A stretch of 64,000 bases of DNA from Bacilli bacterium (GTDB lineage: Bacteria; Bacillota_I; Bacilli_A; RFN20; UBA1709): assembly GCA_050949315.1 (NCBI GenBank), contig JBMNFL010000001.1, positions 256,001-320,000 on the forward strand. Reading direction: 5' to 3'. Below, one piece after another: positions 1 to 64,000 of this stretch. Under the pieces are notes generated by a model. That model saw only the letters and a list, made by a program, of their open reading frames with translations. It searched no databases and was not told the origin of the DNA. A program made the translations under genes and the position numbers. Within the stretch, counting starts at the first letter, position 1; each line of letters begins with the position of its first letter.

Positions 1-323
1 AGGATGAATTTCAGGAGAAGTTTATAGCCATCTACCTAGATAATTCATTAAGAATAATTCGTCAATTGGAGCTCTTTAAAGGGAGTTTAAATAAACATTT
101 AATTCATCCTAGGGATATTTTCCGTGAGGCGGTTAGGTTAAACTCGGCCAAAATAATAATCATTCATAACCATCCAAGTGGCGATTCTACACCTAGTGTT
201 GAGGATATAAAAGTCACAAAGGAACTTGTTAAACTGGGTGAAGAAATGGGGATTCCTATACTTGATCACATCATTATTTCTAAAGGATCCTATTGTTCAA
301 TTCGACGCTTATTATCCTCATAA
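1..323 (+). CDS. radC: RadC/JAB-domain protein, 3' part (truncated by window start)
   Basis: Frame is open from position 3 (DEFQEKFIAIYLD...); IHPRDIFREAV and the JAMM motif HNHPSGDSTPSVED, plus ILDHIII. Confidence 0.92.
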   Translation, partial: DEFQEKFIAIYLDNSLRIIRQLELFKGSLNKHLIHPRDIFREAVRLNSAKIIIIHNHPSGDSTPSVEDIKVTKELVKLGEEMGIPILDHIIISKGSYCSIRRLLSS

Positions 324-367
324 AACTACTAAAAAACTAATAAAAGGCGTTATTTAGTAGTTTTTTG
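322..367 (+). terminator. 12-bp inverted repeat followed by T-run after radC (possible terminator or protein site)
   Basis: AAAACTACTAAA (322-333) and TTTAGTAGTTTT (353-364); the stem is AT-rich and weak. Confidence 0.4.
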
Positions 368-458
368 ATTAATTGAATGAAACCCTGGGGTACCAAAAGA
401 ATGTGATGTTTTTTTCCTAATCAAAAAAGAATGCTTTTCTTAAGTAAAACGCGTGTTT

Positions 459-483
459 TTTCCACTTCTTTATTTTACAAATA
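459..483 (+). repeat. Left 25-bp target site duplication
   Basis: TTTCCACTTCTTTATTTTACAAATA, identical to 1604-1628 and directly abutting the IS end. Confidence 0.93.
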
Positions 484-1603
484 TGTTTAATATCAAATGA
501 TGTGAGACAAAATTAATAAAAAAAAGTAGGCATCTTATCTATAATGAAGTTGAACCAATATAGAAGGAGATGCCCATGGATATTTTAACACAAGAAAGAA
601 ATTATATACCAGTAGATATTGAAACAAAATTACACGCCTGCTTAAGGAGGACGGTTTCGTCCTGGCCAATAAGAAAAATTCTATCTTTTTATCACGTTAA
701 AAGGAGTTCGTTATATCGTTGGTTAAAGCGATTTGATGGAAGTAAAGAATCGTTATTAAATCGATCACATAGGCCTTTATCGGATCATCCTAATAAATTA
801 AAAGCGAATATTGTTAAGAGAATACTAGATCTCCACAGAAGAAATCCTGATCAATCATTTGTTGAAATATGGGTTAGATTAAAACATGATGGTATAGATA
901 TCTCGCCATCTAGTGTTCTAAGAACCTTTAAAAGAAATGAAGAATTTGTTCCCTACAAACCAAATCCTAAAAAGCATGACAAACAATACCATACGCCCAA
1001 AATGGTTCATGAAAAATGGCAAATGGATGTTAAATATGTTCCCAAAGAATGCAAAATTGATAGTTTGGAAGGTCGATTTTATCAATACACTATCTTAGAT
1101 GAATGTTCACGAAAAAGAGTTCTTTATTTCACGGCCGAACATTCAATGTATGAAAGTGTTCAGGCTTTGATCTTCGCTTATAAGAAAATAGGTTGTTTTC
1201 CAAAGGAAATTCAAACAGACAATGGTGTGGAATTCACTGATAAAGTTCGCCGCAAAAATAAGGGCGTGAATGTTAGAAAATATGAAAACTATTTAGAAAG
1301 ATTTTGTAGAACAAACCATATAAATCATCACTTGATAAGGCCTAGAACCCCCCAACATAATGGTAAGGTAGAAAGAAGTCATCGAATTGATCAAGATAAA
1401 TTCTATAAACATTTAAAATTTTATTCCCTCGATGATCTTAGATATCAAGGTAAATTATGGAACAAAAGATACAACAATTTACCTAAGCTTGTTCTTAAAT
1501 TTAAAACACCTAATGAAGTGGAACTTGAAAAGTTAATTGAATTGGTTCAAACTACTGGTGAGATAAGATGTAAGAAACGTCTCACATCATTTGCAACCTA
1601 ACA
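484..1603 (+). mobile_element. Insertion sequence, IS481/IS1202-like, 1120 bp
   Basis: TGT...ACA ends; 25-bp terminal IRs at 484-508 and 1579-1603 (20/25 match, inner 15 bp CAAATGATGTGAGAC identical); one DDE transposase; flanked by a 25-bp direct repeat. Confidence 0.93.
576..1601 (+). CDS. DDE transposase (HTH plus rve integrase core), IS481-like
   Basis: WQMDVKY, IQTDNGVEF and TPQHNGKVERSH motifs; N-terminal HTH (SSLYRWLKRF); AGGAG at 565-569 favours ATG 576; stop lies inside the right IR. Confidence 0.92.
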   Translation: MDILTQERNYIPVDIETKLHACLRRTVSSWPIRKILSFYHVKRSSLYRWLKRFDGSKESLLNRSHRPLSDHPNKLKANIVKRILDLHRRNPDQSFVEIWVRLKHDGIDISPSSVLRTFKRNEEFVPYKPNPKKHDKQYHTPKMVHEKWQMDVKYVPKECKIDSLEGRFYQYTILDECSRKRVLYFTAEHSMYESVQALIFAYKKIGCFPKEIQTDNGVEFTDKVRRKNKGVNVRKYENYLERFCRTNHINHHLIRPRTPQHNGKVERSHRIDQDKFYKHLKFYSLDDLRYQGKLWNKRYNNLPKLVLKFKTPNEVELEKLIELVQTTGEIRCKKRLTSFAT

Positions 1604-1628
1604 TTTCCACTTCTTTATTTTACAAATA
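1604..1628 (+). repeat. Right 25-bp target site duplication
   Basis: Identical to 459-483. Confidence 0.93.
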
Positions 1629-1632
1629 AACA

Positions 1633-1661
1633 TTGACATGAATGTGCTTGCGTGTTAAAAT
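1633..1661 (+). promoter_or_regulatory. SigmaA promoter of the rplU operon
   Basis: TTGACA (1633-1638), 17-bp spacer, extended -10 TG-N-TAAAAT (1653-1661). Confidence 0.8.
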
Positions 1662-1669
1662 GGCTTCGT

Positions 1670-1750
1670 TGTCAACCTAATTGGATGGGTTACAACCGCT
1701 CTCTCTAGGTTTTTAAAGCATTGCTACCTACTAGGCGAGTATTAATCCAA
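1670..1750 (+). ncRNA. L21 leader (ribosomal protein leader RNA)
   Basis: ACCGC...AGGTTTT..AGC..GC.ACCT...GGCGAGT pattern recalled from the Firmicute L21 leader; TTGGAT/ATCCAA closing stem; sits upstream of rplU. Confidence 0.7.
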
Positions 1751-1775
1751 ATGATTATCCATAGGAGGTGGGCAT

Positions 1776-2087
1776 ATGTACGCTATTATTGAAACGGGCG
1801 GGAAGCAAATTAAAGTTGTACCCGGTGAATCCGTTATGGTCGAGAAAATCGAGGCCACAGTTGGCGAGGAAGTTATTTTTGATAAAGTTCTCCTAGTTTG
1901 TGACAAAAAAGCCAAAATTGGTACACCCTATCTGAAGGGTGTTAAGGTCAAGGCTAAAGTTGAAAAACAAGATAAAAATAAAAAAATCGTTGTTTTCAAG
2001 TTTAAAGCAAAGTCTAACTATCGCATTAAGACTGGTCATCGTCAACCTTATACCAAAGTTCTCATTGAAGAAATTATAACGGCTTAA
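1776..2087 (+). CDS. rplU: 50S ribosomal protein L21
   Basis: [11 protein letters not shown]...GHRQPYT. Confidence 0.98.
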
Positions 2088-2392
2088 TGATTAAAGTTAC
2101 AGTTTATAAGAAAGATGAGTTAATTAATAAGGTTACGATCAAAGGGCACAGCAATTTCGCCCCAAAAGGTGAGGATATTGTATGTGCAGGCGTTAGTGCA
2201 ATAGGGGTTGGCATTGTCAATGCTCTTAATGAGATTACAAAAGTTCAACCAGAATATAAAGCCCAAGAAGGCGATTTTGAAGTCAAATTTCTGGAAACTA
2301 AAGAAAGTCAACTTATCGCAAGAGTTATGCTAGCTCAATTGTTAACAATTGAGGAAAGCTATAAAAACTATATAAAAATCGAGTATATTTAA
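2087..2392 (+). CDS. prp: Ribosomal-processing cysteine protease Prp (YsxB)
   Basis: GHS...DIVCAGVS motif; lies between rplU and rpmA. Confidence 0.95.
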
Positions 2393-2409
2393 ATAGGAGG
2401 TGTTCAGAT

Positions 2410-2694
2410 ATGTTATTAAAATTGAATCTACAATTATTCGCTTCTAAAAAAGGCGTTGGTTCAACCAAGAACGGTCGTGATTCTCATGCCAAGAGATTAG
2501 GCGCTAAGCTAAGCGATGGTCAAAATTGTACGGCTGGGGCTATTATTTATAGGCAAAGAGGTACTAAAGTTCATCCCGGAACCAATGTAGGCAAAGGCGC
2601 AGATGACACCCTATTCGCACTAGTTGATGGTATTGTTAAATTTGAAAGACTAGGTCGTAGTCGTACACAAGTTTCGGTATATCCACAAGCCTAG
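2410..2694 (+). CDS. rpmA: 50S ribosomal protein L27 with Prp-cleaved N-terminal extension
   Basis: [25 protein letters not shown]. Confidence 0.98.
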
Positions 2695-2703
2695 AAGATG
2701 TTT

Positions 2704-2733
2704 ACTCCCGCGCCCAGCGGGAGTTTTATTTTA
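2704..2733 (+). terminator. Intrinsic terminator between rpmA and obgE
   Basis: ACTCCCGC-GCCCA-GCGGGAGT followed by TTTATTTT. Confidence 0.75.
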
Positions 2734-2748
2734 TTGAGGTGATGTTTT

Positions 2749-4035
2749 ACGTTTGTTGATCGTGTTGTTCTCCAAATCAAAGCAGGAAGCGGTGGCAATG
2801 GTGCCATCTCTTTTCTCCGTGAGAAATATGTTCCTAAAGGTGGTCCTGCTGGTGGTGATGGCGGCCGCGGTGGCAGTGTCTTCTTTGTCGCTGATAGTGG
2901 TTTGAGTACCCTATTAGAACTCAAATATCTTACTATGATTGTTGCCGGTAATGGTGAAAACGGTCAAAAGAAGAATAGTTATGGTAAAGCTGCTCAGGAT
3001 ATCTATGTTAAGGTTCCCGTTGGAACTTTGGTTATCGATCAAAAAAGTAAGCGTATTATCGCCGATTTAACCGTAGATAAGCAAGTAGCCATGATTGCTA
3101 AGGGTGGTCGGGGCGGGCGAGGTAATGCCAAGTTTGCTACCGCTGTTAACCGCGTTCCTAGAATTGCTGAGAATGGCGAACCAGGTGAAGAATTAACGGC
3201 AATTATTGAATTAAAATTACTGGCTGATGTCGGTTTAGTTGGTTTGCCATCAGTTGGAAAATCCACGATATTATCCAGGGTAAGTGCTGCTAAGCCCGAG
3301 ATTGCCGACTATCCTTTTACAACCTTGATACCTAATTTGGGCCTTGTTCAGACTAAAGATGCTTCGTCTAGTTTTGTTATGGCTGATTTGCCAGGGCTTA
3401 TTGAAGGCGCTCATCAAGGTAAAGGACTTGGTCTAGATTTTCTAAGACATGTTGAACGTTGTCGTGTCCTTATCCACGTCCTTGATATGAGCGGAAGTGA
3501 AGGACGTAATCCCATTCAGGATTTTAGAGATATCAATAAAGAACTTAGAGCTTACAATGTGGGTTTACTAGAAAAACCTATGATAGTCGCTGCTAATAAA
3601 ATGGATTTAGAGGGAGCAGAAAAAAGGCTTAGGGCCTTCAAAAAAGCTTATCCTTTACTGGAGGTTTTCCCTATCAGTGCTTTAAATTCAAAGGGTCTAG
3701 ATAAGCTAGTCTATCGGGCCGCGGAGTTAGTTAAGAGCACACCGATAAAACCTCTGTTTGCTACCAAGAAAATAAGCGACGGCAAATTTGTTTATGAATA
3801 TCGAGCCGATGATCCTGGCTTTATTATAAAACATCCTGCGAATAATCTATGGGTTGTTAGTGGAGAAAGGATTGAAAAATTATATAAAATGACTAATATT
3901 TCGGATGATCAGGGCCTAACTTATCTGATAAATACCATGCGTAAAATGGGTGTTGAAAACGAACTCATTAAGCGGGGTATTAAAGAAGGAGATATTGTTC
4001 GACTCTGTGACTATGAATTTGAATACTATGAATAG
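2749..4035 (+). CDS. obgE: GTPase Obg/CgtA, 428 aa, apparent ACG start
   Basis: Frame extends upstream of the ORF-track call as (ACG)FVDRVVLQIKAGSGGNG...GGPAGGDGGRGG; SD GAGGTGA at 2736-2742; in-frame TGA at 2740; G motifs GLPSVGKST, DLPG, NKMD. Confidence 0.95.
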   Translation, partial: TFVDRVVLQIKAGSGGNGAISFLREKYVPKGGPAGGDGGRGGSVFFVADSGLSTLLELKYLTMIVAGNGENGQKKNSYGKAAQDIYVKVPVGTLVIDQKSKRIIADLTVDKQVAMIAKGGRGGRGNAKFATAVNRVPRIAENGEPGEELTAIIELKLLADVGLVGLPSVGKSTILSRVSAAKPEIADYPFTTLIPNLGLVQTKDASSSFVMADLPGLIEGAHQGKGLGLDFLRHVERCRVLIHVLDMSGSEGRNPIQDFRDINKELRAYNVGLLEKPMIVAANKMDLEGAEKRLRAFKKAYPLLEVFPISALNSKGLDKLVYRAAELVKSTPIKPLFATKKISDGKFVYEYRADDPGFIIKHPANNLWVVSGERIEKLYKMTNISDDQGLTYLINTMRKMGVENELIKRGIKEGDIVRLCDYEFEYYE

Positions 4036-4046
4036 GAGGGGACAAA

Positions 4047-5840
4047 GTGAAGATATTTAAAATTTTTAAGCGCTATGCCAAAAAATTAACTTGGCTTATC
4101 ATTGGAGTCGTTGTTTTAGCCATTGTTTTAAACTATGTCCGCAGCCTAATTCCTCTGTATATTGGTAAGGTTTTTGGAATTTTAGACTATAGTGAAAAAT
4201 CAACTTTACCAAGCTTTATTGAGGCCTTATTTGTTGGCCTTGATACCGTACAACAACTGCTTTTAGTGATGGTTTGTATCATTGTAACGGCGGCCATTAG
4301 AGAAACAGTTAATGTTATTTCCGATTTAAGTATTTCCTATGTTTCGGAAACTATTGGTTATAATGTTCAAACTGACTTTTATAACCGAGTGCAGGAACTA
4401 CCATATTCTTACTTAAATAGCCATGAAACTGGCGATTTAATTCAAAGGAGCACTTCGGATATCATCCGAGTCAAGCGTTTTCTTGGTGAAGCCTTGCCGC
4501 AAATGATGACAGGAATTGTTCAAATCGTTATTTATGCAAGCCAGATGCTGATCATCGATTTACGCTTAGGTGGCATTTTGCTAGCCTGTTTACCAGTTAT
4601 TGTGGTCTTTTCAACAATCTACCATCGGAAAATGCGTCCAACTTTCAGCGCGATGGAGGTAAATGAAGGACGTTTAACCACGGTGATTCAAGAAAATTTA
4701 ACGGGTATAAGGGTGGTTAAAGCCTTTGCTAATGAGAATGAAGAAATGAAGAAGTTTGATGAAAGTATGGGCACGTTTACGGGTTCTTGGCGTAAGCTAA
4801 TGAGCCGGATGTCTTCTTATTGGGCAGTTCTTGACGGCTATTCTATGTTGCTCATGTTATTTGCCTTTGTGCTCGGTGTGATATTTATTATGAATAATTC
4901 TCTTAATTTATCACAGGTTATTTCTATTTTCCTCTATGTTCAATACATTATTTGGCCTACTAGGATGATGGGGCGACTGATTGGAGAAATGAGTAGAACT
5001 AATATCGCCAGTGGTCGTATCTTGGAAATTGTTGAGATTCCCACAGAATTTGAACTCGATAATGGTGAACTCAAACCTGAAATTCATGGTAATATCAGCT
5101 TTGAAAATGTCGCCTTCCAATTCAGTGATAGTAATAAACCGACTATTCACAATATCAATTTAGAGATTAAACAAGGCGAAACCATTGCCTTGCTTGGGAA
5201 AACGGGCAGTGGGAAATCGGTCTTAGTAAGTTTATTGAATCGCATGTTAGAAACGACAGAAGGCACCATAAAAATTGATGGTGTTGATATTAAGGATATT
5301 GAAAAGAAGTATCTAAGGCGTAATGTTGGTCTTGTCCTACAAGAACCCTTTCTCTTTTCCATGACCATTGCCGAAAACATCGGTATTATTCAAGATAAAA
5401 GTGATTTAACCCGCATCCAAGAAGTCTCAGAGATAGCCGCGGTTAAAAGTGATATTGAACGCTTTGATCGGGGCTTTGACACCATGGTAGGCGAGCGAGG
5501 AGTGACTTTATCGGGTGGTCAGAAGCAAAGGATTTCTATTGCTAGAATCATTGTGGAAAATAAGCCGATTTTGGTCTTTGATGATTCCTTGAGTGCCGTT
5601 GATACCGAAACCGACATCAAAATTCGCAATGCCTTAAATAATCGGCAGACCAAGGCTACCACTATTATCATTACTCATCGGGTTTCAACAGCGATGGATG
5701 CTGACCGCATTGTAATTTTAGAAGATGGAACCATCAGTCAAATTGGCACCTTTGATGAATTGATTAAACAAGAAGGGTTGCTCAAAAACATTTGGGAAAT
5801 CCAGAACTATTTTGAAGATGAAAAGGGAGGTGTTAACTAA
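4047..5840 (+). CDS. ABC exporter subunit (TMD plus NBD), heterodimer partner 1
   Basis: N-terminal TM domain; GKTGSGKS, LSGGQKQR and degenerate Walker B LVFDDS. Confidence 0.92.
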   Translation: MKIFKIFKRYAKKLTWLIIGVVVLAIVLNYVRSLIPLYIGKVFGILDYSEKSTLPSFIEALFVGLDTVQQLLLVMVCIIVTAAIRETVNVISDLSISYVSETIGYNVQTDFYNRVQELPYSYLNSHETGDLIQRSTSDIIRVKRFLGEALPQMMTGIVQIVIYASQMLIIDLRLGGILLACLPVIVVFSTIYHRKMRPTFSAMEVNEGRLTTVIQENLTGIRVVKAFANENEEMKKFDESMGTFTGSWRKLMSRMSSYWAVLDGYSMLLMLFAFVLGVIFIMNNSLNLSQVISIFLYVQYIIWPTRMMGRLIGEMSRTNIASGRILEIVEIPTEFELDNGELKPEIHGNISFENVAFQFSDSNKPTIHNINLEIKQGETIALLGKTGSGKSVLVSLLNRMLETTEGTIKIDGVDIKDIEKKYLRRNVGLVLQEPFLFSMTIAENIGIIQDKSDLTRIQEVSEIAAVKSDIERFDRGFDTMVGERGVTLSGGQKQRISIARIIVENKPILVFDDSLSAVDTETDIKIRNALNNRQTKATTIIITHRVSTAMDADRIVILEDGTISQIGTFDELIKQEGLLKNIWEIQNYFEDEKGGVN

Positions 5841-7687
5841 TGCACGAAGAATTTGATAGCATCAACCTTAAGGGTAAACTTGATTTTAAAGTTTGGAAGA
5901 AAATTTTCAGTTATATTGCACAGTATAAAAAACTGATAGTTTTTGGCGTTATCAGTATTATTGCTACCGCCTTATTAGAAACGCTTATTATCGAATACTT
6001 ATCCCAGGCAGGAATTCAAAGATTTGTTAGCAGTGGTGCTGCTTTTGATCAAAACGCCTTTATTCTTTTTGTTCTGGGTATGGCTGGTTTAATTGTGGCT
6101 GAGGCAATTGCGGTTAAGATCTTTATCACTTGCTGCGCGCGCTTAGACTTACATATGTATGAAAATCTCGCCCGAGCGGAATTTAAGCACCTACAAGGCT
6201 TATCTTACTCCTTCTTTGATAAATACTCGGTCGGTTGGTTAATCGCTAGAGTAACCTCGGATACTGGGCGTTTAGGCGAAATTATCTCTTGGGGACTTAA
6301 CGATATCATCTGGGCCTTCTTTAAATTAATCTTTATTTTAATCTTTATGATGCGCTACAGTGTGAAACTATCCTTGATCATGTTGATTATCGTTCCAATT
6401 ATTCTCGCAATCAGCATTCCTTTCAGGCGGGTTGTGGTTAAATACTTTTGGAAGATAAGGAAGATTAATGCTCAGGTAACCTCATCCTTAAACGAGGGTA
6501 TCATGGGGGCTACGACTTCGAAATCGTTAGTTTTAGAAGAAAAAAATCTCCGTAATTTCTCGGGTTTAGTGAAAAATTATCGTTCAACCTCTATTCGGGC
6601 CGCCGTCTTTACCTCACTTTACTATCAGTCCGTGGCGATAGTTGCGGCCTTAGGTATCGCTTTAATGTGTTACTATGGTGGTTATGAAGCTTATATTGGT
6701 GGTATTGAAACCGGTTTGCTTTTCATGTTTATCTCTTATACTACGATGTTCTTTGAACCGGTGCTTAGTATTGCTAGAATCAGCAACCAGATGAAGCAAG
6801 CCCAAGTGGCTGCGGAACGGGTATTTAACCTATTAAATGTGGAAACTGAAATCCCTGATACCTTAGAAGTTATTGAAAAATACGGGGATTATGATAATCC
6901 TAAGAAAGAGAATTGGGAAGAGTTAAACGGTGATGTTGAATTTAAAGATGTCAGTTTTGCCTACTCAGGTACTAACAAAACTGTCTTAAAGAACTTTAAC
7001 CTGAGGGTTAAAAAAGGAATGACCGTCGCCTTAGTTGGCGAGACAGGGGCTGGTAAGTCAACTATTGTCAACTTGCTCTGTCGTTTTTATGAGCCTACTA
7101 GTGGCACCATTAACATCGATGGGCGTTGTTATAAAGAGCGTTCAGTTGGCTGGTTACATGCCAATTTAGGTTATGTTATGCAGACACCACACTTGTTTAG
7201 TGGTACAATTAAAGAGAATATCCGTTATGGCAATTTAGAAGCCAGTGATGAAGAGATTATTGCGGCAGCTAAGGCTGCTAACGCTCATGACTTTATATCA
7301 AAGTTAGATAAAGGCTATGATACTGAAGTTGGTGAAGGTGGAAGTCGTCTTTCTCAAGGCCAAAAACAGTTAGTTTCCTTTGCTAGGGCCATTGTCGCCG
7401 ATCCGCGCATTTTAGTTTTAGATGAAGCGACTAGTTCCATTGATACTGAAACTGAGATGGTCATTCAAAAAGCCATCGGGAATATCTTAAAAGGACGCAC
7501 CTCCTTTGTTATTGCCCACCGTTTATCTACGATTACCAATGCCGATTTAATCTTAGTTATCAAGGACGGCATGTTGACTGAAAAGGGCACACATCAGGAG
7601 TTATTAGCACTTAAGGGCTACTACTATAAGCTTTATACCAATCAATTTGTTGAAGATAAAATGAAGGAAATGAAGATCGTTTCCTAG
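5840..7687 (+). CDS. ABC exporter subunit (TMD plus NBD), heterodimer partner 2
   Basis: GETGAGKST, LSQGQKQ, VLDEAT, IAHRL; TAATG overlap with partner 1. Confidence 0.92.
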   Translation: MHEEFDSINLKGKLDFKVWKKIFSYIAQYKKLIVFGVISIIATALLETLIIEYLSQAGIQRFVSSGAAFDQNAFILFVLGMAGLIVAEAIAVKIFITCCARLDLHMYENLARAEFKHLQGLSYSFFDKYSVGWLIARVTSDTGRLGEIISWGLNDIIWAFFKLIFILIFMMRYSVKLSLIMLIIVPIILAISIPFRRVVVKYFWKIRKINAQVTSSLNEGIMGATTSKSLVLEEKNLRNFSGLVKNYRSTSIRAAVFTSLYYQSVAIVAALGIALMCYYGGYEAYIGGIETGLLFMFISYTTMFFEPVLSIARISNQMKQAQVAAERVFNLLNVETEIPDTLEVIEKYGDYDNPKKENWEELNGDVEFKDVSFAYSGTNKTVLKNFNLRVKKGMTVALVGETGAGKSTIVNLLCRFYEPTSGTINIDGRCYKERSVGWLHANLGYVMQTPHLFSGTIKENIRYGNLEASDEEIIAAAKAANAHDFISKLDKGYDTEVGEGGSRLSQGQKQLVSFARAIVADPRILVLDEATSSIDTETEMVIQKAIGNILKGRTSFVIAHRLSTITNADLILVIKDGMLTEKGTHQELLALKGYYYKLYTNQFVEDKMKEMKIVS

Positions 7688-7698
7688 AAGGGAGCAGT

Positions 7699-8442
7699 AT
7701 GGAACTAAAAGAATATTTAGACTATTTAGTTGATTTTCTCAAAGATTACCTAAAGAAGGCTAATGCCGATGGCTATGTGCTCGGTGTTTCGGGTGGTGTT
7801 GATTCCGCTGTCTGCGCCCAATTAATAAAAAGAGCCTGTGGTGATAACTGCTTGGGCCTTATTTTACCTTGTTATTCTGAGCCTACAGACACCGAAGATG
7901 CCATTTTAGCTTGTAAAGCGGCCAATTTAGAGTTTAAGACTATAAGTCTTAACGATAATTTTGACATCTTTAAAAAGTTGTTAATTAGTAGTTTTAAAGT
8001 AGAAAATAATAGCAATAGCCTTATGACATTTGCTAACCTAAAAGCGCGTCTAAGGATGCTTACACTTTACGCGACGGCCCAATTAAAAAGGTACTTAGTT
8101 ATCGGCACTGATAATCTAGCCGAGTACTATGTGGGTTACTTTACTAAGCACGGTGATGGGGCCTGTGACATTTTACCTTTGGTGCGTCTAACTAAAACCG
8201 AGGTGACTGAGGCGGCTAGGATTTTAGGGGTTCCCGAAAAAATTATCAATAAGCGCCCCACGGCGGGACTTATTGAGAGTAGTTATGATGAGCTAGAGTT
8301 GGGCTTTAGTTATAAAGATCTTGATGCTTTCTTAAGGAAACAGGAAATTGACCCCAGAATTAGGGCGAAAATTGAGCAAATGCATAAGAATAGCGCCCAT
8401 AAGCGCGCCTTAGCGCCAAGACCTAAGCCTTTCCGGCCATAA
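7699..8442 (+). CDS. nadE: NH3-dependent NAD+ synthetase
   Basis: GVSGGVDS, NLKARLRM, GYFTKHGDG. Confidence 0.95.
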   Translation: MELKEYLDYLVDFLKDYLKKANADGYVLGVSGGVDSAVCAQLIKRACGDNCLGLILPCYSEPTDTEDAILACKAANLEFKTISLNDNFDIFKKLLISSFKVENNSNSLMTFANLKARLRMLTLYATAQLKRYLVIGTDNLAEYYVGYFTKHGDGACDILPLVRLTKTEVTEAARILGVPEKIINKRPTAGLIESSYDELELGFSYKDLDAFLRKQEIDPRIRAKIEQMHKNSAHKRALAPRPKPFRP

Positions 8443-8447
8443 ATTTT

Positions 8448-8477
8448 ACGCTTTGACATAGTCAAGGCGTTTTTTTT
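8448..8477 (+). terminator. Intrinsic terminator after nadE
   Basis: ACGCTTTGAC-ATA-GTCAAGGCGT followed by poly-T. Confidence 0.8.
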
Positions 8478-8514
8478 ATGTTATCATATACAAAGTTAAA
8501 AAGGAGGTGTTAGG

Positions 8515-9096
8515 GTGTTTGATTACATCATTGGCTACGTAAGAGAAGTAAAACCAAATATGATTGTTTTAGAAAGCAATAACGTTGGTTATCAGTTAAG
8601 TATTGCTAATCCCAGTTTTTATAAACTCGGGGAACTTATGAAAATCTACACCTTTTTACACGTAAGAGATGATGCTTTTGTTCTCTATGGTTTTAAAGAT
8701 CAAGAGGAAAGGCGTCTTTTCCTCAAATTAATTGACGTTTCGGGTTTAGGTCCCAAAACCGTTATCGGAATGTTCGTTAATGTCACGGCCCCTCAATTGA
8801 TCCAGGCGATTGAGACGAGTAACACCGCTTTTTTAAAGAAATTACCAGGAATTGGTCCCAAGGCGGCCCAGCAAATCATCCTTGATTTAAAGGGAAAATT
8901 GGTTTTAGATAGCGACGTTGCCGCTGGTGTTAAAATTAGTAATGAATTAGAAGAAACACGCGAGGCTTTAAAGTCTTTAGGCTTTAAAGTCAGTGAAATT
9001 GATGGGGTTTTAGCCAAATTAAGTAAGACTAAAGCCACCACCAAAGAGTATCTAAAACAAGCTTTAAAAATGCTTAACAAAGCAAAAACATATTAA
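8515..9096 (+). CDS. ruvA: Holliday junction branch migration protein RuvA
   Basis: VGYQL, LYGF, VSGLGPK, LPGIGPKAAQQIILDLK. Confidence 0.96.
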   Translation: MFDYIIGYVREVKPNMIVLESNNVGYQLSIANPSFYKLGELMKIYTFLHVRDDAFVLYGFKDQEERRLFLKLIDVSGLGPKTVIGMFVNVTAPQLIQAIETSNTAFLKKLPGIGPKAAQQIILDLKGKLVLDSDVAAGVKISNELEETREALKSLGFKVSEIDGVLAKLSKTKATTKEYLKQALKMLNKAKTY

Positions 9097-9108
9097 GGGA
9101 GAAAAAAG

Positions 9109-10116
9109 ATGGAAGATAGACTAGTAAGTGGCAGTTATGACGCTACTATTGATTCTGATGAATTGTCATTACGTCCACGGACTCTTGCTGAATATGTCGG
9201 TCAAACTAACAATAAGCATAACTTAGGTGTTTTTATCGCGGCCGCTTGTTCACGTAATGAAGCTTTGGATCATGTCTTACTATATGGTCCTCCAGGTTTA
9301 GGAAAAACCACTCTAGCTCATGTCATCGCTCATGAAATGGGGGGAAATATTCGCGTTATCAGTGGACCAAGTATTGAAAAAACTGGGGATTTAGCAGCGA
9401 TTTTAACAACTTTAAATGCAGGAGATATCCTTTTTATTGATGAAATCCATCGTTTACCACGAATAGTAGAAGAACTTATGTATTCAGCGATGGAAGATTA
9501 TGTTATCAATATCGTAGTCGGCAAAGATGCTGGCGCCCATTCAATCAGTTTAGATCTACCGCCCTTTACCTTAGTTGGAGCAACGACTAGGGCTGGAGAC
9601 TTATCAGCACCTCTACGTGATCGCTTTGGTATCACCTTAAAATTAGAATACTATTCGCAATTAGAAATTGCCCAAATTGTCCGCAGGACAAGTAAAGTTT
9701 TTGAATGCCCGATTGATGAAGCCGCGGTAGAAGAAATTTCTATGCGCTCTAGAGGGACACCAAGGGTGGCCAATCGTTTATTTAGACGTATTCGCGACTT
9801 TGCCACTGTTAAAAATGAAGGGACCATATCCTTAGAGGTTGCTAAACACGCTCTTGATGCTCTGCGGGTGGATTCTTTAGGCTTAGATAGCATGGATTTA
9901 CGTTATTTAAAGGGTATTATCGTGCGTTTTAAGGGTGGACCTGTTGGCTTAGAAGCCATCGCAGCCGCCATCGGTGAAGAGGTTATGACCTTGGAAGATG
10001 TCTGTGAACCCTATCTCCTACAGATTGGGATGATTAACCGCACGCCACGGGGAAGAATCGCCACTGAAAAGGCTTATGCTCATTTGAAGTTACCTTACCA
10101 AGGAACCCTAGTTTAG
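9109..10116 (+). CDS. ruvB: Holliday junction helicase RuvB
   Basis: [33 protein letters not shown]. Confidence 0.98.
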
Positions 10117-10129
10117 GGTTCTTTTCTTT
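10103..10129 (+). terminator. Terminator after ruvB
   Basis: GAACCCTA-GTT-TAGGGTTC followed by TTTT. Confidence 0.7.
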
Positions 10130-10265
10130 GATAAGTAGGCAAAATTAAGCGATTTTTGTTGAATTGCCAAGGGAATAGTGTTAAAGTTAAAAGCGATATT
10201 ATTTATCAGCTTTTTTACTTTGTTTATAAACAAAGACAAAAGAAGGTAAAAAATGGAGGGTTACG

Positions 10266-12776
10266 ATGCGTAGATTAATTGCTTTTATCAGCCTAGCCAT
10301 CGCCATGATTGTGATAGCGATTGCCGGCGTTCCAACTTTGACTAATCGCTTAAAGGCGGGAACCGAGTTTCAGGGCGGTTATGACATTCTTTATAAGGTG
10401 ACAACCTCGGATGGGGTCAGTTATCAAGGAACGGCTTTAAAAAATGTCATGACTAAAGCCACTAAAACGGTCAACGATCGTCTTAATGCTTTAAATATTT
10501 CCTATCCCCAAGTTTCAGTGGAAGACGAGGAGTATATCCGCGTAACTGTCCCAGCCAACAGCGAAAGCGAACTCAATTTAATTCGTAACACCCTTATTTC
10601 TAATGGAAAAATCAGCCTTCGTGATATCGATGATAAATTATTAGCCACGGGTGAAGAATTGATCAGCTTCATTTCTTTAGTTTACCGTGATGGTGTCCCC
10701 TATATGGGCGTCAAAATTAAGAATTATGACAAGCTTAAAGAGATAACAACGGCCCAGGCTAGAAAATATACTGGCAAAGAAAACGATCCCACTAGCGCGA
10801 TTGTTTTCTGGCTGGGTTTTGAAGAGACTTATAGTGAAAACACCAAGGAAGAAACAGGTTTTGACGGTGATAGCTATGCTAATTTACAGAATAATGTCTA
10901 TAGTCAGTGGAAAGTCTTGTCAACTTTAGCTATTGATGCCCCCATTGAGGAAGACTTTACCGTTCAAGGGGCTTTTACCGAGACTAATATGGCGGTTTTA
11001 AACAGTATTCTTTCAACAGATCCCGTTAACTATACTCTAACGGAAGAATACTATTCTGAACATGGTAGTGTGCTTGGAGAAGACGTTCCAAATAGGGTTC
11101 TGTTGGCAGCTCTTATCGGTTTAGCCATCATCGCAATTCTAATGATTATCGCCTATCGTTTTGCGGGACTTATCGCCATTTTGTCTATTATCCTACACAG
11201 CGTTTTAGTTTTGGCTTCCTATAATTTAATCGGTGGTTTATTCGGTAGTGATACTGTTGCGGCTTTGACAATTGGTATCACTTTAGCCGTCAATGCCAAC
11301 GTCATTTTGGTTGAACGCATCAAAGATGAGATAAGAAAAGGGAAGAGTTTAGCCCGTTCTTATACGGAAGGATCTAAAAAATCGGTTTCCACCATCCTAG
11401 ATTCAACAGTACTGGTAACCCTTGCTTCTTTGGCTTTGTATTTATTAGGAAATCAGGTGGTTAAAAGTTTTGCCGCGGTGATGATCATCACCCAAGTTTC
11501 TATTATTATCGTCGTCGTTTTACTAACAAGATTACTGCTATCTCTTGTCTGCAATAACAAAAAACTCGAGGGAAAAACCGAGTGGTTTGGTGTTAGTAGC
11601 AAGGAGATTGAAGATATAAGCAATCTTGAAGAATACACCAAGAAAAGTGTTTTTGATAAGACCAATTTCCTCTTTGATTTTAAAAAGTTGATTATTGGAC
11701 CGGCTCTTGTGGTTTTGCTTGGCATAGTCATTGGCTTAATCGGTCAAGTAAGCAATCATAAATTTTTCAACTATAATAGTCAAATGAGTGGAGGGACACG
11801 CATTTATTTTAAGACTATCGATCCTAAATTTTCCACTGAAGATGGCGTCATTAAATTCTTTGTTTCTGAGGCCTACGCTAAAAGAAGTCCTAGCGAAGTC
11901 ACGATTGGAACATCGCATGTTAACTATAGCAGTGATGACCTTGTACAGTATAAAGAAACTTTCGCCGCTTATGGATTAGATACCACGACTGTTAGTCGTA
12001 ATAGGGTAACGGTCTATAATGTTGTTGTCACTTTTGATCGCCATTTGGATAACACCTCAAAAGAGGCCATTAACGATTATTTTGAGGCGGAAAAAGCAGC
12101 CTTTTATGATAGTGATAAGAGCATTGAACTCTTAAAAACCAATTATACTTTGGCAGATTATAAGCCCTATTCTGGTCAGGCGACTATTGTAAACGCCTTA
12201 AAGGCCTTTGCGGCTTTGATAGTGGTTAGTTTGCTTTATCTAGCCATTCGCTTCAGTTGGTCGTATGCTGTGGCTGGCATTATCACTTTAACCCATAATG
12301 TTTTGTTAATACTGGGCTTACTGGCAATAACTCGCTTGAGTTTCGGTATTGAAACGGTGATTATTATTCTAGCTTTGCTTCTTTATTCTATTAATAATAT
12401 GGTCGTCACTTTTGATCGATTAAGGGAAAGTGTGGCCGAATCAAAAGAAGTTTGGACTACTGAGAGTAGGAGAGTCTACTACAATAAAGCCTTGCAAGAT
12501 ACGATGTATGGTCAAATCTTTAGTGCTATTAGCTTATTTGCCATCATCATCGCCTTACTACTTTTCTCCGGCGCCAGTATCCTTGCAGCCAATGTTATTT
12601 TAGCCCTAGCCTCTATAGTAGCCTTTTATGGTTGCTATCTCTTTTTACCCCATATTTGGGTCTATTTTGATAGTCATTTTGCCGTACTTCGTGCCAAACG
12701 GAAAGCTCGCAAAAAACCCCGGGTTAAAGAGGCTAATGAAGTCGAAGAATACATCTTCTTTGGCGTTAACGATTAA
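10266..12776 (+). CDS. secDF: Fused protein translocase subunit SecDF, divergent
   Basis: Two membrane halves with large external domains; xQGG, AVNANVILVERIKDE and YSINNMVVTFDRLRE motifs; upstream of rel as in Bacilli. Confidence 0.88.
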   Translation: MRRLIAFISLAIAMIVIAIAGVPTLTNRLKAGTEFQGGYDILYKVTTSDGVSYQGTALKNVMTKATKTVNDRLNALNISYPQVSVEDEEYIRVTVPANSESELNLIRNTLISNGKISLRDIDDKLLATGEELISFISLVYRDGVPYMGVKIKNYDKLKEITTAQARKYTGKENDPTSAIVFWLGFEETYSENTKEETGFDGDSYANLQNNVYSQWKVLSTLAIDAPIEEDFTVQGAFTETNMAVLNSILSTDPVNYTLTEEYYSEHGSVLGEDVPNRVLLAALIGLAIIAILMIIAYRFAGLIAILSIILHSVLVLASYNLIGGLFGSDTVAALTIGITLAVNANVILVERIKDEIRKGKSLARSYTEGSKKSVSTILDSTVLVTLASLALYLLGNQVVKSFAAVMIITQVSIIIVVVLLTRLLLSLVCNNKKLEGKTEWFGVSSKEIEDISNLEEYTKKSVFDKTNFLFDFKKLIIGPALVVLLGIVIGLIGQVSNHKFFNYNSQMSGGTRIYFKTIDPKFSTEDGVIKFFVSEAYAKRSPSEVTIGTSHVNYSSDDLVQYKETFAAYGLDTTTVSRNRVTVYNVVVTFDRHLDNTSKEAINDYFEAEKAAFYDSDKSIELLKTNYTLADYKPYSGQATIVNALKAFAALIVVSLLYLAIRFSWSYAVAGIITLTHNVLLILGLLAITRLSFGIETVIIILALLLYSINNMVVTFDRLRESVAESKEVWTTESRRVYYNKALQDTMYGQIFSAISLFAIIIALLLFSGASILAANVILALASIVAFYGCYLFLPHIWVYFDSHFAVLRAKRKARKKPRVKEANEVEEYIFFGVND

Positions 12777-12823
12777 TATAATTTATACTTCCTGACAAGG
12801 TAGAAAGTGAGGTGACACCTTGG

Positions 12824-15025
12824 ATGGAAAAGAACTCAAAATCTTTCGACGAGGTGTTAACTGTAGCCGGGCGCTACCTTACCCAGAAAGAAAGTATTGA
12901 TTTAATCACCGCGGCTTATGAATATGCCAAGAAGGCTCACGACGGTCAGTTTCGCAAAACCGGTGATCCTTATGTTAGTCATGTTGTTAATGTCGCTTAT
13001 ATTTTAGCAAGTCTTCAGGCTGGCCCACAAACCATCGCCGCCGGTTTATTACACGATACGATTGAGGATTGTGGGAAAGAATATAGTGAAATTGCTGAAC
13101 TTTTTGGTATTGAAGTGGCCGACATGGTGGAAGCGGTAACCAAAGTCGGTCGTTTAAAAACCGCCACCAATGAAGAATTCGAAGCGGAAAACCACCGCAA
13201 AATCTTTATTGCCATGGCTAAAGATATTCGGGTGATTATCATAAAACTTGCTGATCGCCTGCACAATATGCGCACCCTTTATGCTCATGAATATTATGGA
13301 CAACAAAAGCGAATTGCCCAGGAAACCCTTAAGGTTTTTGCCCCCATTGCTCATCGACTCGGTATCAATACCGTCAAAAGCGAACTAGAAGATTTAGCCC
13401 TAAAATATTTAGAACCTGAAAAGTACGGCCTAATCAAAAACCTCTTAGCTAAAAAAGAGATTGAACGCAAGGCTACCTTAGATGCGATGAATGTTCGAAT
13501 TGAAAATTTGTTAAAACAATACAACATCCCGCATAGTATTTCTGGCCGGGTAAAAAGCATCTACAGTATTTATAAAAAGATGTTTGTCAATCATCGGATG
13601 TTTGAAGAAATCTATGATTTGCATGCCCTGCGTATCATCACCGATACCGTCCCGCATTGCTATGAGATTTTAGGTTATATTCACGCGACTTATCGACCAA
13701 TTCCCGGTCGTTTTAAGGATTATGTAGCTATGCCTAAGCCTAATCTATACCAATCCTTACACACCACCATCGTCGCTGAAGATGGGGCGATTTTTGAAAT
13801 TCAAATCCGCACTAAGGATATGGATGAAATTGCCGAGACCGGTGTTGCCGCCCACTGGCGCTATAAAGAAAACACTAACTATAGCTCTAAGGCTGAGCAA
13901 AAAGAAATTGAAGAAAAACTCCACTGGTTTAGGGAGCTAGTTTCCATCAGTGATGAACAAGCGGAAATCAACGCTAGAGAATATATGGAGTCCTTACAAC
14001 AGGATATCTTTGAAGCTAATGTCTACGTTTTAACCCCCAAGGGACGAGTCATTGATCTACCTAAAGGGTCGACACCTGTTGATTTTGCCTATCGTGTTCA
14101 CACCCAAGTTGGACACAATACCATCGGAGCCACGGTCAATGGGGTTTTAGTACCGCTCAGCACCCATTTAAAGACGGGGGATGTAGTAGATATCAAAACC
14201 AGTAAATTGCCACAACTTCCCAATGAAGACTGGTTAAAGTTTGTCAAAACGAATGGGGCTAAAAACTCTATTAAAAAAGCTATTATGAAGAGCAATCTTG
14301 ACCAGCGTAAAGATGAATTTATCGCTCAGGGGCGTGAGATGGTTGAGAATGCCTTGAAAAATGATAAAAATATTGATTATCAAAACGCTGTTAAGAAACT
14401 TGATGACAAGAAATTTTTAAGTTTAATGAATGTTGAAACTCTTGATGCTTTATATACCGCGATTGCTACTAAAAACAGTACGCTAGGAACCCTGCTTGGT
14501 CATCTTCGCAACGTTGAGAAAAAAGAGAACATTCAAGAGTTTGCTAAAAAGAAAATTATCGAGAATATTTCAGGAGTTATTGTTCCTGGTATCGATACGG
14601 TAGCCATCACCTTTTCTCAGTGCTGTTCCCCAATTCCTGGTGATGAAATTGTCGGCTATATTTCCAAAGGGAAGGGCATTAAAGTCCATCGTATTGATTG
14701 CCATAATGTCCGCCAAGAATCTCGGCGTTTAATTGATATAAAATGGGACTATGAGTGGATTAAAGAAAATACCAGTCTATACTATGTAGACATTCAAGTT
14801 AGGGCCGCAGATCGTCCTCAACTCATGTCCGGTGTTGTCAATCATTTGTCGATGCTAAAAGTTAGTGTTAACTCGGTCAATCGTGTAAGAGATCCCAGTA
14901 GCATGGGCGTGGCTTTAAATCTCTGTATTCAAGTTCGCAATGCTCTTCATCTACAAGAGATCATGAATTCTCTGGGAAACAATGTGACAGGAGTAACGAG
15001 TATTGAACGCATTACTAAATCTTAA
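12824..15025 (+). CDS. rel: Bifunctional (p)ppGpp synthetase/hydrolase Rel
   Basis: HD motif LLHDTIED; GRVK, YQSLHT, EIQIRT; TGS, ZFD and ACT regions; SD GAGGTGA favours ATG 12824. Confidence 0.96.
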   Translation: MEKNSKSFDEVLTVAGRYLTQKESIDLITAAYEYAKKAHDGQFRKTGDPYVSHVVNVAYILASLQAGPQTIAAGLLHDTIEDCGKEYSEIAELFGIEVADMVEAVTKVGRLKTATNEEFEAENHRKIFIAMAKDIRVIIIKLADRLHNMRTLYAHEYYGQQKRIAQETLKVFAPIAHRLGINTVKSELEDLALKYLEPEKYGLIKNLLAKKEIERKATLDAMNVRIENLLKQYNIPHSISGRVKSIYSIYKKMFVNHRMFEEIYDLHALRIITDTVPHCYEILGYIHATYRPIPGRFKDYVAMPKPNLYQSLHTTIVAEDGAIFEIQIRTKDMDEIAETGVAAHWRYKENTNYSSKAEQKEIEEKLHWFRELVSISDEQAEINAREYMESLQQDIFEANVYVLTPKGRVIDLPKGSTPVDFAYRVHTQVGHNTIGATVNGVLVPLSTHLKTGDVVDIKTSKLPQLPNEDWLKFVKTNGAKNSIKKAIMKSNLDQRKDEFIAQGREMVENALKNDKNIDYQNAVKKLDDKKFLSLMNVETLDALYTAIATKNSTLGTLLGHLRNVEKKENIQEFAKKKIIENISGVIVPGIDTVAITFSQCCSPIPGDEIVGYISKGKGIKVHRIDCHNVRQESRRLIDIKWDYEWIKENTSLYYVDIQVRAADRPQLMSGVVNHLSMLKVSVNSVNRVRDPSSMGVALNLCIQVRNALHLQEIMNSLGNNVTGVTSIERITKS

Positions 15026-15026
15026 T

Positions 15027-15050
15027 AAAACGCCAAATAGGCGTTTTTTA
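15027..15050 (+). terminator. Terminator after rel
   Basis: AAAACGCC-AAATA-GGCGTTTTTT. Confidence 0.75.
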
Positions 15051-15079
15051 TTGACTAGTAAGGGCGCGCGTGTGATAAT
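15051..15079 (+). promoter_or_regulatory. SigmaA promoter of hisS-aspS-rimO
   Basis: TTGACT, 17 bp, TG-T-GATAAT. Confidence 0.6.
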
Positions 15080-15159
15080 AAAACCGAAATCCTTGGAAGA
15101 AGAAAACGCGTTTTTAGTAAACTTCCAAGATAAAATTTTTCTTTAATGGAGGAGAACTT

Positions 15160-16656
15160 ATGCAACAAAAACCCAAGGGAACTCGTGACTTTTTACCAGA
15201 CGAGACCTTTAAATTACAAATTCTAGAATCGTTAATTCAACAAACTGTTGAAACCTCCTGTTATAGGGAGATTCGCACACCAATTTTTGAACACAGCGAT
15301 GTTTTCGTGCGCAGTTCTGGGGACAGTAGCGACATTGTCAATAAAGAGATGTACAGTTTCTTAGATCGCGGAAATCGTTCGCTTTCTTTAAGGCCTGAAG
15401 GTACGGCTGGGGTGATTAGAGCCTTGGTAGAAAACAAGGCCTATGCCAATGTGGATCTACCGCTTCGTTATTACTACTTAGGCCCATCCTTTCGTTATGA
15501 AAGGCCACAGGCAGGGCGCTTTCGCCAGTTCCAACAACTAGGTGTTGAAAGCATTGGTGTTCGCTCACCCTATCTTGATGCCGAGGTTATTTTACTAGCT
15601 ATTGATGTTTTAAATTCCGTTGGCGTCAACGATTTAAAATTAAAAATCAACAGCATTGGCGATAGCACATCTCGCGATAAATATAAAAAAGCTCTCCAAG
15701 ATTATTTTAAACCCTACTTAGATAAATTATGTGAGGATTGTCAAGTACGCTACGAAAAGAATCCCTTGCGTATTTTAGATTGCAAGATAGATGGCGACAA
15801 AGATTATATGCAAAATTGTCCTAATATTAGCGATTATCTAAGCCAAGAATCTAAGGACTATTTTAAAAAAGTCTTAGAAATTCTCGATGGTTTAGAGATT
15901 GATTATGAAATTGATAACAAATTAGTACGGGGCTTAGACTACTATAATGACACCGTCTTTGAAATCTATGTTAAAGCTCCTTCGGGAACAGATTATGGGG
16001 CGATTATAGCCGGCGGTCGTTATGATCAATTAGTCGAGCAGTTTGGCGGACCAGACATGCCAGCTTTTGGTTTTGGCTTAGGTCTTGATCGCCTTTTAGC
16101 CTTATGTGAAGAATTAGAGGTTTTTAAACCCTATCAAGATAGCATTACCGCTTATATTATGCCTTTAGAAAAGAGTGCTTTTCCCTACGCTTTTTATATT
16201 GCTAACTATCTAAGACTCAATGGTGTTGATGCGGAAATCGATTATCAGATGCGTAGCATTAAATCACAATTTAAGAGTGTAGAACGGAAGAATGCCACCC
16301 TCGCCTTATTAGTTGGTTCCACTGAACATGCTAGTCAAAGCGTAACAGTCAAGATCAATGCCACTAAAGAACAAAAAATTATGCCTCTTGACCAGTTACT
16401 TGATTTTATCCTTAGTTTGCAAGATAAGCATTGTGACTGCAAAGAACACGAACATGATGAACATTGTGGGTGCACCAAACACGAACATGACGAACACTGT
16501 GAGTGCAAAGAACACGAACATGATGAGCACTGTGAGTGCAAAGAACACGAACATGGTGAGCACTGTGACTGTAAAGAACACGAACATGATGAGCGTTGTA
16601 GCAAGCAATCTCATGATAAAAAGGGCACTTGTGCGAAACACAAGGAGGAAAAGTAA
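15160..16656 (+). CDS. hisS: Histidyl-tRNA synthetase with His/Cys-rich C-terminal tail
   Basis: PKGTRD, LRPEGTA, FRYERPQAGRFRQF, LVRGLDYY, GGRYD. Confidence 0.97.
   Translation: MQQKPKGTRDFLPDETFKLQILESLIQQTVETSCYREIRTPIFEHSDVFVRSSGDSSDIVNKEMYSFLDRGNRSLSLRPEGTAGVIRALVENKAYANVDLPLRYYYLGPSFRYERPQAGRFRQFQQLGVESIGVRSPYLDAEVILLAIDVLNSVGVNDLKLKINSIGDSTSRDKYKKALQDYFKPYLDKLCEDCQVRYEKNPLRILDCKIDGDKDYMQNCPNISDYLSQESKDYFKKVLEILDGLEIDYEIDNKLVRGLDYYNDTVFEIYVKAPSGTDYGAIIAGGRYDQLVEQFGGPDMPAFGFGLGLDRLLALCEELEVFKPYQDSITAYIMPLEKSAFPYAFYIANYLRLNGVDAEIDYQMRSIKSQFKSVERKNATLALLVGSTEHASQSVTVKINATKEQKIMPLDQLLDFILSLQDKHCDCKEHEHDEHCGCTKHEHDEHCECKEHEHDEHCECKEHEHGEHCDCKEHEHDERCSKQSHDKKGTCAKHKEEK
16429..16593 (+). repeat. 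Five 33-bp tandem repeats encoding HCxCKEHEHDE
   Basis: Units start at 16429, 16462, 16495, 16528 and 16561; consensus CACTGTGAGTGCAAAGAACACGAACATGATGAG. Confidence 0.95.
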
Positions 16657-16659
16657 CTT

Positions 16660-18390
16660 ATGCTAAGAACACATAATAACGGCGAACTGCGGCGTGAAAA
16701 TATCGGTCAAGTTGTAGAACTGGTCGGTTGGGTAGCTAAAAAGCGGAACCTGGGCTCCTTAGTTTTTATTGATTTGCGTGATCGCTATGGCATCACCCAG
16801 ATTGTCTGTCGGGAAGAGCAAGAAGAAATCTGTCGCAATATCCATAATGAATACATCCTACATGTTAAAGGAGTTGTGGCTTTAAGAGAAAGCATTAATC
16901 CACAGTTACCAACTGGTGATATTGAAATCCTTGTTGATGAAATCTCCATCATCAATACGGCTAATACCACACCTTTAATTATCGCTGATAAGACCGATGC
17001 TTTAGAAGATACTCGTTTGAAGTATCGTTATTTAGATTTAAGAAGACCAGTTATGCAACAAAAACTAATCAAAAGGCATAAGATTATCAAGGCTTTCCGC
17101 GACTATCTTGATGCTCGTGATTTTGTTGAAGTTGAAACGCCGATTTTAACCAGTACCACCCCTGAAGGCGCGAGAGACTATCTTGTACCTTCACGCCTTA
17201 ATCCAGGGCGATTTTATGCCTTGCCTCAATCACCGCAATTGTTCAAACAATTACTGATGATTGCCGGTTTTGAAAAATACTATCAAGTCGCTCGTTGCTT
17301 CCGTGATGAAGATGGTCGCAGTGATCGGCAACCAGACTTCACTCAACTAGATTTAGAAGTCTCTTTCATCGATGAAAAGGAAATAATGGAATTAGTTGAG
17401 AAGATGATGCTTGAGATGTTTAAAAAGGTAGAAAATTACCAGTTCAAAGAAAAGATTAAAACCTATTCCTACCAGGAAGCGATGAATCGTTTTGGTAGTG
17501 ATAAACCGGATACGCGCATCAGTTATGAACTAGTTGATGTTAAAGAAATATTCGCTAACAGTAGTCTAGAATTTCTGAAAAACAAGGAAATAAAGGCTTT
17601 AAATGCTCATAATCTCAATGATAGAATCACACGTAAAGAAATTGATTCTTTAGGTGAAATCGCTAAGAAAAACGGAGCTAGACAACTTGTTTTCTTCCGC
17701 TATCAAGGTCAAACACTAAGTGGCTCTTTAGTCAAGAACATGAGTGAAGAAGAGCAGACTAAACTTGTAAAAACTTTGGCCTTAAAAGATAATGACTTAG
17801 TCTTTTTAGTAGTAGCGGATTATTGGGAGCAAGCCTGCAATGCCTTGGGTCAAGTTCGTTTGACTTTAGGTAAACGCTATGAAAGTGAAAGATTAAAGGG
17901 TTATGACTTGCTTTGGGTCGTTGATTTCCCACTTTTTGAACGCAATGACGATGGTTCATTAGCTGCTGCTCACCATCCCTTTACTAGGCCCTACGATGAA
18001 GATTTAAGCCTGCTAGATACTGAGCCCTTAAAGGTTCGTTCTCACCACTATGATCTAGTTTTAAATGGTTATGAGCTAGGTAGTGGTTCGCTTAGAATTT
18101 ATAATCAAGAAATACAGGAAAAAATCTTTAAAATTATCGGTTTAAGTGAAAAAGAGATCCGCGAGCGCTTTGGTTATTTTGTCGATGCCTTCCAATATGG
18201 CACCCCACCACATGCGGGGATTGGTTTAGGTGTCGATCGCATCGCCATGATCCTAACGGGTAGTGAATCCATTCGTGATGTCATTGCCTTTCCCAAGAAT
18301 GCTTCGGCTATCTGTCCGCTTACCAACGCCCCAACTCCTGCTAGTAAAGAGCAGTTAGAAGAACTTAAAATTGAGGTTAAAAAAGAGTGA
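16660..18390 (+). CDS. aspS: Aspartyl-tRNA synthetase
   Basis: FIDLRDRYG, RYLDLRR, EGARDYLVPSR, ALPQSPQLFKQ, GTPPHAG. Confidence 0.98.
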   Translation: MLRTHNNGELRRENIGQVVELVGWVAKKRNLGSLVFIDLRDRYGITQIVCREEQEEICRNIHNEYILHVKGVVALRESINPQLPTGDIEILVDEISIINTANTTPLIIADKTDALEDTRLKYRYLDLRRPVMQQKLIKRHKIIKAFRDYLDARDFVEVETPILTSTTPEGARDYLVPSRLNPGRFYALPQSPQLFKQLLMIAGFEKYYQVARCFRDEDGRSDRQPDFTQLDLEVSFIDEKEIMELVEKMMLEMFKKVENYQFKEKIKTYSYQEAMNRFGSDKPDTRISYELVDVKEIFANSSLEFLKNKEIKALNAHNLNDRITRKEIDSLGEIAKKNGARQLVFFRYQGQTLSGSLVKNMSEEEQTKLVKTLALKDNDLVFLVVADYWEQACNALGQVRLTLGKRYESERLKGYDLLWVVDFPLFERNDDGSLAAAHHPFTRPYDEDLSLLDTEPLKVRSHHYDLVLNGYELGSGSLRIYNQEIQEKIFKIIGLSEKEIRERFGYFVDAFQYGTPPHAGIGLGVDRIAMILTGSESIRDVIAFPKNASAICPLTNAPTPASKEQLEELKIEVKKE

Positions 18391-19685
18391 AAATAGGGCT
18401 GATATCTTTAGGCTGTGCCAAAAATTTAGTTGATTCCGAGATGATGCTTGGTCAGCTTAAAAAAGCCCAATATGAATTAACAACAAATCTTGCATTAGCT
18501 GATTTAATCATCATTAATACCTGCGGTTTTATTTTAAGTGCGAAGGAAGAAGCCATTCGCACGATTTTTGAGGTGGCAAGTAAAAAGGAAAGTTGGCAAA
18601 AACTGGTGGTAACAGGTTGTTTAGTCCAACGTTATCTTGATGACTTGATTTATGAAATCCCCGAAGTTGATGCTTTTATAACTATTGATGATTATCAACA
18701 TTTCAATGAAATTATCAGTGATTTAATGATAGATAAGCCCACTAATAGTGGCGGCTTAGATTTTAACTGCCGCGTACTAGCAACACCGCCTTTTACGGCC
18801 TATGTGAGGATTGCCGATGGCTGTGATAATCGCTGCGCTTACTGTGCTATTCCTCTTATCAGAGGGCCTTTTAAATCACGAAAAATTAAGGATATTGTTT
18901 TTGAATGTCAAAACTTGCTTAAAAATGGTGTTAAAGAATTGGTCTTAATCGCTCAGGACACCACGCGTTTTGGTAAGGATAATAATGAAACTCTAGAAGA
19001 TTTACTTGAAGAGGTTTTAGCCTTAAAAGACTTAAAACTTCTGCGCTTGCTCTACCTATATCCAGATGAAATAAGCGAGCGTTTATTGAATATCTTCCAA
19101 AATAATCCTAAAATGGCCGCCTATTTTGATCTACCAATTCAGCATGCCTCTGATAGAATCTTAAAGGCGATGAATCGCCGTGGTAGCCAAGAAGATATTC
19201 GTCGTCTAATTGGTAAAATTCGCCAAAAAGTTCCAAAAGTTATTGTCCGTAGCACCGTGATGGTCGGCTTTCCTGGTGAAGAAAAAGAGGATTATCAAAT
19301 ATTAGAAGACTTTATTAAGGAAATAGAATTTGAGCGCTTAGGAGTTTTTATTTACTCGGCTGAAGAAGACACCAAAGCCTTTACTTTACCAAAGCAGGTT
19401 AGGGAAGAGGAGAAAAAAAGGCGCTACCAAAAATTGATAGAAGTTCAACAAAAAATTGCCCGCAAGAAGAATCAGGCCCGAATTGGTGAAATCACAATGG
19501 CTTTTGTTGAAAGTTATGATGCTAGAAGAAAAAAATATCGCTTGCGCGATTATTCTTTTGCTGGTGATGATGTTGATGGCTATATCTATGTGGAAAGTAA
19601 AGATAAATTAACAATAGGAGCGGAAGTAAAAGTCGAAATTATTGCTAGTTACACCTATGATTTATTAGGTAGACTTATAAAATAA
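18387..19685 (+). CDS. rimO: Ribosomal protein S12 methylthiotransferase
   Basis: SLGCAKNLVDSE, NTCGF, radical SAM CDNRCAYC, TRAM-like C-terminus. Confidence 0.9.
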   Translation: MKIGLISLGCAKNLVDSEMMLGQLKKAQYELTTNLALADLIIINTCGFILSAKEEAIRTIFEVASKKESWQKLVVTGCLVQRYLDDLIYEIPEVDAFITIDDYQHFNEIISDLMIDKPTNSGGLDFNCRVLATPPFTAYVRIADGCDNRCAYCAIPLIRGPFKSRKIKDIVFECQNLLKNGVKELVLIAQDTTRFGKDNNETLEDLLEEVLALKDLKLLRLLYLYPDEISERLLNIFQNNPKMAAYFDLPIQHASDRILKAMNRRGSQEDIRRLIGKIRQKVPKVIVRSTVMVGFPGEEKEDYQILEDFIKEIEFERLGVFIYSAEEDTKAFTLPKQVREEEKKRRYQKLIEVQQKIARKKNQARIGEITMAFVESYDARRKKYRLRDYSFAGDDVDGYIYVESKDKLTIGAEVKVEIIASYTYDLLGRLIK

Positions 19686-19707
19686 AAAAACCTCTCGGTT
19701 TTTAAAG

Positions 19708-19781
19708 TGGTGCCGCCTCCCAGAATCGAACTGGGACCGGGTCCTTACCATGGATCTGTTCTACCACTAAACTAAGGCGGC
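19708..19781 (-). tRNA. tRNA-Thr (GGT)
   Basis: Minus-strand cloverleaf: acceptor stem GCCGCCT/AGGCGGC-ACCA, anticodon loop ATGGTAA, T-arm CCCAG-TTCGATT-CTGGG. Confidence 0.95.
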
Positions 19782-19921
19782 ATGCCCTAACATTGTAACT
19801 TATTAAGATTTTAGTGTCAATAATCTTAATATAAGAGTGGAAAACAGCGAAAACGCACTAGTAAATAATGTAATTATTTGTTAGAATATTACTACTAAAG
19901 TTAATTAAGGAGGCGGTTGCT

Positions 19922-20674
19922 ATAGCTACACGTGAAGATCTCTATGCCTTATTAGGGAAATATCAAGAATTAAAACATACACATGTTAAAAAATCGCAGG
20001 AATGTGATGAGGAAGCCTTAAAATATTTTGTCTGGCAATGCAATGCTATCGAAAGGAGTTCTTTAACTTTTGAGCAGGTTAAAGATGTCATCGCTTTTGG
20101 AGTTCGCAATGTTACCGACAATAATCGCGAGGAGTTGGAAGCTGCAGGTTTATACGAGGCCATGCGCTATGTTCAAAAACTTGTCGATAACAATGTTGAA
20201 TTAACCGAAGATATCATTAAAGAACTACACAGTTTGCTCTATGTTGGGGCCAGTGAAGATTTTAGGGGGCAATATCGGACTGATTATATCACCATTCCCC
20301 ATGCTCGTAATTTACCACCAGTTCGGCATATTTCTTACTACATGAACAAGTTATTTGAAGAGTATAATAACGAAATGAACAAGATGGATATTATCGAGAA
20401 AATCTCGCTTTTCCATATTAAATTTGAAAACATTCATCCCTTTCAAGATGGTAACGGCCAAGTTGGCCGCTTAATTATCAACTATCAATTGATGCGGGCG
20501 GGCTATCCCTTCATTTCCTTGAAGAATAAAAATAAAAAAGAGTACATCAAAGCCTTTGAATCCTATCATATGGATTTGGATGATCATGAGATGTATCAAT
20601 TAATTGTCAATGCGATTGCCGAAGAATTAGAGGCCAGAATTGAAATCTTAAGTCGTGAAGAAAAAGAAAAATAG
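19922..20674 (+). CDS. Fic-family protein, 250 aa, apparent ATA start
   Basis: Fic motif HPFQDGNGQVGR; upstream open frame carries CNAIERSSLT (inhibitory-helix like); SD AAGGAGG at 19907-19913, 8 nt before ATA. Confidence 0.85.
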   Translation: MATREDLYALLGKYQELKHTHVKKSQECDEEALKYFVWQCNAIERSSLTFEQVKDVIAFGVRNVTDNNREELEAAGLYEAMRYVQKLVDNNVELTEDIIKELHSLLYVGASEDFRGQYRTDYITIPHARNLPPVRHISYYMNKLFEEYNNEMNKMDIIEKISLFHIKFENIHPFQDGNGQVGRLIINYQLMRAGYPFISLKNKNKKEYIKAFESYHMDLDDHEMYQLIVNAIAEELEARIEILSREEKEK

Positions 20675-20676
20675 TT

Positions 20677-20701
20677 AAAAAGACCAGGCGGTCTTTTTTT
20701 C
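20677..20701 (+). terminator. Terminator after fic
   Basis: AAAAAGACC-AGGC-GGTCTTTTTTT. Confidence 0.75.
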
Positions 20702-20782
20702 TTATAAAGTTTTTATCAAAAAACTTTCGTGTAATAAAGTCTTGTGTTATACTAAAAAGGCTTAAAAGAAAGGGGGAGAGCT

Positions 20783-22621
20783 ATGGAAATTCGCAATGTT
20801 GCAATTATCGCTCATGTTGACCATGGTAAAACGACACTTGTTGATCAGTTACTGAGACAATCAGGAACTTTTCGTGAAAATGAAGATATCCGTAGACGAG
20901 TCATGGATAGCAATGATATTGAACGCGAACGTGGTATTACCATCCTTTCTAAATCAACAGCCATAAACTACAAAGATTATCGTATCAATATTCTCGATAC
21001 CCCCGGTCACGCCGATTTTGGTGGGGAAGTTGAGCGTATTATGAATATGGTCGATGGTGTTTTACTCTTAGTTGACGCCTATGAAGGAACCATGCCTCAA
21101 ACCCGCTTTGTTTTAAAAAAGGCCTTAGAAGCCAAGGTAAAACCTTTGGTGGTTATCAATAAAATCGATCGGCCACAGGCTGATCCTATTAAGGCGGTTG
21201 ATGAGGTTTTAGAACTCTTTATTGAGCTCGGTGCTACTGATGATTTACTAGAATTTCCCGTAGTTTATTGTTCCGCTCTCAAAGGTACCTCTTCTTATGA
21301 TTATCAGCTTGAAGGTCAAAAAGAGACGATGGATCCCATCTTTGAGATGATAGTAAAACATATCCCAGCCCCCAAAGTCGAACTCAATGCTCCCTTTCAA
21401 TTCCAAGCAGCTTTATTAGATTATAATGACTATATTGGGCGCATTGGTATTGGTCGAATTAGTAAGGGCAAGGTAAATGTTAATGATATTGTTACCTGCG
21501 TGCGTTTAGATGGCAGTCACAAGCAGTTTAGAGTTCAGAAACTCTATGGTTTCTTGGGTTTAAGACGGACGGAGATAAATGAGGCTTTCGCTGGTGATAT
21601 CGTAGCCATTGGCGGGCTTGAGGATATCAATGTTGGGGAAACAATCTGCGATAGTGAACATCCCATTCCTTTAAAGCCTTTACATATTGATCCTCCAACT
21701 TTACAGATGACTTTTGCGACCAATACTTCCCCATTTGCTGGAACTGAAGGTAAATATGTGACGGCTCGCAAGCTTGAAGAACGCCTCTTTAAAGCCACCC
21801 AAACTGATGTCAGTTTATTAGTTGAACGTTTGCCTAATAGCGAGTCTTGGCTGGTTTCTGGGCGAGGCGAGTTACATCTTTCAATCTTGATTGAAAATAT
21901 GCGACGTGAGGGCTTTGAACTACAGGTTTCTAAACCAAAAGTCATTCTCAAAGAAGTTGATGGGGTCGTGATGGAACCCTACGAAGATTTACAAATTGAT
22001 GTTCCTGAAGAATATGTTGGAGCGATTATGGAAGCTTTAGGGCCTAGAGGGGCCGAATTAGTTAATATGCACACTTCTGAAACCCAAGTTCGCCTCAATT
22101 ATGTTATTCCTTCACGCGGACTTTTAGGCTTTTCTACCGATTTTATGACTTTGACCAAAGGTTATGGCTTAATGAGTCATACTTATAAGGAATACCGCGA
22201 AAGAAAAGGTGTGATGGTCGGTAAACGCAGTCTTGGGGTTTTAGTAGCCACCGATGCGGGCTTAGCAACCCATTACGCCATTGAGCAGATTGAAAGCCGA
22301 GGAACGCTTTTTATTGAACCAGGACGTAAGGTCTATGAGGGGATGATTGTCGGTGAGTGTGCTTATGAAAATGACCTGGCGGTCAATGTAGTTAAAACCA
22401 AGAATCTCTCCAACATGCGATCAGCAGGAAAAGACCATACAGTGGTCTTAAAACGCCCAAGAGTCTTTTCTTTAGAAGTCGCTTTAGATTATATCAATGA
22501 TGATGAATTAGTCGAGATTACCCCCTTAGATTTTCGCTTGCGCAAAGCGATTCTAAATACCAATGAACGCAAGAAATTTGACAGTCGTCAAAAGGAAGGA
22601 AACAAAGATGAAAAAATTTAA
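20783..22621 (+). CDS. typA: Translational GTPase TypA/BipA
   Basis: AHVDHGKTT, ERERGITI, DTPGHADF, GRGELHL. Confidence 0.98.
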   Translation: MEIRNVAIIAHVDHGKTTLVDQLLRQSGTFRENEDIRRRVMDSNDIERERGITILSKSTAINYKDYRINILDTPGHADFGGEVERIMNMVDGVLLLVDAYEGTMPQTRFVLKKALEAKVKPLVVINKIDRPQADPIKAVDEVLELFIELGATDDLLEFPVVYCSALKGTSSYDYQLEGQKETMDPIFEMIVKHIPAPKVELNAPFQFQAALLDYNDYIGRIGIGRISKGKVNVNDIVTCVRLDGSHKQFRVQKLYGFLGLRRTEINEAFAGDIVAIGGLEDINVGETICDSEHPIPLKPLHIDPPTLQMTFATNTSPFAGTEGKYVTARKLEERLFKATQTDVSLLVERLPNSESWLVSGRGELHLSILIENMRREGFELQVSKPKVILKEVDGVVMEPYEDLQIDVPEEYVGAIMEALGPRGAELVNMHTSETQVRLNYVIPSRGLLGFSTDFMTLTKGYGLMSHTYKEYRERKGVMVGKRSLGVLVATDAGLATHYAIEQIESRGTLFIEPGRKVYEGMIVGECAYENDLAVNVVKTKNLSNMRSAGKDHTVVLKRPRVFSLEVALDYINDDELVEITPLDFRLRKAILNTNERKKFDSRQKEGNKDEKI

Positions 22622-23288
22622 ATTTAACTGGTTGATCTATGCGATTATTGCTCTAGCAAGTTTAGTTTTAGCTATCCTAATTATGCCCCCAGTGGCCGTT
22701 ATTGATTCTGAAAAATTTATCTGTGGAGTATTAGCGGCCGGCTTAATCATCTACCTGGTCTTCTACCTTTTAGCCAATGCCTTTAAGTACAAAGAAAAGG
22801 CACTGGAAGTTCAGGTTGTTGTGGCCATAGAACTTTTAGCCATTGCTTATTTCGCCCTTGGCTCCTTTCTTTTAATCTTTGACACCAATATCATCGGAAT
22901 CAATAATATTGTCCGTAATATTGGACGGATAATCGGAGCAACTCTTTGGTTAAGAGCCGTGGTGCTAATTATCAGTGAAGCCAATAGACGCAGTCGACAA
23001 AAGTTTGGCGAATTCTTCATTTATTTAGCAATTATCCTTATAACTTTTGGAACTTATTGTTTCTTCAATGTTAATATTACTTTTGAAACCGTTTGCTGGT
23101 TTATCTTTGTCATCTTCGTGATAGTGGCTATCTTCACTGCTTACTTAGCCGTGCATTTCTATCCTAAACTAACGGCGGAACAAAAGGCCTTAAAAAAGGA
23201 AAGACAAGCCAAAAAGGCAGCGGCAAGAGCCGAGAAAGCTAAATTAGCAGCGGCTAAAGAAAAGGAAAAGGAAACAAAAAAAGATTAG
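22608..23288 (+). CDS. Hypothetical multi-pass membrane protein
   Basis: About 6 hydrophobic segments and a Lys/Ala-rich tail; SD AAGGAAGG; overlaps typA end. Confidence 0.75.
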   Translation: MKKFKFNWLIYAIIALASLVLAILIMPPVAVIDSEKFICGVLAAGLIIYLVFYLLANAFKYKEKALEVQVVVAIELLAIAYFALGSFLLIFDTNIIGINNIVRNIGRIIGATLWLRAVVLIISEANRRSRQKFGEFFIYLAIILITFGTYCFFNVNITFETVCWFIFVIFVIVAIFTAYLAVHFYPKLTAEQKALKKERQAKKAAARAEKAKLAAAKEKEKETKKD

Positions 23289-23305
23289 AAAAAATCTAAT
23301 CTTTT

Positions 23306-24619
23306 TTAATCATTTCTTGCCCGTAAAACCAGTTTAATAGCTGAACCTTCAAAGCCGAAGGCCTCCCGCAACTGATTTTCTAAATAACGCTTGTAACTAA
23401 AGTGTAACCAGTTGGGATTGTTGCAGAACATCACAATGGTAGGTGGCTTAACGGCTGTCTGATGGGCATATTTGATTTTGATACAACCACCATTAAATTC
23501 TGAGGGTGGTGTGAATTGTTGAGCCTCAACTAAAACTTGGTTTAAAAGGCTAGTTTTAACATGTTTAGTTGCCCCCTCATAAGCTAGATTAATGGCCGCA
23601 AATAAAGAGGGTAGACGGCTCTTTTTTAAGGCGGAAACATAAACGATAGGGGCATAACTGAGGAATTTGAATTCCTTTTTTATTTTCTTATCAAATTCCG
23701 CCATAGTTTTCTCATCTTTGATCACCGCATCCCACTTATTGACCACTAACACGATGGCTTTATAACTATCAAGAGCATAACCGACAATGTTTTTATCTTG
23801 TTCGCGCACCCCAGTTATGGCATCGATGAGTAAGAGGACAACATCACTGCGATCAATGGCCATCAAAGCCCGCAGGGCACTATATCGATCAACAGCTTCA
23901 TAATAACGGCCTCTTTTTTTAAGACCAGCGGTATCAATGACCGTGTATTTTTGGCCATCTCTTTCAAAAGAACTATCAACAGCATCTCTAGTGGTGCCCT
24001 CAATTTCCGAAACAATGACTCTTTCTTGGTTGAGTATCGCATTGACGAGACTTGATTTTCCGACATTAGGACGGCCGATTAAACAGAACTTAATGGTGTC
24101 ACTTGCCTCTTCCTCTTCTTCTTTGTTAGGTAAATTTTCTACGATTTTATCTAGTAAATCACCAATGCCAATACCATGCGACGCACTGACGGGTATGGGC
24201 GTTCCAAGACCAAGAGCATAAAAATCATAAATCGCATCTTTTAGATGCGTATCATCAACTTTGTTGGCTACTAAAATAATTGGCTTGTTACTTTTGTGCA
24301 ATATGGAGGTTATCAGTTCTTCATCTTGACTGACACCTGTTCTAGCATCCACGACAAAAACGATGACATCGGCTTCTTCGATAGCAATATTGGCCTGCAT
24401 TCTTATCTCTTCTTGAAAGGGGCGATCTTTTAACTCAATACCCCCCGTATCAATTAGGATAAATTCTTTAGTTAACCAATTAGCCTTAGCATAGAGGCGA
24501 TCTCTTGTTATTCCTTCTTCATCCGAAACAATGGAATAACGGCTACCGATAATTCGGTTAAAAATAGCCGATTTTCCAACATTGGGGCGACCGACAATAG
24601 CAACTTTACCACTAATCAT
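23306..24619 (-). CDS. der: Ribosome biogenesis GTPase Der (EngA)
   Basis: Two GRPNVGKS P-loops, DTGG/DTAG, NKVD/NKWD. Confidence 0.98.
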   Translation of the reverse strand: MISGKVAIVGRPNVGKSAIFNRIIGSRYSIVSDEEGITRDRLYAKANWLTKEFILIDTGGIELKDRPFQEEIRMQANIAIEEADVIVFVVDARTGVSQDEELITSILHKSNKPIILVANKVDDTHLKDAIYDFYALGLGTPIPVSASHGIGIGDLLDKIVENLPNKEEEEEASDTIKFCLIGRPNVGKSSLVNAILNQERVIVSEIEGTTRDAVDSSFERDGQKYTVIDTAGLKKRGRYYEAVDRYSALRALMAIDRSDVVLLLIDAITGVREQDKNIVGYALDSYKAIVLVVNKWDAVIKDEKTMAEFDKKIKKEFKFLSYAPIVYVSALKKSRLPSLFAAINLAYEGATKHVKTSLLNQVLVEAQQFTPPSEFNGGCIKIKYAHQTAVKPPTIVMFCNNPNWLHFSYKRYLENQLREAFGFEGSAIKLVLRARND

Positions 24620-25280
24620 TTTCTAATTCCTTAATTTTTTCAATGATAAAATCCGCGGTTTGCGCAATACTCAGTTCTGAATTATCCAAAACAATGGCAT
24701 CATCCGCAATTTTTAAGGGAGCGATATGGCGCGTGGAATCAGCTTGATCACGCCGCATTAAGTCGGCTTTGATAAATTCTAAACTCAAGTTAAGTCCCCG
24801 AGCTTTATTTTCTAGATAGCGTCTTTTTGCCCTTTCATCATAAGAGGCAGTTAGATAGATTTTTAAGGAAGCATTAGGGAAAACATAGGTTCCGATATCG
24901 CGGCCATCTAAAATAACACTATTGCTACTTTGATTGACGATCTTGCGCTGTTGCTCAACCATCGCTTCGCGCACTGCTTCATAAGCACAAACTTTAGAAA
25001 CCCAGGTTGTAACTTCATTACCCCGGATTTTTTCAGAAACATCCTGGCCATTTAAGAAAAAGCGTTGATCTTTAATTAAAATTTGCGCCTGTTTGAGGAT
25101 TTTATTGATAGCTAATTCATCATTGGGATTAAGCTTTTTTTCTAAAACGAAAAGAGTAAAGCAACGATACATTGCTCCAGTGTCTAAATAATCAAAACCT
25201 AAGCGTCTAGCTACTTCTTTGGCTACCGTACTCTTACCACTGGCTGCGGGACCATCAATGGCAATAATTAATTTGCACAT
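24612..25280 (-). CDS. cmk: Cytidylate kinase
   Basis: IAIDGPAASGKST, LDTGAMYR, DGRDIGT. Confidence 0.97.
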   Translation of the reverse strand: MCKLIIAIDGPAASGKSTVAKEVARRLGFDYLDTGAMYRCFTLFVLEKKLNPNDELAINKILKQAQILIKDQRFFLNGQDVSEKIRGNEVTTWVSKVCAYEAVREAMVEQQRKIVNQSSNSVILDGRDIGTYVFPNASLKIYLTASYDERAKRRYLENKARGLNLSLEFIKADLMRRDQADSTRHIAPLKIADDAIVLDNSELSIAQTADFIIEKIKELEND

Positions 25281-25592
25281 ATCTCTACCTCCAACACTCA
25301 AATTATAACATATATTGCTTACGGCAACATTGGGTTTTTGTAAAAAATCTTTCTTAATTTAAAAATTTTTAGAGCCTTTTTTTCTTCACTTATGATGATT
25401 GTTAAGGCATATATTGATTTATTACTTATATAAGGGCTTATTTAGATAATATTGCTCAACTTTGACAGCCCATTAATTTTTCTACTGAACAAGTATTCAC
25501 TTTTTTTCAACAAAAGGCTGTTTTGGGCTTGCATTTATGATTTTAAGATACTATAATTGCATTTGAATTTATAAATATAGGAGGATGAGATA

Positions 25593-25787
25593 ATGGCAAA
25601 AGTTGTTGTTAAAAAGGATTCTTGCATCGGTTGTGGCGTCTGCGCTGCCGTTTGTGCTTCTGTTTTTACTATGGCCGACGATGGCTTAGCCGAAAATGTC
25701 TTGGGCGAAGATGTGCCTGAGGATTTGATGGAAGAAGTCAAAGAAGCTGTTGAAGCTTGTCCAGTTCAAGCAATTGAAATTGAATAA
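25593..25787 (+). CDS. Single-cluster ferredoxin
   Basis: CIGCGVC...CPVQAI; SD AGGAGG. Confidence 0.93.
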   Translation: MAKVVVKKDSCIGCGVCAAVCASVFTMADDGLAENVLGEDVPEDLMEEVKEAVEACPVQAIEIE

Positions 25788-25821
25788 TTAAATAATTAAA
25801 TCGTCTTGAAGAGAATAGGGG

Positions 25822-26580
25822 CTAGGAAGCCTCTTTCTTTTTGTCAAAAAAAGTTAAAATTCGGCGAATTAAATAGAAAACGATAAAAATTATGGTGTAT
25901 TTTAAAATATTAAAAGGTAATAAAGGAAGGATATAGGTGATTAGGTAATCATCAAGACTAACCCCCATATCTAAAACCGTTTGATAGGTGGCAAGTTTAC
26001 CTAAAAAATTGGAAGGGGTAATGAAAATAAAGTTTAAAATCGTCATTAGGACGGTAACAATATAGATAACAATAACGCTTTCTACTAAAAAATCCTTGAT
26101 CTCGCTTTGGCCAAATTTAGGAATTAAATTAATGATGAGAATAAAAATTAATATACCTAAAATTAAGAAAAAAGCATAAAGCCACCAACTGGGCCTAAGA
26201 ATAAAAACCGTTATCATTAAAGCGATAGAAAGACCATAAACTGGTAGGTAAACGGCTAGCAAACTTTTGGGACCTTTTTTAAAGTGCCTTAAATAGATAA
26301 AACTTAAACCACATATGATAGAAGCTAATACGGCCGCCACTTCTCCAATTATCAAGGTGCCCTTAAGAGCAAAGCGCAAAACCGAGCGTAGAATTACAAT
26401 GATTATTAAGCCCCCACTACCCAGAGAATAAGCCCCAATTAAGATAGGGATTTCACTGAAATCAATACTTAAATAGGCTTGAAAAGGTGTGGGGATTTCA
26501 ACTAAAGATAGAATAAAGGCCAAGGCTGACAAAATGGCACACCAACTGAGTTTATGAGTGTCTTTCAGAAACTTAAACAC
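25822..26580 (-). CDS. ribU: ECF S-component, riboflavin transporter RibU-like, 252 aa
   Basis: ILSALAFIL, LSIDFSEIP, IGEVA, LPFNILK; directly downstream of an FMN riboswitch; GTG start. Confidence 0.85.
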   Translation of the reverse strand: MFKFLKDTHKLSWCAILSALAFILSLVEIPTPFQAYLSIDFSEIPILIGAYSLGSGGLIIIVILRSVLRFALKGTLIIGEVAAVLASIICGLSFIYLRHFKKGPKSLLAVYLPVYGLSIALMITVFILRPSWWLYAFFLILGILIFILIINLIPKFGQSEIKDFLVESVIVIYIVTVLMTILNFIFITPSNFLGKLATYQTVLDMGVSLDDYLITYILPLLPFNILKYTIIFIVFYLIRRILTFFDKKKEAS

Positions 26581-26597
26581 ACTATCACATCCTAAGA

Positions 26598-26616
26598 AAA
26601 AATCCCCTTCCGGGGA
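26598..26616 (-). terminator. Expression-platform terminator of the FMN riboswitch
   Basis: Minus strand TCCCC-GGAA-GGGGA-TTTTTT. Confidence 0.7.
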
Positions 26617-26631
26617 CAACAAAAGAAAAAG

Positions 26632-26737
26632 CTTCTTTCATCCAGACTTTACTGTTGCCATTGGAATTTCACCAATTCTGCTTGCGCTCGCGGGGTTTAC
26701 CGCCAGTAGGGAATTTCACCCATCCCTGAAGACATTT
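26632..26737 (-). ncRNA. FMN riboswitch
   Basis: Minus strand CTTCAGGGATGGGTGAAATTCCCTACTGGCGGTAAACCCCGCGAGC...GGTGAAATTCC...ACAGTAAAGTCTGGATGAAAGAAG. Confidence 0.95.
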
Positions 26738-26841
26738 CCATTATATAAAAAAAGACACTTCATTTCAACAGAAATATTGAAATATGCCATAAAATTAGGG
26801 TATAATAACTAGCAGGAAAGTAAAGGACGTGAGTGGTGCTT

Positions 26842-27462
26842 ATGTTTATTACCTTGGAAGGACCGGAGGGCAGTGGTAAAACCACCATTGCCAAAAGAAT
26901 AATTGAAGTCTTAGAAAAACAGGACTATCCTGTTATCTATACGCGTGAGCCGGGTGGTAGTGTTATTGCTGAACAAATTCGTAAGATTATTCTACGAAAG
27001 AAGAATGTGGCCATGGATCCTTTGACTGAGGCCTTGCTTTTCGCTGCCAGTCGACGTCAGCATCTAGTAGAAAAGATATTACCAGCTCTAAAGCGGGGAA
27101 AAATTGTTATCTGTGATCGTTTTATCGATTCTTCATTGGCCTACCAAGGTTATGCTCGAGCGATTGGTATTGATAAAGTCATGGATATAAATCTCTTTGC
27201 TACCGAAGGAAAACTTCCTGATTTAACCATCTATTTTGATATTTCTTCGCAAGATGGTCTAGCCCGCATTGATGGCGACAGCAAACGCGAGATCAATCGT
27301 TTGGACCTTGAACGCCTAGACTTTCATAACAAGGTCCGTGAAGGCTATTTAGAACTGCTAAGACGTTATCCTAAACGCATCGTAAAAGTTGATGCCGCCC
27401 AGAGCATAGAAAAAGTAACCGAAGCTGTCCTTAATATAATTATAGAAAGAATAAAACGATGA
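26842..27462 (+). CDS. tmk: Thymidylate kinase
   Basis: FITLEGPEGSGKTT, REPGG, CDRFIDSSLAYQG. Confidence 0.97.
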   Translation: MFITLEGPEGSGKTTIAKRIIEVLEKQDYPVIYTREPGGSVIAEQIRKIILRKKNVAMDPLTEALLFAASRRQHLVEKILPALKRGKIVICDRFIDSSLAYQGYARAIGIDKVMDINLFATEGKLPDLTIYFDISSQDGLARIDGDSKREINRLDLERLDFHNKVREGYLELLRRYPKRIVKVDAAQSIEKVTEAVLNIIIERIKR

Positions 27463-28439
27463 AAATTGAGGAATTATTACAAAAAACCCAAACTATTGCC
27501 TACCAAACCATCAAAAATGGTTTTTTAAAAGACCAGATCAGTCATGCTTATTTATTTAGTGGTGCGAAAGGAACACCCTTAAAAGAAACCGCGCTTTTTT
27601 TAGCCCAAAGTCTTATCTGTGAAAAGCCCACTCCCTTAGCCTGCGATGAATGCCTAAGTTGCATTCGCTTAAAAAATGGCAGTTATGTTGACTTTCAATT
27701 CATCAACCAAGAAGAGGGTAACATCACTAAAGACATGATCGAAGGCTTACAAGCCGATTTTGCTCTCACTGCCTTAGAAGAAAAAGGCCGCAAAATTTAC
27801 ATTATTCATTTAATTGAAAAGGCTAATCCCACCGCGGTTAATCGCCTTTTAAAGTTTTTAGAAGAGCCGGCTGAAGATGTTTTTGCCATTCTAACCACTG
27901 AAAATATCACTAAAGTCTTACCGACCATTATTTCTCGCTGTCAAATTATTCGTCTCAAAGGGCGCGATAAAAAACAATTAGTCAAGGAACTTTTAAGTTT
28001 AAATTTAGAGCAGAGTGATGCCTATATTTTGGCTTCTTTTAATAACTCCAAAGAAGAAGTTGAAGAATTATTAAAGGAAACCAACTATAATGAGATTAAG
28101 GATTTAGCCTGGGCGACTTTTAAAACCCTTTTTACTGAACCTTTGAGCATTCATTACTATGTTCAGCAAGAAATAGTTCCTTCTTTAAGAGCTAGAGAAG
28201 ATTATGCCCTTTATCTAAATATCCTAGAAATTTACCTAAAAGAACTACTATTCGGACGTTTAAAAGAGTTTTTAGGCTTAGATTTTACAATGAATCCCCT
28301 GGCCGAGAAAATTATTAAAGTTGATGAGGCGGTAAAACAGGTGATGTTAGCCAGTGGTAAGTTAACCTATAATGTCAATCCGCCCTTATTATTAGATGAA
28401 TTATTCTACCAAATCGCTTTGAAAGGAGGCTTAATCTAA
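27459..28439 (+). CDS. holB: DNA polymerase III delta' subunit
   Basis: SHAYLF, Zn cysteines (C...CDECLSC), NRLLKFLEEP, PTIISRC. Confidence 0.93.
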   Translation: MKIEELLQKTQTIAYQTIKNGFLKDQISHAYLFSGAKGTPLKETALFLAQSLICEKPTPLACDECLSCIRLKNGSYVDFQFINQEEGNITKDMIEGLQADFALTALEEKGRKIYIIHLIEKANPTAVNRLLKFLEEPAEDVFAILTTENITKVLPTIISRCQIIRLKGRDKKQLVKELLSLNLEQSDAYILASFNNSKEEVEELLKETNYNEIKDLAWATFKTLFTEPLSIHYYVQQEIVPSLRAREDYALYLNILEIYLKELLFGRLKEFLGLDFTMNPLAEKIIKVDEAVKQVMLASGKLTYNVNPPLLLDELFYQIALKGGLI

Positions 28440-29326
28440 TGGATAACAACAAGAAAATTGAAAATAACAGCATCAATAACAACCCTGAAGGTGAAATTTA
28501 TGATAGTGGCTTCTACGTCAGTGTTAGGTTTCCTAATAGCCGTCCTTATTATTTTCATACCTATGACGACAGTTTAGAAATAGATACCAAAGTGGTGGTG
28601 GAGACCATTCGTGGGGTAGAACTAGGGACAATTATCTCGCCTATTAAAGAAATCGCAAGTTTAAAAAGTGAGACCCCCTTAAAACCCATTCTTCGTCGCG
28701 CTAGTTTACAGGACTTAGAGCAGGCTGAAGAGAATATTGAATTGGCTAAAAGCGCTTATGTGGTCTGTGAAAACGCCATTGAAAAGTTAGGATTAGAGAT
28801 GAAATTACTCCATGCGGAATATACCCTTGATCGCAATAAGGTAATTTTCCTTTATGTGGCTGATAACCGCGTGGATTTCCGCGAACTTTTAAAGGATTTA
28901 GCTGCGGCCTTACGTTGCCGAATTGAATTGCGCCAGATTGGTAGTCGTGATCGCTCACGTCTTATTGGTGGCCTTGGTCCCTGCGGCCTTCCTTTGTGCT
29001 GCAATACTTTTTTAGGTGAGTTTGATGGCATCAGTATCAATATGGCCAAAAATCAATTCCTAGCCCTCAATATTCAAAAGCTCTCTGGCCACTGCGGGAA
29101 ACTCATCTGCTGCCTTAAATATGAAGATGATCAATATAGCGAATTAAGAAAAGGTTTACCTAAAATCGGTTTTAAAATCAAATACGAAGATGAAATCTAT
29201 AAAATCACCAGCATCAATGTCTTAACGGGTGATGTCCGTTTAGAAAATGCCGAAAGCAGTCAAAGCGTCTCTTTAGATGAAGTCTTAAAAATCATTGATA
29301 AAACGAGGGGAAATAATGATGAATAA
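28439..29326 (+). CDS. ricT: RicT/YaaT (PSP1 domain)
   Basis: RVDFRELLKDLA, RIELRQIG, GPCGLPLCC, SGHCGKLICCLKYE. Confidence 0.93.
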   Translation: MDNNKKIENNSINNNPEGEIYDSGFYVSVRFPNSRPYYFHTYDDSLEIDTKVVVETIRGVELGTIISPIKEIASLKSETPLKPILRRASLQDLEQAEENIELAKSAYVVCENAIEKLGLEMKLLHAEYTLDRNKVIFLYVADNRVDFRELLKDLAAALRCRIELRQIGSRDRSRLIGGLGPCGLPLCCNTFLGEFDGISINMAKNQFLALNIQKLSGHCGKLICCLKYEDDQYSELRKGLPKIGFKIKYEDEIYKITSINVLTGDVRLENAESSQSVSLDEVLKIIDKTRGNNDE

Positions 29327-30146
29327 GCCTAGTTTATATCTAGTAGCCACTCCCATTGGTAATCTAAAAGAAATGAGTCCGCGGGCGCTTGAAGTTTTAA
29401 ATAGTGTCGCCTTTATCGCCTGTGAAGACACTCGTGTTACCAGAAAACTCTGCCAGCATTTTGCTATTAAAACACTACTTATTTCCTGTCATGAACACAA
29501 TGAGAATAAGGCGGTGGAGAAGATTATCAAAGCCCTTAAAGATGGTTATAGCGTCGCCTTGACTAGTGATGCGGGTTTTCCTGCTATCAGTGATCCCGGT
29601 GAGCTTGTTGTGGCCAAGGTTTTAGAACAGGGCTTTAAAATTGAAGTCATCTCCGGTCCCTGTGCCCTTATCAATGCCTTAGTAGCCTCAGGTCTTAGCA
29701 CCAAACACTTTTATTTTCATGGTTTTTTAGCCCATAAAGTTTCGGAAAGACGGAAGGAACTTGAAAGTTTAGCCGAGCGGGAAGAGACTTTAATTTTTTA
29801 TGAAGCCCCTCATCGCATCAGTGAGACAATTGAACTTCTAATTCAAACCTTCGGTCCGCGGAAGGCTTGTTTAGCCCGAGAATTAACCAAAAAGTTTGAG
29901 GAATTTCTCAGAGGTAGTTTAGAAGAATTGCGCAACATTTTAATCACCCGCGAGTTAAAGGGGGAAATGGTTTTAGTGGTTGAGGGCTATAAAAAGCCGG
30001 AAAGACCAACTTTAAGCCGCTTTGAGGTGGTGGATGAGGTCACAAAACTTGTCAATCAAGGTCTTAGTGTTCGCGATGCCATCCGCCAAATTTCTAAAAC
30101 CTATAAATTGAGTAAAAATGAGGTTTATCAGTTATTTCACCAATAA
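29319..30146 (+). CDS. rsmI: 16S rRNA C1402 2'-O-methyltransferase
   Basis: LYLVATPIGN, CEDTR, SDAGFPAISDPG, YEAPHR, ARELTK. Confidence 0.96.
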   Translation: MNKPSLYLVATPIGNLKEMSPRALEVLNSVAFIACEDTRVTRKLCQHFAIKTLLISCHEHNENKAVEKIIKALKDGYSVALTSDAGFPAISDPGELVVAKVLEQGFKIEVISGPCALINALVASGLSTKHFYFHGFLAHKVSERRKELESLAEREETLIFYEAPHRISETIELLIQTFGPRKACLARELTKKFEEFLRGSLEELRNILITRELKGEMVLVVEGYKKPERPTLSRFEVVDEVTKLVNQGLSVRDAIRQISKTYKLSKNEVYQLFHQ

Positions 30147-30236
30147 AAGAAACATTTCTTTTAACTGCTTTAAATTTTATGATATAGTATTAAAGAATTG
30201 TTTTTACAAATAATGGTCAGTTGAGGAGGAAACAAT

Positions 30237-32288
30237 ATGCAAAACTATGAGCCCAAGCTCTTAAAAAGTATCGCTTTATTCGGTCACCAAGCCAGTGGTA
30301 AAAGTTCGTTAATGGAGGCTTTGCTCTTTCGCAGTGGTCATTTAAGCAAGAAGGGTAGTGTCGACGATGGCAATTCCGTCAGTGATGCTAGTAAAGAGGA
30401 AAAGAATGCTAAATTCTCGATTTACTCTAGTTTAATACCCATTGAGTATCAAAAGGCGAAATATAATTTTATTGATACCCCGGGCTTCTTTGACTTTGAG
30501 ATGGAAACCCATGGGGCTTTAAGAGTCGTGCGCAATGCCATCATCGTGCTTGATGGCGTTAAAGGTGTAGAAGTCGGTTCCCGTAAAGCCTGGCGCCAAG
30601 TACGGAAAAACTCTCTTCCTACGGTGGTCTTTGTCAACAAAATGGATAAAGAGAATATTAAATTAGAAGAAATTTTGGATGATTTAAGAAAGCATTTTGA
30701 AAAGAAAGCCATTCCTTTCACTTGGCCTATTGGTACCGCTAGCGAGCATAGGGGTTATCTCCATATCGTGGACATGACCGCCAGTGTTGATAATAAGGTT
30801 GTAGAAATCCCCGCTGAATACCAAGATTTAGCTAAAGAACTACATAATCAAATCATTGAGGCCGCGGCCAATCATGATGATGACATTATGGAAAAATATT
30901 TCAGTGAAGAAGAAATCGGTTTAGAAGAGTTAAAAGCCGCTCTTAAAAAAGCTGTCAATGCGGGGACCCTAGTACCCACCATCTTTGGCAGTGCTCATAA
31001 GAATAGCGGGGTTAAGGCCTTATTAGATATCTGTGCCGAATACTTAAGTGCTGAGGACTTAGAAAGGCTACCTTTTGATGAGAATAATGAGGCCCCAAGC
31101 CTTAAGGAAATTATCGATCCTAGCGCTAGTTTTTCCGCTTTTGTTTGGAAAACTTCAGTTGATCCTTTTGTTGGTAAAATCTCCTATATTAAAGTCTTGA
31201 GTGGTAGTCTTAAGAAAGACGATACCATCTTAAATGTCAGTAAGGATAGCAAAGAGCGTATCAATAATATCTCTTTCATTCGGGGTAAGGAATTCATTGA
31301 AACATCCTCGATTAGTGCTGGTGATTTTGGGGTTATCACTAAGGTTGCTTCCTTAGAAACCGGTGATAGCTTAAGCGATGTTGCTAATCCTGTTCAATTA
31401 GAGGGCATCGAGGCTTTAGAGCCAACTATTTACTATGCTTTAACGGTTAAAAACAAAAATGATGAAGGCAAAATCACCGATGCCTTGCGGAAAATTTGTT
31501 CTGAAGACCTTTCAATTAGATCTGAACGCAATGCCGAGACCAAACAACTGCTAGTCGGCTGCCAAGGTCAGGCACAGATGGATATTGTCGTTGAAAAACT
31601 TAAGAATATCTACAATATTGAGGTGCTCTTAAGTGCTGCGAAGATTTCTTATCGCGAGACCATCAAAGGCAAGTCCGATGTTGAGGGTCGTTATATCAAA
31701 CAATCGGGCGGGTCCGGTCAATATGGGGTAGTCAAAATCGAATTTGAACACTCTGATGAAAAAGACTTTGAATTTGTTAACGATATTTTCGGGGGCGCCG
31801 TCCCTAGTAACTACGTGCCGGCTGTTGAAAAGGGTTTAGAAGAAGCCATGAAGACCGGTGTTTTAGCCGGCTATCCAGTTATCGGTTTAAAGGCGCGCCT
31901 ATATGATGGTAAGTACCATCCCGTTGACTCTTCAGAATTGGCTTTTAAAATGGCCGCTTCCTTAGCTTTTAAGGATGGCTGTTCTAAGGCAAAACCCACC
32001 TTATTAGAACCCATCATGGAAGTTAAAGTGGTGGGACCGAATGAATTTATCGGTGACATCATGGGTGATCTTAGTAAAAGACGGGGTATTATCATGGGAA
32101 TTGATCCGGTTGGGGAGGAGCAGTATATCACCGCCGAGGTTCCTCAAAGTGAGCTACAGAGCTATATCATTGACCTAAAAACCATGACCCAAGCACAAGC
32201 CACTTTTACCATGAAATTTATCCGCTATGATGAGGTTCCTTCAAACCTTGTTGATAAGATAATTCAAGAAGCTAAAGCTGAACAATAA
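30237..32288 (+). CDS. Elongation factor G-like protein (EF-G2)
   Basis: EF-G architecture (DPFVG, KQSGGSGQYG, DGKYHPVDSSE, LLEP) with divergent GHQASGKSS and DTPGFFDF; not in a str operon. Confidence 0.9.
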   Translation: MQNYEPKLLKSIALFGHQASGKSSLMEALLFRSGHLSKKGSVDDGNSVSDASKEEKNAKFSIYSSLIPIEYQKAKYNFIDTPGFFDFEMETHGALRVVRNAIIVLDGVKGVEVGSRKAWRQVRKNSLPTVVFVNKMDKENIKLEEILDDLRKHFEKKAIPFTWPIGTASEHRGYLHIVDMTASVDNKVVEIPAEYQDLAKELHNQIIEAAANHDDDIMEKYFSEEEIGLEELKAALKKAVNAGTLVPTIFGSAHKNSGVKALLDICAEYLSAEDLERLPFDENNEAPSLKEIIDPSASFSAFVWKTSVDPFVGKISYIKVLSGSLKKDDTILNVSKDSKERINNISFIRGKEFIETSSISAGDFGVITKVASLETGDSLSDVANPVQLEGIEALEPTIYYALTVKNKNDEGKITDALRKICSEDLSIRSERNAETKQLLVGCQGQAQMDIVVEKLKNIYNIEVLLSAAKISYRETIKGKSDVEGRYIKQSGGSGQYGVVKIEFEHSDEKDFEFVNDIFGGAVPSNYVPAVEKGLEEAMKTGVLAGYPVIGLKARLYDGKYHPVDSSELAFKMAASLAFKDGCSKAKPTLLEPIMEVKVVGPNEFIGDIMGDLSKRRGIIMGIDPVGEEQYITAEVPQSELQSYIIDLKTMTQAQATFTMKFIRYDEVPSNLVDKIIQEAKAEQ

Positions 32289-32291
32289 TTA

Positions 32292-32316
32292 AAGGCACCA
32301 CAAGGTGCTTTTTTTG
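32292..32316 (+). terminator. Terminator after the EF-G-like gene
   Basis: AGGCACC-ACAA-GGTGCTT followed by poly-T. Confidence 0.8.
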
Positions 32317-32329
32317 TTATAATTAAAAC

Positions 32330-33001
32330 ATGAAAACCAAATTTCTTTCCAAAGCTTTCTATCCTTTCGTCCTTATTGAGGGACTCTTCTTTCTCAATCT
32401 TTTGTTGGATGCCATTTTTAACTATTTACCAGTTAATATTGATAATATTTTGCGTTACCTAAGTATTGTTTGCTGCTTTCTTTGGGCCTTATTTTTAATG
32501 ATAAAAATTAAGGACACGAACAAACTGCCTTTACTTTTTTCCCTGTTTTTAGTTCTTATTGCCGATTATTTCTTGCTTTTTACTAATAATCCCATAGGTA
32601 TCTATGCTTTTATTGCCGTTCAAATCACCTATCAATTTTTTATCAGTCGTTTTCGCTTAATGCTTCCAATGTTTGTTTTTGCGGCCCTTTTTAGTGGGAC
32701 GTTTCATTTAATTTTTTATCTATTAGGCGAACTTTCAAACTTCAATTTAGCTCAGCTTGTTCCAGCGAGTTTTTATTATGGCTGTAGTATATTCAATATT
32801 TTCTCAGCCTGGCTTGTTTTTAAGAAAAAAGCTCTTTTTAAAGCCAACTTTTTAGTTTTTCTTTCTATAATTCTCTTATTACTCTGTGATACTTGCATCG
32901 GCTTGAGCAATATTTCAACTTTAAGTGTTTTCATCTCTTTAATTTGGCTCTTCTATCTACCTTCACAGGTCTTAATCGTCACTTATCTATATAAAACTTA
33001 A
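32330..33001 (+). CDS. Membrane protein, possibly YhhN/lysoplasmalogenase-like
   Basis: Multi-TM, with LIADYFLL, LLCDTCIG and FYLPSQ motifs. Confidence 0.6.
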   Translation: MKTKFLSKAFYPFVLIEGLFFLNLLLDAIFNYLPVNIDNILRYLSIVCCFLWALFLMIKIKDTNKLPLLFSLFLVLIADYFLLFTNNPIGIYAFIAVQITYQFFISRFRLMLPMFVFAALFSGTFHLIFYLLGELSNFNLAQLVPASFYYGCSIFNIFSAWLVFKKKALFKANFLVFLSIILLLLCDTCIGLSNISTLSVFISLIWLFYLPSQVLIVTYLYKT

Positions 33002-33085
33002 GCTTAGAAACTTAAGATTAAAGTATTCAAAAGACCTGAAAAAAGGTATAATGTTAAAGATGATGGATTGAGGCGAGTAAAGAAG

Positions 33086-33607
33086 ATGACAAAGGAAGCT
33101 AAATGGCTGAGTATCTGCAGTTTTAAACATGATGGCAGCGTTCATCGCTTTTGGAATAGAGCCTTGCTACTTTGTGAAGACGAGGAGCTTTTAATCGTGG
33201 GTAACGATGATGCTACTGTTTATGAAAATGATGGTCGCCTCTGGCAAGTAAGAGAGCCCGCCATTACGATTTTTTATAAAAAGCAGTGGTACAACGTCAT
33301 CTGCATGTTAAGAGAAAACGGCATTCATTATTATTGCAACATCGCTTCTCCTAGCATCATAAAAGACAACAGTATCATCTACATCGATTACGATTTAGAT
33401 CTCGGCATTAAAAAAGGCCAAAACTTAAAGATTTTAGATGAGGTTGAATATCAGCGTCACCGCTTAGAAATGAAATATACGGCCGTGCTTGACTATAAAT
33501 TAAAAGAGGCCTTATTTACCTTAATAAAGAGGTATGATCAGCAGGAATTTCCTTTCATTGATGAGAAGATTTTTGCTTATTATCAAGAGTTTTTAAAAAG
33601 AAAGTAA
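33086..33607 (+). CDS. DUF402 nucleoside tri/diphosphate phosphatase (YgaC-like)
   Basis: SFKHDGSVHRFW, REPAI, YYCNIASP, YIDYDLD, LDEVEY. Confidence 0.88.
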   Translation: MTKEAKWLSICSFKHDGSVHRFWNRALLLCEDEELLIVGNDDATVYENDGRLWQVREPAITIFYKKQWYNVICMLRENGIHYYCNIASPSIIKDNSIIYIDYDLDLGIKKGQNLKILDEVEYQRHRLEMKYTAVLDYKLKEALFTLIKRYDQQEFPFIDEKIFAYYQEFLKRK

Positions 33608-33619
33608 AGGGAGTTAAAA

Positions 33620-34078
33620 GTGACTTATAAAATTCAAGTAAAAAGTGAAAAAGAAAGCACGGCTTTAGCCTTAAAACTTGCCAAAAACTTAAAAGCGGGT
33701 GATGTCATCTTGCTAGAGGGTGATTTAGGCAGTGGCAAAACCTTTTTCGCTAAGGGTGTTGGGTTAGGCTTAATGGTCAATGAGACCGTTATCAGTCCCA
33801 CCTTTAATATTGTCCGCTGTTACTTTAAAGGACGTCTCCCTCTTTACCATATTGATGCCTATCGTTTAGAAGATTGCCAGCAAGATATCGGCCTTGAGGA
33901 ATATTTAGAAGGCGATGGCGTGAGTCTTGTTGAATGGCCCGAATACATTCAAGAGTTTTGGCCAGATGAGTATCTCAAGATTAGCATTGAAATTAGTGGC
34001 AAACAAAGCCGTGATTATACTTTTTTAGCGAAGGGAAGGCGCTACGAAGGCTTGTTAAAGGTGATAAAAAATGGCTAA
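33620..34078 (+). CDS. tsaE: t6A biosynthesis ATPase TsaE
   Basis: GDLGSGKT, SPTF, HIDAYRL, VEW. Confidence 0.96.
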   Translation: MTYKIQVKSEKESTALALKLAKNLKAGDVILLEGDLGSGKTFFAKGVGLGLMVNETVISPTFNIVRCYFKGRLPLYHIDAYRLEDCQQDIGLEEYLEGDGVSLVEWPEYIQEFWPDEYLKISIEISGKQSRDYTFLAKGRRYEGLLKVIKNG

Positions 34079-34664
34079 ACAATTAATTTTAGATACTAGC
34101 GCCAAATACCTAGTTGTCGCCCTAGCCGAAAATGACAAAATCATTGATAAAATCCAGTATATTGCTTGGCAAAGACAATCAGAATTTACGGCCTTAGAAA
34201 TTCAAAATATCCTCAAAAGAAACCAAACGACCATGCGGGAAATAAAGCGGATTATTGTCAGTAATGGTCCCGGTTCTTATACTGGGGTTCGCATAGCATT
34301 AACACTGGCCAAATTCTTCGCCATCAGCTTAAATATTCCGCTCTGTGTCCTTTCATCTTTACAAGCAATGTGTGGTGTTAAAACTAAACAAATTGCCCTT
34401 TTAGATGCTCGTAGTAAGCGCGCTTATGTCGGACTTTACGATAAAGGAATTAAACTGCGTGATGACTTTGTTTGTGGGCTTGATGAACTAGAGAGTTTGC
34501 TTAAAAAACACCCCGATTTTGAGGTTGTTGGCGATCGTTTTTTAGTGGGACTTCCTGAACAAGAAATTGATTTCCCCAAACAGATGCTAGCGCTTAGCAA
34601 ACTCGTTGAGGACCATCCAGATGTCGATGCCTTAGTGCCCGTTTATCTTAAGGAGATTTTATGA
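34071..34664 (+). CDS. tsaB: t6A biosynthesis protein TsaB
   Basis: LDTS, GPGSYTGVRI, DARSK, PVYL. Confidence 0.94.
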   Translation: MAKQLILDTSAKYLVVALAENDKIIDKIQYIAWQRQSEFTALEIQNILKRNQTTMREIKRIIVSNGPGSYTGVRIALTLAKFFAISLNIPLCVLSSLQAMCGVKTKQIALLDARSKRAYVGLYDKGIKLRDDFVCGLDELESLLKKHPDFEVVGDRFLVGLPEQEIDFPKQMLALSKLVEDHPDVDALVPVYLKEIL

Positions 34665-35134
34665 TTATTCGTTTGATGCAAAAAGAAGATTTACCCCTGA
34701 TTTTAGAGGCTGAACAAAGGCTTTATCTAAATCCTTGGAACAAAGAGGCTTATTTACAAGAACTCGAACAGAATAAGTTCGCCTATCTTTTTGTTCTCTG
34801 TGAAGAAGGTAAAATCGCGGGCTACTACGGATTTTGGTTAGTTGATGATTATGCCACGGTAACTAAAATTGGTGTTTTGCCGGAATTTCAAGGACATGGG
34901 CTGGCTAAAATTCTTGTTCAGGATTTGCTTTCTCGCTGTCAAAAAGCCGAGGTTAGCAGTATTGATCTAGAGGTAAGAGAAAGCAATAGTAAAGCCATCG
35001 CTCTTTATCAAGAATTTAATTTTAAAGCCGTTCATATTCGTAAAAATTACTATCCCGATGGTGAAAACGCCATCTTGATGCTAAAAAAACTAAAGGAAGA
35101 AGATAGTTATGAAAGAATACATCTTGGGAATTGA
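34661..35134 (+). CDS. rimI: Ribosomal protein alanine N-acetyltransferase
   Basis: GNAT motif QGHGLA, LEVRESN, RKNYY...ENAILM. Confidence 0.92.
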   Translation: MIIRLMQKEDLPLILEAEQRLYLNPWNKEAYLQELEQNKFAYLFVLCEEGKIAGYYGFWLVDDYATVTKIGVLPEFQGHGLAKILVQDLLSRCQKAEVSSIDLEVRESNSKAIALYQEFNFKAVHIRKNYYPDGENAILMLKKLKEEDSYERIHLGN

Positions 35135-36140
35135 AAGCAGTTGTGATGAAACAAGTGTCGCTATCTGTGACCTAGAAGGAAAACTTTATGCCAATATTGT
35201 TTCAAGTCAAATAGCTACCCATAGTAAATATGGTGGGGTGATGCCGGAAATGGCCTCACGTTTACATATTGAAAAGATAAATTATGTTCTTAAAGCCGCC
35301 CTTTATGATGCCAAGCTTGATTTTAAAGACTTGGCGGCGGTGGCGGTTACTACTGGTCCTGGTCTTATTGGGGCCTTGCATGTAGGCTTACAGGCGGCTA
35401 AGGCTTTGTCGCTGGCCTTAGATATTCCCTTAATTCCCATCCACCATTTAGTTGCTCATATCTATGCTAGCAGTTATGAAAAAGAACTGCGTTTCCCTTG
35501 CCTTAGTTTAGTGGTTTCAGGCGGGCATACGGAACTAGTGTATATGCCTAAAGAATTTGCCTTTGAAATCCTTGGTAGCACCCAAGATGATGCCATTGGC
35601 GAAGCCTATGATAAGGTAGCAAGAATCTTAGGACTTGGTTATCCTGGCGGGCCAAAAATTGATCAGGCAGCAAAGCTAGGAAAAAGCACTTATAAACTGC
35701 CTAAACCACATACTGAAAATCCATATAATGTATCATACAGTGGTCTAAAAACCTATATAAACAACCTCGTGCATAATGCTAAACAAAAAGGGGAAGAAAT
35801 AAGAATAAATGATCTCTGTGCTTCCTTTCAAAAACGGGCGATTGATATGCTGGTTGAAAAGTTAATATTAGCCCTTAAAATCCGACCAGTTGAGCAGATT
35901 GTTATTGCGGGTGGTGTGGCGGCTAATTCCTACTTACGCGAGCAGGTTTTACTAGCGGTTAAAAAAGAATATCCTAATATAGAGGTTGTTCTGCCACCCC
36001 TTTGGTTTTGTGGTGATAATGCCGCGATGGTGGCTAAACTTGGTGGCCGGCTGTATAAAAGGCAGTTTTTTGCCGACTTAAGCTTGGGTGTTTTTCCATC
36101 TTGGTCTATTTTAGATTATGGTGTCTTGAAAGATGAGTAA
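35109..36140 (+). CDS. tsaD: t6A biosynthesis protein TsaD
   Basis: LGIESSCDET, HHLVAH, VSGGHT, DDAIGEAYDK, GGVAAN, DNAAM. Confidence 0.97.
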   Translation: MKEYILGIESSCDETSVAICDLEGKLYANIVSSQIATHSKYGGVMPEMASRLHIEKINYVLKAALYDAKLDFKDLAAVAVTTGPGLIGALHVGLQAAKALSLALDIPLIPIHHLVAHIYASSYEKELRFPCLSLVVSGGHTELVYMPKEFAFEILGSTQDDAIGEAYDKVARILGLGYPGGPKIDQAAKLGKSTYKLPKPHTENPYNVSYSGLKTYINNLVHNAKQKGEEIRINDLCASFQKRAIDMLVEKLILALKIRPVEQIVIAGGVAANSYLREQVLLAVKKEYPNIEVVLPPLWFCGDNAAMVAKLGGRLYKRQFFADLSLGVFPSWSILDYGVLKDE

Positions 36141-36642
36141 ACTATCGGCGCGGGCGCTTATTAAGATTGCTACCGTTAGCGCCATTTATATTGCCTTAAC
36201 ACTCGTGCTCGGTGATTTTTCCTACGGGGCCATTCAATTTAGAATCTCTGAAATCCTACTGTTGCTTTGTTTTTATGAGAAAAAATATGCTTATTCACTA
36301 GTGCTAGGCTGTGCGATTGCTAATTGTTTTAGTAGCCTTGGTCTTATTGATGTTTTGGTTGGTACTTTGGCCACCTTATTAACGGTCATTTTTATCACTC
36401 GCTCAAAAAATCTATTGGTAGCAAGTCTTTGGGGTCCTATTTTTAACCTCATCATAGGCCTAGAACTGCATTTTGTTTTGCAATTACCGCTTTTTATTAC
36501 CTTATTACAGGTGTTCATCGGGGAAGCAGTTGTGTTATTATTAATAGGACTACCACTATTTACGTTTTTAGAAAAAAATCAGAATTTTATCAATCTGATT
36601 ATGATAAGTGAAGAAAGGAAGGATGAAGATGCTGGAATTTGA
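36133..36642 (+). CDS. queT: QueT-family queuosine precursor transporter
   Basis: AIYIALT, SYGAIQFRISE, LGCAIAN, DVLVGTLAT, IGE. Confidence 0.85.
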   Translation: MSKLSARALIKIATVSAIYIALTLVLGDFSYGAIQFRISEILLLLCFYEKKYAYSLVLGCAIANCFSSLGLIDVLVGTLATLLTVIFITRSKNLLVASLWGPIFNLIIGLELHFVLQLPLFITLLQVFIGEAVVLLLIGLPLFTFLEKNQNFINLIMISEERKDEDAGI

Positions 36643-37369
36643 TCCTAGTAAAAGTATGGAAGAAAACGCTAAGGAAGCAGAAAAAGCCCCGAAATATACC
36701 AATAAATATTATCAGGCCTTTTTAGAAGATCGCGTTGTAAAAATTGAAGATGTGGATTTTACTTCGCTACCTTTTGAGGAGCGCTACTGGCTATTAGGAG
36801 CGCTGGTTAATAATTATTATCTTACTAATAATCGTTTCTTAGCCTATCTGTGTTTAGCGCGTTTTAAAGAATTGGCCTTTGTCTGTTTTGCCATCAATCG
36901 GGTTCATCAGTGTGGCTTTTTAGATGAAAAATATAAGGATTATGTTGTACCTTTGAATTTTCCCCTTTCTGATCAAAAATTTCTGACTATTGACCAACAT
37001 TTGAGTCAAAACACTCAAAAAAGGAACAAGATTTATAATATTTTAACGACCTTTTCGATGTTAGTAGGTTTAGCCCTTATTTTTATGCTTCATAGTTTAG
37101 CTAAGCTTGATATCATCATCGCCATTTTAATCGGTGTCGGTAGCTCCTTAGTCTTCAGTTATGTGATTTTACCGCTCATCGCTCGTTACCGGGCAAGGCA
37201 TGCTAAAAAAGAAGTCTTGAGTGGGGAAGTGCCTGAAAGAATCAAAGAACTCATCGCCTATGATGCGCGCGCCAATGATGTATTAAAGGAAGAGGATTAT
37301 AAGCCTATTATCACCGCCCGCAACGAAGCCCAACTCAATACGGCTATTCGCAACTTTCCCAAAAAATAA
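36629..37369 (+). CDS. Hypothetical protein with two TM helices
   Basis: Long ORF with SD AGGAAGG; two hydrophobic segments in the C-terminal half. Confidence 0.75.
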   Translation: MLEFDPSKSMEENAKEAEKAPKYTNKYYQAFLEDRVVKIEDVDFTSLPFEERYWLLGALVNNYYLTNNRFLAYLCLARFKELAFVCFAINRVHQCGFLDEKYKDYVVPLNFPLSDQKFLTIDQHLSQNTQKRNKIYNILTTFSMLVGLALIFMLHSLAKLDIIIAILIGVGSSLVFSYVILPLIARYRARHAKKEVLSGEVPERIKELIAYDARANDVLKEEDYKPIITARNEAQLNTAIRNFPKK

Positions 37370-37409
37370 GTTGTCTAAACAACTTCTCTACCTTATAATC
37401 TAAATAGTC

Positions 37410-37612
37410 GCGATGAAAAAAGCCGAATTGTTAAGCGAAGACCAGCGAATCTTGGTGGGTGTGAGCAAGATCTTCAACAGCAAGGAGAACACTTTTGGAG
37501 CGAAACGTAAATCTGCGTTAAAGATAAAAATGAGAGCGCAAAGAGGCGAAATAGGATGGCACCGCGGTAATTCGTTCCTATGTATCCTCTTTTTTCTGTT
37601 TTTATGGGGGTG
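37410..37612 (+). ncRNA. T-box riboswitch (Asn)
   Basis: T-box AATAGGATGGCACCGCG; likely specifier AAC at 37488-37490; TGGC bulge fits the G73 discriminator of tRNA-Asn; upstream of asnS. Confidence 0.88.
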
Positions 37613-37617
37613 ACTTT

Positions 37618-39012
37618 ATGTTAGAATTTAGAACCAATCGTGAGCTATTTGAAATCTGTCAAATCGGCTCCCAACTGGAAAAAGATGCCTTGGATTTAGT
37701 GGAGTTAGATGGTTGGGTAAGAACCAACCGCAATAGTGGAACTATTGGCTTCATCGAATTCAATGACGGCACCTATTTTAAGAATGTGCAAATTGTTTAT
37801 GATAAGAGTTTAGAAAACTTTGAAGAAGTGGCCAAATGGGGTACTGGCAGTGCCATAAATGTCGTGGGTAAGTTTAATTTTACTCCCACCTTAAAACAAC
37901 CCTTTGAGATCAAGGCGAGCAAACTCAGCCTAGTTGGTGGGGTAGATGAGGATTATCCATTGCAGAAAAAACGCCACAGTTTTGAGTTTTTAAGAGAAAT
38001 CGCCCATCTAAGGCCGAGAACTAACACCTTTGGTGCGGTTTTTCGGGTCCGTTCGGTTTTATCAATGGCCATTCACGAATTCTTCCAAAGTCAGGGCTTT
38101 ATCTATGTTCATACTCCCATTATTACCTCTAACGATGCCGAGGGGGCGGGTGAAGAGTTTACTGTTACCACCCGTCACGATGATCAATACGAGAAAGATT
38201 TCTTTGGTAAAAAAGCCGCTTTAACGGTTTCTGGTCAATTAAACGCTGAGGCTTTTGCCCTTGCTTTCCGCGATGTTTACACTTTTGGTCCCACCTTTAG
38301 GGCCGAAAACTCTAATACCGTGCGCCATGCCTCCGAATTCTGGATGGTGGAGCCAGAAATCGCCTTTGCCGACTTAGATGATGATATGGATTTAATTGAA
38401 GATTGCCTGAAGTATTGCATCTCTTATGTTTTAGAAAACTGTCCACTTGAGATGGAATTCTTCAATAAGATGATCGATAAAGATTTGCTTACAAGACTTG
38501 ACAACATTCTTAAAACGCCCTTCCAAAAACTGACTTATACCGAAGGGATTGAGATTTTAAAAAAGGCTGTAAAAGACGGTTATAAATTCGAAGTCACCGA
38601 GATTAAATGGGGCATGGATCTACAGTCAGAACACGAAAGATATCTCTGCGAAGTATATGCCAATGGTCCCCTTTTCCTAATTGATTATCCCAAAGATATT
38701 AAGGCCTTTTATATGCGTTTAAACGATGATGGGAAAACCGTAGCGGCCTGCGACTTATTAGTCCCGCGAATTGGCGAGATTTTAGGTGGTAGCCAGCGTG
38801 AAGATCGCTATGATTACCTAGTTAAACGCATGCAAGAGTTAGATATGCATACTGAAGATTTAAAATGGTATGCTGACTTAAGGCGCTATGGTGGCGTTCC
38901 TCATGCCGGCTTTGGTATTGGATTTGAAAGATTTTTAATGTATATAACTGGGATGCAAAACATAAGGGATGTCCTTCCTTACCCAAGGACGCCCAATAAT
39001 TTAGATTTTTAG
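37618..39012 (+). CDS. asnS: Asparaginyl-tRNA synthetase
   Basis: [38 protein letters not shown]. Confidence 0.98.
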
Positions 39013-39019
39013 GAGTGAT

Positions 39020-39151
39020 ATGATGCTTGATCCCAAAATCGCTAAAAAACTCGAAGCTAAACACAAACGCGTGGTTATTATAGTTTTGATTGTTAATTTC
39101 CTTCTTGTTGTCTATCTAATTTTAATGCTTATTCGGAGTTTTTTAACTTAA
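39020..39151 (+). CDS. Small 43-aa single-TM membrane protein (not in the ORF track)
   Basis: SD AGGAGTGA; MMLDPKIAKKLEAKHKRVVIIVLIVNFLLVVYLILMLIRSFLT; TAATG coupling to the next gene. Confidence 0.7.
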   Translation: MMLDPKIAKKLEAKHKRVVIIVLIVNFLLVVYLILMLIRSFLT

Positions 39152-39780
39152 TGCGTGAAGTAAAAACCATCGTGATTTTCGATACCGAATTCGTTTCTTC
39201 AAAAGCTGGCAGTCAGCCTTTAGAAATCGCCATGGATGCCTATGAACTACAAGAAAAAAAGCTAATAAAATTTAGCTCTTTTTCGGTTTATATTACCTTA
39301 AGAGAGGGCCTTCATCTCAATCGTTACATTCGAAAATACACTGGCATCAATGAAAAAGTTTTAGAAAGAGAAGGGATCTATCCGAGTATGGCCAAACGCC
39401 AAACGATTGATTATTTTTTAAATTTTGATTTAGCCAGCACCCTTTTCTGTGGCTGGGCCATCGCCAATGATTTAAGTATGTTTGATCTACTTTTCAATGC
39501 CCAAGATGAGCTCTTTGAAATCAATATGCTGCGTTGGTTTGATCTTGGCAAAGCCTATGCTAAACTCAATAACGTCGCTCATAATAATATTCCGGCTTTA
39601 AGACATGCCTGTGCCCAGTATGATTTGCCAAATTTTAATTTTCACAGTGCCGTTTCTGATGCTTCAGCAACCGCTTCTTTACTACAAGCCATGCTTGATC
39701 GCCACGGCCTAGATTGTCTTTACGCCTTTGATGAGGTTAAATATAAAAGGAAAAAATATTATAAAATGCGGGAAAGTTAA
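39151..39780 (+). CDS. DEDDh 3'-5' exonuclease (DnaQ/KapD-like)
   Basis: ExoI IFDTEF, ExoII NDLSMF, ExoIII HSAVSDA. Confidence 0.85.
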   Translation: MREVKTIVIFDTEFVSSKAGSQPLEIAMDAYELQEKKLIKFSSFSVYITLREGLHLNRYIRKYTGINEKVLEREGIYPSMAKRQTIDYFLNFDLASTLFCGWAIANDLSMFDLLFNAQDELFEINMLRWFDLGKAYAKLNNVAHNNIPALRHACAQYDLPNFNFHSAVSDASATASLLQAMLDRHGLDCLYAFDEVKYKRKKYYKMRES

Positions 39781-39788
39781 GCTAAGGC

Positions 39789-40247
39789 TTAATTTTTTTT
39801 GCGAATTTCTTCAATTTTACTTAAGACTTCTTGGGGTTTCGCAAGACAGAGTAGGGTAAACTTTTTACCCTCTTTGCTCTTAACAATTAGATTATAAGAA
39901 CTGCAGTAGATTTTATCTAATTCACTATATTTTAAATTCAACCACTTTTTTTGACTTTGTGAGGCTTGAGCGTAGATGATGCGCTTATCGGTTAAATAAA
40001 AAAAGGAGCCCCGATAATCAAAAGCGCAGAGAATAGTAATCATAATTAAGAGCCCAGCCTGTAAGATAATTAAAGCTAGCAAGTTTTTTTCCGCTCCTTT
40101 GATAAAATACTGGGTAAATAAGAGCAGGAAAACCATAGTCAAAAAGACATTAACCCAGGTGTTGGTTAAGATACGCCAAAGTGAAAAAGGTTTACTATAA
40201 AGCACGACCTCATTTGCTTCAATGCTTACTTTACTTGCCTTATCCAT
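39789..40247 (-). CDS. Membrane protein with possible bacterial PH-like domain
   Basis: Two TM helices followed by YLTDKRII...LKYSEL. Confidence 0.65.
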   Translation of the reverse strand: MDKASKVSIEANEVVLYSKPFSLWRILTNTWVNVFLTMVFLLLFTQYFIKGAEKNLLALIILQAGLLIMITILCAFDYRGSFFYLTDKRIIYAQASQSQKKWLNLKYSELDKIYCSSYNLIVKSKEGKKFTLLCLAKPQEVLSKIEEIRKKN

Positions 40248-41130
40248 GCTTTTTTCCTTTCGTTAAAGAAAGTGGCTCTGTTTTTTTACTAATTAAAAGG
40301 TAATAAGCAAAAATAATGACTGGTAAAAACATAATTATATAAGCAAGTATTTGCCGTTCATTTTCAAAAACCAATAATAACAAGGGTAAGGAAACCACTA
40401 AAAATGTTCCCGCTTGAATGGCTAATAATAGGATCAATTTATTACAGTTTTGGTAACCATAAATAGCGATAGGAATGGCATAGATTATAGCGGCTATCAT
40501 CGCTAGATAACGATAACTAGCATCCTTAAAGGGAATAAAGGCCAGGATTAAGGCTAGCGCTGCTAAAAAAGCAAGATAAAATCGCGGTTTTTTGGCAAAG
40601 GTAAAATCTTTGTTTTGCAGAACAAATCTAGCAAAAAGATAAAGGGCAACGGCTTCTAAAAAACAAACTATAAGACAGATTGTCGGTGCTAGATAATTAT
40701 TAGCACTTCTAGACATATTTAGTAAACGCATAAAGGCCCTATAAAAGAAGATGCCTTGGTTGGAAGCAATAATTCCCACCCCTAAACACAAAGCGGCAAA
40801 AGCAACACTTAATGAAGCGTAGATAAAATTGCCAACCCCTTCCTTTCTTTTTATAAGTAGGGAAGAAGTGATGGCTAAAGCAAGTGATGGAAACACGCTT
40901 ACTAAGGCCTTATCTAGATTGATTATCAAAGCGGGTACTAAGATTATGGCACTAGAGAGAACTAAAAGCCAATTGGGCATTTTATTTAGATAGGGTAAAG
41001 TGCAAAAGGGTAAGACAAGCAGTAAAACATACGCTAAAATCTCGACTTTTTGGAAATGAATCAATAAAAAAGCCGTTAGATAAGCTAGAGTAAAAACAAG
41101 TGATAAAAAAAGTGCTTTCGTAACTTTCAT
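40240..41130 (-). CDS. Hypothetical polytopic membrane protein
   Basis: About 9 hydrophobic segments; SD GAGGT. Confidence 0.75.
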   Translation of the reverse strand: MKVTKALFLSLVFTLAYLTAFLLIHFQKVEILAYVLLLVLPFCTLPYLNKMPNWLLVLSSAIILVPALIINLDKALVSVFPSLALAITSSLLIKRKEGVGNFIYASLSVAFAALCLGVGIIASNQGIFFYRAFMRLLNMSRSANNYLAPTICLIVCFLEAVALYLFARFVLQNKDFTFAKKPRFYLAFLAALALILAFIPFKDASYRYLAMIAAIIYAIPIAIYGYQNCNKLILLLAIQAGTFLVVSLPLLLLVFENERQILAYIIMFLPVIIFAYYLLISKKTEPLSLTKGKKHG

Positions 41131-41261
41131 AGGCTACCTCATCGGGCTATATTCTAGCACACAAGTAAAAAGAGGACAAACAAAATAACAATTTTTATTG
41201 TTATTCCTATTTATTAAAAGGGCATTTTATGGTAAACTTTTAAGTGATGGGTGGTGAGAAA

Positions 41262-45712
<4,451 letters not shown>

Positions 45713-45721
45713 GGAAGAAAA

Positions 45722-46987
45722 ATGCTAAAACTTGATGAGTTTAACTTAAAAAAAGAAGATAAAATTATCTGTGCCGTCTCAGGCGGTCCTGATTCCATGG
45801 CTCTTTTAGATCTTTTGGTGCAGGCCCATTTTAAGCCTGTTGTCTGCCATGTTAACTATCATAAAAGGGCGAGTAGTAAGCGCGACGAATTAATTGTTAG
45901 TGATTACTGTAATAAACATTCGCTTGTTTTTGAACTTCTAGATGTTAAAGAAAAGCAGCGAGGAAACTTTCAAAACTGGGCTAGGGAACTTCGTTATCAT
46001 TTCTTTAAAGAGATCTATGATAAAGTGCAGGCACAAGCTCTGCTTGTGGCTCATCAAGAAGATGATTTAATTGAAACTTATCTTTTCAAGAAAGCTAGGA
46101 AGAGTGTCGGCGACTATCTAGGGCTGGCTTCTAAAGAAGAAATCTTTGGCATGACTATCATTCGCCCCTTACTAGAGCAGCCCAAAAAGGCTTTAATTGA
46201 ATACTGCGTGTCACGGGGCATTCAATTCGGGGAAGATGAGAGCAACTTTCAAAAGAATTATACCCGTAACCGTATTAGACTGGAAATTGTTGAAAAACTG
46301 AGCGAGCAGGAACGAGCCTTTATTCTCAGAAATATTGAATTAGAAGAAAAAGCATGGCAAAAGAAGCGAGCCGAGGCTTTAGAAATTTTAATTGATAATA
46401 AGATCAGTGTAACTGCCTTCCTCAAAAAAGATGAGGAACAGAAACACTTGTTGTTATATCACTTTATCGTGCGCAATTGTCCGGATATCGCCCGCAGTGT
46501 TTCTACTAAGCGCCTTAAAGATTTAAGCAAACAATTAAGTTCAGATAAACAGAATATCGTCATCAAGCTAAATAACGAAAAATGTCTAGTAAAATCCTAT
46601 GATATTTTAGAAATTAAAGCTAGAAAAGTTGAGGGTTTTTCCTATCAGATTTCTAAACTTGTAGAAACTGATTATCCGCAGTTTTCTCTCCGTTTTAATG
46701 GCCCTAAAAAATTAGATGGCATCCATGTTTTTGAAAGTGATTTTCCCTTAACAATCCGCTCGCCAAAAGCCGATGATTATTTAAGTCTTAAAAGCGGACA
46801 TAAAAGTCTAAGACGCCTTTTTATCGACAAGAAAATCCCCGTAATGGAGCGGAAAAATTGGCCTGTTGTCGTAAACAGTAAAAAGGAAATTATCCATATC
46901 CCAGGATTATATCGTTTTTCGGAGCGAAAAACTTTGCAAAATAATCTATATGTGTTAAAATGTACTAGTCAAAAAGGAGAGGATTAA
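45722..46987 (+). CDS. tilS: tRNA(Ile)-lysidine synthetase
   Basis: AVSGGPDSMAL, ARELRY, AHQEDD, DESN...RNRIR. Confidence 0.96.
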   Translation: MLKLDEFNLKKEDKIICAVSGGPDSMALLDLLVQAHFKPVVCHVNYHKRASSKRDELIVSDYCNKHSLVFELLDVKEKQRGNFQNWARELRYHFFKEIYDKVQAQALLVAHQEDDLIETYLFKKARKSVGDYLGLASKEEIFGMTIIRPLLEQPKKALIEYCVSRGIQFGEDESNFQKNYTRNRIRLEIVEKLSEQERAFILRNIELEEKAWQKKRAEALEILIDNKISVTAFLKKDEEQKHLLLYHFIVRNCPDIARSVSTKRLKDLSKQLSSDKQNIVIKLNNEKCLVKSYDILEIKARKVEGFSYQISKLVETDYPQFSLRFNGPKKLDGIHVFESDFPLTIRSPKADDYLSLKSGHKSLRRLFIDKKIPVMERKNWPVVVNSKKEIIHIPGLYRFSERKTLQNNLYVLKCTSQKGED

Positions 46988-46988
46988 G

Positions 46989-47525
46989 ATGTCTTATAAA
47001 ATCGAGAGGATTTTATTATCTCATGAACAAATCGTCAATCGTTCTAAAGAAATAGGAGCGCAAATTAGCAAAGATTATGCCGGAAAACGGCCCCTTTTAA
47101 TAGGGATGCTAAATGGAGCTGTTCCCTTTTTTGCCGAACTTATCAAACATATAGAAGGCGAGATAGAAACCGCCTTTATCAAAGCCTCAAGTTATGCAGG
47201 TCAAACCTGTAGCAGTAGTGGTTCTGTTGTCTTCACTGGTGATTTGAACTTACAAATTGCCGGTCGGGATATCATTGTGATTGAAGATATCGTTGACACC
47301 GGTTTGACGATCAAAACCGTCTGTGCTTTTATAAGAGAAAAAAAGCCTAAATCAATAGCTGTAGCCACGCTTCTTGATAAAAAGTCGCGGCGTTTAGTTG
47401 AAGTTGATGTCAAGTATGTCGGTTTTGACATCCCCAATGTCTTTGTCGTAGGCTTTGGCCTTGACTACGATGAACTTTTCCGCAATCTACCCTATGTTGG
47501 GGTTTTGGATAGCAGCAGTATATAA
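46989..47525 (+). CDS. hpt: Hypoxanthine phosphoribosyltransferase
   Basis: [24 protein letters not shown]. Confidence 0.96.
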
Positions 47526-47533
47526 GGAGAAAA

Positions 47534-49501
47534 GTGATGAATAACCAACAAAAACCTAGCAACAAAAATAAAGCCCCTTGGTTGAGCTTTATCTGGCCAT
47601 ATTTATTAATTTTAGCAATTGCAGTCATAGCCGTTGTTACTTTAACCAATTCCAATACCCGCAACTCTTACACTTTCTATACCTATGATGAGTTCCATAC
47701 CGAGTTGACAATGGGAGATACCGAAGCCACTTCCTTGATAGTTTCTGAAAATGAAAAAGTCGTGACTTTTACGGGAACTTTTACTAGAACAGTCAATGGT
47801 GTTAAATCTAAATATTCCTTTAAAGGAACCCTACCAATTGTACCTGAAAGTCCCAATTATGATGGCGATATCGTTGAATTTTATAATTTTGTCAATAGCG
47901 CTACCTTTAAGGATGTCTTGCAGATTAAAAATGCTTTTGAAACCAGTATTTGGGGTTCACTGCTACTGACTTTGGTTCCCACTATTATTGTTATCATCGT
48001 CCTATTTGCGATGATGTCTAAACTCGGGGGAGCAGGAGGAGCAAATACCCGAGCCTTTGAGTTCGGCAAATCACCCGTTAAAAACGTTGATAAGAGCAAA
48101 GTACGCTTTGCCGATGTCGCCGGTTGTGAGGAAGAAAAAGCCGAAATGATCGAATTAGTTGATTATCTTAAAAACCCGCGTAAATACGCGCGGATGGGTG
48201 CCCGCATCCCTAAAGGTGTTATCTTAAAAGGTGCGCCTGGAACGGGTAAAACCCTGCTTGCTAAAGCGGTAGCCGGCGAAGCAGGTGTTCCTTTCTTCAG
48301 TATTTCCGGTTCCGATTTTGTCGAAATGTTTGTCGGTGTTGGTGCTAGCCGGGTTCGAGATATGTTTAAAAAAGCCCAGCAAAATGCCCCCTGTATGGTC
48401 TTCATCGATGAAATCGATGCGGTGGGTCGCCAAAGAGGCGCTGGTTTAGGTGGCGGGCATGATGAGAGAGAACAAACCCTTAACCAATTACTAGTTGCCA
48501 TGGATGGCTTTGAAGATAATTCTGGTATCATCGTCATCGCGGCCACGAATAGACCTGATGTCTTAGATCCTGCCTTACTAAGACCAGGACGTTTCGATAG
48601 AACTATCACCATTAATTTACCTGATAGAAATGGGCGCGAAGCTATTCTCAAGGTGCATGCGCGCAATAAGAAAGTGGCGCCAACCGTCAATTTTGCCAAT
48701 ATCGCCCAAAGAACACCGGGCTTTAGTGGTGCTGATTTAGAAAATGTCTTAAACGAAGCGGCAATTTTAGCCGTCCGTCAAAATAAAGAATTCATTGAAA
48801 TGAAAGATATCGATGAAGCGATTGATAGGGTCATCGGTGGACCTGCTAAGAAGAGTAAGGTTATGACCGAGAAAGAAAAACGCTTGGTGGCCTATCACGA
48901 ATCGGGACACGCCATCGTCGGTCTAAAGTTAGCCAGTGCGATGAAAGTGCAAAAAATCACGATTATTCCGCGGGGTGAAGCGGGTGGCTATGTCTTAATG
49001 ACACCTACTGATGATCGCTTCTTAACCACCAAAAAAGAAATGAAAGAACGGATTTCTGGCTTATTAGCCGGCCGGGTTTCCGAAGAGATCTTCTTTGAAG
49101 ATGTCACCAATGGTGCTAGTGAAGATATTGAAAAAGCCACTAAAATCGCTCGTATGATGGTCACTAATCTTGGTATGTCAAGTCTTGGACCAATTCAATA
49201 CGAACAACCACAGGGCAATGTCTTCCTTGGCCGTGACTACACCAATGTTACTCGCAATATTTCCAGTGAAGTCGCCTTTCAAATTGACCAAGAAATTTCC
49301 AAGATCATCAACGAATGTATGGAAAAAGCTCGTGAGGTCATTCTCAATAATAAAGATGATCTCATCTTAATTGCGGAAACACTGCTAGAAGTGGAGGTTT
49401 TAACCTACGAACAAGTAGTCTATTTACTTGAACATCGGGTCTTACCTGAAAAGAAAGAACCTCCATTACCTGAAAAGGAAATTGTTCCAGAAGCCGCCTA
49501 A
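47534..49501 (+). CDS. ftsH: ATP-dependent zinc metalloprotease FtsH
   Basis: Two TM helices, [26 protein letters not shown]. Confidence 0.98.
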
Positions 49502-49508
49502 AAATTTA

Positions 49509-49532
49509 AGGACGCCAGTAGGCGTCTTTTTT
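49509..49532 (+). terminator. Terminator after ftsH
   Basis: GACGCC-AGTA-GGCGTC followed by TTTTT. Confidence 0.8.
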
Positions 49533-49694
49533 AATGAAAATTAAAATTTCGATAGCATAATTTAAATTTTTAATACATTATTCTCAATTTCCTTGATAGA
49601 ATCGGTGTTTTTCTTAAAAAACATTGAAATAATCAAGTGGATATTTGGTAGTTTTTAGGTATTTTTTAGTAGTTCTGTTTCCTCGATTTCCTGC

Positions 49695-49723
49695 TTGTCT
49701 TAACTTTGCGGTTTTTGTATAAT
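49695..49723 (+). promoter_or_regulatory. SigmaA-like promoter of the lipoprotein gene
   Basis: TTGTCT, 17 bp, TATAAT. Confidence 0.6.
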
Positions 49724-49746
49724 ACAGACAAAGGAGCCGTTCATAA

Positions 49747-50088
49747 ATGAAAAGAGTAAAAAGATTATTTTTATCAACGTTTCTTACTTTACTACTATTA
49801 TTAATTTGTGCCTGTGGTCCTAGACTTAGTGGAACTTACTACATCGGTGATATCCAAACAGCGGGGACTTTTTATACTTTTACTGGCGATAATATTTCCG
49901 CTAGGTATTATAGCAATGGTGTATTGACACACAAAGAAGGGAAGTACTCGCTAGAAAAAGATCAAATTACCATCACTTTTAAGGAAAAAGATGGGGTAGA
50001 AACCACTAATACTTATAGTTTTAAAGAGGATAAGCAGGCAAAAACTATCACAATCGGCAAGATTACCTATAATAAGGAAATTCGTTAA
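49747..50088 (+). CDS. Putative lipoprotein
   Basis: Basic N-terminus, hydrophobic core, lipobox-like LICAC/G. Confidence 0.75.
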   Translation: MKRVKRLFLSTFLTLLLLLICACGPRLSGTYYIGDIQTAGTFYTFTGDNISARYYSNGVLTHKEGKYSLEKDQITITFKEKDGVETTNTYSFKEDKQAKTITIGKITYNKEIR

Positions 50089-50173
50089 TTTTAAAAGCTC
50101 TTTTTGACAAATTACACCTCGGTTGAAAGGGTTTGTAAAATTATTTATAATAATTAAAAAGAGAGGGTAAAGG

Positions 50174-50455
50174 ATGGAAAAAGAGGGGAATCCCACTATC
50201 TTAAAAGCTTTAGCGGATTCAACACGTCGCAAGATTATTGATCTGCTAAAAAAAGAGGGTAGACTAGCTGCTGGTGAAATCGCAGCCCATTTTCCTTTGA
50301 CCCAAGCTAGCATCTCTCACCATCTATCCGTTTTAGAAAAGGCGCGTTTAATAAGCGGGCAGCAAGAGGGAAAATTTATCTACTACGAACTAAATACAAC
50401 CGTCTTGGAAGACGTTCTTCATTGGATAATGAGTTTAATAGGAGGCAAAAAATGA
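50174..50455 (+). CDS. sdpR: ArsR-family repressor, SdpR-like
   Basis: KALADSTRRKI, AGEIA, SISHHLSVL, GKFIYYELNTTVLED. Confidence 0.85.
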   Translation: MEKEGNPTILKALADSTRRKIIDLLKKEGRLAAGEIAAHFPLTQASISHHLSVLEKARLISGQQEGKFIYYELNTTVLEDVLHWIMSLIGGKK

Positions 50456-51105
50456 CAAAAGTTATCTTAAAAAACCTGCTTTTTGCAGCCATAATTTGTT
50501 TAATATCCTTCATCATCACAATCTTGGCTTATCCGCATCTTGAAGAAGAGCTGGTTTTTGTGAGTTCTACCGCGCTTTCCAAGGAAAAAGCGGCTTTCAT
50601 TTTACCAATTCTTACTTTGGCCGCCGGCTTTTTACTTTCTTTTTTGCCTCTTTTTTATCAATTGATTGCTAAGGAAGAAAAACTGGTTAATCCAAACTCT
50701 TATCGCAATATCATCGTTATCAGTTGTTCAACTTTGCTTTTTATGCAGATATTTGCCCTTTGCAGTTGGCTTGATTACCATGTTTCTCTTTATAATCTCT
50801 GCCTGGCTTGCTTTGGCTTTCTCTTGCTATTAATCGGTAATTTTATGCCCCGTTTTAAAAAGGGCATGCCCTTAGCTATCTATAATCCTTGGACCATGAG
50901 CAATCCAAAAATCTGGCGTAAAACCCATCGTTTTGGTGGTTATGTCTGGCTTATTAGTGGCCTGGCTACCATTTTTATGATTCTCGTTCCTAAAGATTAC
51001 AATCTTTGGCTAGTTTTACTATTCTTTATCCTCTGCTTATTATTACCCAATATCTATGCTTACTTCTATCATCGTTATTTAATTAAGAGGAAAAAAGATG
51101 CTTAA
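50452..51105 (+). CDS. sdpI: SdpI-family membrane immunity/sensor protein
   Basis: [27 protein letters not shown]; ATGA overlap with sdpR. Confidence 0.82.
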
Positions 51106-52063
51106 AATCGGGGATATTAGGCTTAGGAATCCTATTATTGCCGCTCCGATGGCGGGGATAAGCAACCTAGTTTATCGAGAAATTGCCGTCGAACATGGGG
51201 CCGCCTTAGTCTATGCGGAAATGGTCAGCGATAAGGCTCTCTGTTTCAACAATCAAAAGACCTACGATATGTTAAAAATAAGCCCCAATGAGCATCCTGT
51301 CAGTATGCAGTTATTTGGTTCCGATTTATCTACCATGGTCCAAGCCGCTAAAATTCTTGATAAAGACTGCGACTGTGATATCATTGACATCAATCTAGGT
51401 TGTCCGGTAAGTAAGGTGTTAAAGGCTGGGGCAGGAGCCAAGTTATTATTAGATCCACCTAAGACCTTTGAATTAGTAAAAGCAATTGTTAAAGCGGTTA
51501 AAAAGCCAGTTACCGTTAAACTACGTTTGGGTTTTGATGCTGAATGCATCAATGTTGTAGAAATGGCAAAACTCATGGAAAAAGCCGGTGTAAAAGCCAT
51601 CGCTGTTCACGCGAGAACGCGCTCACAGATGTATGGTGGCAAGGCTGATTGGACTTATATTAAAAAAGTAAAAGAGCAGGTTAAGATACCTGTAATCGGA
51701 AATGGAGATGTTTATAGTTTAGAAGATGCTAAGAGAATGTTAAAAGAAACGGGCTGTGATGCCGTCATGATTGCTAGAGGGGCCATAGGCAATCCCTGGC
51801 TTTTTAGCGCCTGTGTCGCATATTTTGAGGAAGGTAAGCTAATTCCACCCCCTACCCCTAAACAGCGCCTTGCAATGTGCCTAGAACACGCTAAACGGCT
51901 CAGTGTCTACTACGATAATGAAAGAATCGCCCTACATGAGATGCGCGGTTTAGCAACTTTCTATTTAAAGGCCTTCAAAGGCGCCGCCAAACTGCGCGGA
52001 GAGTTGAATCAAATCCAAAGTTACGAAGAACTTGAAAAAATCCTTGAAAAAGTCAAATTATAG
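51098..52063 (+). CDS. dusB: tRNA-dihydrouridine synthase B
   Basis: [34 protein letters not shown]. Confidence 0.95.
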
Positions 52064-52104
52064 ATACATCGTGTCACAAAGTATGTGTACAAAGGAGTAA
52101 ATTT

Positions 52105-53061
52105 ATGAAATTACTAAAAAAACTGTTGATTTTCTTAATTGTTATTGTCGTCATTCTTGGAGCGGGAGTTATAGTCGTTTCCAATATGACACCAGCCACC
52201 CTCGGACTAGCCGATACTCCCTTAGTTTCAGGTAAAACCTTAAGAGAAATGGACTTAGCCGATGTCAAAATTAAAGAGATCCTTAGATTAATTAAAGATG
52301 TAGCTTCCCCCGATGAAGAAAAAATCCTAGTAAATTCCCCTGATAATGAAACAGAAGAGCCAAAAGCGGAAGCTAAATTTGAGAAGAGCAGTATCACCAG
52401 CACCACTGAAGGTGAAGAGCCCAACTATCTAGATATTGTCAGTACTACCGTAACCTACGATAAAGAATATTTGCTTCAATATGAAGATACCACTTTAGCC
52501 TTTATTTTTAATAAAATCATTGAACAGGGCAGTGAAGAAGCCAGCTCTGTTGAAGATGATGCGGTCAAGTTTCTCTGTGATATGGATGCTTCGCTAAGCG
52601 TTTTCACCTTAACTAAATCCTCAACTGAGAGTGAAACGCGCACGGTTATCGGTATTAAAACCGCCTCTTTTGTGGAAGATATTGAAAACGCGCTAGGGGC
52701 TTTGAAATCCTTTATTACCATTCCTGAACGCATTTATGTCGTCAGCTACCTAACAGTTACCGCTGATACTAATGGCAAACTTGTCAGTACTCATAAGAAA
52801 ATCACTATCAATGATAGTGATAATGCCTTATCAAGTGCCATATTTACTGTTCTTGCTAACCAGATCTCTGGTGGTGGGGGCGATGATAGTGAAAAAACGG
52901 TCAATGAGTATATTGGTGATGCCTTAGAACATCTGATTTCTAATATGGGTAAAATTGGAACGGCCGATGTTGATGCCGATAAAGTCGTGACGGGAAATAA
53001 ACTTCTAGGTCCAAATGGCTTAGAAAATCATAAAGTAAATTTAATTACCAATACTGAATAG
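52105..53061 (+). CDS. Hypothetical membrane-anchored extracellular protein
   Basis: N-terminal signal/TM segment followed by an acidic Ser/Thr-rich domain; SD AAGGAG. Confidence 0.8.
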   Translation: MKLLKKLLIFLIVIVVILGAGVIVVSNMTPATLGLADTPLVSGKTLREMDLADVKIKEILRLIKDVASPDEEKILVNSPDNETEEPKAEAKFEKSSITSTTEGEEPNYLDIVSTTVTYDKEYLLQYEDTTLAFIFNKIIEQGSEEASSVEDDAVKFLCDMDASLSVFTLTKSSTESETRTVIGIKTASFVEDIENALGALKSFITIPERIYVVSYLTVTADTNGKLVSTHKKITINDSDNALSSAIFTVLANQISGGGGDDSEKTVNEYIGDALEHLISNMGKIGTADVDADKVVTGNKLLGPNGLENHKVNLITNTE

Positions 53062-53088
53062 AGAGATACTTCGTATCTCTTTTCTTTT
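53060..53088 (+). terminator. Terminator
   Basis: AGAGATAC-TTC-GTATCTCT followed by TTTCTTTT. Confidence 0.75.
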
Positions 53089-53150
53089 AATATATTCTTT
53101 CTTTTGAAAAAATGTTAGAATTAGTTACATAGAAGTAGAGGTAAGAAGCA

Positions 53151-53621
53151 GTGTCACTTTTTCAAAAGATTAAAAATCGTAAACGTTATGGGAAAAATGA
53201 TGATCCAATAGCCAAACGCGTAAGCATAATTTCAGGGGCTATTATCGTTATTTTAGCCCTAACTTTGCTTTTTGCCCCCAAACTAAGTGGTGTAAAGGCG
53301 AAACTAGATGATGAAAAAATCACTGTCAGTTCGCTTATTTATAAACACGAAATCAAATATCAAGATATTCAAAGTCTAAGCCTTACTACTGATTTGCCAA
53401 GTTCTAGCAAGGTTATGGGGATTAATTCACCCATTGGTGGCTTAGATTTAGGAAGTTATAAATGCAGTGAATATGGGACTTATAATCGCTTTACCTATAA
53501 TCAGGTCCCAGCTTTTATCGTGATAAAATACAATGATACTTACCTAGTTTTTAATCAAAATCAGGTAGATACAACCCAAAGCCTTTACCAAGACTTATGC
53601 GAGTTGACAAACTTAGGTTAA
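53151..53621 (+). CDS. Membrane-anchored PH-like domain protein
   Basis: One TM helix, then IKYQDIQS, KVMGI...LGSY, YLVFN, resembling bacterial PH domains. Confidence 0.65.
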   Translation: MSLFQKIKNRKRYGKNDDPIAKRVSIISGAIIVILALTLLFAPKLSGVKAKLDDEKITVSSLIYKHEIKYQDIQSLSLTTDLPSSSKVMGINSPIGGLDLGSYKCSEYGTYNRFTYNQVPAFIVIKYNDTYLVFNQNQVDTTQSLYQDLCELTNLG

Positions 53622-53653
53622 GTTTTTATAATGATAGGGCAGACAAAAAACGA

Positions 53654-53756
53654 CTCTTATTAAGAACCAGTAGATGAGGGAATCAATGACCTGGTAGCAA
53701 CCCTTCATTAGAAGAAGGTGCTCAATCCCTAGCAAGCGATGCTTGAACAATAAGAG
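53654..53756 (+). ncRNA. SAM-I riboswitch (variant)
   Basis: P1 CTCTTATT/AATAAGAG, P3 GCAACC...GGTGC, GGGA/TCCC pseudoknot, terminator at 53775-53797; upstream of metK. Confidence 0.88.
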
Positions 53757-53828
53757 GAAGCAAGATTTACTACAGGCTTCCTTCAGGGAAGTTTTTTGTT
53801 AAAAAAACTAAGGAAGGAGGTTTTTATT

Positions 53829-55025
53829 TTGAAAAGATTATTCACATCTGAATCAGTAGGACCAGGACATCCTGATAAAATTTGTGATCAAATATCCGAT
53901 GCTATCTTAGATGAATGTTTAAGACGAGATCGCAATGCTTATGTTGCTTGCGAATGTTTTATCACGCGTCAATTTTTGGTTATCGGTGGAGAAATAACTG
54001 GAAATATCGGGGAAATTGATTATGAGGGCATCGCCCGTACTGTCATTAAAAACATCGGTTATCACGATGAAGAGAGTGGTATAAATCCCGATACTTGTCA
54101 AATTATCGTTAAAATTCAGGAGCAATCAGCTGATATTGCCCTTGGAGTTAAACTTGAGAACGATGAAATCGGGGCTGGCGATCAGGGTTCCATGTATGGC
54201 TTTGCTGTCGCTGAAACCCCAACCTATATGCCACTGCCTATCTATCTTGCCCATGAATTAATGAAAATCACCGATGACAAACGGCGCAGTGGAGAATTCA
54301 AATGGGCGCTACCGGATATGAAAGGTCAAATTACTGTTGACTATGAAGATTATGACAATCCAAAAATTCATACTATTTTGCTGTCCTGTCAGCACCAGCC
54401 ATTAGATAGTGAGCAATTTCAGGCTTTTAAAAACTATATAAAGAATGTAATTATCAAGGAGTTAGTTGAGAAGAATCACCTAGAAGGTGATTATCGTGTG
54501 CTCATCAATCCTACCGGACGCTTTGTAATCGGCGGTCCTGCTGCCGACACCGGTCTTACAGGTCGAAAGATTATTGTAGACACTTATGGTGGTTATTCAC
54601 GACATGGAGGCGGGTCGTTTAGTGGTAAAGACCCAACCAAAGTTGATCGCAGTGCTGCCTATATGGCTCGCTATATCGCTAAAAATCTTGTTGCTGCAGG
54701 AGCAGCTAAAAAACTGGAGATCCAACTTTCTTATTCCATCGGAATTTCTGAACCAATTTCTGTTTCTTTCAAAACTTTTAAAACAGCGAAAGTCAGCGAT
54801 GAAATCATCAGTGAAGCAATTGATAAATTCTTTAAACTAACACCAAAAGGCATTATTGAAAGTTTAGATTTAAGAAGACCTATTTACCAAAAAACCGCGA
54901 CTTTTGGCCATATGGGACGAGAAGATTTAGATTTGCCTTGGGAAAGGTTAGATAAAGTCTCAGCCCTTAAAAGCTTTTTTAAAGAAGCGAAAAAGAATAA
55001 TAAGTTTATTAATAAAACAACTTAA
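53829..55025 (+). CDS. metK: S-adenosylmethionine synthetase
   Basis: FTSESVGPGHPDKICDQISD, GAGDQG, GLTGRKIIVDTYGG, GKDPTKVDRS; TTG start after AGGAGG. Confidence 0.98.
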   Translation: MKRLFTSESVGPGHPDKICDQISDAILDECLRRDRNAYVACECFITRQFLVIGGEITGNIGEIDYEGIARTVIKNIGYHDEESGINPDTCQIIVKIQEQSADIALGVKLENDEIGAGDQGSMYGFAVAETPTYMPLPIYLAHELMKITDDKRRSGEFKWALPDMKGQITVDYEDYDNPKIHTILLSCQHQPLDSEQFQAFKNYIKNVIIKELVEKNHLEGDYRVLINPTGRFVIGGPAADTGLTGRKIIVDTYGGYSRHGGGSFSGKDPTKVDRSAAYMARYIAKNLVAAGAAKKLEIQLSYSIGISEPISVSFKTFKTAKVSDEIISEAIDKFFKLTPKGIIESLDLRRPIYQKTATFGHMGREDLDLPWERLDKVSALKSFFKEAKKNNKFINKTT

Positions 55026-55208
55026 AAACTACTAATTATATGCCATTTAATTGTTTTGTTTTACCATTTTAATTTAAAAAACTCTTATTTTTACGTTGGT
55101 TTTTCAATTTTAAACAAAAAAATGTCTTTTTTTACTTAAAAAGTCTTTATTCTCATAAACTAACTATGTTATAATTTAATCAGGAAAGGAGCTCTGACAT
55201 AATAATAT

Positions 55209-55736
55209 ATGAAATATCAAATTATTACTACCAACCGGTCGATTTCCAAGGCCACGGAGGCACGCATTTTTAAGAAACTAAGCGTAATTGAAAAGTATCT
55301 TCTGATAAAGGATACAACCGAATGTCGAGTCGTCATTAAAGATGTTCCAGATGGTCGCAAAGTCGAGGTAACCATTCCAACAAAAGTTGCCATTTTACGA
55401 GGTGAAGCCGTTGATCGCCAACTTTATGCGGCGATTGACAAAGTCATCGACAAAATCAGAGATCAATTAAGAAGGGCCAAAACCAAAATGGACAGGCGGC
55501 ACCGAGAAAATCTCGGTCGTTCATTTGATTTAGATGAGATTGAAGAAATTGAAGAGGAAGATATTCCAGTTAAAACTAAATCTCTCTATCTTGATGTTAT
55601 GGATTTAGACACAGCTATCGCTAATATGGAATTACTTGGCCACAGTTTCTACATTTATCGCGATGATGAGGAGAATAAAGTCGCTGTTGTTTATAAAAGA
55701 AACAATGGAGGCTATGGTTTAATAGAAGTTGACTAA
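55209..55736 (+). CDS. hpf: Ribosome hibernation factor, long HPF
   Basis: KVEVTIP, LYAAIDKV, C-terminal MELLGHSFYIY...YKRNNGGYGLIE. Confidence 0.93.
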   Translation: MKYQIITTNRSISKATEARIFKKLSVIEKYLLIKDTTECRVVIKDVPDGRKVEVTIPTKVAILRGEAVDRQLYAAIDKVIDKIRDQLRRAKTKMDRRHRENLGRSFDLDEIEEIEEEDIPVKTKSLYLDVMDLDTAIANMELLGHSFYIYRDDEENKVAVVYKRNNGGYGLIEVD

Positions 55737-55737
55737 T

Positions 55738-55763
55738 AAAACCCACCACTTGGTGGGTTTTTT
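55738..55763 (+). terminator. Terminator after hpf
   Basis: AAAACCCACC-ACTT-GGTGGGTTTTTT. Confidence 0.85.
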
Positions 55764-55826
55764 GTTATTTACTTTACGATTATTTTTAATTGAGTTATAA
55801 TTGTCTCGTATTTTAAAGGAGCCTAA

Positions 55827-56084
55827 ATGATGAAATATTCCTATAAAACAAAAGGAACCTGTTCTAGAGCCATCCATTTTGAAATTGAAGACGGTAAAGT
55901 CCACAATGTTCGTTTTGTTGGTGGTTGCAATGGCAACACTCAAGGCGTTAGTAAATTAGTTGAAGGTCTACCAGTTGAAGAAGTTATCGCTAAACTAGAA
56001 GGCATTCGCTGCTGGATTAAGAAAACCTCCTGTCCTGATCAATTAGCAAAAGCCTTAAAAAGCGTTAAAGTTGAAGAAGATTAA
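55827..56084 (+). CDS. Small TSCPD-domain protein (TIGR03905-like)
   Basis: GTCSR, FVGGCNGN, GIRC, TSCPDQLA. Confidence 0.88.
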   Translation: MMKYSYKTKGTCSRAIHFEIEDGKVHNVRFVGGCNGNTQGVSKLVEGLPVEEVIAKLEGIRCWIKKTSCPDQLAKALKSVKVEED

Positions 56085-56172
56085 TTAAAATCGTTCATTT
56101 GCTAAACAGAATTCTAAGCAAATACACGGTAAAAAGTTGATTTCTACACTTTCTTTGTTATAATTAGAGAGT

Positions 56173-56368
56173 AGCGTTGATTTAGAATAAGATTTTGTCT
56201 TTCTATATAGAGACCTGCTGATTGGTGGAAAGCAGGAGAAAGCTTAATTGTCTCAACTAAGGAGCTCAAGGTTAAGCCACCTTTATCGGCACAAAGCAAG
56301 GAGCATAGATTTTTCTATGAATCAGGATGGTACCGCGAGCAATCGTTCCTGAATAGGAACTTTTTTTA
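56173..56368 (+). ncRNA. T-box riboswitch (Leu), transcriptional
   Basis: AGAGA...GGTGGAA stem I motifs, likely specifier CTC at 56252-56254, T-box AATCAGGATGGTACCGCG, terminator GTTCCT-GAAT-AGGAAC-T7. Confidence 0.92.
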
Positions 56369-56387
56369 TTTGTATGAGGTGGGTATA

Positions 56388-58796
56388 ATGAAAAACTACG
56401 ATATTAAAAAAGTCGAGAAAAAATGGCAGGATTTCTGGTATAGTAATTCTTCTTTCACAGCCGTTGACTTTAGTGAAAAAACCAAATACTATGCTTTGAT
56501 CGAATTTCCATATCCCAGTGGTACAGGTATGCATGTTGGCCACATTAAAGCCTTTACTTCCCTTGATGTTGTCGCTCGTAAAAAGCGGATGGAAGGTTAT
56601 AATGTGCTTTTTCCCATTGGTTTTGATGCCTTTGGCTTACCGACTGAAAACTACGCCATTAAAACAGGAATTCATCCTCGCGAAGTAACCAATAGAAATA
56701 TTAAAATTTTTACTAACCAATTAAAAAGGGCTGGTTTTTCCTTTGATTTTAGTCGCGTGGTTGATACTACTCAAGCCGATTACTATAAATGGACTCAATG
56801 GATTTTCCTTAAACTTTTTGAAAAGGGCTTGGCCTATAAAGCTCATAGTTATGTCAATTATTGTCCCTCTTGTCAAGTAGTTTTAGCCAATGAAGATTCC
56901 CAAGGTGGACAATGTGATCGCTGCGGTAGTGAGGTTATTCAAAAAGAAAAGGATGTTTGGTTCTTAAAAATAACCGCTTATTCTGAAAGTTTATTAGAAG
57001 GACTTGAACATGTCGATTATCTTCCGCGTATTAAAATGGAACAGATCAATTGGATAGGCAAAAGCGAAGGCGTGGAAGTAAAGTTTAAAATCAAAGAAAA
57101 TAACGAGGATTTATTGATTTTCACCACTAGAGCCGATACTCTTTTTGGGGTTACTTTTATGGTTATAGCCCCTGAACATCCCTTAATTGAAAGATTAAAA
57201 GATAAGATTGAAAACTATTCAGAACTGCAAGAATATCGTAATTTAGCCGCCCATAAGACCGAATTTGAACGCCTGCAGATGAACAAAGGTAAAACAGGTG
57301 TGAGAATTATAGGCCTTAATGCCATAAATCCGGTTAACGGCAAGGTCATACCTATTTTCGTTGCTGATTATGTAATGTTAGCCTATGGAACGGGAGCCAT
57401 TATGGCGGTTCCTGCTCATGATAGTCGCGATTTTAGCTTTGCTAAAGAACATGATTGTCCCATTATTGAAGTCATCAAAGGTGGCGACATTAATAAAGAG
57501 GCTTATACCGACATTGAAGAGGGCATTCTTTGTAACTCCGATTTTTTAAATGGTTTAGGTGTTAAAGAGGCCCAAGTGAAGATAACAGAATACCTCGTGT
57601 CGCGGGGTATTGGGGAAAAGATGATAAATTACAAGATGAAAGACTGGGCGTTTAATAGGCAACGCTACTGGGGTGAACCGATACCAATTATAAAATGTCC
57701 ACATTGTGGTTATGTTGCCGATAACAATTTACCTCTCAAATTGCCAGAGATGGAGCATTTCCAACCAGGAACCGATGGTGAATCCCCCTTAGCCAGTCTA
57801 AAAGACTGGGTTAGAGTAAAATGCCCCATTTGTAACCAGATGGCTGAGCGAGAAACAGATACCATGCCCCAATGGGCTGGTTCTAGTTGGTATTTCTTGC
57901 GCTATTGCGATCCTCACAATAATAAAGAGTTAGCTAGCTATGACAAAATGAAATACTGGCTGCCTGTTGATTGGTACAACGGGGGAATGGAACATGTCAC
58001 CCGTCATATGATTTACTCCCGTTTTTGGAATCAATTCCTTTACGATGAGGGCATTGTGCCCGTTAAAGAGCCTTATGCCAGAAGAACCGCTGTCGGCTTG
58101 ATTCTTGGCGAAGATGGCGAAAAGATGTCAAAATCCAGGGGAAATATCGTCGATCCTATAGATATTATTAACGAATATGGTGCTGATACTTTAAGAACTT
58201 ATATTCTCTTCCTAGGTGAATATGAACAACCAAGCCCTTGGAGCGAGGCGGGTATAAAAGGCTGTAAACGTTTCTTAGATCGGATTTATCGTTTCCTAGA
58301 AAAAGTTGATTTCCAAGCAAAAAGTTATAGCAAAGAACTTGAAGGTCCCATCAATAAAACCATTAAAGATGTTGGTAGTGACATTGAAAATGTCAAGTTT
58401 AATACGGCTATTTCTAAACTTATGACTCTCAGTAATGAATATGCCAAATATCCAAAATTGAGTAAAAAAGATTTAGAAACTTTTATCGCCCTACTAAATC
58501 CCTTCGCCCCCCATCTTTGTGAAGAGATCAATGAACAATTAGGCAATAATTATTCTATGGTTAACACAAAATGGCCAAATTACGATGAAAGTAAGACCAT
58601 CGATAATACTGTAATAATTGCCGTTCAAGTCAATGGCAAACTAAGAGGAACTTTCCCCATTGCCAAAGATAGCGATAAAAAAGCCTTAGAAGAGAAGGCT
58701 TTAGAGCTAGAAAGCATAAAGCAGCATATAACAGGAAAAACAATTCGTAAAATTATCGTTGTTCCTAACAAAATAGTCAATATAGTAGTTAATTAG
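56388..58796 (+). CDS. leuS: Leucyl-tRNA synthetase
   Basis: FPYPSG..HVGH, FTTRADT, GTGAIMAVPAHD, RQRYWGEP, KMSKS, VQVNGKLR. Confidence 0.98.
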   Translation: MKNYDIKKVEKKWQDFWYSNSSFTAVDFSEKTKYYALIEFPYPSGTGMHVGHIKAFTSLDVVARKKRMEGYNVLFPIGFDAFGLPTENYAIKTGIHPREVTNRNIKIFTNQLKRAGFSFDFSRVVDTTQADYYKWTQWIFLKLFEKGLAYKAHSYVNYCPSCQVVLANEDSQGGQCDRCGSEVIQKEKDVWFLKITAYSESLLEGLEHVDYLPRIKMEQINWIGKSEGVEVKFKIKENNEDLLIFTTRADTLFGVTFMVIAPEHPLIERLKDKIENYSELQEYRNLAAHKTEFERLQMNKGKTGVRIIGLNAINPVNGKVIPIFVADYVMLAYGTGAIMAVPAHDSRDFSFAKEHDCPIIEVIKGGDINKEAYTDIEEGILCNSDFLNGLGVKEAQVKITEYLVSRGIGEKMINYKMKDWAFNRQRYWGEPIPIIKCPHCGYVADNNLPLKLPEMEHFQPGTDGESPLASLKDWVRVKCPICNQMAERETDTMPQWAGSSWYFLRYCDPHNNKELASYDKMKYWLPVDWYNGGMEHVTRHMIYSRFWNQFLYDEGIVPVKEPYARRTAVGLILGEDGEKMSKSRGNIVDPIDIINEYGADTLRTYILFLGEYEQPSPWSEAGIKGCKRFLDRIYRFLEKVDFQAKSYSKELEGPINKTIKDVGSDIENVKFNTAISKLMTLSNEYAKYPKLSKKDLETFIALLNPFAPHLCEEINEQLGNNYSMVNTKWPNYDESKTIDNTVIIAVQVNGKLRGTFPIAKDSDKKALEEKALELESIKQHITGKTIRKIIVVPNKIVNIVVN

Positions 58797-58823
58797 TAGT
58801 TTTTAGGCGTTTTTTAGTAGTGC

Positions 58824-58846
58824 AGACTCCCATAGGGAGTCTTTTG
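58824..58846 (+). terminator. Terminator after leuS
   Basis: AGACTCCC-ATA-GGGAGTCT followed by TTTG. Confidence 0.8.
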
Positions 58847-58924
58847 TTTTTCGCCTTTTTTTATAAAATTATGGATAAAATAAGCAAATTTGAGCAATTA
58901 ATAATCAATATTTATACTTTTAAG

Positions 58925-58953
58925 TAGACAGATTACCAATCTGTGGGTATAAT
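58925..58953 (+). promoter_or_regulatory. coaX promoter with internal palindrome
   Basis: TAGACA, 17 bp, TATAAT; ACAGATT-ACC-AATCTGT at 58928-58944. Confidence 0.65.
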
Positions 58954-59014
58954 ATTTTTGTCTAAAATAGTCCTGTACTACCTAGCAGGTAGATGGGAAC
59001 GAGGAGGAGACATC

Positions 59015-59782
59015 ATGATAGTTGTATTTGACTTAGGTAATTCCGATTTATCATTCGGTGTATTCAAAGATGATCATCTGATCGCGAGTTTCAGAACAAG
59101 TTCTGACCGCCGTCGCAGTGTCGATGAATATGCCAATATAATCAGGGGATTACTTTTTTCAAAAGGAGTGAATGCTGAAAAAGTTGAGGGAACTATTCTT
59201 TCATCAGTTGTGCCCCAACTATCAAAAGTCTTAAGTTCAGCAATCAAGCGCGCTTTCGGTAAAGAAACGATGCTACTTGGTCCGGGTTGCAAAACTGGCC
59301 TCAAAATTAGGGCAGATAATCCCAACGAAGTTGGTTCAGATCTCGTCGCTGTCTGTGTTGGAGCTATGAAACATTACAAACTCCCCATTGTGATTGTAGA
59401 TTTCGGAACTGCCACCAAAATTTTAGGCATTAATTCTAGCGGTTTGTATTGTGGGGTTGCTATTTTACCTGGAGTAAAATCTTCAGCAGAAGGTCTAGTA
59501 AGCATTGCTTCGCAATTACCACACATCAGTTTAGTTAAGCCTAAAAAAGTTTTAGGGACCAATACCGTTGATGCGATGAATTCGGGTTTAGTCTATGGGA
59601 ATGCCTCCATGGCCGATGGGATGATTCGTAAGTACGAACGTGAGATGGGAGAAAAGTGTACAAGGTTATTAACCGGTGGTCTCGCATCTACTATCTCAGT
59701 GGCGATGGAAGAGGAGCATATTCTCGACAAAAACCTGGTTCTCTATGGTCTATTTGAGATCTTTCAACGGAATCGCAAATAA
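59015..59782 (+). CDS. coaX: Type III pantothenate kinase
   Basis: FDLGNS, SSVVP, VGSD, VDFGTAT, ILPG, GTNT, LTGG. Confidence 0.93.
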   Translation: MIVVFDLGNSDLSFGVFKDDHLIASFRTSSDRRRSVDEYANIIRGLLFSKGVNAEKVEGTILSSVVPQLSKVLSSAIKRAFGKETMLLGPGCKTGLKIRADNPNEVGSDLVAVCVGAMKHYKLPIVIVDFGTATKILGINSSGLYCGVAILPGVKSSAEGLVSIASQLPHISLVKPKKVLGTNTVDAMNSGLVYGNASMADGMIRKYEREMGEKCTRLLTGGLASTISVAMEEEHILDKNLVLYGLFEIFQRNRK

Positions 59783-59890
59783 CTTTGTTATTTGTAACAT
59801 TTTCGACTCCGGTCGAGCACTTCACAAAACTATTTAAGTTTGTACAAGTATTACGGGACCTTAAATGGCCAGTAAAGAAAGGAAAGAAAA

Positions 59891-60481
59891 ATGAAAAATA
59901 GTTTAAAAATTCGCCGAATAACAGGTATCGCCCTGTTAATCGCAGTTGAGGTAGCCTTAGGCTTCCTTGGAAATTATGTCAGTATTGGTCAAGTCAATCT
60001 TAATCTAGCTCTTATTCCCATTGCTGTCGGTGCCTGCATATTTGGACCACTCTGTGGTTTGGCCCTAGGTATTATCAACGGACTCATTGCCCTAATTGCT
60101 CCCGCAACTATGGCTTTTTTTGTGCCCCACAACCTAATTGCCACCATCGTTGTTTGCTTGGCCAAAACAGGTTTAGCTGGTTTAGTTGCTGGCTTCATCT
60201 ACAGGGGCTTAAAAAGCAAAAGTGAACTAGTTGCTGTTATTTTGGCTTCAATCGCTATTCCAGTGGTTAATACTGGCTTATTTATTATTGGTGTCTTCGC
60301 CTTCTTCATGCCAGTTTATGAGGGCTGGGCGGGTGAAGGAGCTAATGTTTATCTCTATGTTATTACCGCAACATTGACAGTTAATTTCTTAATTGAACTG
60401 GTTATTAATGCCGGTTTAGCTACTACCGTTCATCGTATTATCAAAGTCGTTAGCAAAAGACAAAACAACAATCATGTCTAG
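59891..60481 (+). CDS. panT: ECF S-component, pantothenate transporter PanT-like
   Basis: Multi-TM S-component pattern (IPIAVGA..FGP..G, VNTGLF, NFLIE); adjacent to coaX; substrate inferred from context. Confidence 0.7.
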   Translation: MKNSLKIRRITGIALLIAVEVALGFLGNYVSIGQVNLNLALIPIAVGACIFGPLCGLALGIINGLIALIAPATMAFFVPHNLIATIVVCLAKTGLAGLVAGFIYRGLKSKSELVAVILASIAIPVVNTGLFIIGVFAFFMPVYEGWAGEGANVYLYVITATLTVNFLIELVINAGLATTVHRIIKVVSKRQNNNHV

Positions 60482-60515
60482 AATGAATTTGTTAAATAGA
60501 AAGTAGTGAAAATTG

Positions 60516-61886
60516 ATGAAAAGTTATAAAAATGAAGTTTTAAAAAAGAAAGATGAGATGGTCAAAGACTTACAAGCTTGGATTGCTCAAAAAGGCGTTT
60601 ATGATCCAAACACCATCAAAGATGGTGCTCCCTTTGGTCATGATGTGGCCAACAGTCTAAAATGGATTGAAGAGAAAGCTAAAAGCGATGGTTTTAATGT
60701 AAAAAACCACGAGGGCTACTGTATAGAAATCACCCATGGTGAAGGTAAGGAATGCGTGATGGTTTTAGCCCATGCTGATGTGGTTCCCGAAGGTAAGGGT
60801 TGGACATATCCACCCTACGGTGGGGAAGTCCATAATGGTTTAATCTATGGGAGGGGCGCTAGTGATGACAAAGGTCCTGCACTTGCTTCTTACTATGCCT
60901 TAAAAATTCTTAAAGAACAGAATATCAAACTCAAACGCCAGATTAAAATTGTCATAGGTGGCAACGAAGAATCCGGTTCAAAATGTCTAAAATATTACTT
61001 TAAAGAAAAAAAGCATCCTGCTCCGACATATGGTTTTACTCCTGATGCCGATTTCCCCTTAATTTACGGTGAAAAAGGTATTATGACCTATGTTTATGAG
61101 GGAGAATTTAGTGATAACCTAATCGCTAGTTTTGAGGCTGGTTTAGCAGCCAATGCCGTGCCTAGCGAATGTGAAATGGTCCTAAAAAGAGAACTTCATT
61201 TACAAAAGGCTTTTACTAAATGGATGCAAAGGCATAATTTTAAAGGCGAATATGAAGAAAAAGAGGGTAAAACCTATCTTAAATTTCATGGTAAAGCCTC
61301 CCATGGGGCCTTCCCTGAGGGGGGAATCAACGCTTTTACCATGCTTTTATACTGGGTTGGTAAGTATACCAACAGTGATTTTGCCAAACATTTTGGTACC
61401 GCTTTAAGTTGCTATTATGGTCGTAGAATTGGTATCGCTTATTATGGCGAACCGATGGGACCTCTTACTATGAATGTCGGAATCGCCCGTTATGATGGTC
61501 AAAAGTACCAACTTGTCATCAATATTCGTTATCCCAACAATATAACAGGATCGATGGTCGCGAGAGTTTTGGATCGCTCAATTATGCACCGCGGTTCTTT
61601 AGTCAGTGATTCTAAACCTCTTTACATGGATCCTAAGTCCCCCTTTATCAAAACCTTACTAAAGGTCTACCAAGAAGAAACGGGTGATTATAAACAAAAA
61701 CCCATGACAATTGGTGGAGGCACATATGCTAGAGAGACCGAAAATACCGTGGCTTATGGTATGAACTTCCATCGCGATAACGGAACTGGCAATATTCACA
61801 GTCCCGATGAGGCTTTAAATATTGAAGATTTAGTTGATGGGGCGAGCATTTACGCACGGGCCCTTGAGGAGTTGTGTAATTTATAA
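60516..61886 (+). CDS. pepV: M20 dipeptidase PepV
   Basis: HADVVP, GRGASDDKGP, EESG, GGGTYAR, HSPDE. Confidence 0.92.
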   Translation: MKSYKNEVLKKKDEMVKDLQAWIAQKGVYDPNTIKDGAPFGHDVANSLKWIEEKAKSDGFNVKNHEGYCIEITHGEGKECVMVLAHADVVPEGKGWTYPPYGGEVHNGLIYGRGASDDKGPALASYYALKILKEQNIKLKRQIKIVIGGNEESGSKCLKYYFKEKKHPAPTYGFTPDADFPLIYGEKGIMTYVYEGEFSDNLIASFEAGLAANAVPSECEMVLKRELHLQKAFTKWMQRHNFKGEYEEKEGKTYLKFHGKASHGAFPEGGINAFTMLLYWVGKYTNSDFAKHFGTALSCYYGRRIGIAYYGEPMGPLTMNVGIARYDGQKYQLVINIRYPNNITGSMVARVLDRSIMHRGSLVSDSKPLYMDPKSPFIKTLLKVYQEETGDYKQKPMTIGGGTYARETENTVAYGMNFHRDNGTGNIHSPDEALNIEDLVDGASIYARALEELCNL

Positions 61887-61889
61887 ACT

Positions 61890-62543
61890 ATGCGGCAAAG
61901 AAAGTTAAAATGGGCGGAAGATTATCTTAAAAAGACCACGTTTTTAGTCCGAGATTTCCCTAGTTATTTAGCTAAAAACGCCCTTTTAGAATTAGAAATC
62001 GGCTGTGGCAAAGGAACTTTTCTTGTTAAAAAAGCGGAGTTAAATCCTAAAATTAACTACCTCGGTGTCGATATTCAAAGTTCCTGCCTGGCCCAAGCTA
62101 TTAAAAAGGCCGAACTAGCCGAACTTGATAATCTCCATTTTGCTTTAATCAATGCGGAAAGCTTGTTAGAGAAATTTGGGGCCAATCGTTTCCAAAGCAT
62201 CTATCTTAACTTCTGTGACCCTTGGCCTAAAGCACGGCATGAAAAAAGACGTTTAACTAATCCTAAATTCTTAGAGATTTACTATCAACTTTTGCTCCCC
62301 GGTGGCGAGATTATTTTTAAAACCGATAATCAATCTTTGTTTGACTATTCTGCCTTAACTTTCAAGGCCTCGGCTTTAAAAATAATAAGTGCAGAGAGCG
62401 ATTATCAAGCAAGTTCTGATGAAATCATCAGTGAATACGAAGAAAAATTTCGTAATAAAGGACAACAAATCGCGCGAATTATCGCCAAAAAAGAAAAGGA
62501 GGGTGTCATCAATGTTAGAACTAGAACTGAAAAAACAGGGTAA
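61890..62543 (+). CDS. trmB: tRNA (guanine-N7) methyltransferase
   Basis: EIGCGKG, FCDPWPKARHEKRRL, KTD, SEYE. Confidence 0.95.
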   Translation: MRQRKLKWAEDYLKKTTFLVRDFPSYLAKNALLELEIGCGKGTFLVKKAELNPKINYLGVDIQSSCLAQAIKKAELAELDNLHFALINAESLLEKFGANRFQSIYLNFCDPWPKARHEKRRLTNPKFLEIYYQLLLPGGEIIFKTDNQSLFDYSALTFKASALKIISAESDYQASSDEIISEYEEKFRNKGQQIARIIAKKEKEGVINVRTRTEKTG

Positions 62544-63603
62544 AATTAAACGTTTAACCAACAAAACCTTTAAATTTGATGAACGAATTCGGGATGGGTG
62601 GTATACCGCAACTTACTTCTTAAAAACAGAAAAAATTGTAAGAAAACACGCCAAAGACACTATTGTTACTCTTCAATTTTTCCAAAGACAAGATCGGGCC
62701 ATTCTCTGTGGTATTGATGAGGCCATCGCTTTAGTCAAGACCTTTGCTCGCAATCAAGAAAAGCTGATCATTGAAGCCTTAAATGATGGCGATATAATTA
62801 TGGCTGGCGAACCTGTTTTAAAAATAACAGGTCATTATCAGGATTTTGGCTTTTTGGAAAATTTGATTGATGGGGTTTTAGCTAGAAGAACCTCAGTGGC
62901 TACTCATGTCTACAACACTATGAAAGCGGCGGCACCAACGCCCATCTTCTTCATGGGTGATCGTCAAGATGACTTCCGCAATCAACAGGGTGATGGCTAC
63001 GCTTCCTATATTGCAGGCGTCGCAGCCCAGTGCACTTTCGCCCACGGTGAATGGTGGGGTGGTGATGGGGGCGGAACCACACCTCATGCCTTGATTCAAA
63101 TTATGGAAGGTGACACTGTAAAAGCCGCTGTGTGCTACGCTGATGTCTACCCTGATGAGAAAATAACCGCTTTAGTTGACTTCAATAACGATGTTATTAA
63201 AGATTCGCTAGCCGTTGCCAAGGTTTTAAAAGAGCGCCTGGGGGCGGTGCGAGTGGATACCAGCGATACTTTGGTTGACCATTATTTTGATAAACTAAGT
63301 GAAAAAGAAAAGACCGGCTTAAAAATAAATGGTGTCAATCCAACCCTGATTAAAGCCTTACGAAAAGCCTTGGATGAGGCCGGTTTTCCCTATGTTAAAA
63401 TCGTCGTTTCCAGTGGCTTCGATATTGAAAAAATCAAATGGTTTAAAAAGGAAAATACCCCTGTGGACTCCTACGGTATAGGAAATTCCTTACTTAAAAT
63501 CAACATCGGCTTTACTGGGGATTTAGTCCGCCGCAACGGCAAAGAACTCGCCAAAGCTGGTCGGCGCGATGTTCCAAGTAGTCGCTTAGAAAAGGTTGAG
63601 TAA
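62512..63603 (+). CDS. pncB: Nicotinate phosphoribosyltransferase (Mollicutes-type)
   Basis: ATYFLKT, GTTPHAL, LVDFNND, AVRVDTS, VSSGF, YGIG; start at ATG 62512. Confidence 0.85.
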   Translation: MLELELKKQGKIKRLTNKTFKFDERIRDGWYTATYFLKTEKIVRKHAKDTIVTLQFFQRQDRAILCGIDEAIALVKTFARNQEKLIIEALNDGDIIMAGEPVLKITGHYQDFGFLENLIDGVLARRTSVATHVYNTMKAAAPTPIFFMGDRQDDFRNQQGDGYASYIAGVAAQCTFAHGEWWGGDGGGTTPHALIQIMEGDTVKAAVCYADVYPDEKITALVDFNNDVIKDSLAVAKVLKERLGAVRVDTSDTLVDHYFDKLSEKEKTGLKINGVNPTLIKALRKALDEAGFPYVKIVVSSGFDIEKIKWFKKENTPVDSYGIGNSLLKINIGFTGDLVRRNGKELAKAGRRDVPSSRLEKVE

Positions 63604-63695
63604 CCAATATTTAATGATTTTCACTAAAAAGCACTGCTTTTTATGATAAAGAGTGTTATAATCATAAAGGAATTTTTAGAAGGAGGCGTTCTATA

Positions 63696-64000
63696 ATGTT
63701 TGAAAGTTTACTTAAAATTTTAAAAGAAAATCGAAGAACTTTGGTTCTTCCCGAAGGCGAAGATCCCCGAATTTTGGAGGCGGCGGCGCGCTTAAAAGCC
63801 GATGATGTTTTGGATCCTATTCTATTAGGCGATGTTAAAAAGGTTGAAGAGTTAGCTAAAAAACATGGCTTCAATATTAAAGGCATCAAAATCATCGATC
63901 CTCATAACTATGAGCACTTTGATAAAATGGTCGAACAGCTCTTTGCCCTAAGGAAAGGTAAGATGTGTAAAGAAGACTGTATAAGCAATCTTTATAAAAC
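63696..64000 (+). CDS. pta: Phosphate acetyltransferase, 5' part (truncated by window end)
   Basis: SD AGGAGG; MFESLLKILKENRRTLVLPEGEDPRILEAA...PILLG...LRKGK. Confidence 0.9.
   Translation, partial: MFESLLKILKENRRTLVLPEGEDPRILEAAARLKADDVLDPILLGDVKKVEELAKKHGFNIKGIKIIDPHNYEHFDKMVEQLFALRKGKMCKEDCISNLYK

Follow-up and report, generated by a model that had tools for sequence, protein, structure and literature searches.

The only SecDF detected in the genome under study lacks all three residues of the Asp/Arg relay, and on balance we lean towards reading it, from its sequence, as a translocon accessory that works without the canonical relay and is probably not ion-driven. Loss of the canonical residues is not in itself proof that ion coupling has been lost. 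The gene lies in the window, by which we mean the whole 64,000-nucleotide stretch of DNA that was analysed, and its features are listed in Table 1. The source genome, of roughly 1.0 Mb, is that of an anaerobic-digester Bacillota.

Table 1. Features of the secDF locus in the window.
Feature	Position	Strand	Basis
ORF that we take to be ruvB, 5' neighbour of secDF	9109..10116	+	Walker-type RuvB sequence in translation
GGAGG ribosome-binding site, 7 nt 5' of the ATG of secDF	10254..10258	+	sequence reading
secDF, fused SecD-SecF, 836 aa, stop TAA	10266..12776	+	ORF list, PF02355, PDB phmmer, AF2, Foldseek
N343 (AAT), replaces TM4 Asp (T. thermophilus D340, esAspIV)	11292..11294	+	phmmer, MAFFT
ERIKDEIRKGK cytoplasmic helix after TM4 (ERIKDE, residues 350-355, intact)	11313..11345	+	alignments
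H677-N678 (CAT AAT), N678 at the conserved TM9 His-Asp	12294..12299	+	phmmer, MAFFT
N710-N711 (AAT AAT; N711 at 12396), N711 replaces TM10 Asp (T. thermophilus D637, esAspX)	12393..12398	+	phmmer, MAFFT
FDRLRE (residues 716-721), cytoplasmic, after TM10, intact	12411..12428	+	phmmer, MAFFT
D745 (GAT) in TM11, a helical turn N-terminal to the lost Arg	12498..12500	+	alignments
Y748-G749 (TAT GGT), G749 replaces TM11 Arg (T. thermophilus R671, esArgXI)	12507..12512	+	phmmer, MAFFT
C-terminal tail E-V-E-E-Y-I-F-F-G-V-N-D ("GIND"-type)	12738..12773	+	alignments
relA/spoT-type gene, 3' neighbour of secDF	12812..15025	+	

Passages in PMC5974789 describe esAspIV, esAspX and esArgXI (hereafter the triad) as essential residues of SecDF, in agreement with what the initial annotation had stated. 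That annotation, made by eye, had read Asn at the positions of the TM4, TM9 and TM10 Asp and Gly at that of the TM11 Arg, and all four substitutions were confirmed by the codons, by phmmer and by MAFFT. Against the solved SecDFs of D. radiodurans (5xan) and T. thermophilus (3aqp), phmmer aligned 'lAVNANVilvERIKDE' of the window protein to 'aAVDGNVisfERIKEE', 'tlTHNV' to 'aiHDV' and 'vaHDV', 'YSINNMvvtfDRLRE' to 'YSINDSivvsDRIRE', and 'alqdTMYGQ' to 'siNQTLSRT'. N343, N711 and G749 thus correspond to D340, D637 and R671 of T. thermophilus. The relay columns were placed alike in MAFFT alignments of 17, 42 and 150 sequences, and neither phmmer nor these three alignments put an acidic residue at the equivalent positions. 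Among the best 150 cluster representatives, 6-8 of whose rows are gapped at SecF positions, the usual residues are D343 (127/150), D678 (110/150), D711 (102/150) and R749 (121/150). A misalignment artefact was rejected: HMMER and the three MAFFT alignments agree, and the columns are anchored by the flanking AVxAN..ERIKDE and YSINx..FDRLRE stretches. TM11 is modelled by AF2 as a helix of residues 732-767, with residue 749 near its middle. The full-length open reading frame (836 codons behind a ribosome-binding site) and the intact cytoplasmic ERIKDE and FDRLRE motifs also held up, and 8/11 residues of ERIKDEIRKGK are invariant across the triad-less clade described below. The reported drift of the GLDLxGG and GIDFxGG motifs was correct as to the readings, GTEFQGG and SQMSGG. 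The former drift is family-wide, however: 'G[IT]EFxGG' also occurs in relatives with a canonical triad, and it is therefore not linked to triad loss.

The protein is a SecDF by family and by predicted fold. Two stretches matched Pfam PF02355 (SecD_SecF_C; 106.6 bits vs. a cut-off of 20.5), and the subfamily model TIGR00916 was passed (159.7 vs. 148.6). None of the NCBIfam SecDF, SecD or SecF equivalog cut-offs was reached: the best, NF009581, gave 338.4 vs. 1058, TIGR01129 173.5 vs. 244.4, TIGR00966 140.4 vs. 160, and NF046001 (SecDF_plasm) 266.7 bits vs. a curated cut-off of 500. Searches of PDB chains with phmmer returned 5xan (E 8.4e-34) and 3aqp (E 2.3e-32). The AF2 model (pLDDT 91.2, pTM 0.90) shows an intact predicted 12-TM fold with the P1 (TM1-2) and P4 (TM7-8) extracytoplasmic domains. 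Foldseek ranks 1-7 for this model were all SecDF, led by 5yhf (E 4.2e-31, TM 0.65/0.73), 5xap, 5xan and 3aqp, and AcrB-type pumps were much weaker (E 2e-15, TM about 0.4).

These structural matches bear on the idea that the protein has switched to another RND-type job, such as lipid or lipoprotein handling, apart from the Sec translocon. In its favour, the regions that changed most are TM8-12, where identity falls from 65% to 36-47%, and the P1 domain (from 65% to 36-55%), and residues 278-430 have a weak Pfam MMPL match. We nevertheless judge a switch highly unlikely, given SecDF matches far ahead of AcrB-type ones and a conserved gene neighbourhood. The secDF and relA/spoT genes adjoin on one contig in the source genome (G000) and in eight more genomes of the family, alike in triad-less G007 and G009 and in canonical G001, G002, G004, G005, G008 and G011; in the window, ruvB stands 5' of secDF. 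The window secDF is the positional ortholog of the secDF genes of the family. A search of the genome's contigs found no second SecDF, canonical or not, that could fill the Sec role, and G007 and G009 gave one SecDF match each. A third weak PF02355 match (G000:C1:607541-607981) was rejected as a second SecDF, being part of a 1052-aa MMPL-type RND protein; the genome thus holds a separate gene of that type elsewhere.

Triad loss is common to a small clade inside the family, comprising seven protein clusters. In the tree this clade (8 rows) had an SH-aLRT of 100 and a stem of 0.83, vs. 0.16 for its sister group. Loss of the TM11 Arg and the TM10 Asp falls on the clade stem, whereas that of the TM4 Asp came later and more than once: the TM4 position holds N, G or Y after at least two losses, and Asp is kept in one genome. 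A profile search with the seven-member alignment found no further triad-less members of the clade, and a scan of metagenomes for closer DNA yielded one relative, L042. The dN/dS comparison proposed for this survey was unusable. Nei-Gojobori estimates against relatives of 61%, 53% and 39% identity gave dN of 0.30-0.42 (0.30 against the first) and pS of 0.74-0.77 (0.77 against the first), i.e. synonymous sites are saturated and no usable ratio can be drawn from them.

The initial annotation had argued that several separate isosteric changes from Asp to Asn point to selection. This argument is weakened, because the replacements vary within the clade, where sister lineages show G or Y in TM4, T in TM10 and S in TM9 at the relevant sites, and because Asp to Asn is a single-base change. 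Some new residues are conserved within the clade: G749 without exception, Y748 in 6/7 members with F in P0058, and F752.

Several lines of evidence support the view that the window secDF is maintained and not decaying. The frame is open in all seven clade clusters, across divergences at which RelA is just 60-70% identical, and the seven proteins share 128 invariant columns that include G749, T746, Q744, N345 and most of E350-K360. Contigs from RNA libraries match the gene exactly over codons 343, 711 and 749, with no variants among those covering secDF; these are contigs only, and DNA carry-over is possible. Together with the confidently predicted fold and the status as sole copy, these results run counter to the suggestion that this copy is decaying. 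A slower course, starting with the relay and continuing as gradual erosion of the remaining gene until it is lost from a shrinking genome, would agree with the long stem branch and with the roughly 1.5-fold acceleration of SecDF relative to RelA within the clade: the SecDF/RelA divergence ratio was 1.51-1.55 in three triad-less pairs vs. a median of 1.03 across 21 canonical ones. It would also agree with the missed equivalog cut-offs and with the widespread erosion of SecDF in the order. There, 29 other genomes with the locus kept three triad residues in 13 cases, two in 10, one in two and none in three, one being incomplete, and 4/61 genomes had no SecDF match. We still consider such a course very unlikely, since dN lies far under the saturated dS, the frames and the invariant columns persist, and the replacement residues are themselves conserved. 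Purifying selection on SecDF continues, but it is relaxed, with the added divergence greatest in TM8-12.

The pattern of replacements fits a relay freed from constraint once the Arg had gone, with the remainder of SecDF still constrained. A single carboxylate in 6/7 clade members and a conserved polar cluster are, on the same evidence, not what pure relaxation predicts. Position 745 is D or E in 5/7 members and Q in 16/16 canonical sequences compared, and an acidic residue occurs at either 343 or 745 in 6/7, at 343 in L013 (D343 with Q745) and at 745 in the window protein, P0002, P0003, P0005 and L014 (N, G or Y at 343). The polar cluster consists of N345, N678, N710/711, Q744, T746 and Y748 and shows no drift to hydrophobic residues.

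The main rival reading, which we think unlikely, is that ion coupling is retained through a remodelled relay with a single carboxylate, so that the protein is still a motor driven by H+ or Na+. The protonatable or Na+-binding group would have moved from TM4 (343) to TM11 (745) after the Arg was lost, supported by the Asn, Gln, Thr and Tyr cluster. By helical periodicity, residue 745 stands at i-4 from 749 and so would lie on the same face of TM11 as the canonical Arg. The c subunit of the V-type ATPase in the source genome has the motifs PGTQG, YQGK and VETY, which are reminiscent of the Na+ site in E. hirae NtpK, and judged by these motifs the cell may run on Na+. Vibrio alginolyticus has a Na+-driven SecDF1 and an H+-driven SecDF2, a precedent for another coupling ion; both paralogs reportedly keep the Asp/Arg residues, even the Na+-driven one, whereas the source genome encodes one SecDF, which lacks these residues. 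P0058 (G343 with Q745) has a carboxylate at neither site, and with about 4-5 independent lineages in all, the 343/745 pattern carries little statistical weight.

The recurrence of triad loss among SecDFs speaks for the uncoupled reading. None of the three triad residues was present in 18/140 representatives scorable at all three columns. NCBI-named SecDFs of Spiroplasma endosymbionts, relatives of P0192, read ALSSSI, IIHKII and TLKSS at the three relay sites. The cores of TM4, TM9, TM10 and TM11 contain no D or E at all in 9/21 triad-less representatives; these more diverged proteins indicate that SecDF can persist in an uncoupled form. A point on the other side is that all 21 retain the TM5 Asp (D379). 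The C-terminal tail motif is present in all 18 triad-less scorable representatives, in 16 as detected by script and in P0079 and P0102 by visual inspection. It is found in small-genome Bacillota and in Mollicutes-type SecDFs and is absent from Bacillus-type SecDFs. In the source genome SecDF alone carries it. The tail is modelled without secondary structure, the last two blocks of ten residues having a mean pLDDT of 69-74, and a complex prediction of SecA with SecDF residues 796-836 scored 0.00, which is no evidence either way.

The cellular setting offered no bioenergetic cause for the loss. SecA and YidC are present in the source genome; YajC was not found with PF02699 in 12/12 family genomes, a model that also misses it in 5/14 control genomes. 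A V-type ATPase, Rnf (RnfD) and a membrane pyrophosphatase are encoded, so an ion gradient is available for use, which counts against the uncoupled reading. The absence of an ion gradient or a different ATPase was rejected as an explanation for want of a correlate: c subunits of V- and F-type size, Rnf and pyrophosphatase occur in triad-less and canonical family genomes, and the ATPase type, proposed as a check, does not differ between them.

We retain in part the initial annotation's proposal of an ion-uncoupled SecDF, for which the replaced relay residues, the kept copy and the lack of a second SecDF speak, and give less weight to its argument from isosteric selection. In the reading we favour, the window SecDF would no longer run the Asp/Arg-based, PMF-driven cycle and would assist SecYEG, SecA and YidC without ion coupling. 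Its P1 domain may hold or ratchet emerging chains, and the protein may provide a scaffold for the translocon; E. coli SecD(D519N)F likewise keeps its ability to join the holotranslocon. SecDFs with a GIND tail, including those of Spiroplasma endosymbionts, would have arrived at this state repeatedly. A broader and less likely proposal is that SecDF may have a function, open to selection and possibly essential, for which no Asp/Arg relay is required, and that the tail-bearing proteins of reduced Bacillota can dispense with PMF coupling thanks to some other input. Candidate inputs are a single carboxylate that has relocated, for instance D745, or a mechanical link to SecA or the ribosome via the conserved cytoplasmic motifs and the GIND tail. 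Such an input would allow an 'essential' triad to be shed many times independently, which would make these proteins natural separation-of-function variants of what is regarded as a strictly proton-driven motor.

A sole-copy SecDF without the triad is thus kept across a clade, and similar loss is seen in many other reduced Bacillota. Searching the literature, with subscription journals and supplements outside the scope, we found no report of natural SecDFs without the triad. Reviews and whole-cell models, including those of Mycoplasma and JCVI-syn3A, treat SecDF as a proton-driven motor for which the triad is indispensable in the passages concerned (PMC5974789, PMC12794154, bioRxiv 10.1101/2025.04.25.650208). 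We caution that 'PMF-driven' should not pass by annotation to Mollicutes-type SecDFs. The natural variants make it testable what SecDF does without the canonical proton cycle, be it as scaffold or holdase, through another ion path, or by coupling to SecA.

The solved SecDFs of T. thermophilus and D. radiodurans (3AQP, 5YHF, 5XAN, 5XAP) are, like the window protein, fused 12-TM proteins of RND type with P1 and P4 domains and ERIKxE and FDRxRE motifs. The window protein differs from them in lacking the equivalents of D340, D637 and R671 and the TM9 Asp, in its altered P1 motif (GTEFQGG for GLDLxGG) and its extra C-terminal tail, and is 18-19% identical in the fold alignment. Its TM4 Asp is neutralised to Asn, as in the E. 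coli laboratory mutant SecD(D519N)F. According to passages in PMC7695460, SecD D519N gives no proton transport and no complementation, while holotranslocon integrity and in-vitro inner-membrane transport are kept. The E. coli mutant fails to support growth, whereas the Asn form in the window is a natural sole SecDF in which two more relay residues are gone clade-wide. Tail-bearing SecDFs of Mollicutes type (NF046001 'SecDF_plasm', NF009582) share the ...EE.x.F.G[IV]ND tail, and the tail-bearing P0083, P0087 and P0112 pass the NF046001/NF009582 cut-offs; the window SecDF belongs to a different order. The Spiroplasma endosymbiont SecDFs also lack the triad, but they have S, K and S with a neighbouring K where the window protein has N, N and G.

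The reading frame examined here is a fused secDF gene, preceded by a GGAGG 7 nt 5' of its ATG, as read in the upstream sequence. Two stretches of the protein matched Pfam PF02355 (106.6 bits), and it passed the generic subfamily model TIGR00916 (159.7 vs. a cut-off of 148.6); none of the SecDF, SecD or SecF equivalog models reached its cut-off (best 338.4 vs. 1058). Solved SecDFs were matched with phmmer (5xan, E 8.4e-34; 3aqp, E 2.3e-32). The AlphaFold2 model, built from a 93-sequence alignment (mean pLDDT 91.2, pTM 0.90), predicts 12 long helices and a pair of outer domains of mixed alpha/beta structure. When this model was searched with Foldseek, ranks 1-7 were all SecDF chains (5yhf, E 4.2e-31, TM 0.65/0.73) and AcrB-type pumps followed far below. 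In other Bacillota a leader or arrest peptide is known ahead of secDF; the ruvB-secDF spacer is listed with the other features below.

Coordinates of secDF, its neighbors and two loci outside the window (G000, own genome)
Feature	Position	Strand	Basis or remark
nadE-like	7699-8442		ORF list
ruvA	8515-9096		ORF list
ruvB	9109-10116		ORF list
ruvB-secDF spacer, 149 nt	10117-10265
secDF, fused, 836 codons	10266-12776	+	ORF list
D379 codon (TM5 Asp)	11400-11402
C-terminal tail, ...E-E-Y-I-F-F-G-V-N-D after a basic linker	12738-12773		residues 825-836
relA/spoT-type gene	12812-15025		ORF list
V-type ATPase operon (L004)	G000:C1:36210-44795		outside the window
MMPL-type RND protein (L003)	G000:C1:607094-610252		outside the window

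The initial annotation held that the ion-coupling residues of this protein are neutralised. HMMER and three MAFFT alignments placed N343 in the column of the TM4 Asp (T. thermophilus D340), N711 in that of the TM10 Asp (D637), G749 in that of the TM11 Arg (R671), and N678 in the Asp column of the conserved TM9 His-Asp. The codons (AAT, AAT, GGT and AAT, respectively) lie where they had been placed, and the replacements are thereby confirmed. In the best 150 cluster representatives from a full HMMER scan, column 343 holds its canonical residue in 127, column 711 in 102 and column 749 in 121. The TM4, TM10 and TM11 residues, hereafter the triad, are the esAspIV, esAspX and esArgXI whose mutants, according to the Tsukazaki review (PMC5974789), fail to complement SecDF depletion. 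On the cytoplasmic side, ERIKDE and FDRLRE are preserved in the alignments, as first read. The drift of the P1 motif to GTEFQGG is also real, but it is not tied to triad loss because relatives with a canonical triad have drifted as well (GIEFKGG).

The gene is a real, maintained SecDF variant and not a decaying copy. In its own genome and in 8 others of the family, both triad-less and canonical, it adjoins relA and is therefore the positional ortholog. Against relatives at 61%, 53% and 39% identity, dN was 0.30, 0.42 and 0.61; non-synonymous change is thus far below saturation, and no proper dN/dS is given because synonymous change has reached saturation (pS 0.74-0.77). Across seven proteins of the clade 128 columns are invariant, including most of E350-K360, N345, Q744, T746, G749, F752 and the tail. 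Exact matches to the gene among the contigs of an RNA library (X15) span codons 343, 711 and 749, with depth in 29 of 30 bins of 9100-13400, DNA carry-over being possible. Decay, the alternative raised at the outset, is not borne out by these observations. Nor was a second canonical secDF, for which a check had been proposed, found: a search of the genome (one contig, 1,011,443 bases, 92.85% complete) revealed no other SecDF. The third weak PF02355 match belongs to a 1052-aa RND protein of MMPL type (Pfam MMPL, E 7.6e-23) and was rejected; its two TM bundles are separated by a very large, repeat-like extracytoplasmic insert. Near-identical DNA, whole or in part, occurs in anaerobic-digester and bioreactor metagenomes (at least 20 runs, 14 studies), some of which may be the source of the assembly.

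A SecDF match was obtained in 56 of 60 same-order relatives with genomes of 0.8-2.4 Mb (57 of 61 with the own genome). D, HD and R are retained in nine family genomes (G001-G006, G008, G010, G011) and in the cluster representatives P0006 and P0060; among these, only locus L017 has N for the TM10 Asp. In a quick IQ-TREE phylogeny (LG+G4) the window protein falls within a clade of 8 rows, or 7 distinct protein clusters (SH-aLRT 100), on a stem of 0.83 changes per site vs. 0.16 for the canonical sister group. The TM11 Arg is G in all 8 rows, and the TM10 Asp is gone from all 8, replaced by N or, in L014/P0059, by T. The TM4 position varies: the window protein, P0002 and P0003 have N, P0005 and P0058 have G, L014/P0059 has Y, and L013, the ortholog of genome G007, has D. 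On this tree the Arg and TM10 Asp were therefore lost first, and the TM4 Asp followed in at least two separate losses. Searching 5.8 billion clustered proteins with a profile added no further clade members.

To scale divergence, SecDF was compared with RelA of the same genomes (ratio of 1 minus identity). The median ratio was 1.03 for canonical pairs (n = 21, range 0.94-1.51) and 1.68 for mixed pairs (n = 21), and triad-less pairs (n = 3) gave 1.51-1.55. By region, triad-less pairs were set against 19 canonical pairs of similar RelA divergence. Identity fell most in TM8-12 (36-47% vs. 65% in canonical pairs); it was 36-55% vs. 65% in P1 and 50-63% vs. 75% in TM2-6, with no fall in P4 (32-54% vs. 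43%). SecA is 73-81% identical across the clade. Judged from sequence divergence, constraint on the triad-less SecDF is relaxed, not released. Several residues, H796, F752, Y748 and R298, are conserved or nearly so in the clade and have no counterpart in canonical relatives. H796 is close to where TM12 ends on the cytoplasmic side, F752 and Y748 (F in P0058) lie on either side of the former Arg, and R298 is at the TM2-TM3 turn (H or N in two members). These suggest that the TM11/TM12 region has been remodelled, not merely degraded.

Triad loss is not confined to this clade. Among 29 other genomes of the order with a locus, 13 keep three triad residues, 10 two, 2 one and 3 none, and 1 is cut; 27 further genomes with weaker matches and no locus were left out of the scoring. 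Eighteen of the 140 representatives scorable at all three columns (from 150) keep none, and all 18 carry the tail ...EE.x.F.G[IV]ND (16 by script; P0079 and P0102 by eye in the alignment). Of 102 representatives scored by script as tail-less, 86 keep the full triad and 13 lack one residue (among them P0111, P0117, P0141, P0160, P0169, P0170, P0181 and P0185). In most of these 13 it is the TM10 Asp that has changed (to N, A, S or H), the TM4 Asp and TM11 Arg being retained. The TM10 Asp is evidently the most dispensable of the triad, and esAspX is not universally required. The tail is common to SecDFs of the window's order and of Mollicutes type, canonical and triad-less (including L013-L041 and P0058-P0198), and was not found in Bacillus-type SecDFs; no other ORF of the genome ends with one. 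P0083, P0087 and P0112, with tail and canonical triad, pass NCBIfam NF009582 and NF046001 (SecDF_plasm), so the tail marks SecDFs of Mollicutes-type and small-genome Bacillota. The window SecDF is one case of a trend that recurs in reduced Bacillota and has apparently gone undescribed. In nine of 21 triad-less representatives the TM4, TM9, TM10 and TM11 cores contain no D/E. The TM5 Asp (D379), kept in all 21, is in those nine the sole D/E when the TM5 core is included; we know of no functional report on it.

The type of ATPase, named beforehand as a check, did not follow triad loss. V-type ATPases with a double-hairpin c subunit occur in triad-less G000 and G007 and in canonical G001, G002, G005, G008 and G011, F-type-sized c subunits in triad-less G009 and canonical G004 and G010, and G003 has both. 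RnfD and membrane pyrophosphatase are each present in 10 of 12 family genomes, with triad-less and canonical both represented, and YajC in none of the 12 searched; no correlate of triad loss emerged among these four. The own V-type c subunit (169 aa, double-hairpin) carries PGTQG, YQGK and VETY, motifs similar to the Na+-binding site in NtpK of Enterococcus hirae. Together with Rnf and membrane pyrophosphatase, these motifs hint at sodium bioenergetics.

These data show that the relay residues are gone and that selection has preserved the fold and outer domains as well as the cytoplasmic motifs and tail. E. coli SecD D519N is described in PMC7695460 as neither conducting protons nor complementing, yet still forming the holotranslocon, binding BAM and permitting in-vitro inner-membrane transport. 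By analogy we lean slightly towards a SecDF that would dispense with the Asp/Arg cycle and serve passively as holdase, ratchet and scaffold beside SecYEG, YidC and SecA; YidC and SecA were found in the genome. The main rival, a remodelled relay using a single carboxylate, seems to us rather unlikely. It could draw on residue 745, one helical turn ahead of 749, which is Q in 16 of 16 canonical sequences compared and D/E in five clade members without D343, while L013 keeps both D343 and Q; P0058, however, has neither D343 nor D/E at 745. The clade also keeps a polar cluster (N345, N678, N710/711, Q744, T746, Y748) that such a relay might use. The initial observation is confirmed, and its reading as selection for a SecDF that is ion-uncoupled and passive, or coupled in another mode, is supported in part only.

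Our literature search, with supplements and subscription journals outside its scope, turned up no description of a naturally occurring SecDF without the triad. In the M. pneumoniae work (bioRxiv 10.1101/2025.04.25.650208), where the SecA HWD domain is reported to contact SecDF directly in cells, and in the JCVI-syn3A model (PMC12794154), SecDF is taken as PMF-driven. In SecDFs that NCBI assigns to three Spiroplasma endosymbionts, the three sites read ALSSSI, IIHKII and TLKSS. Triad-less SecDFs would offer naturally occurring separation-of-function variants of a motor regarded as strictly proton-driven.
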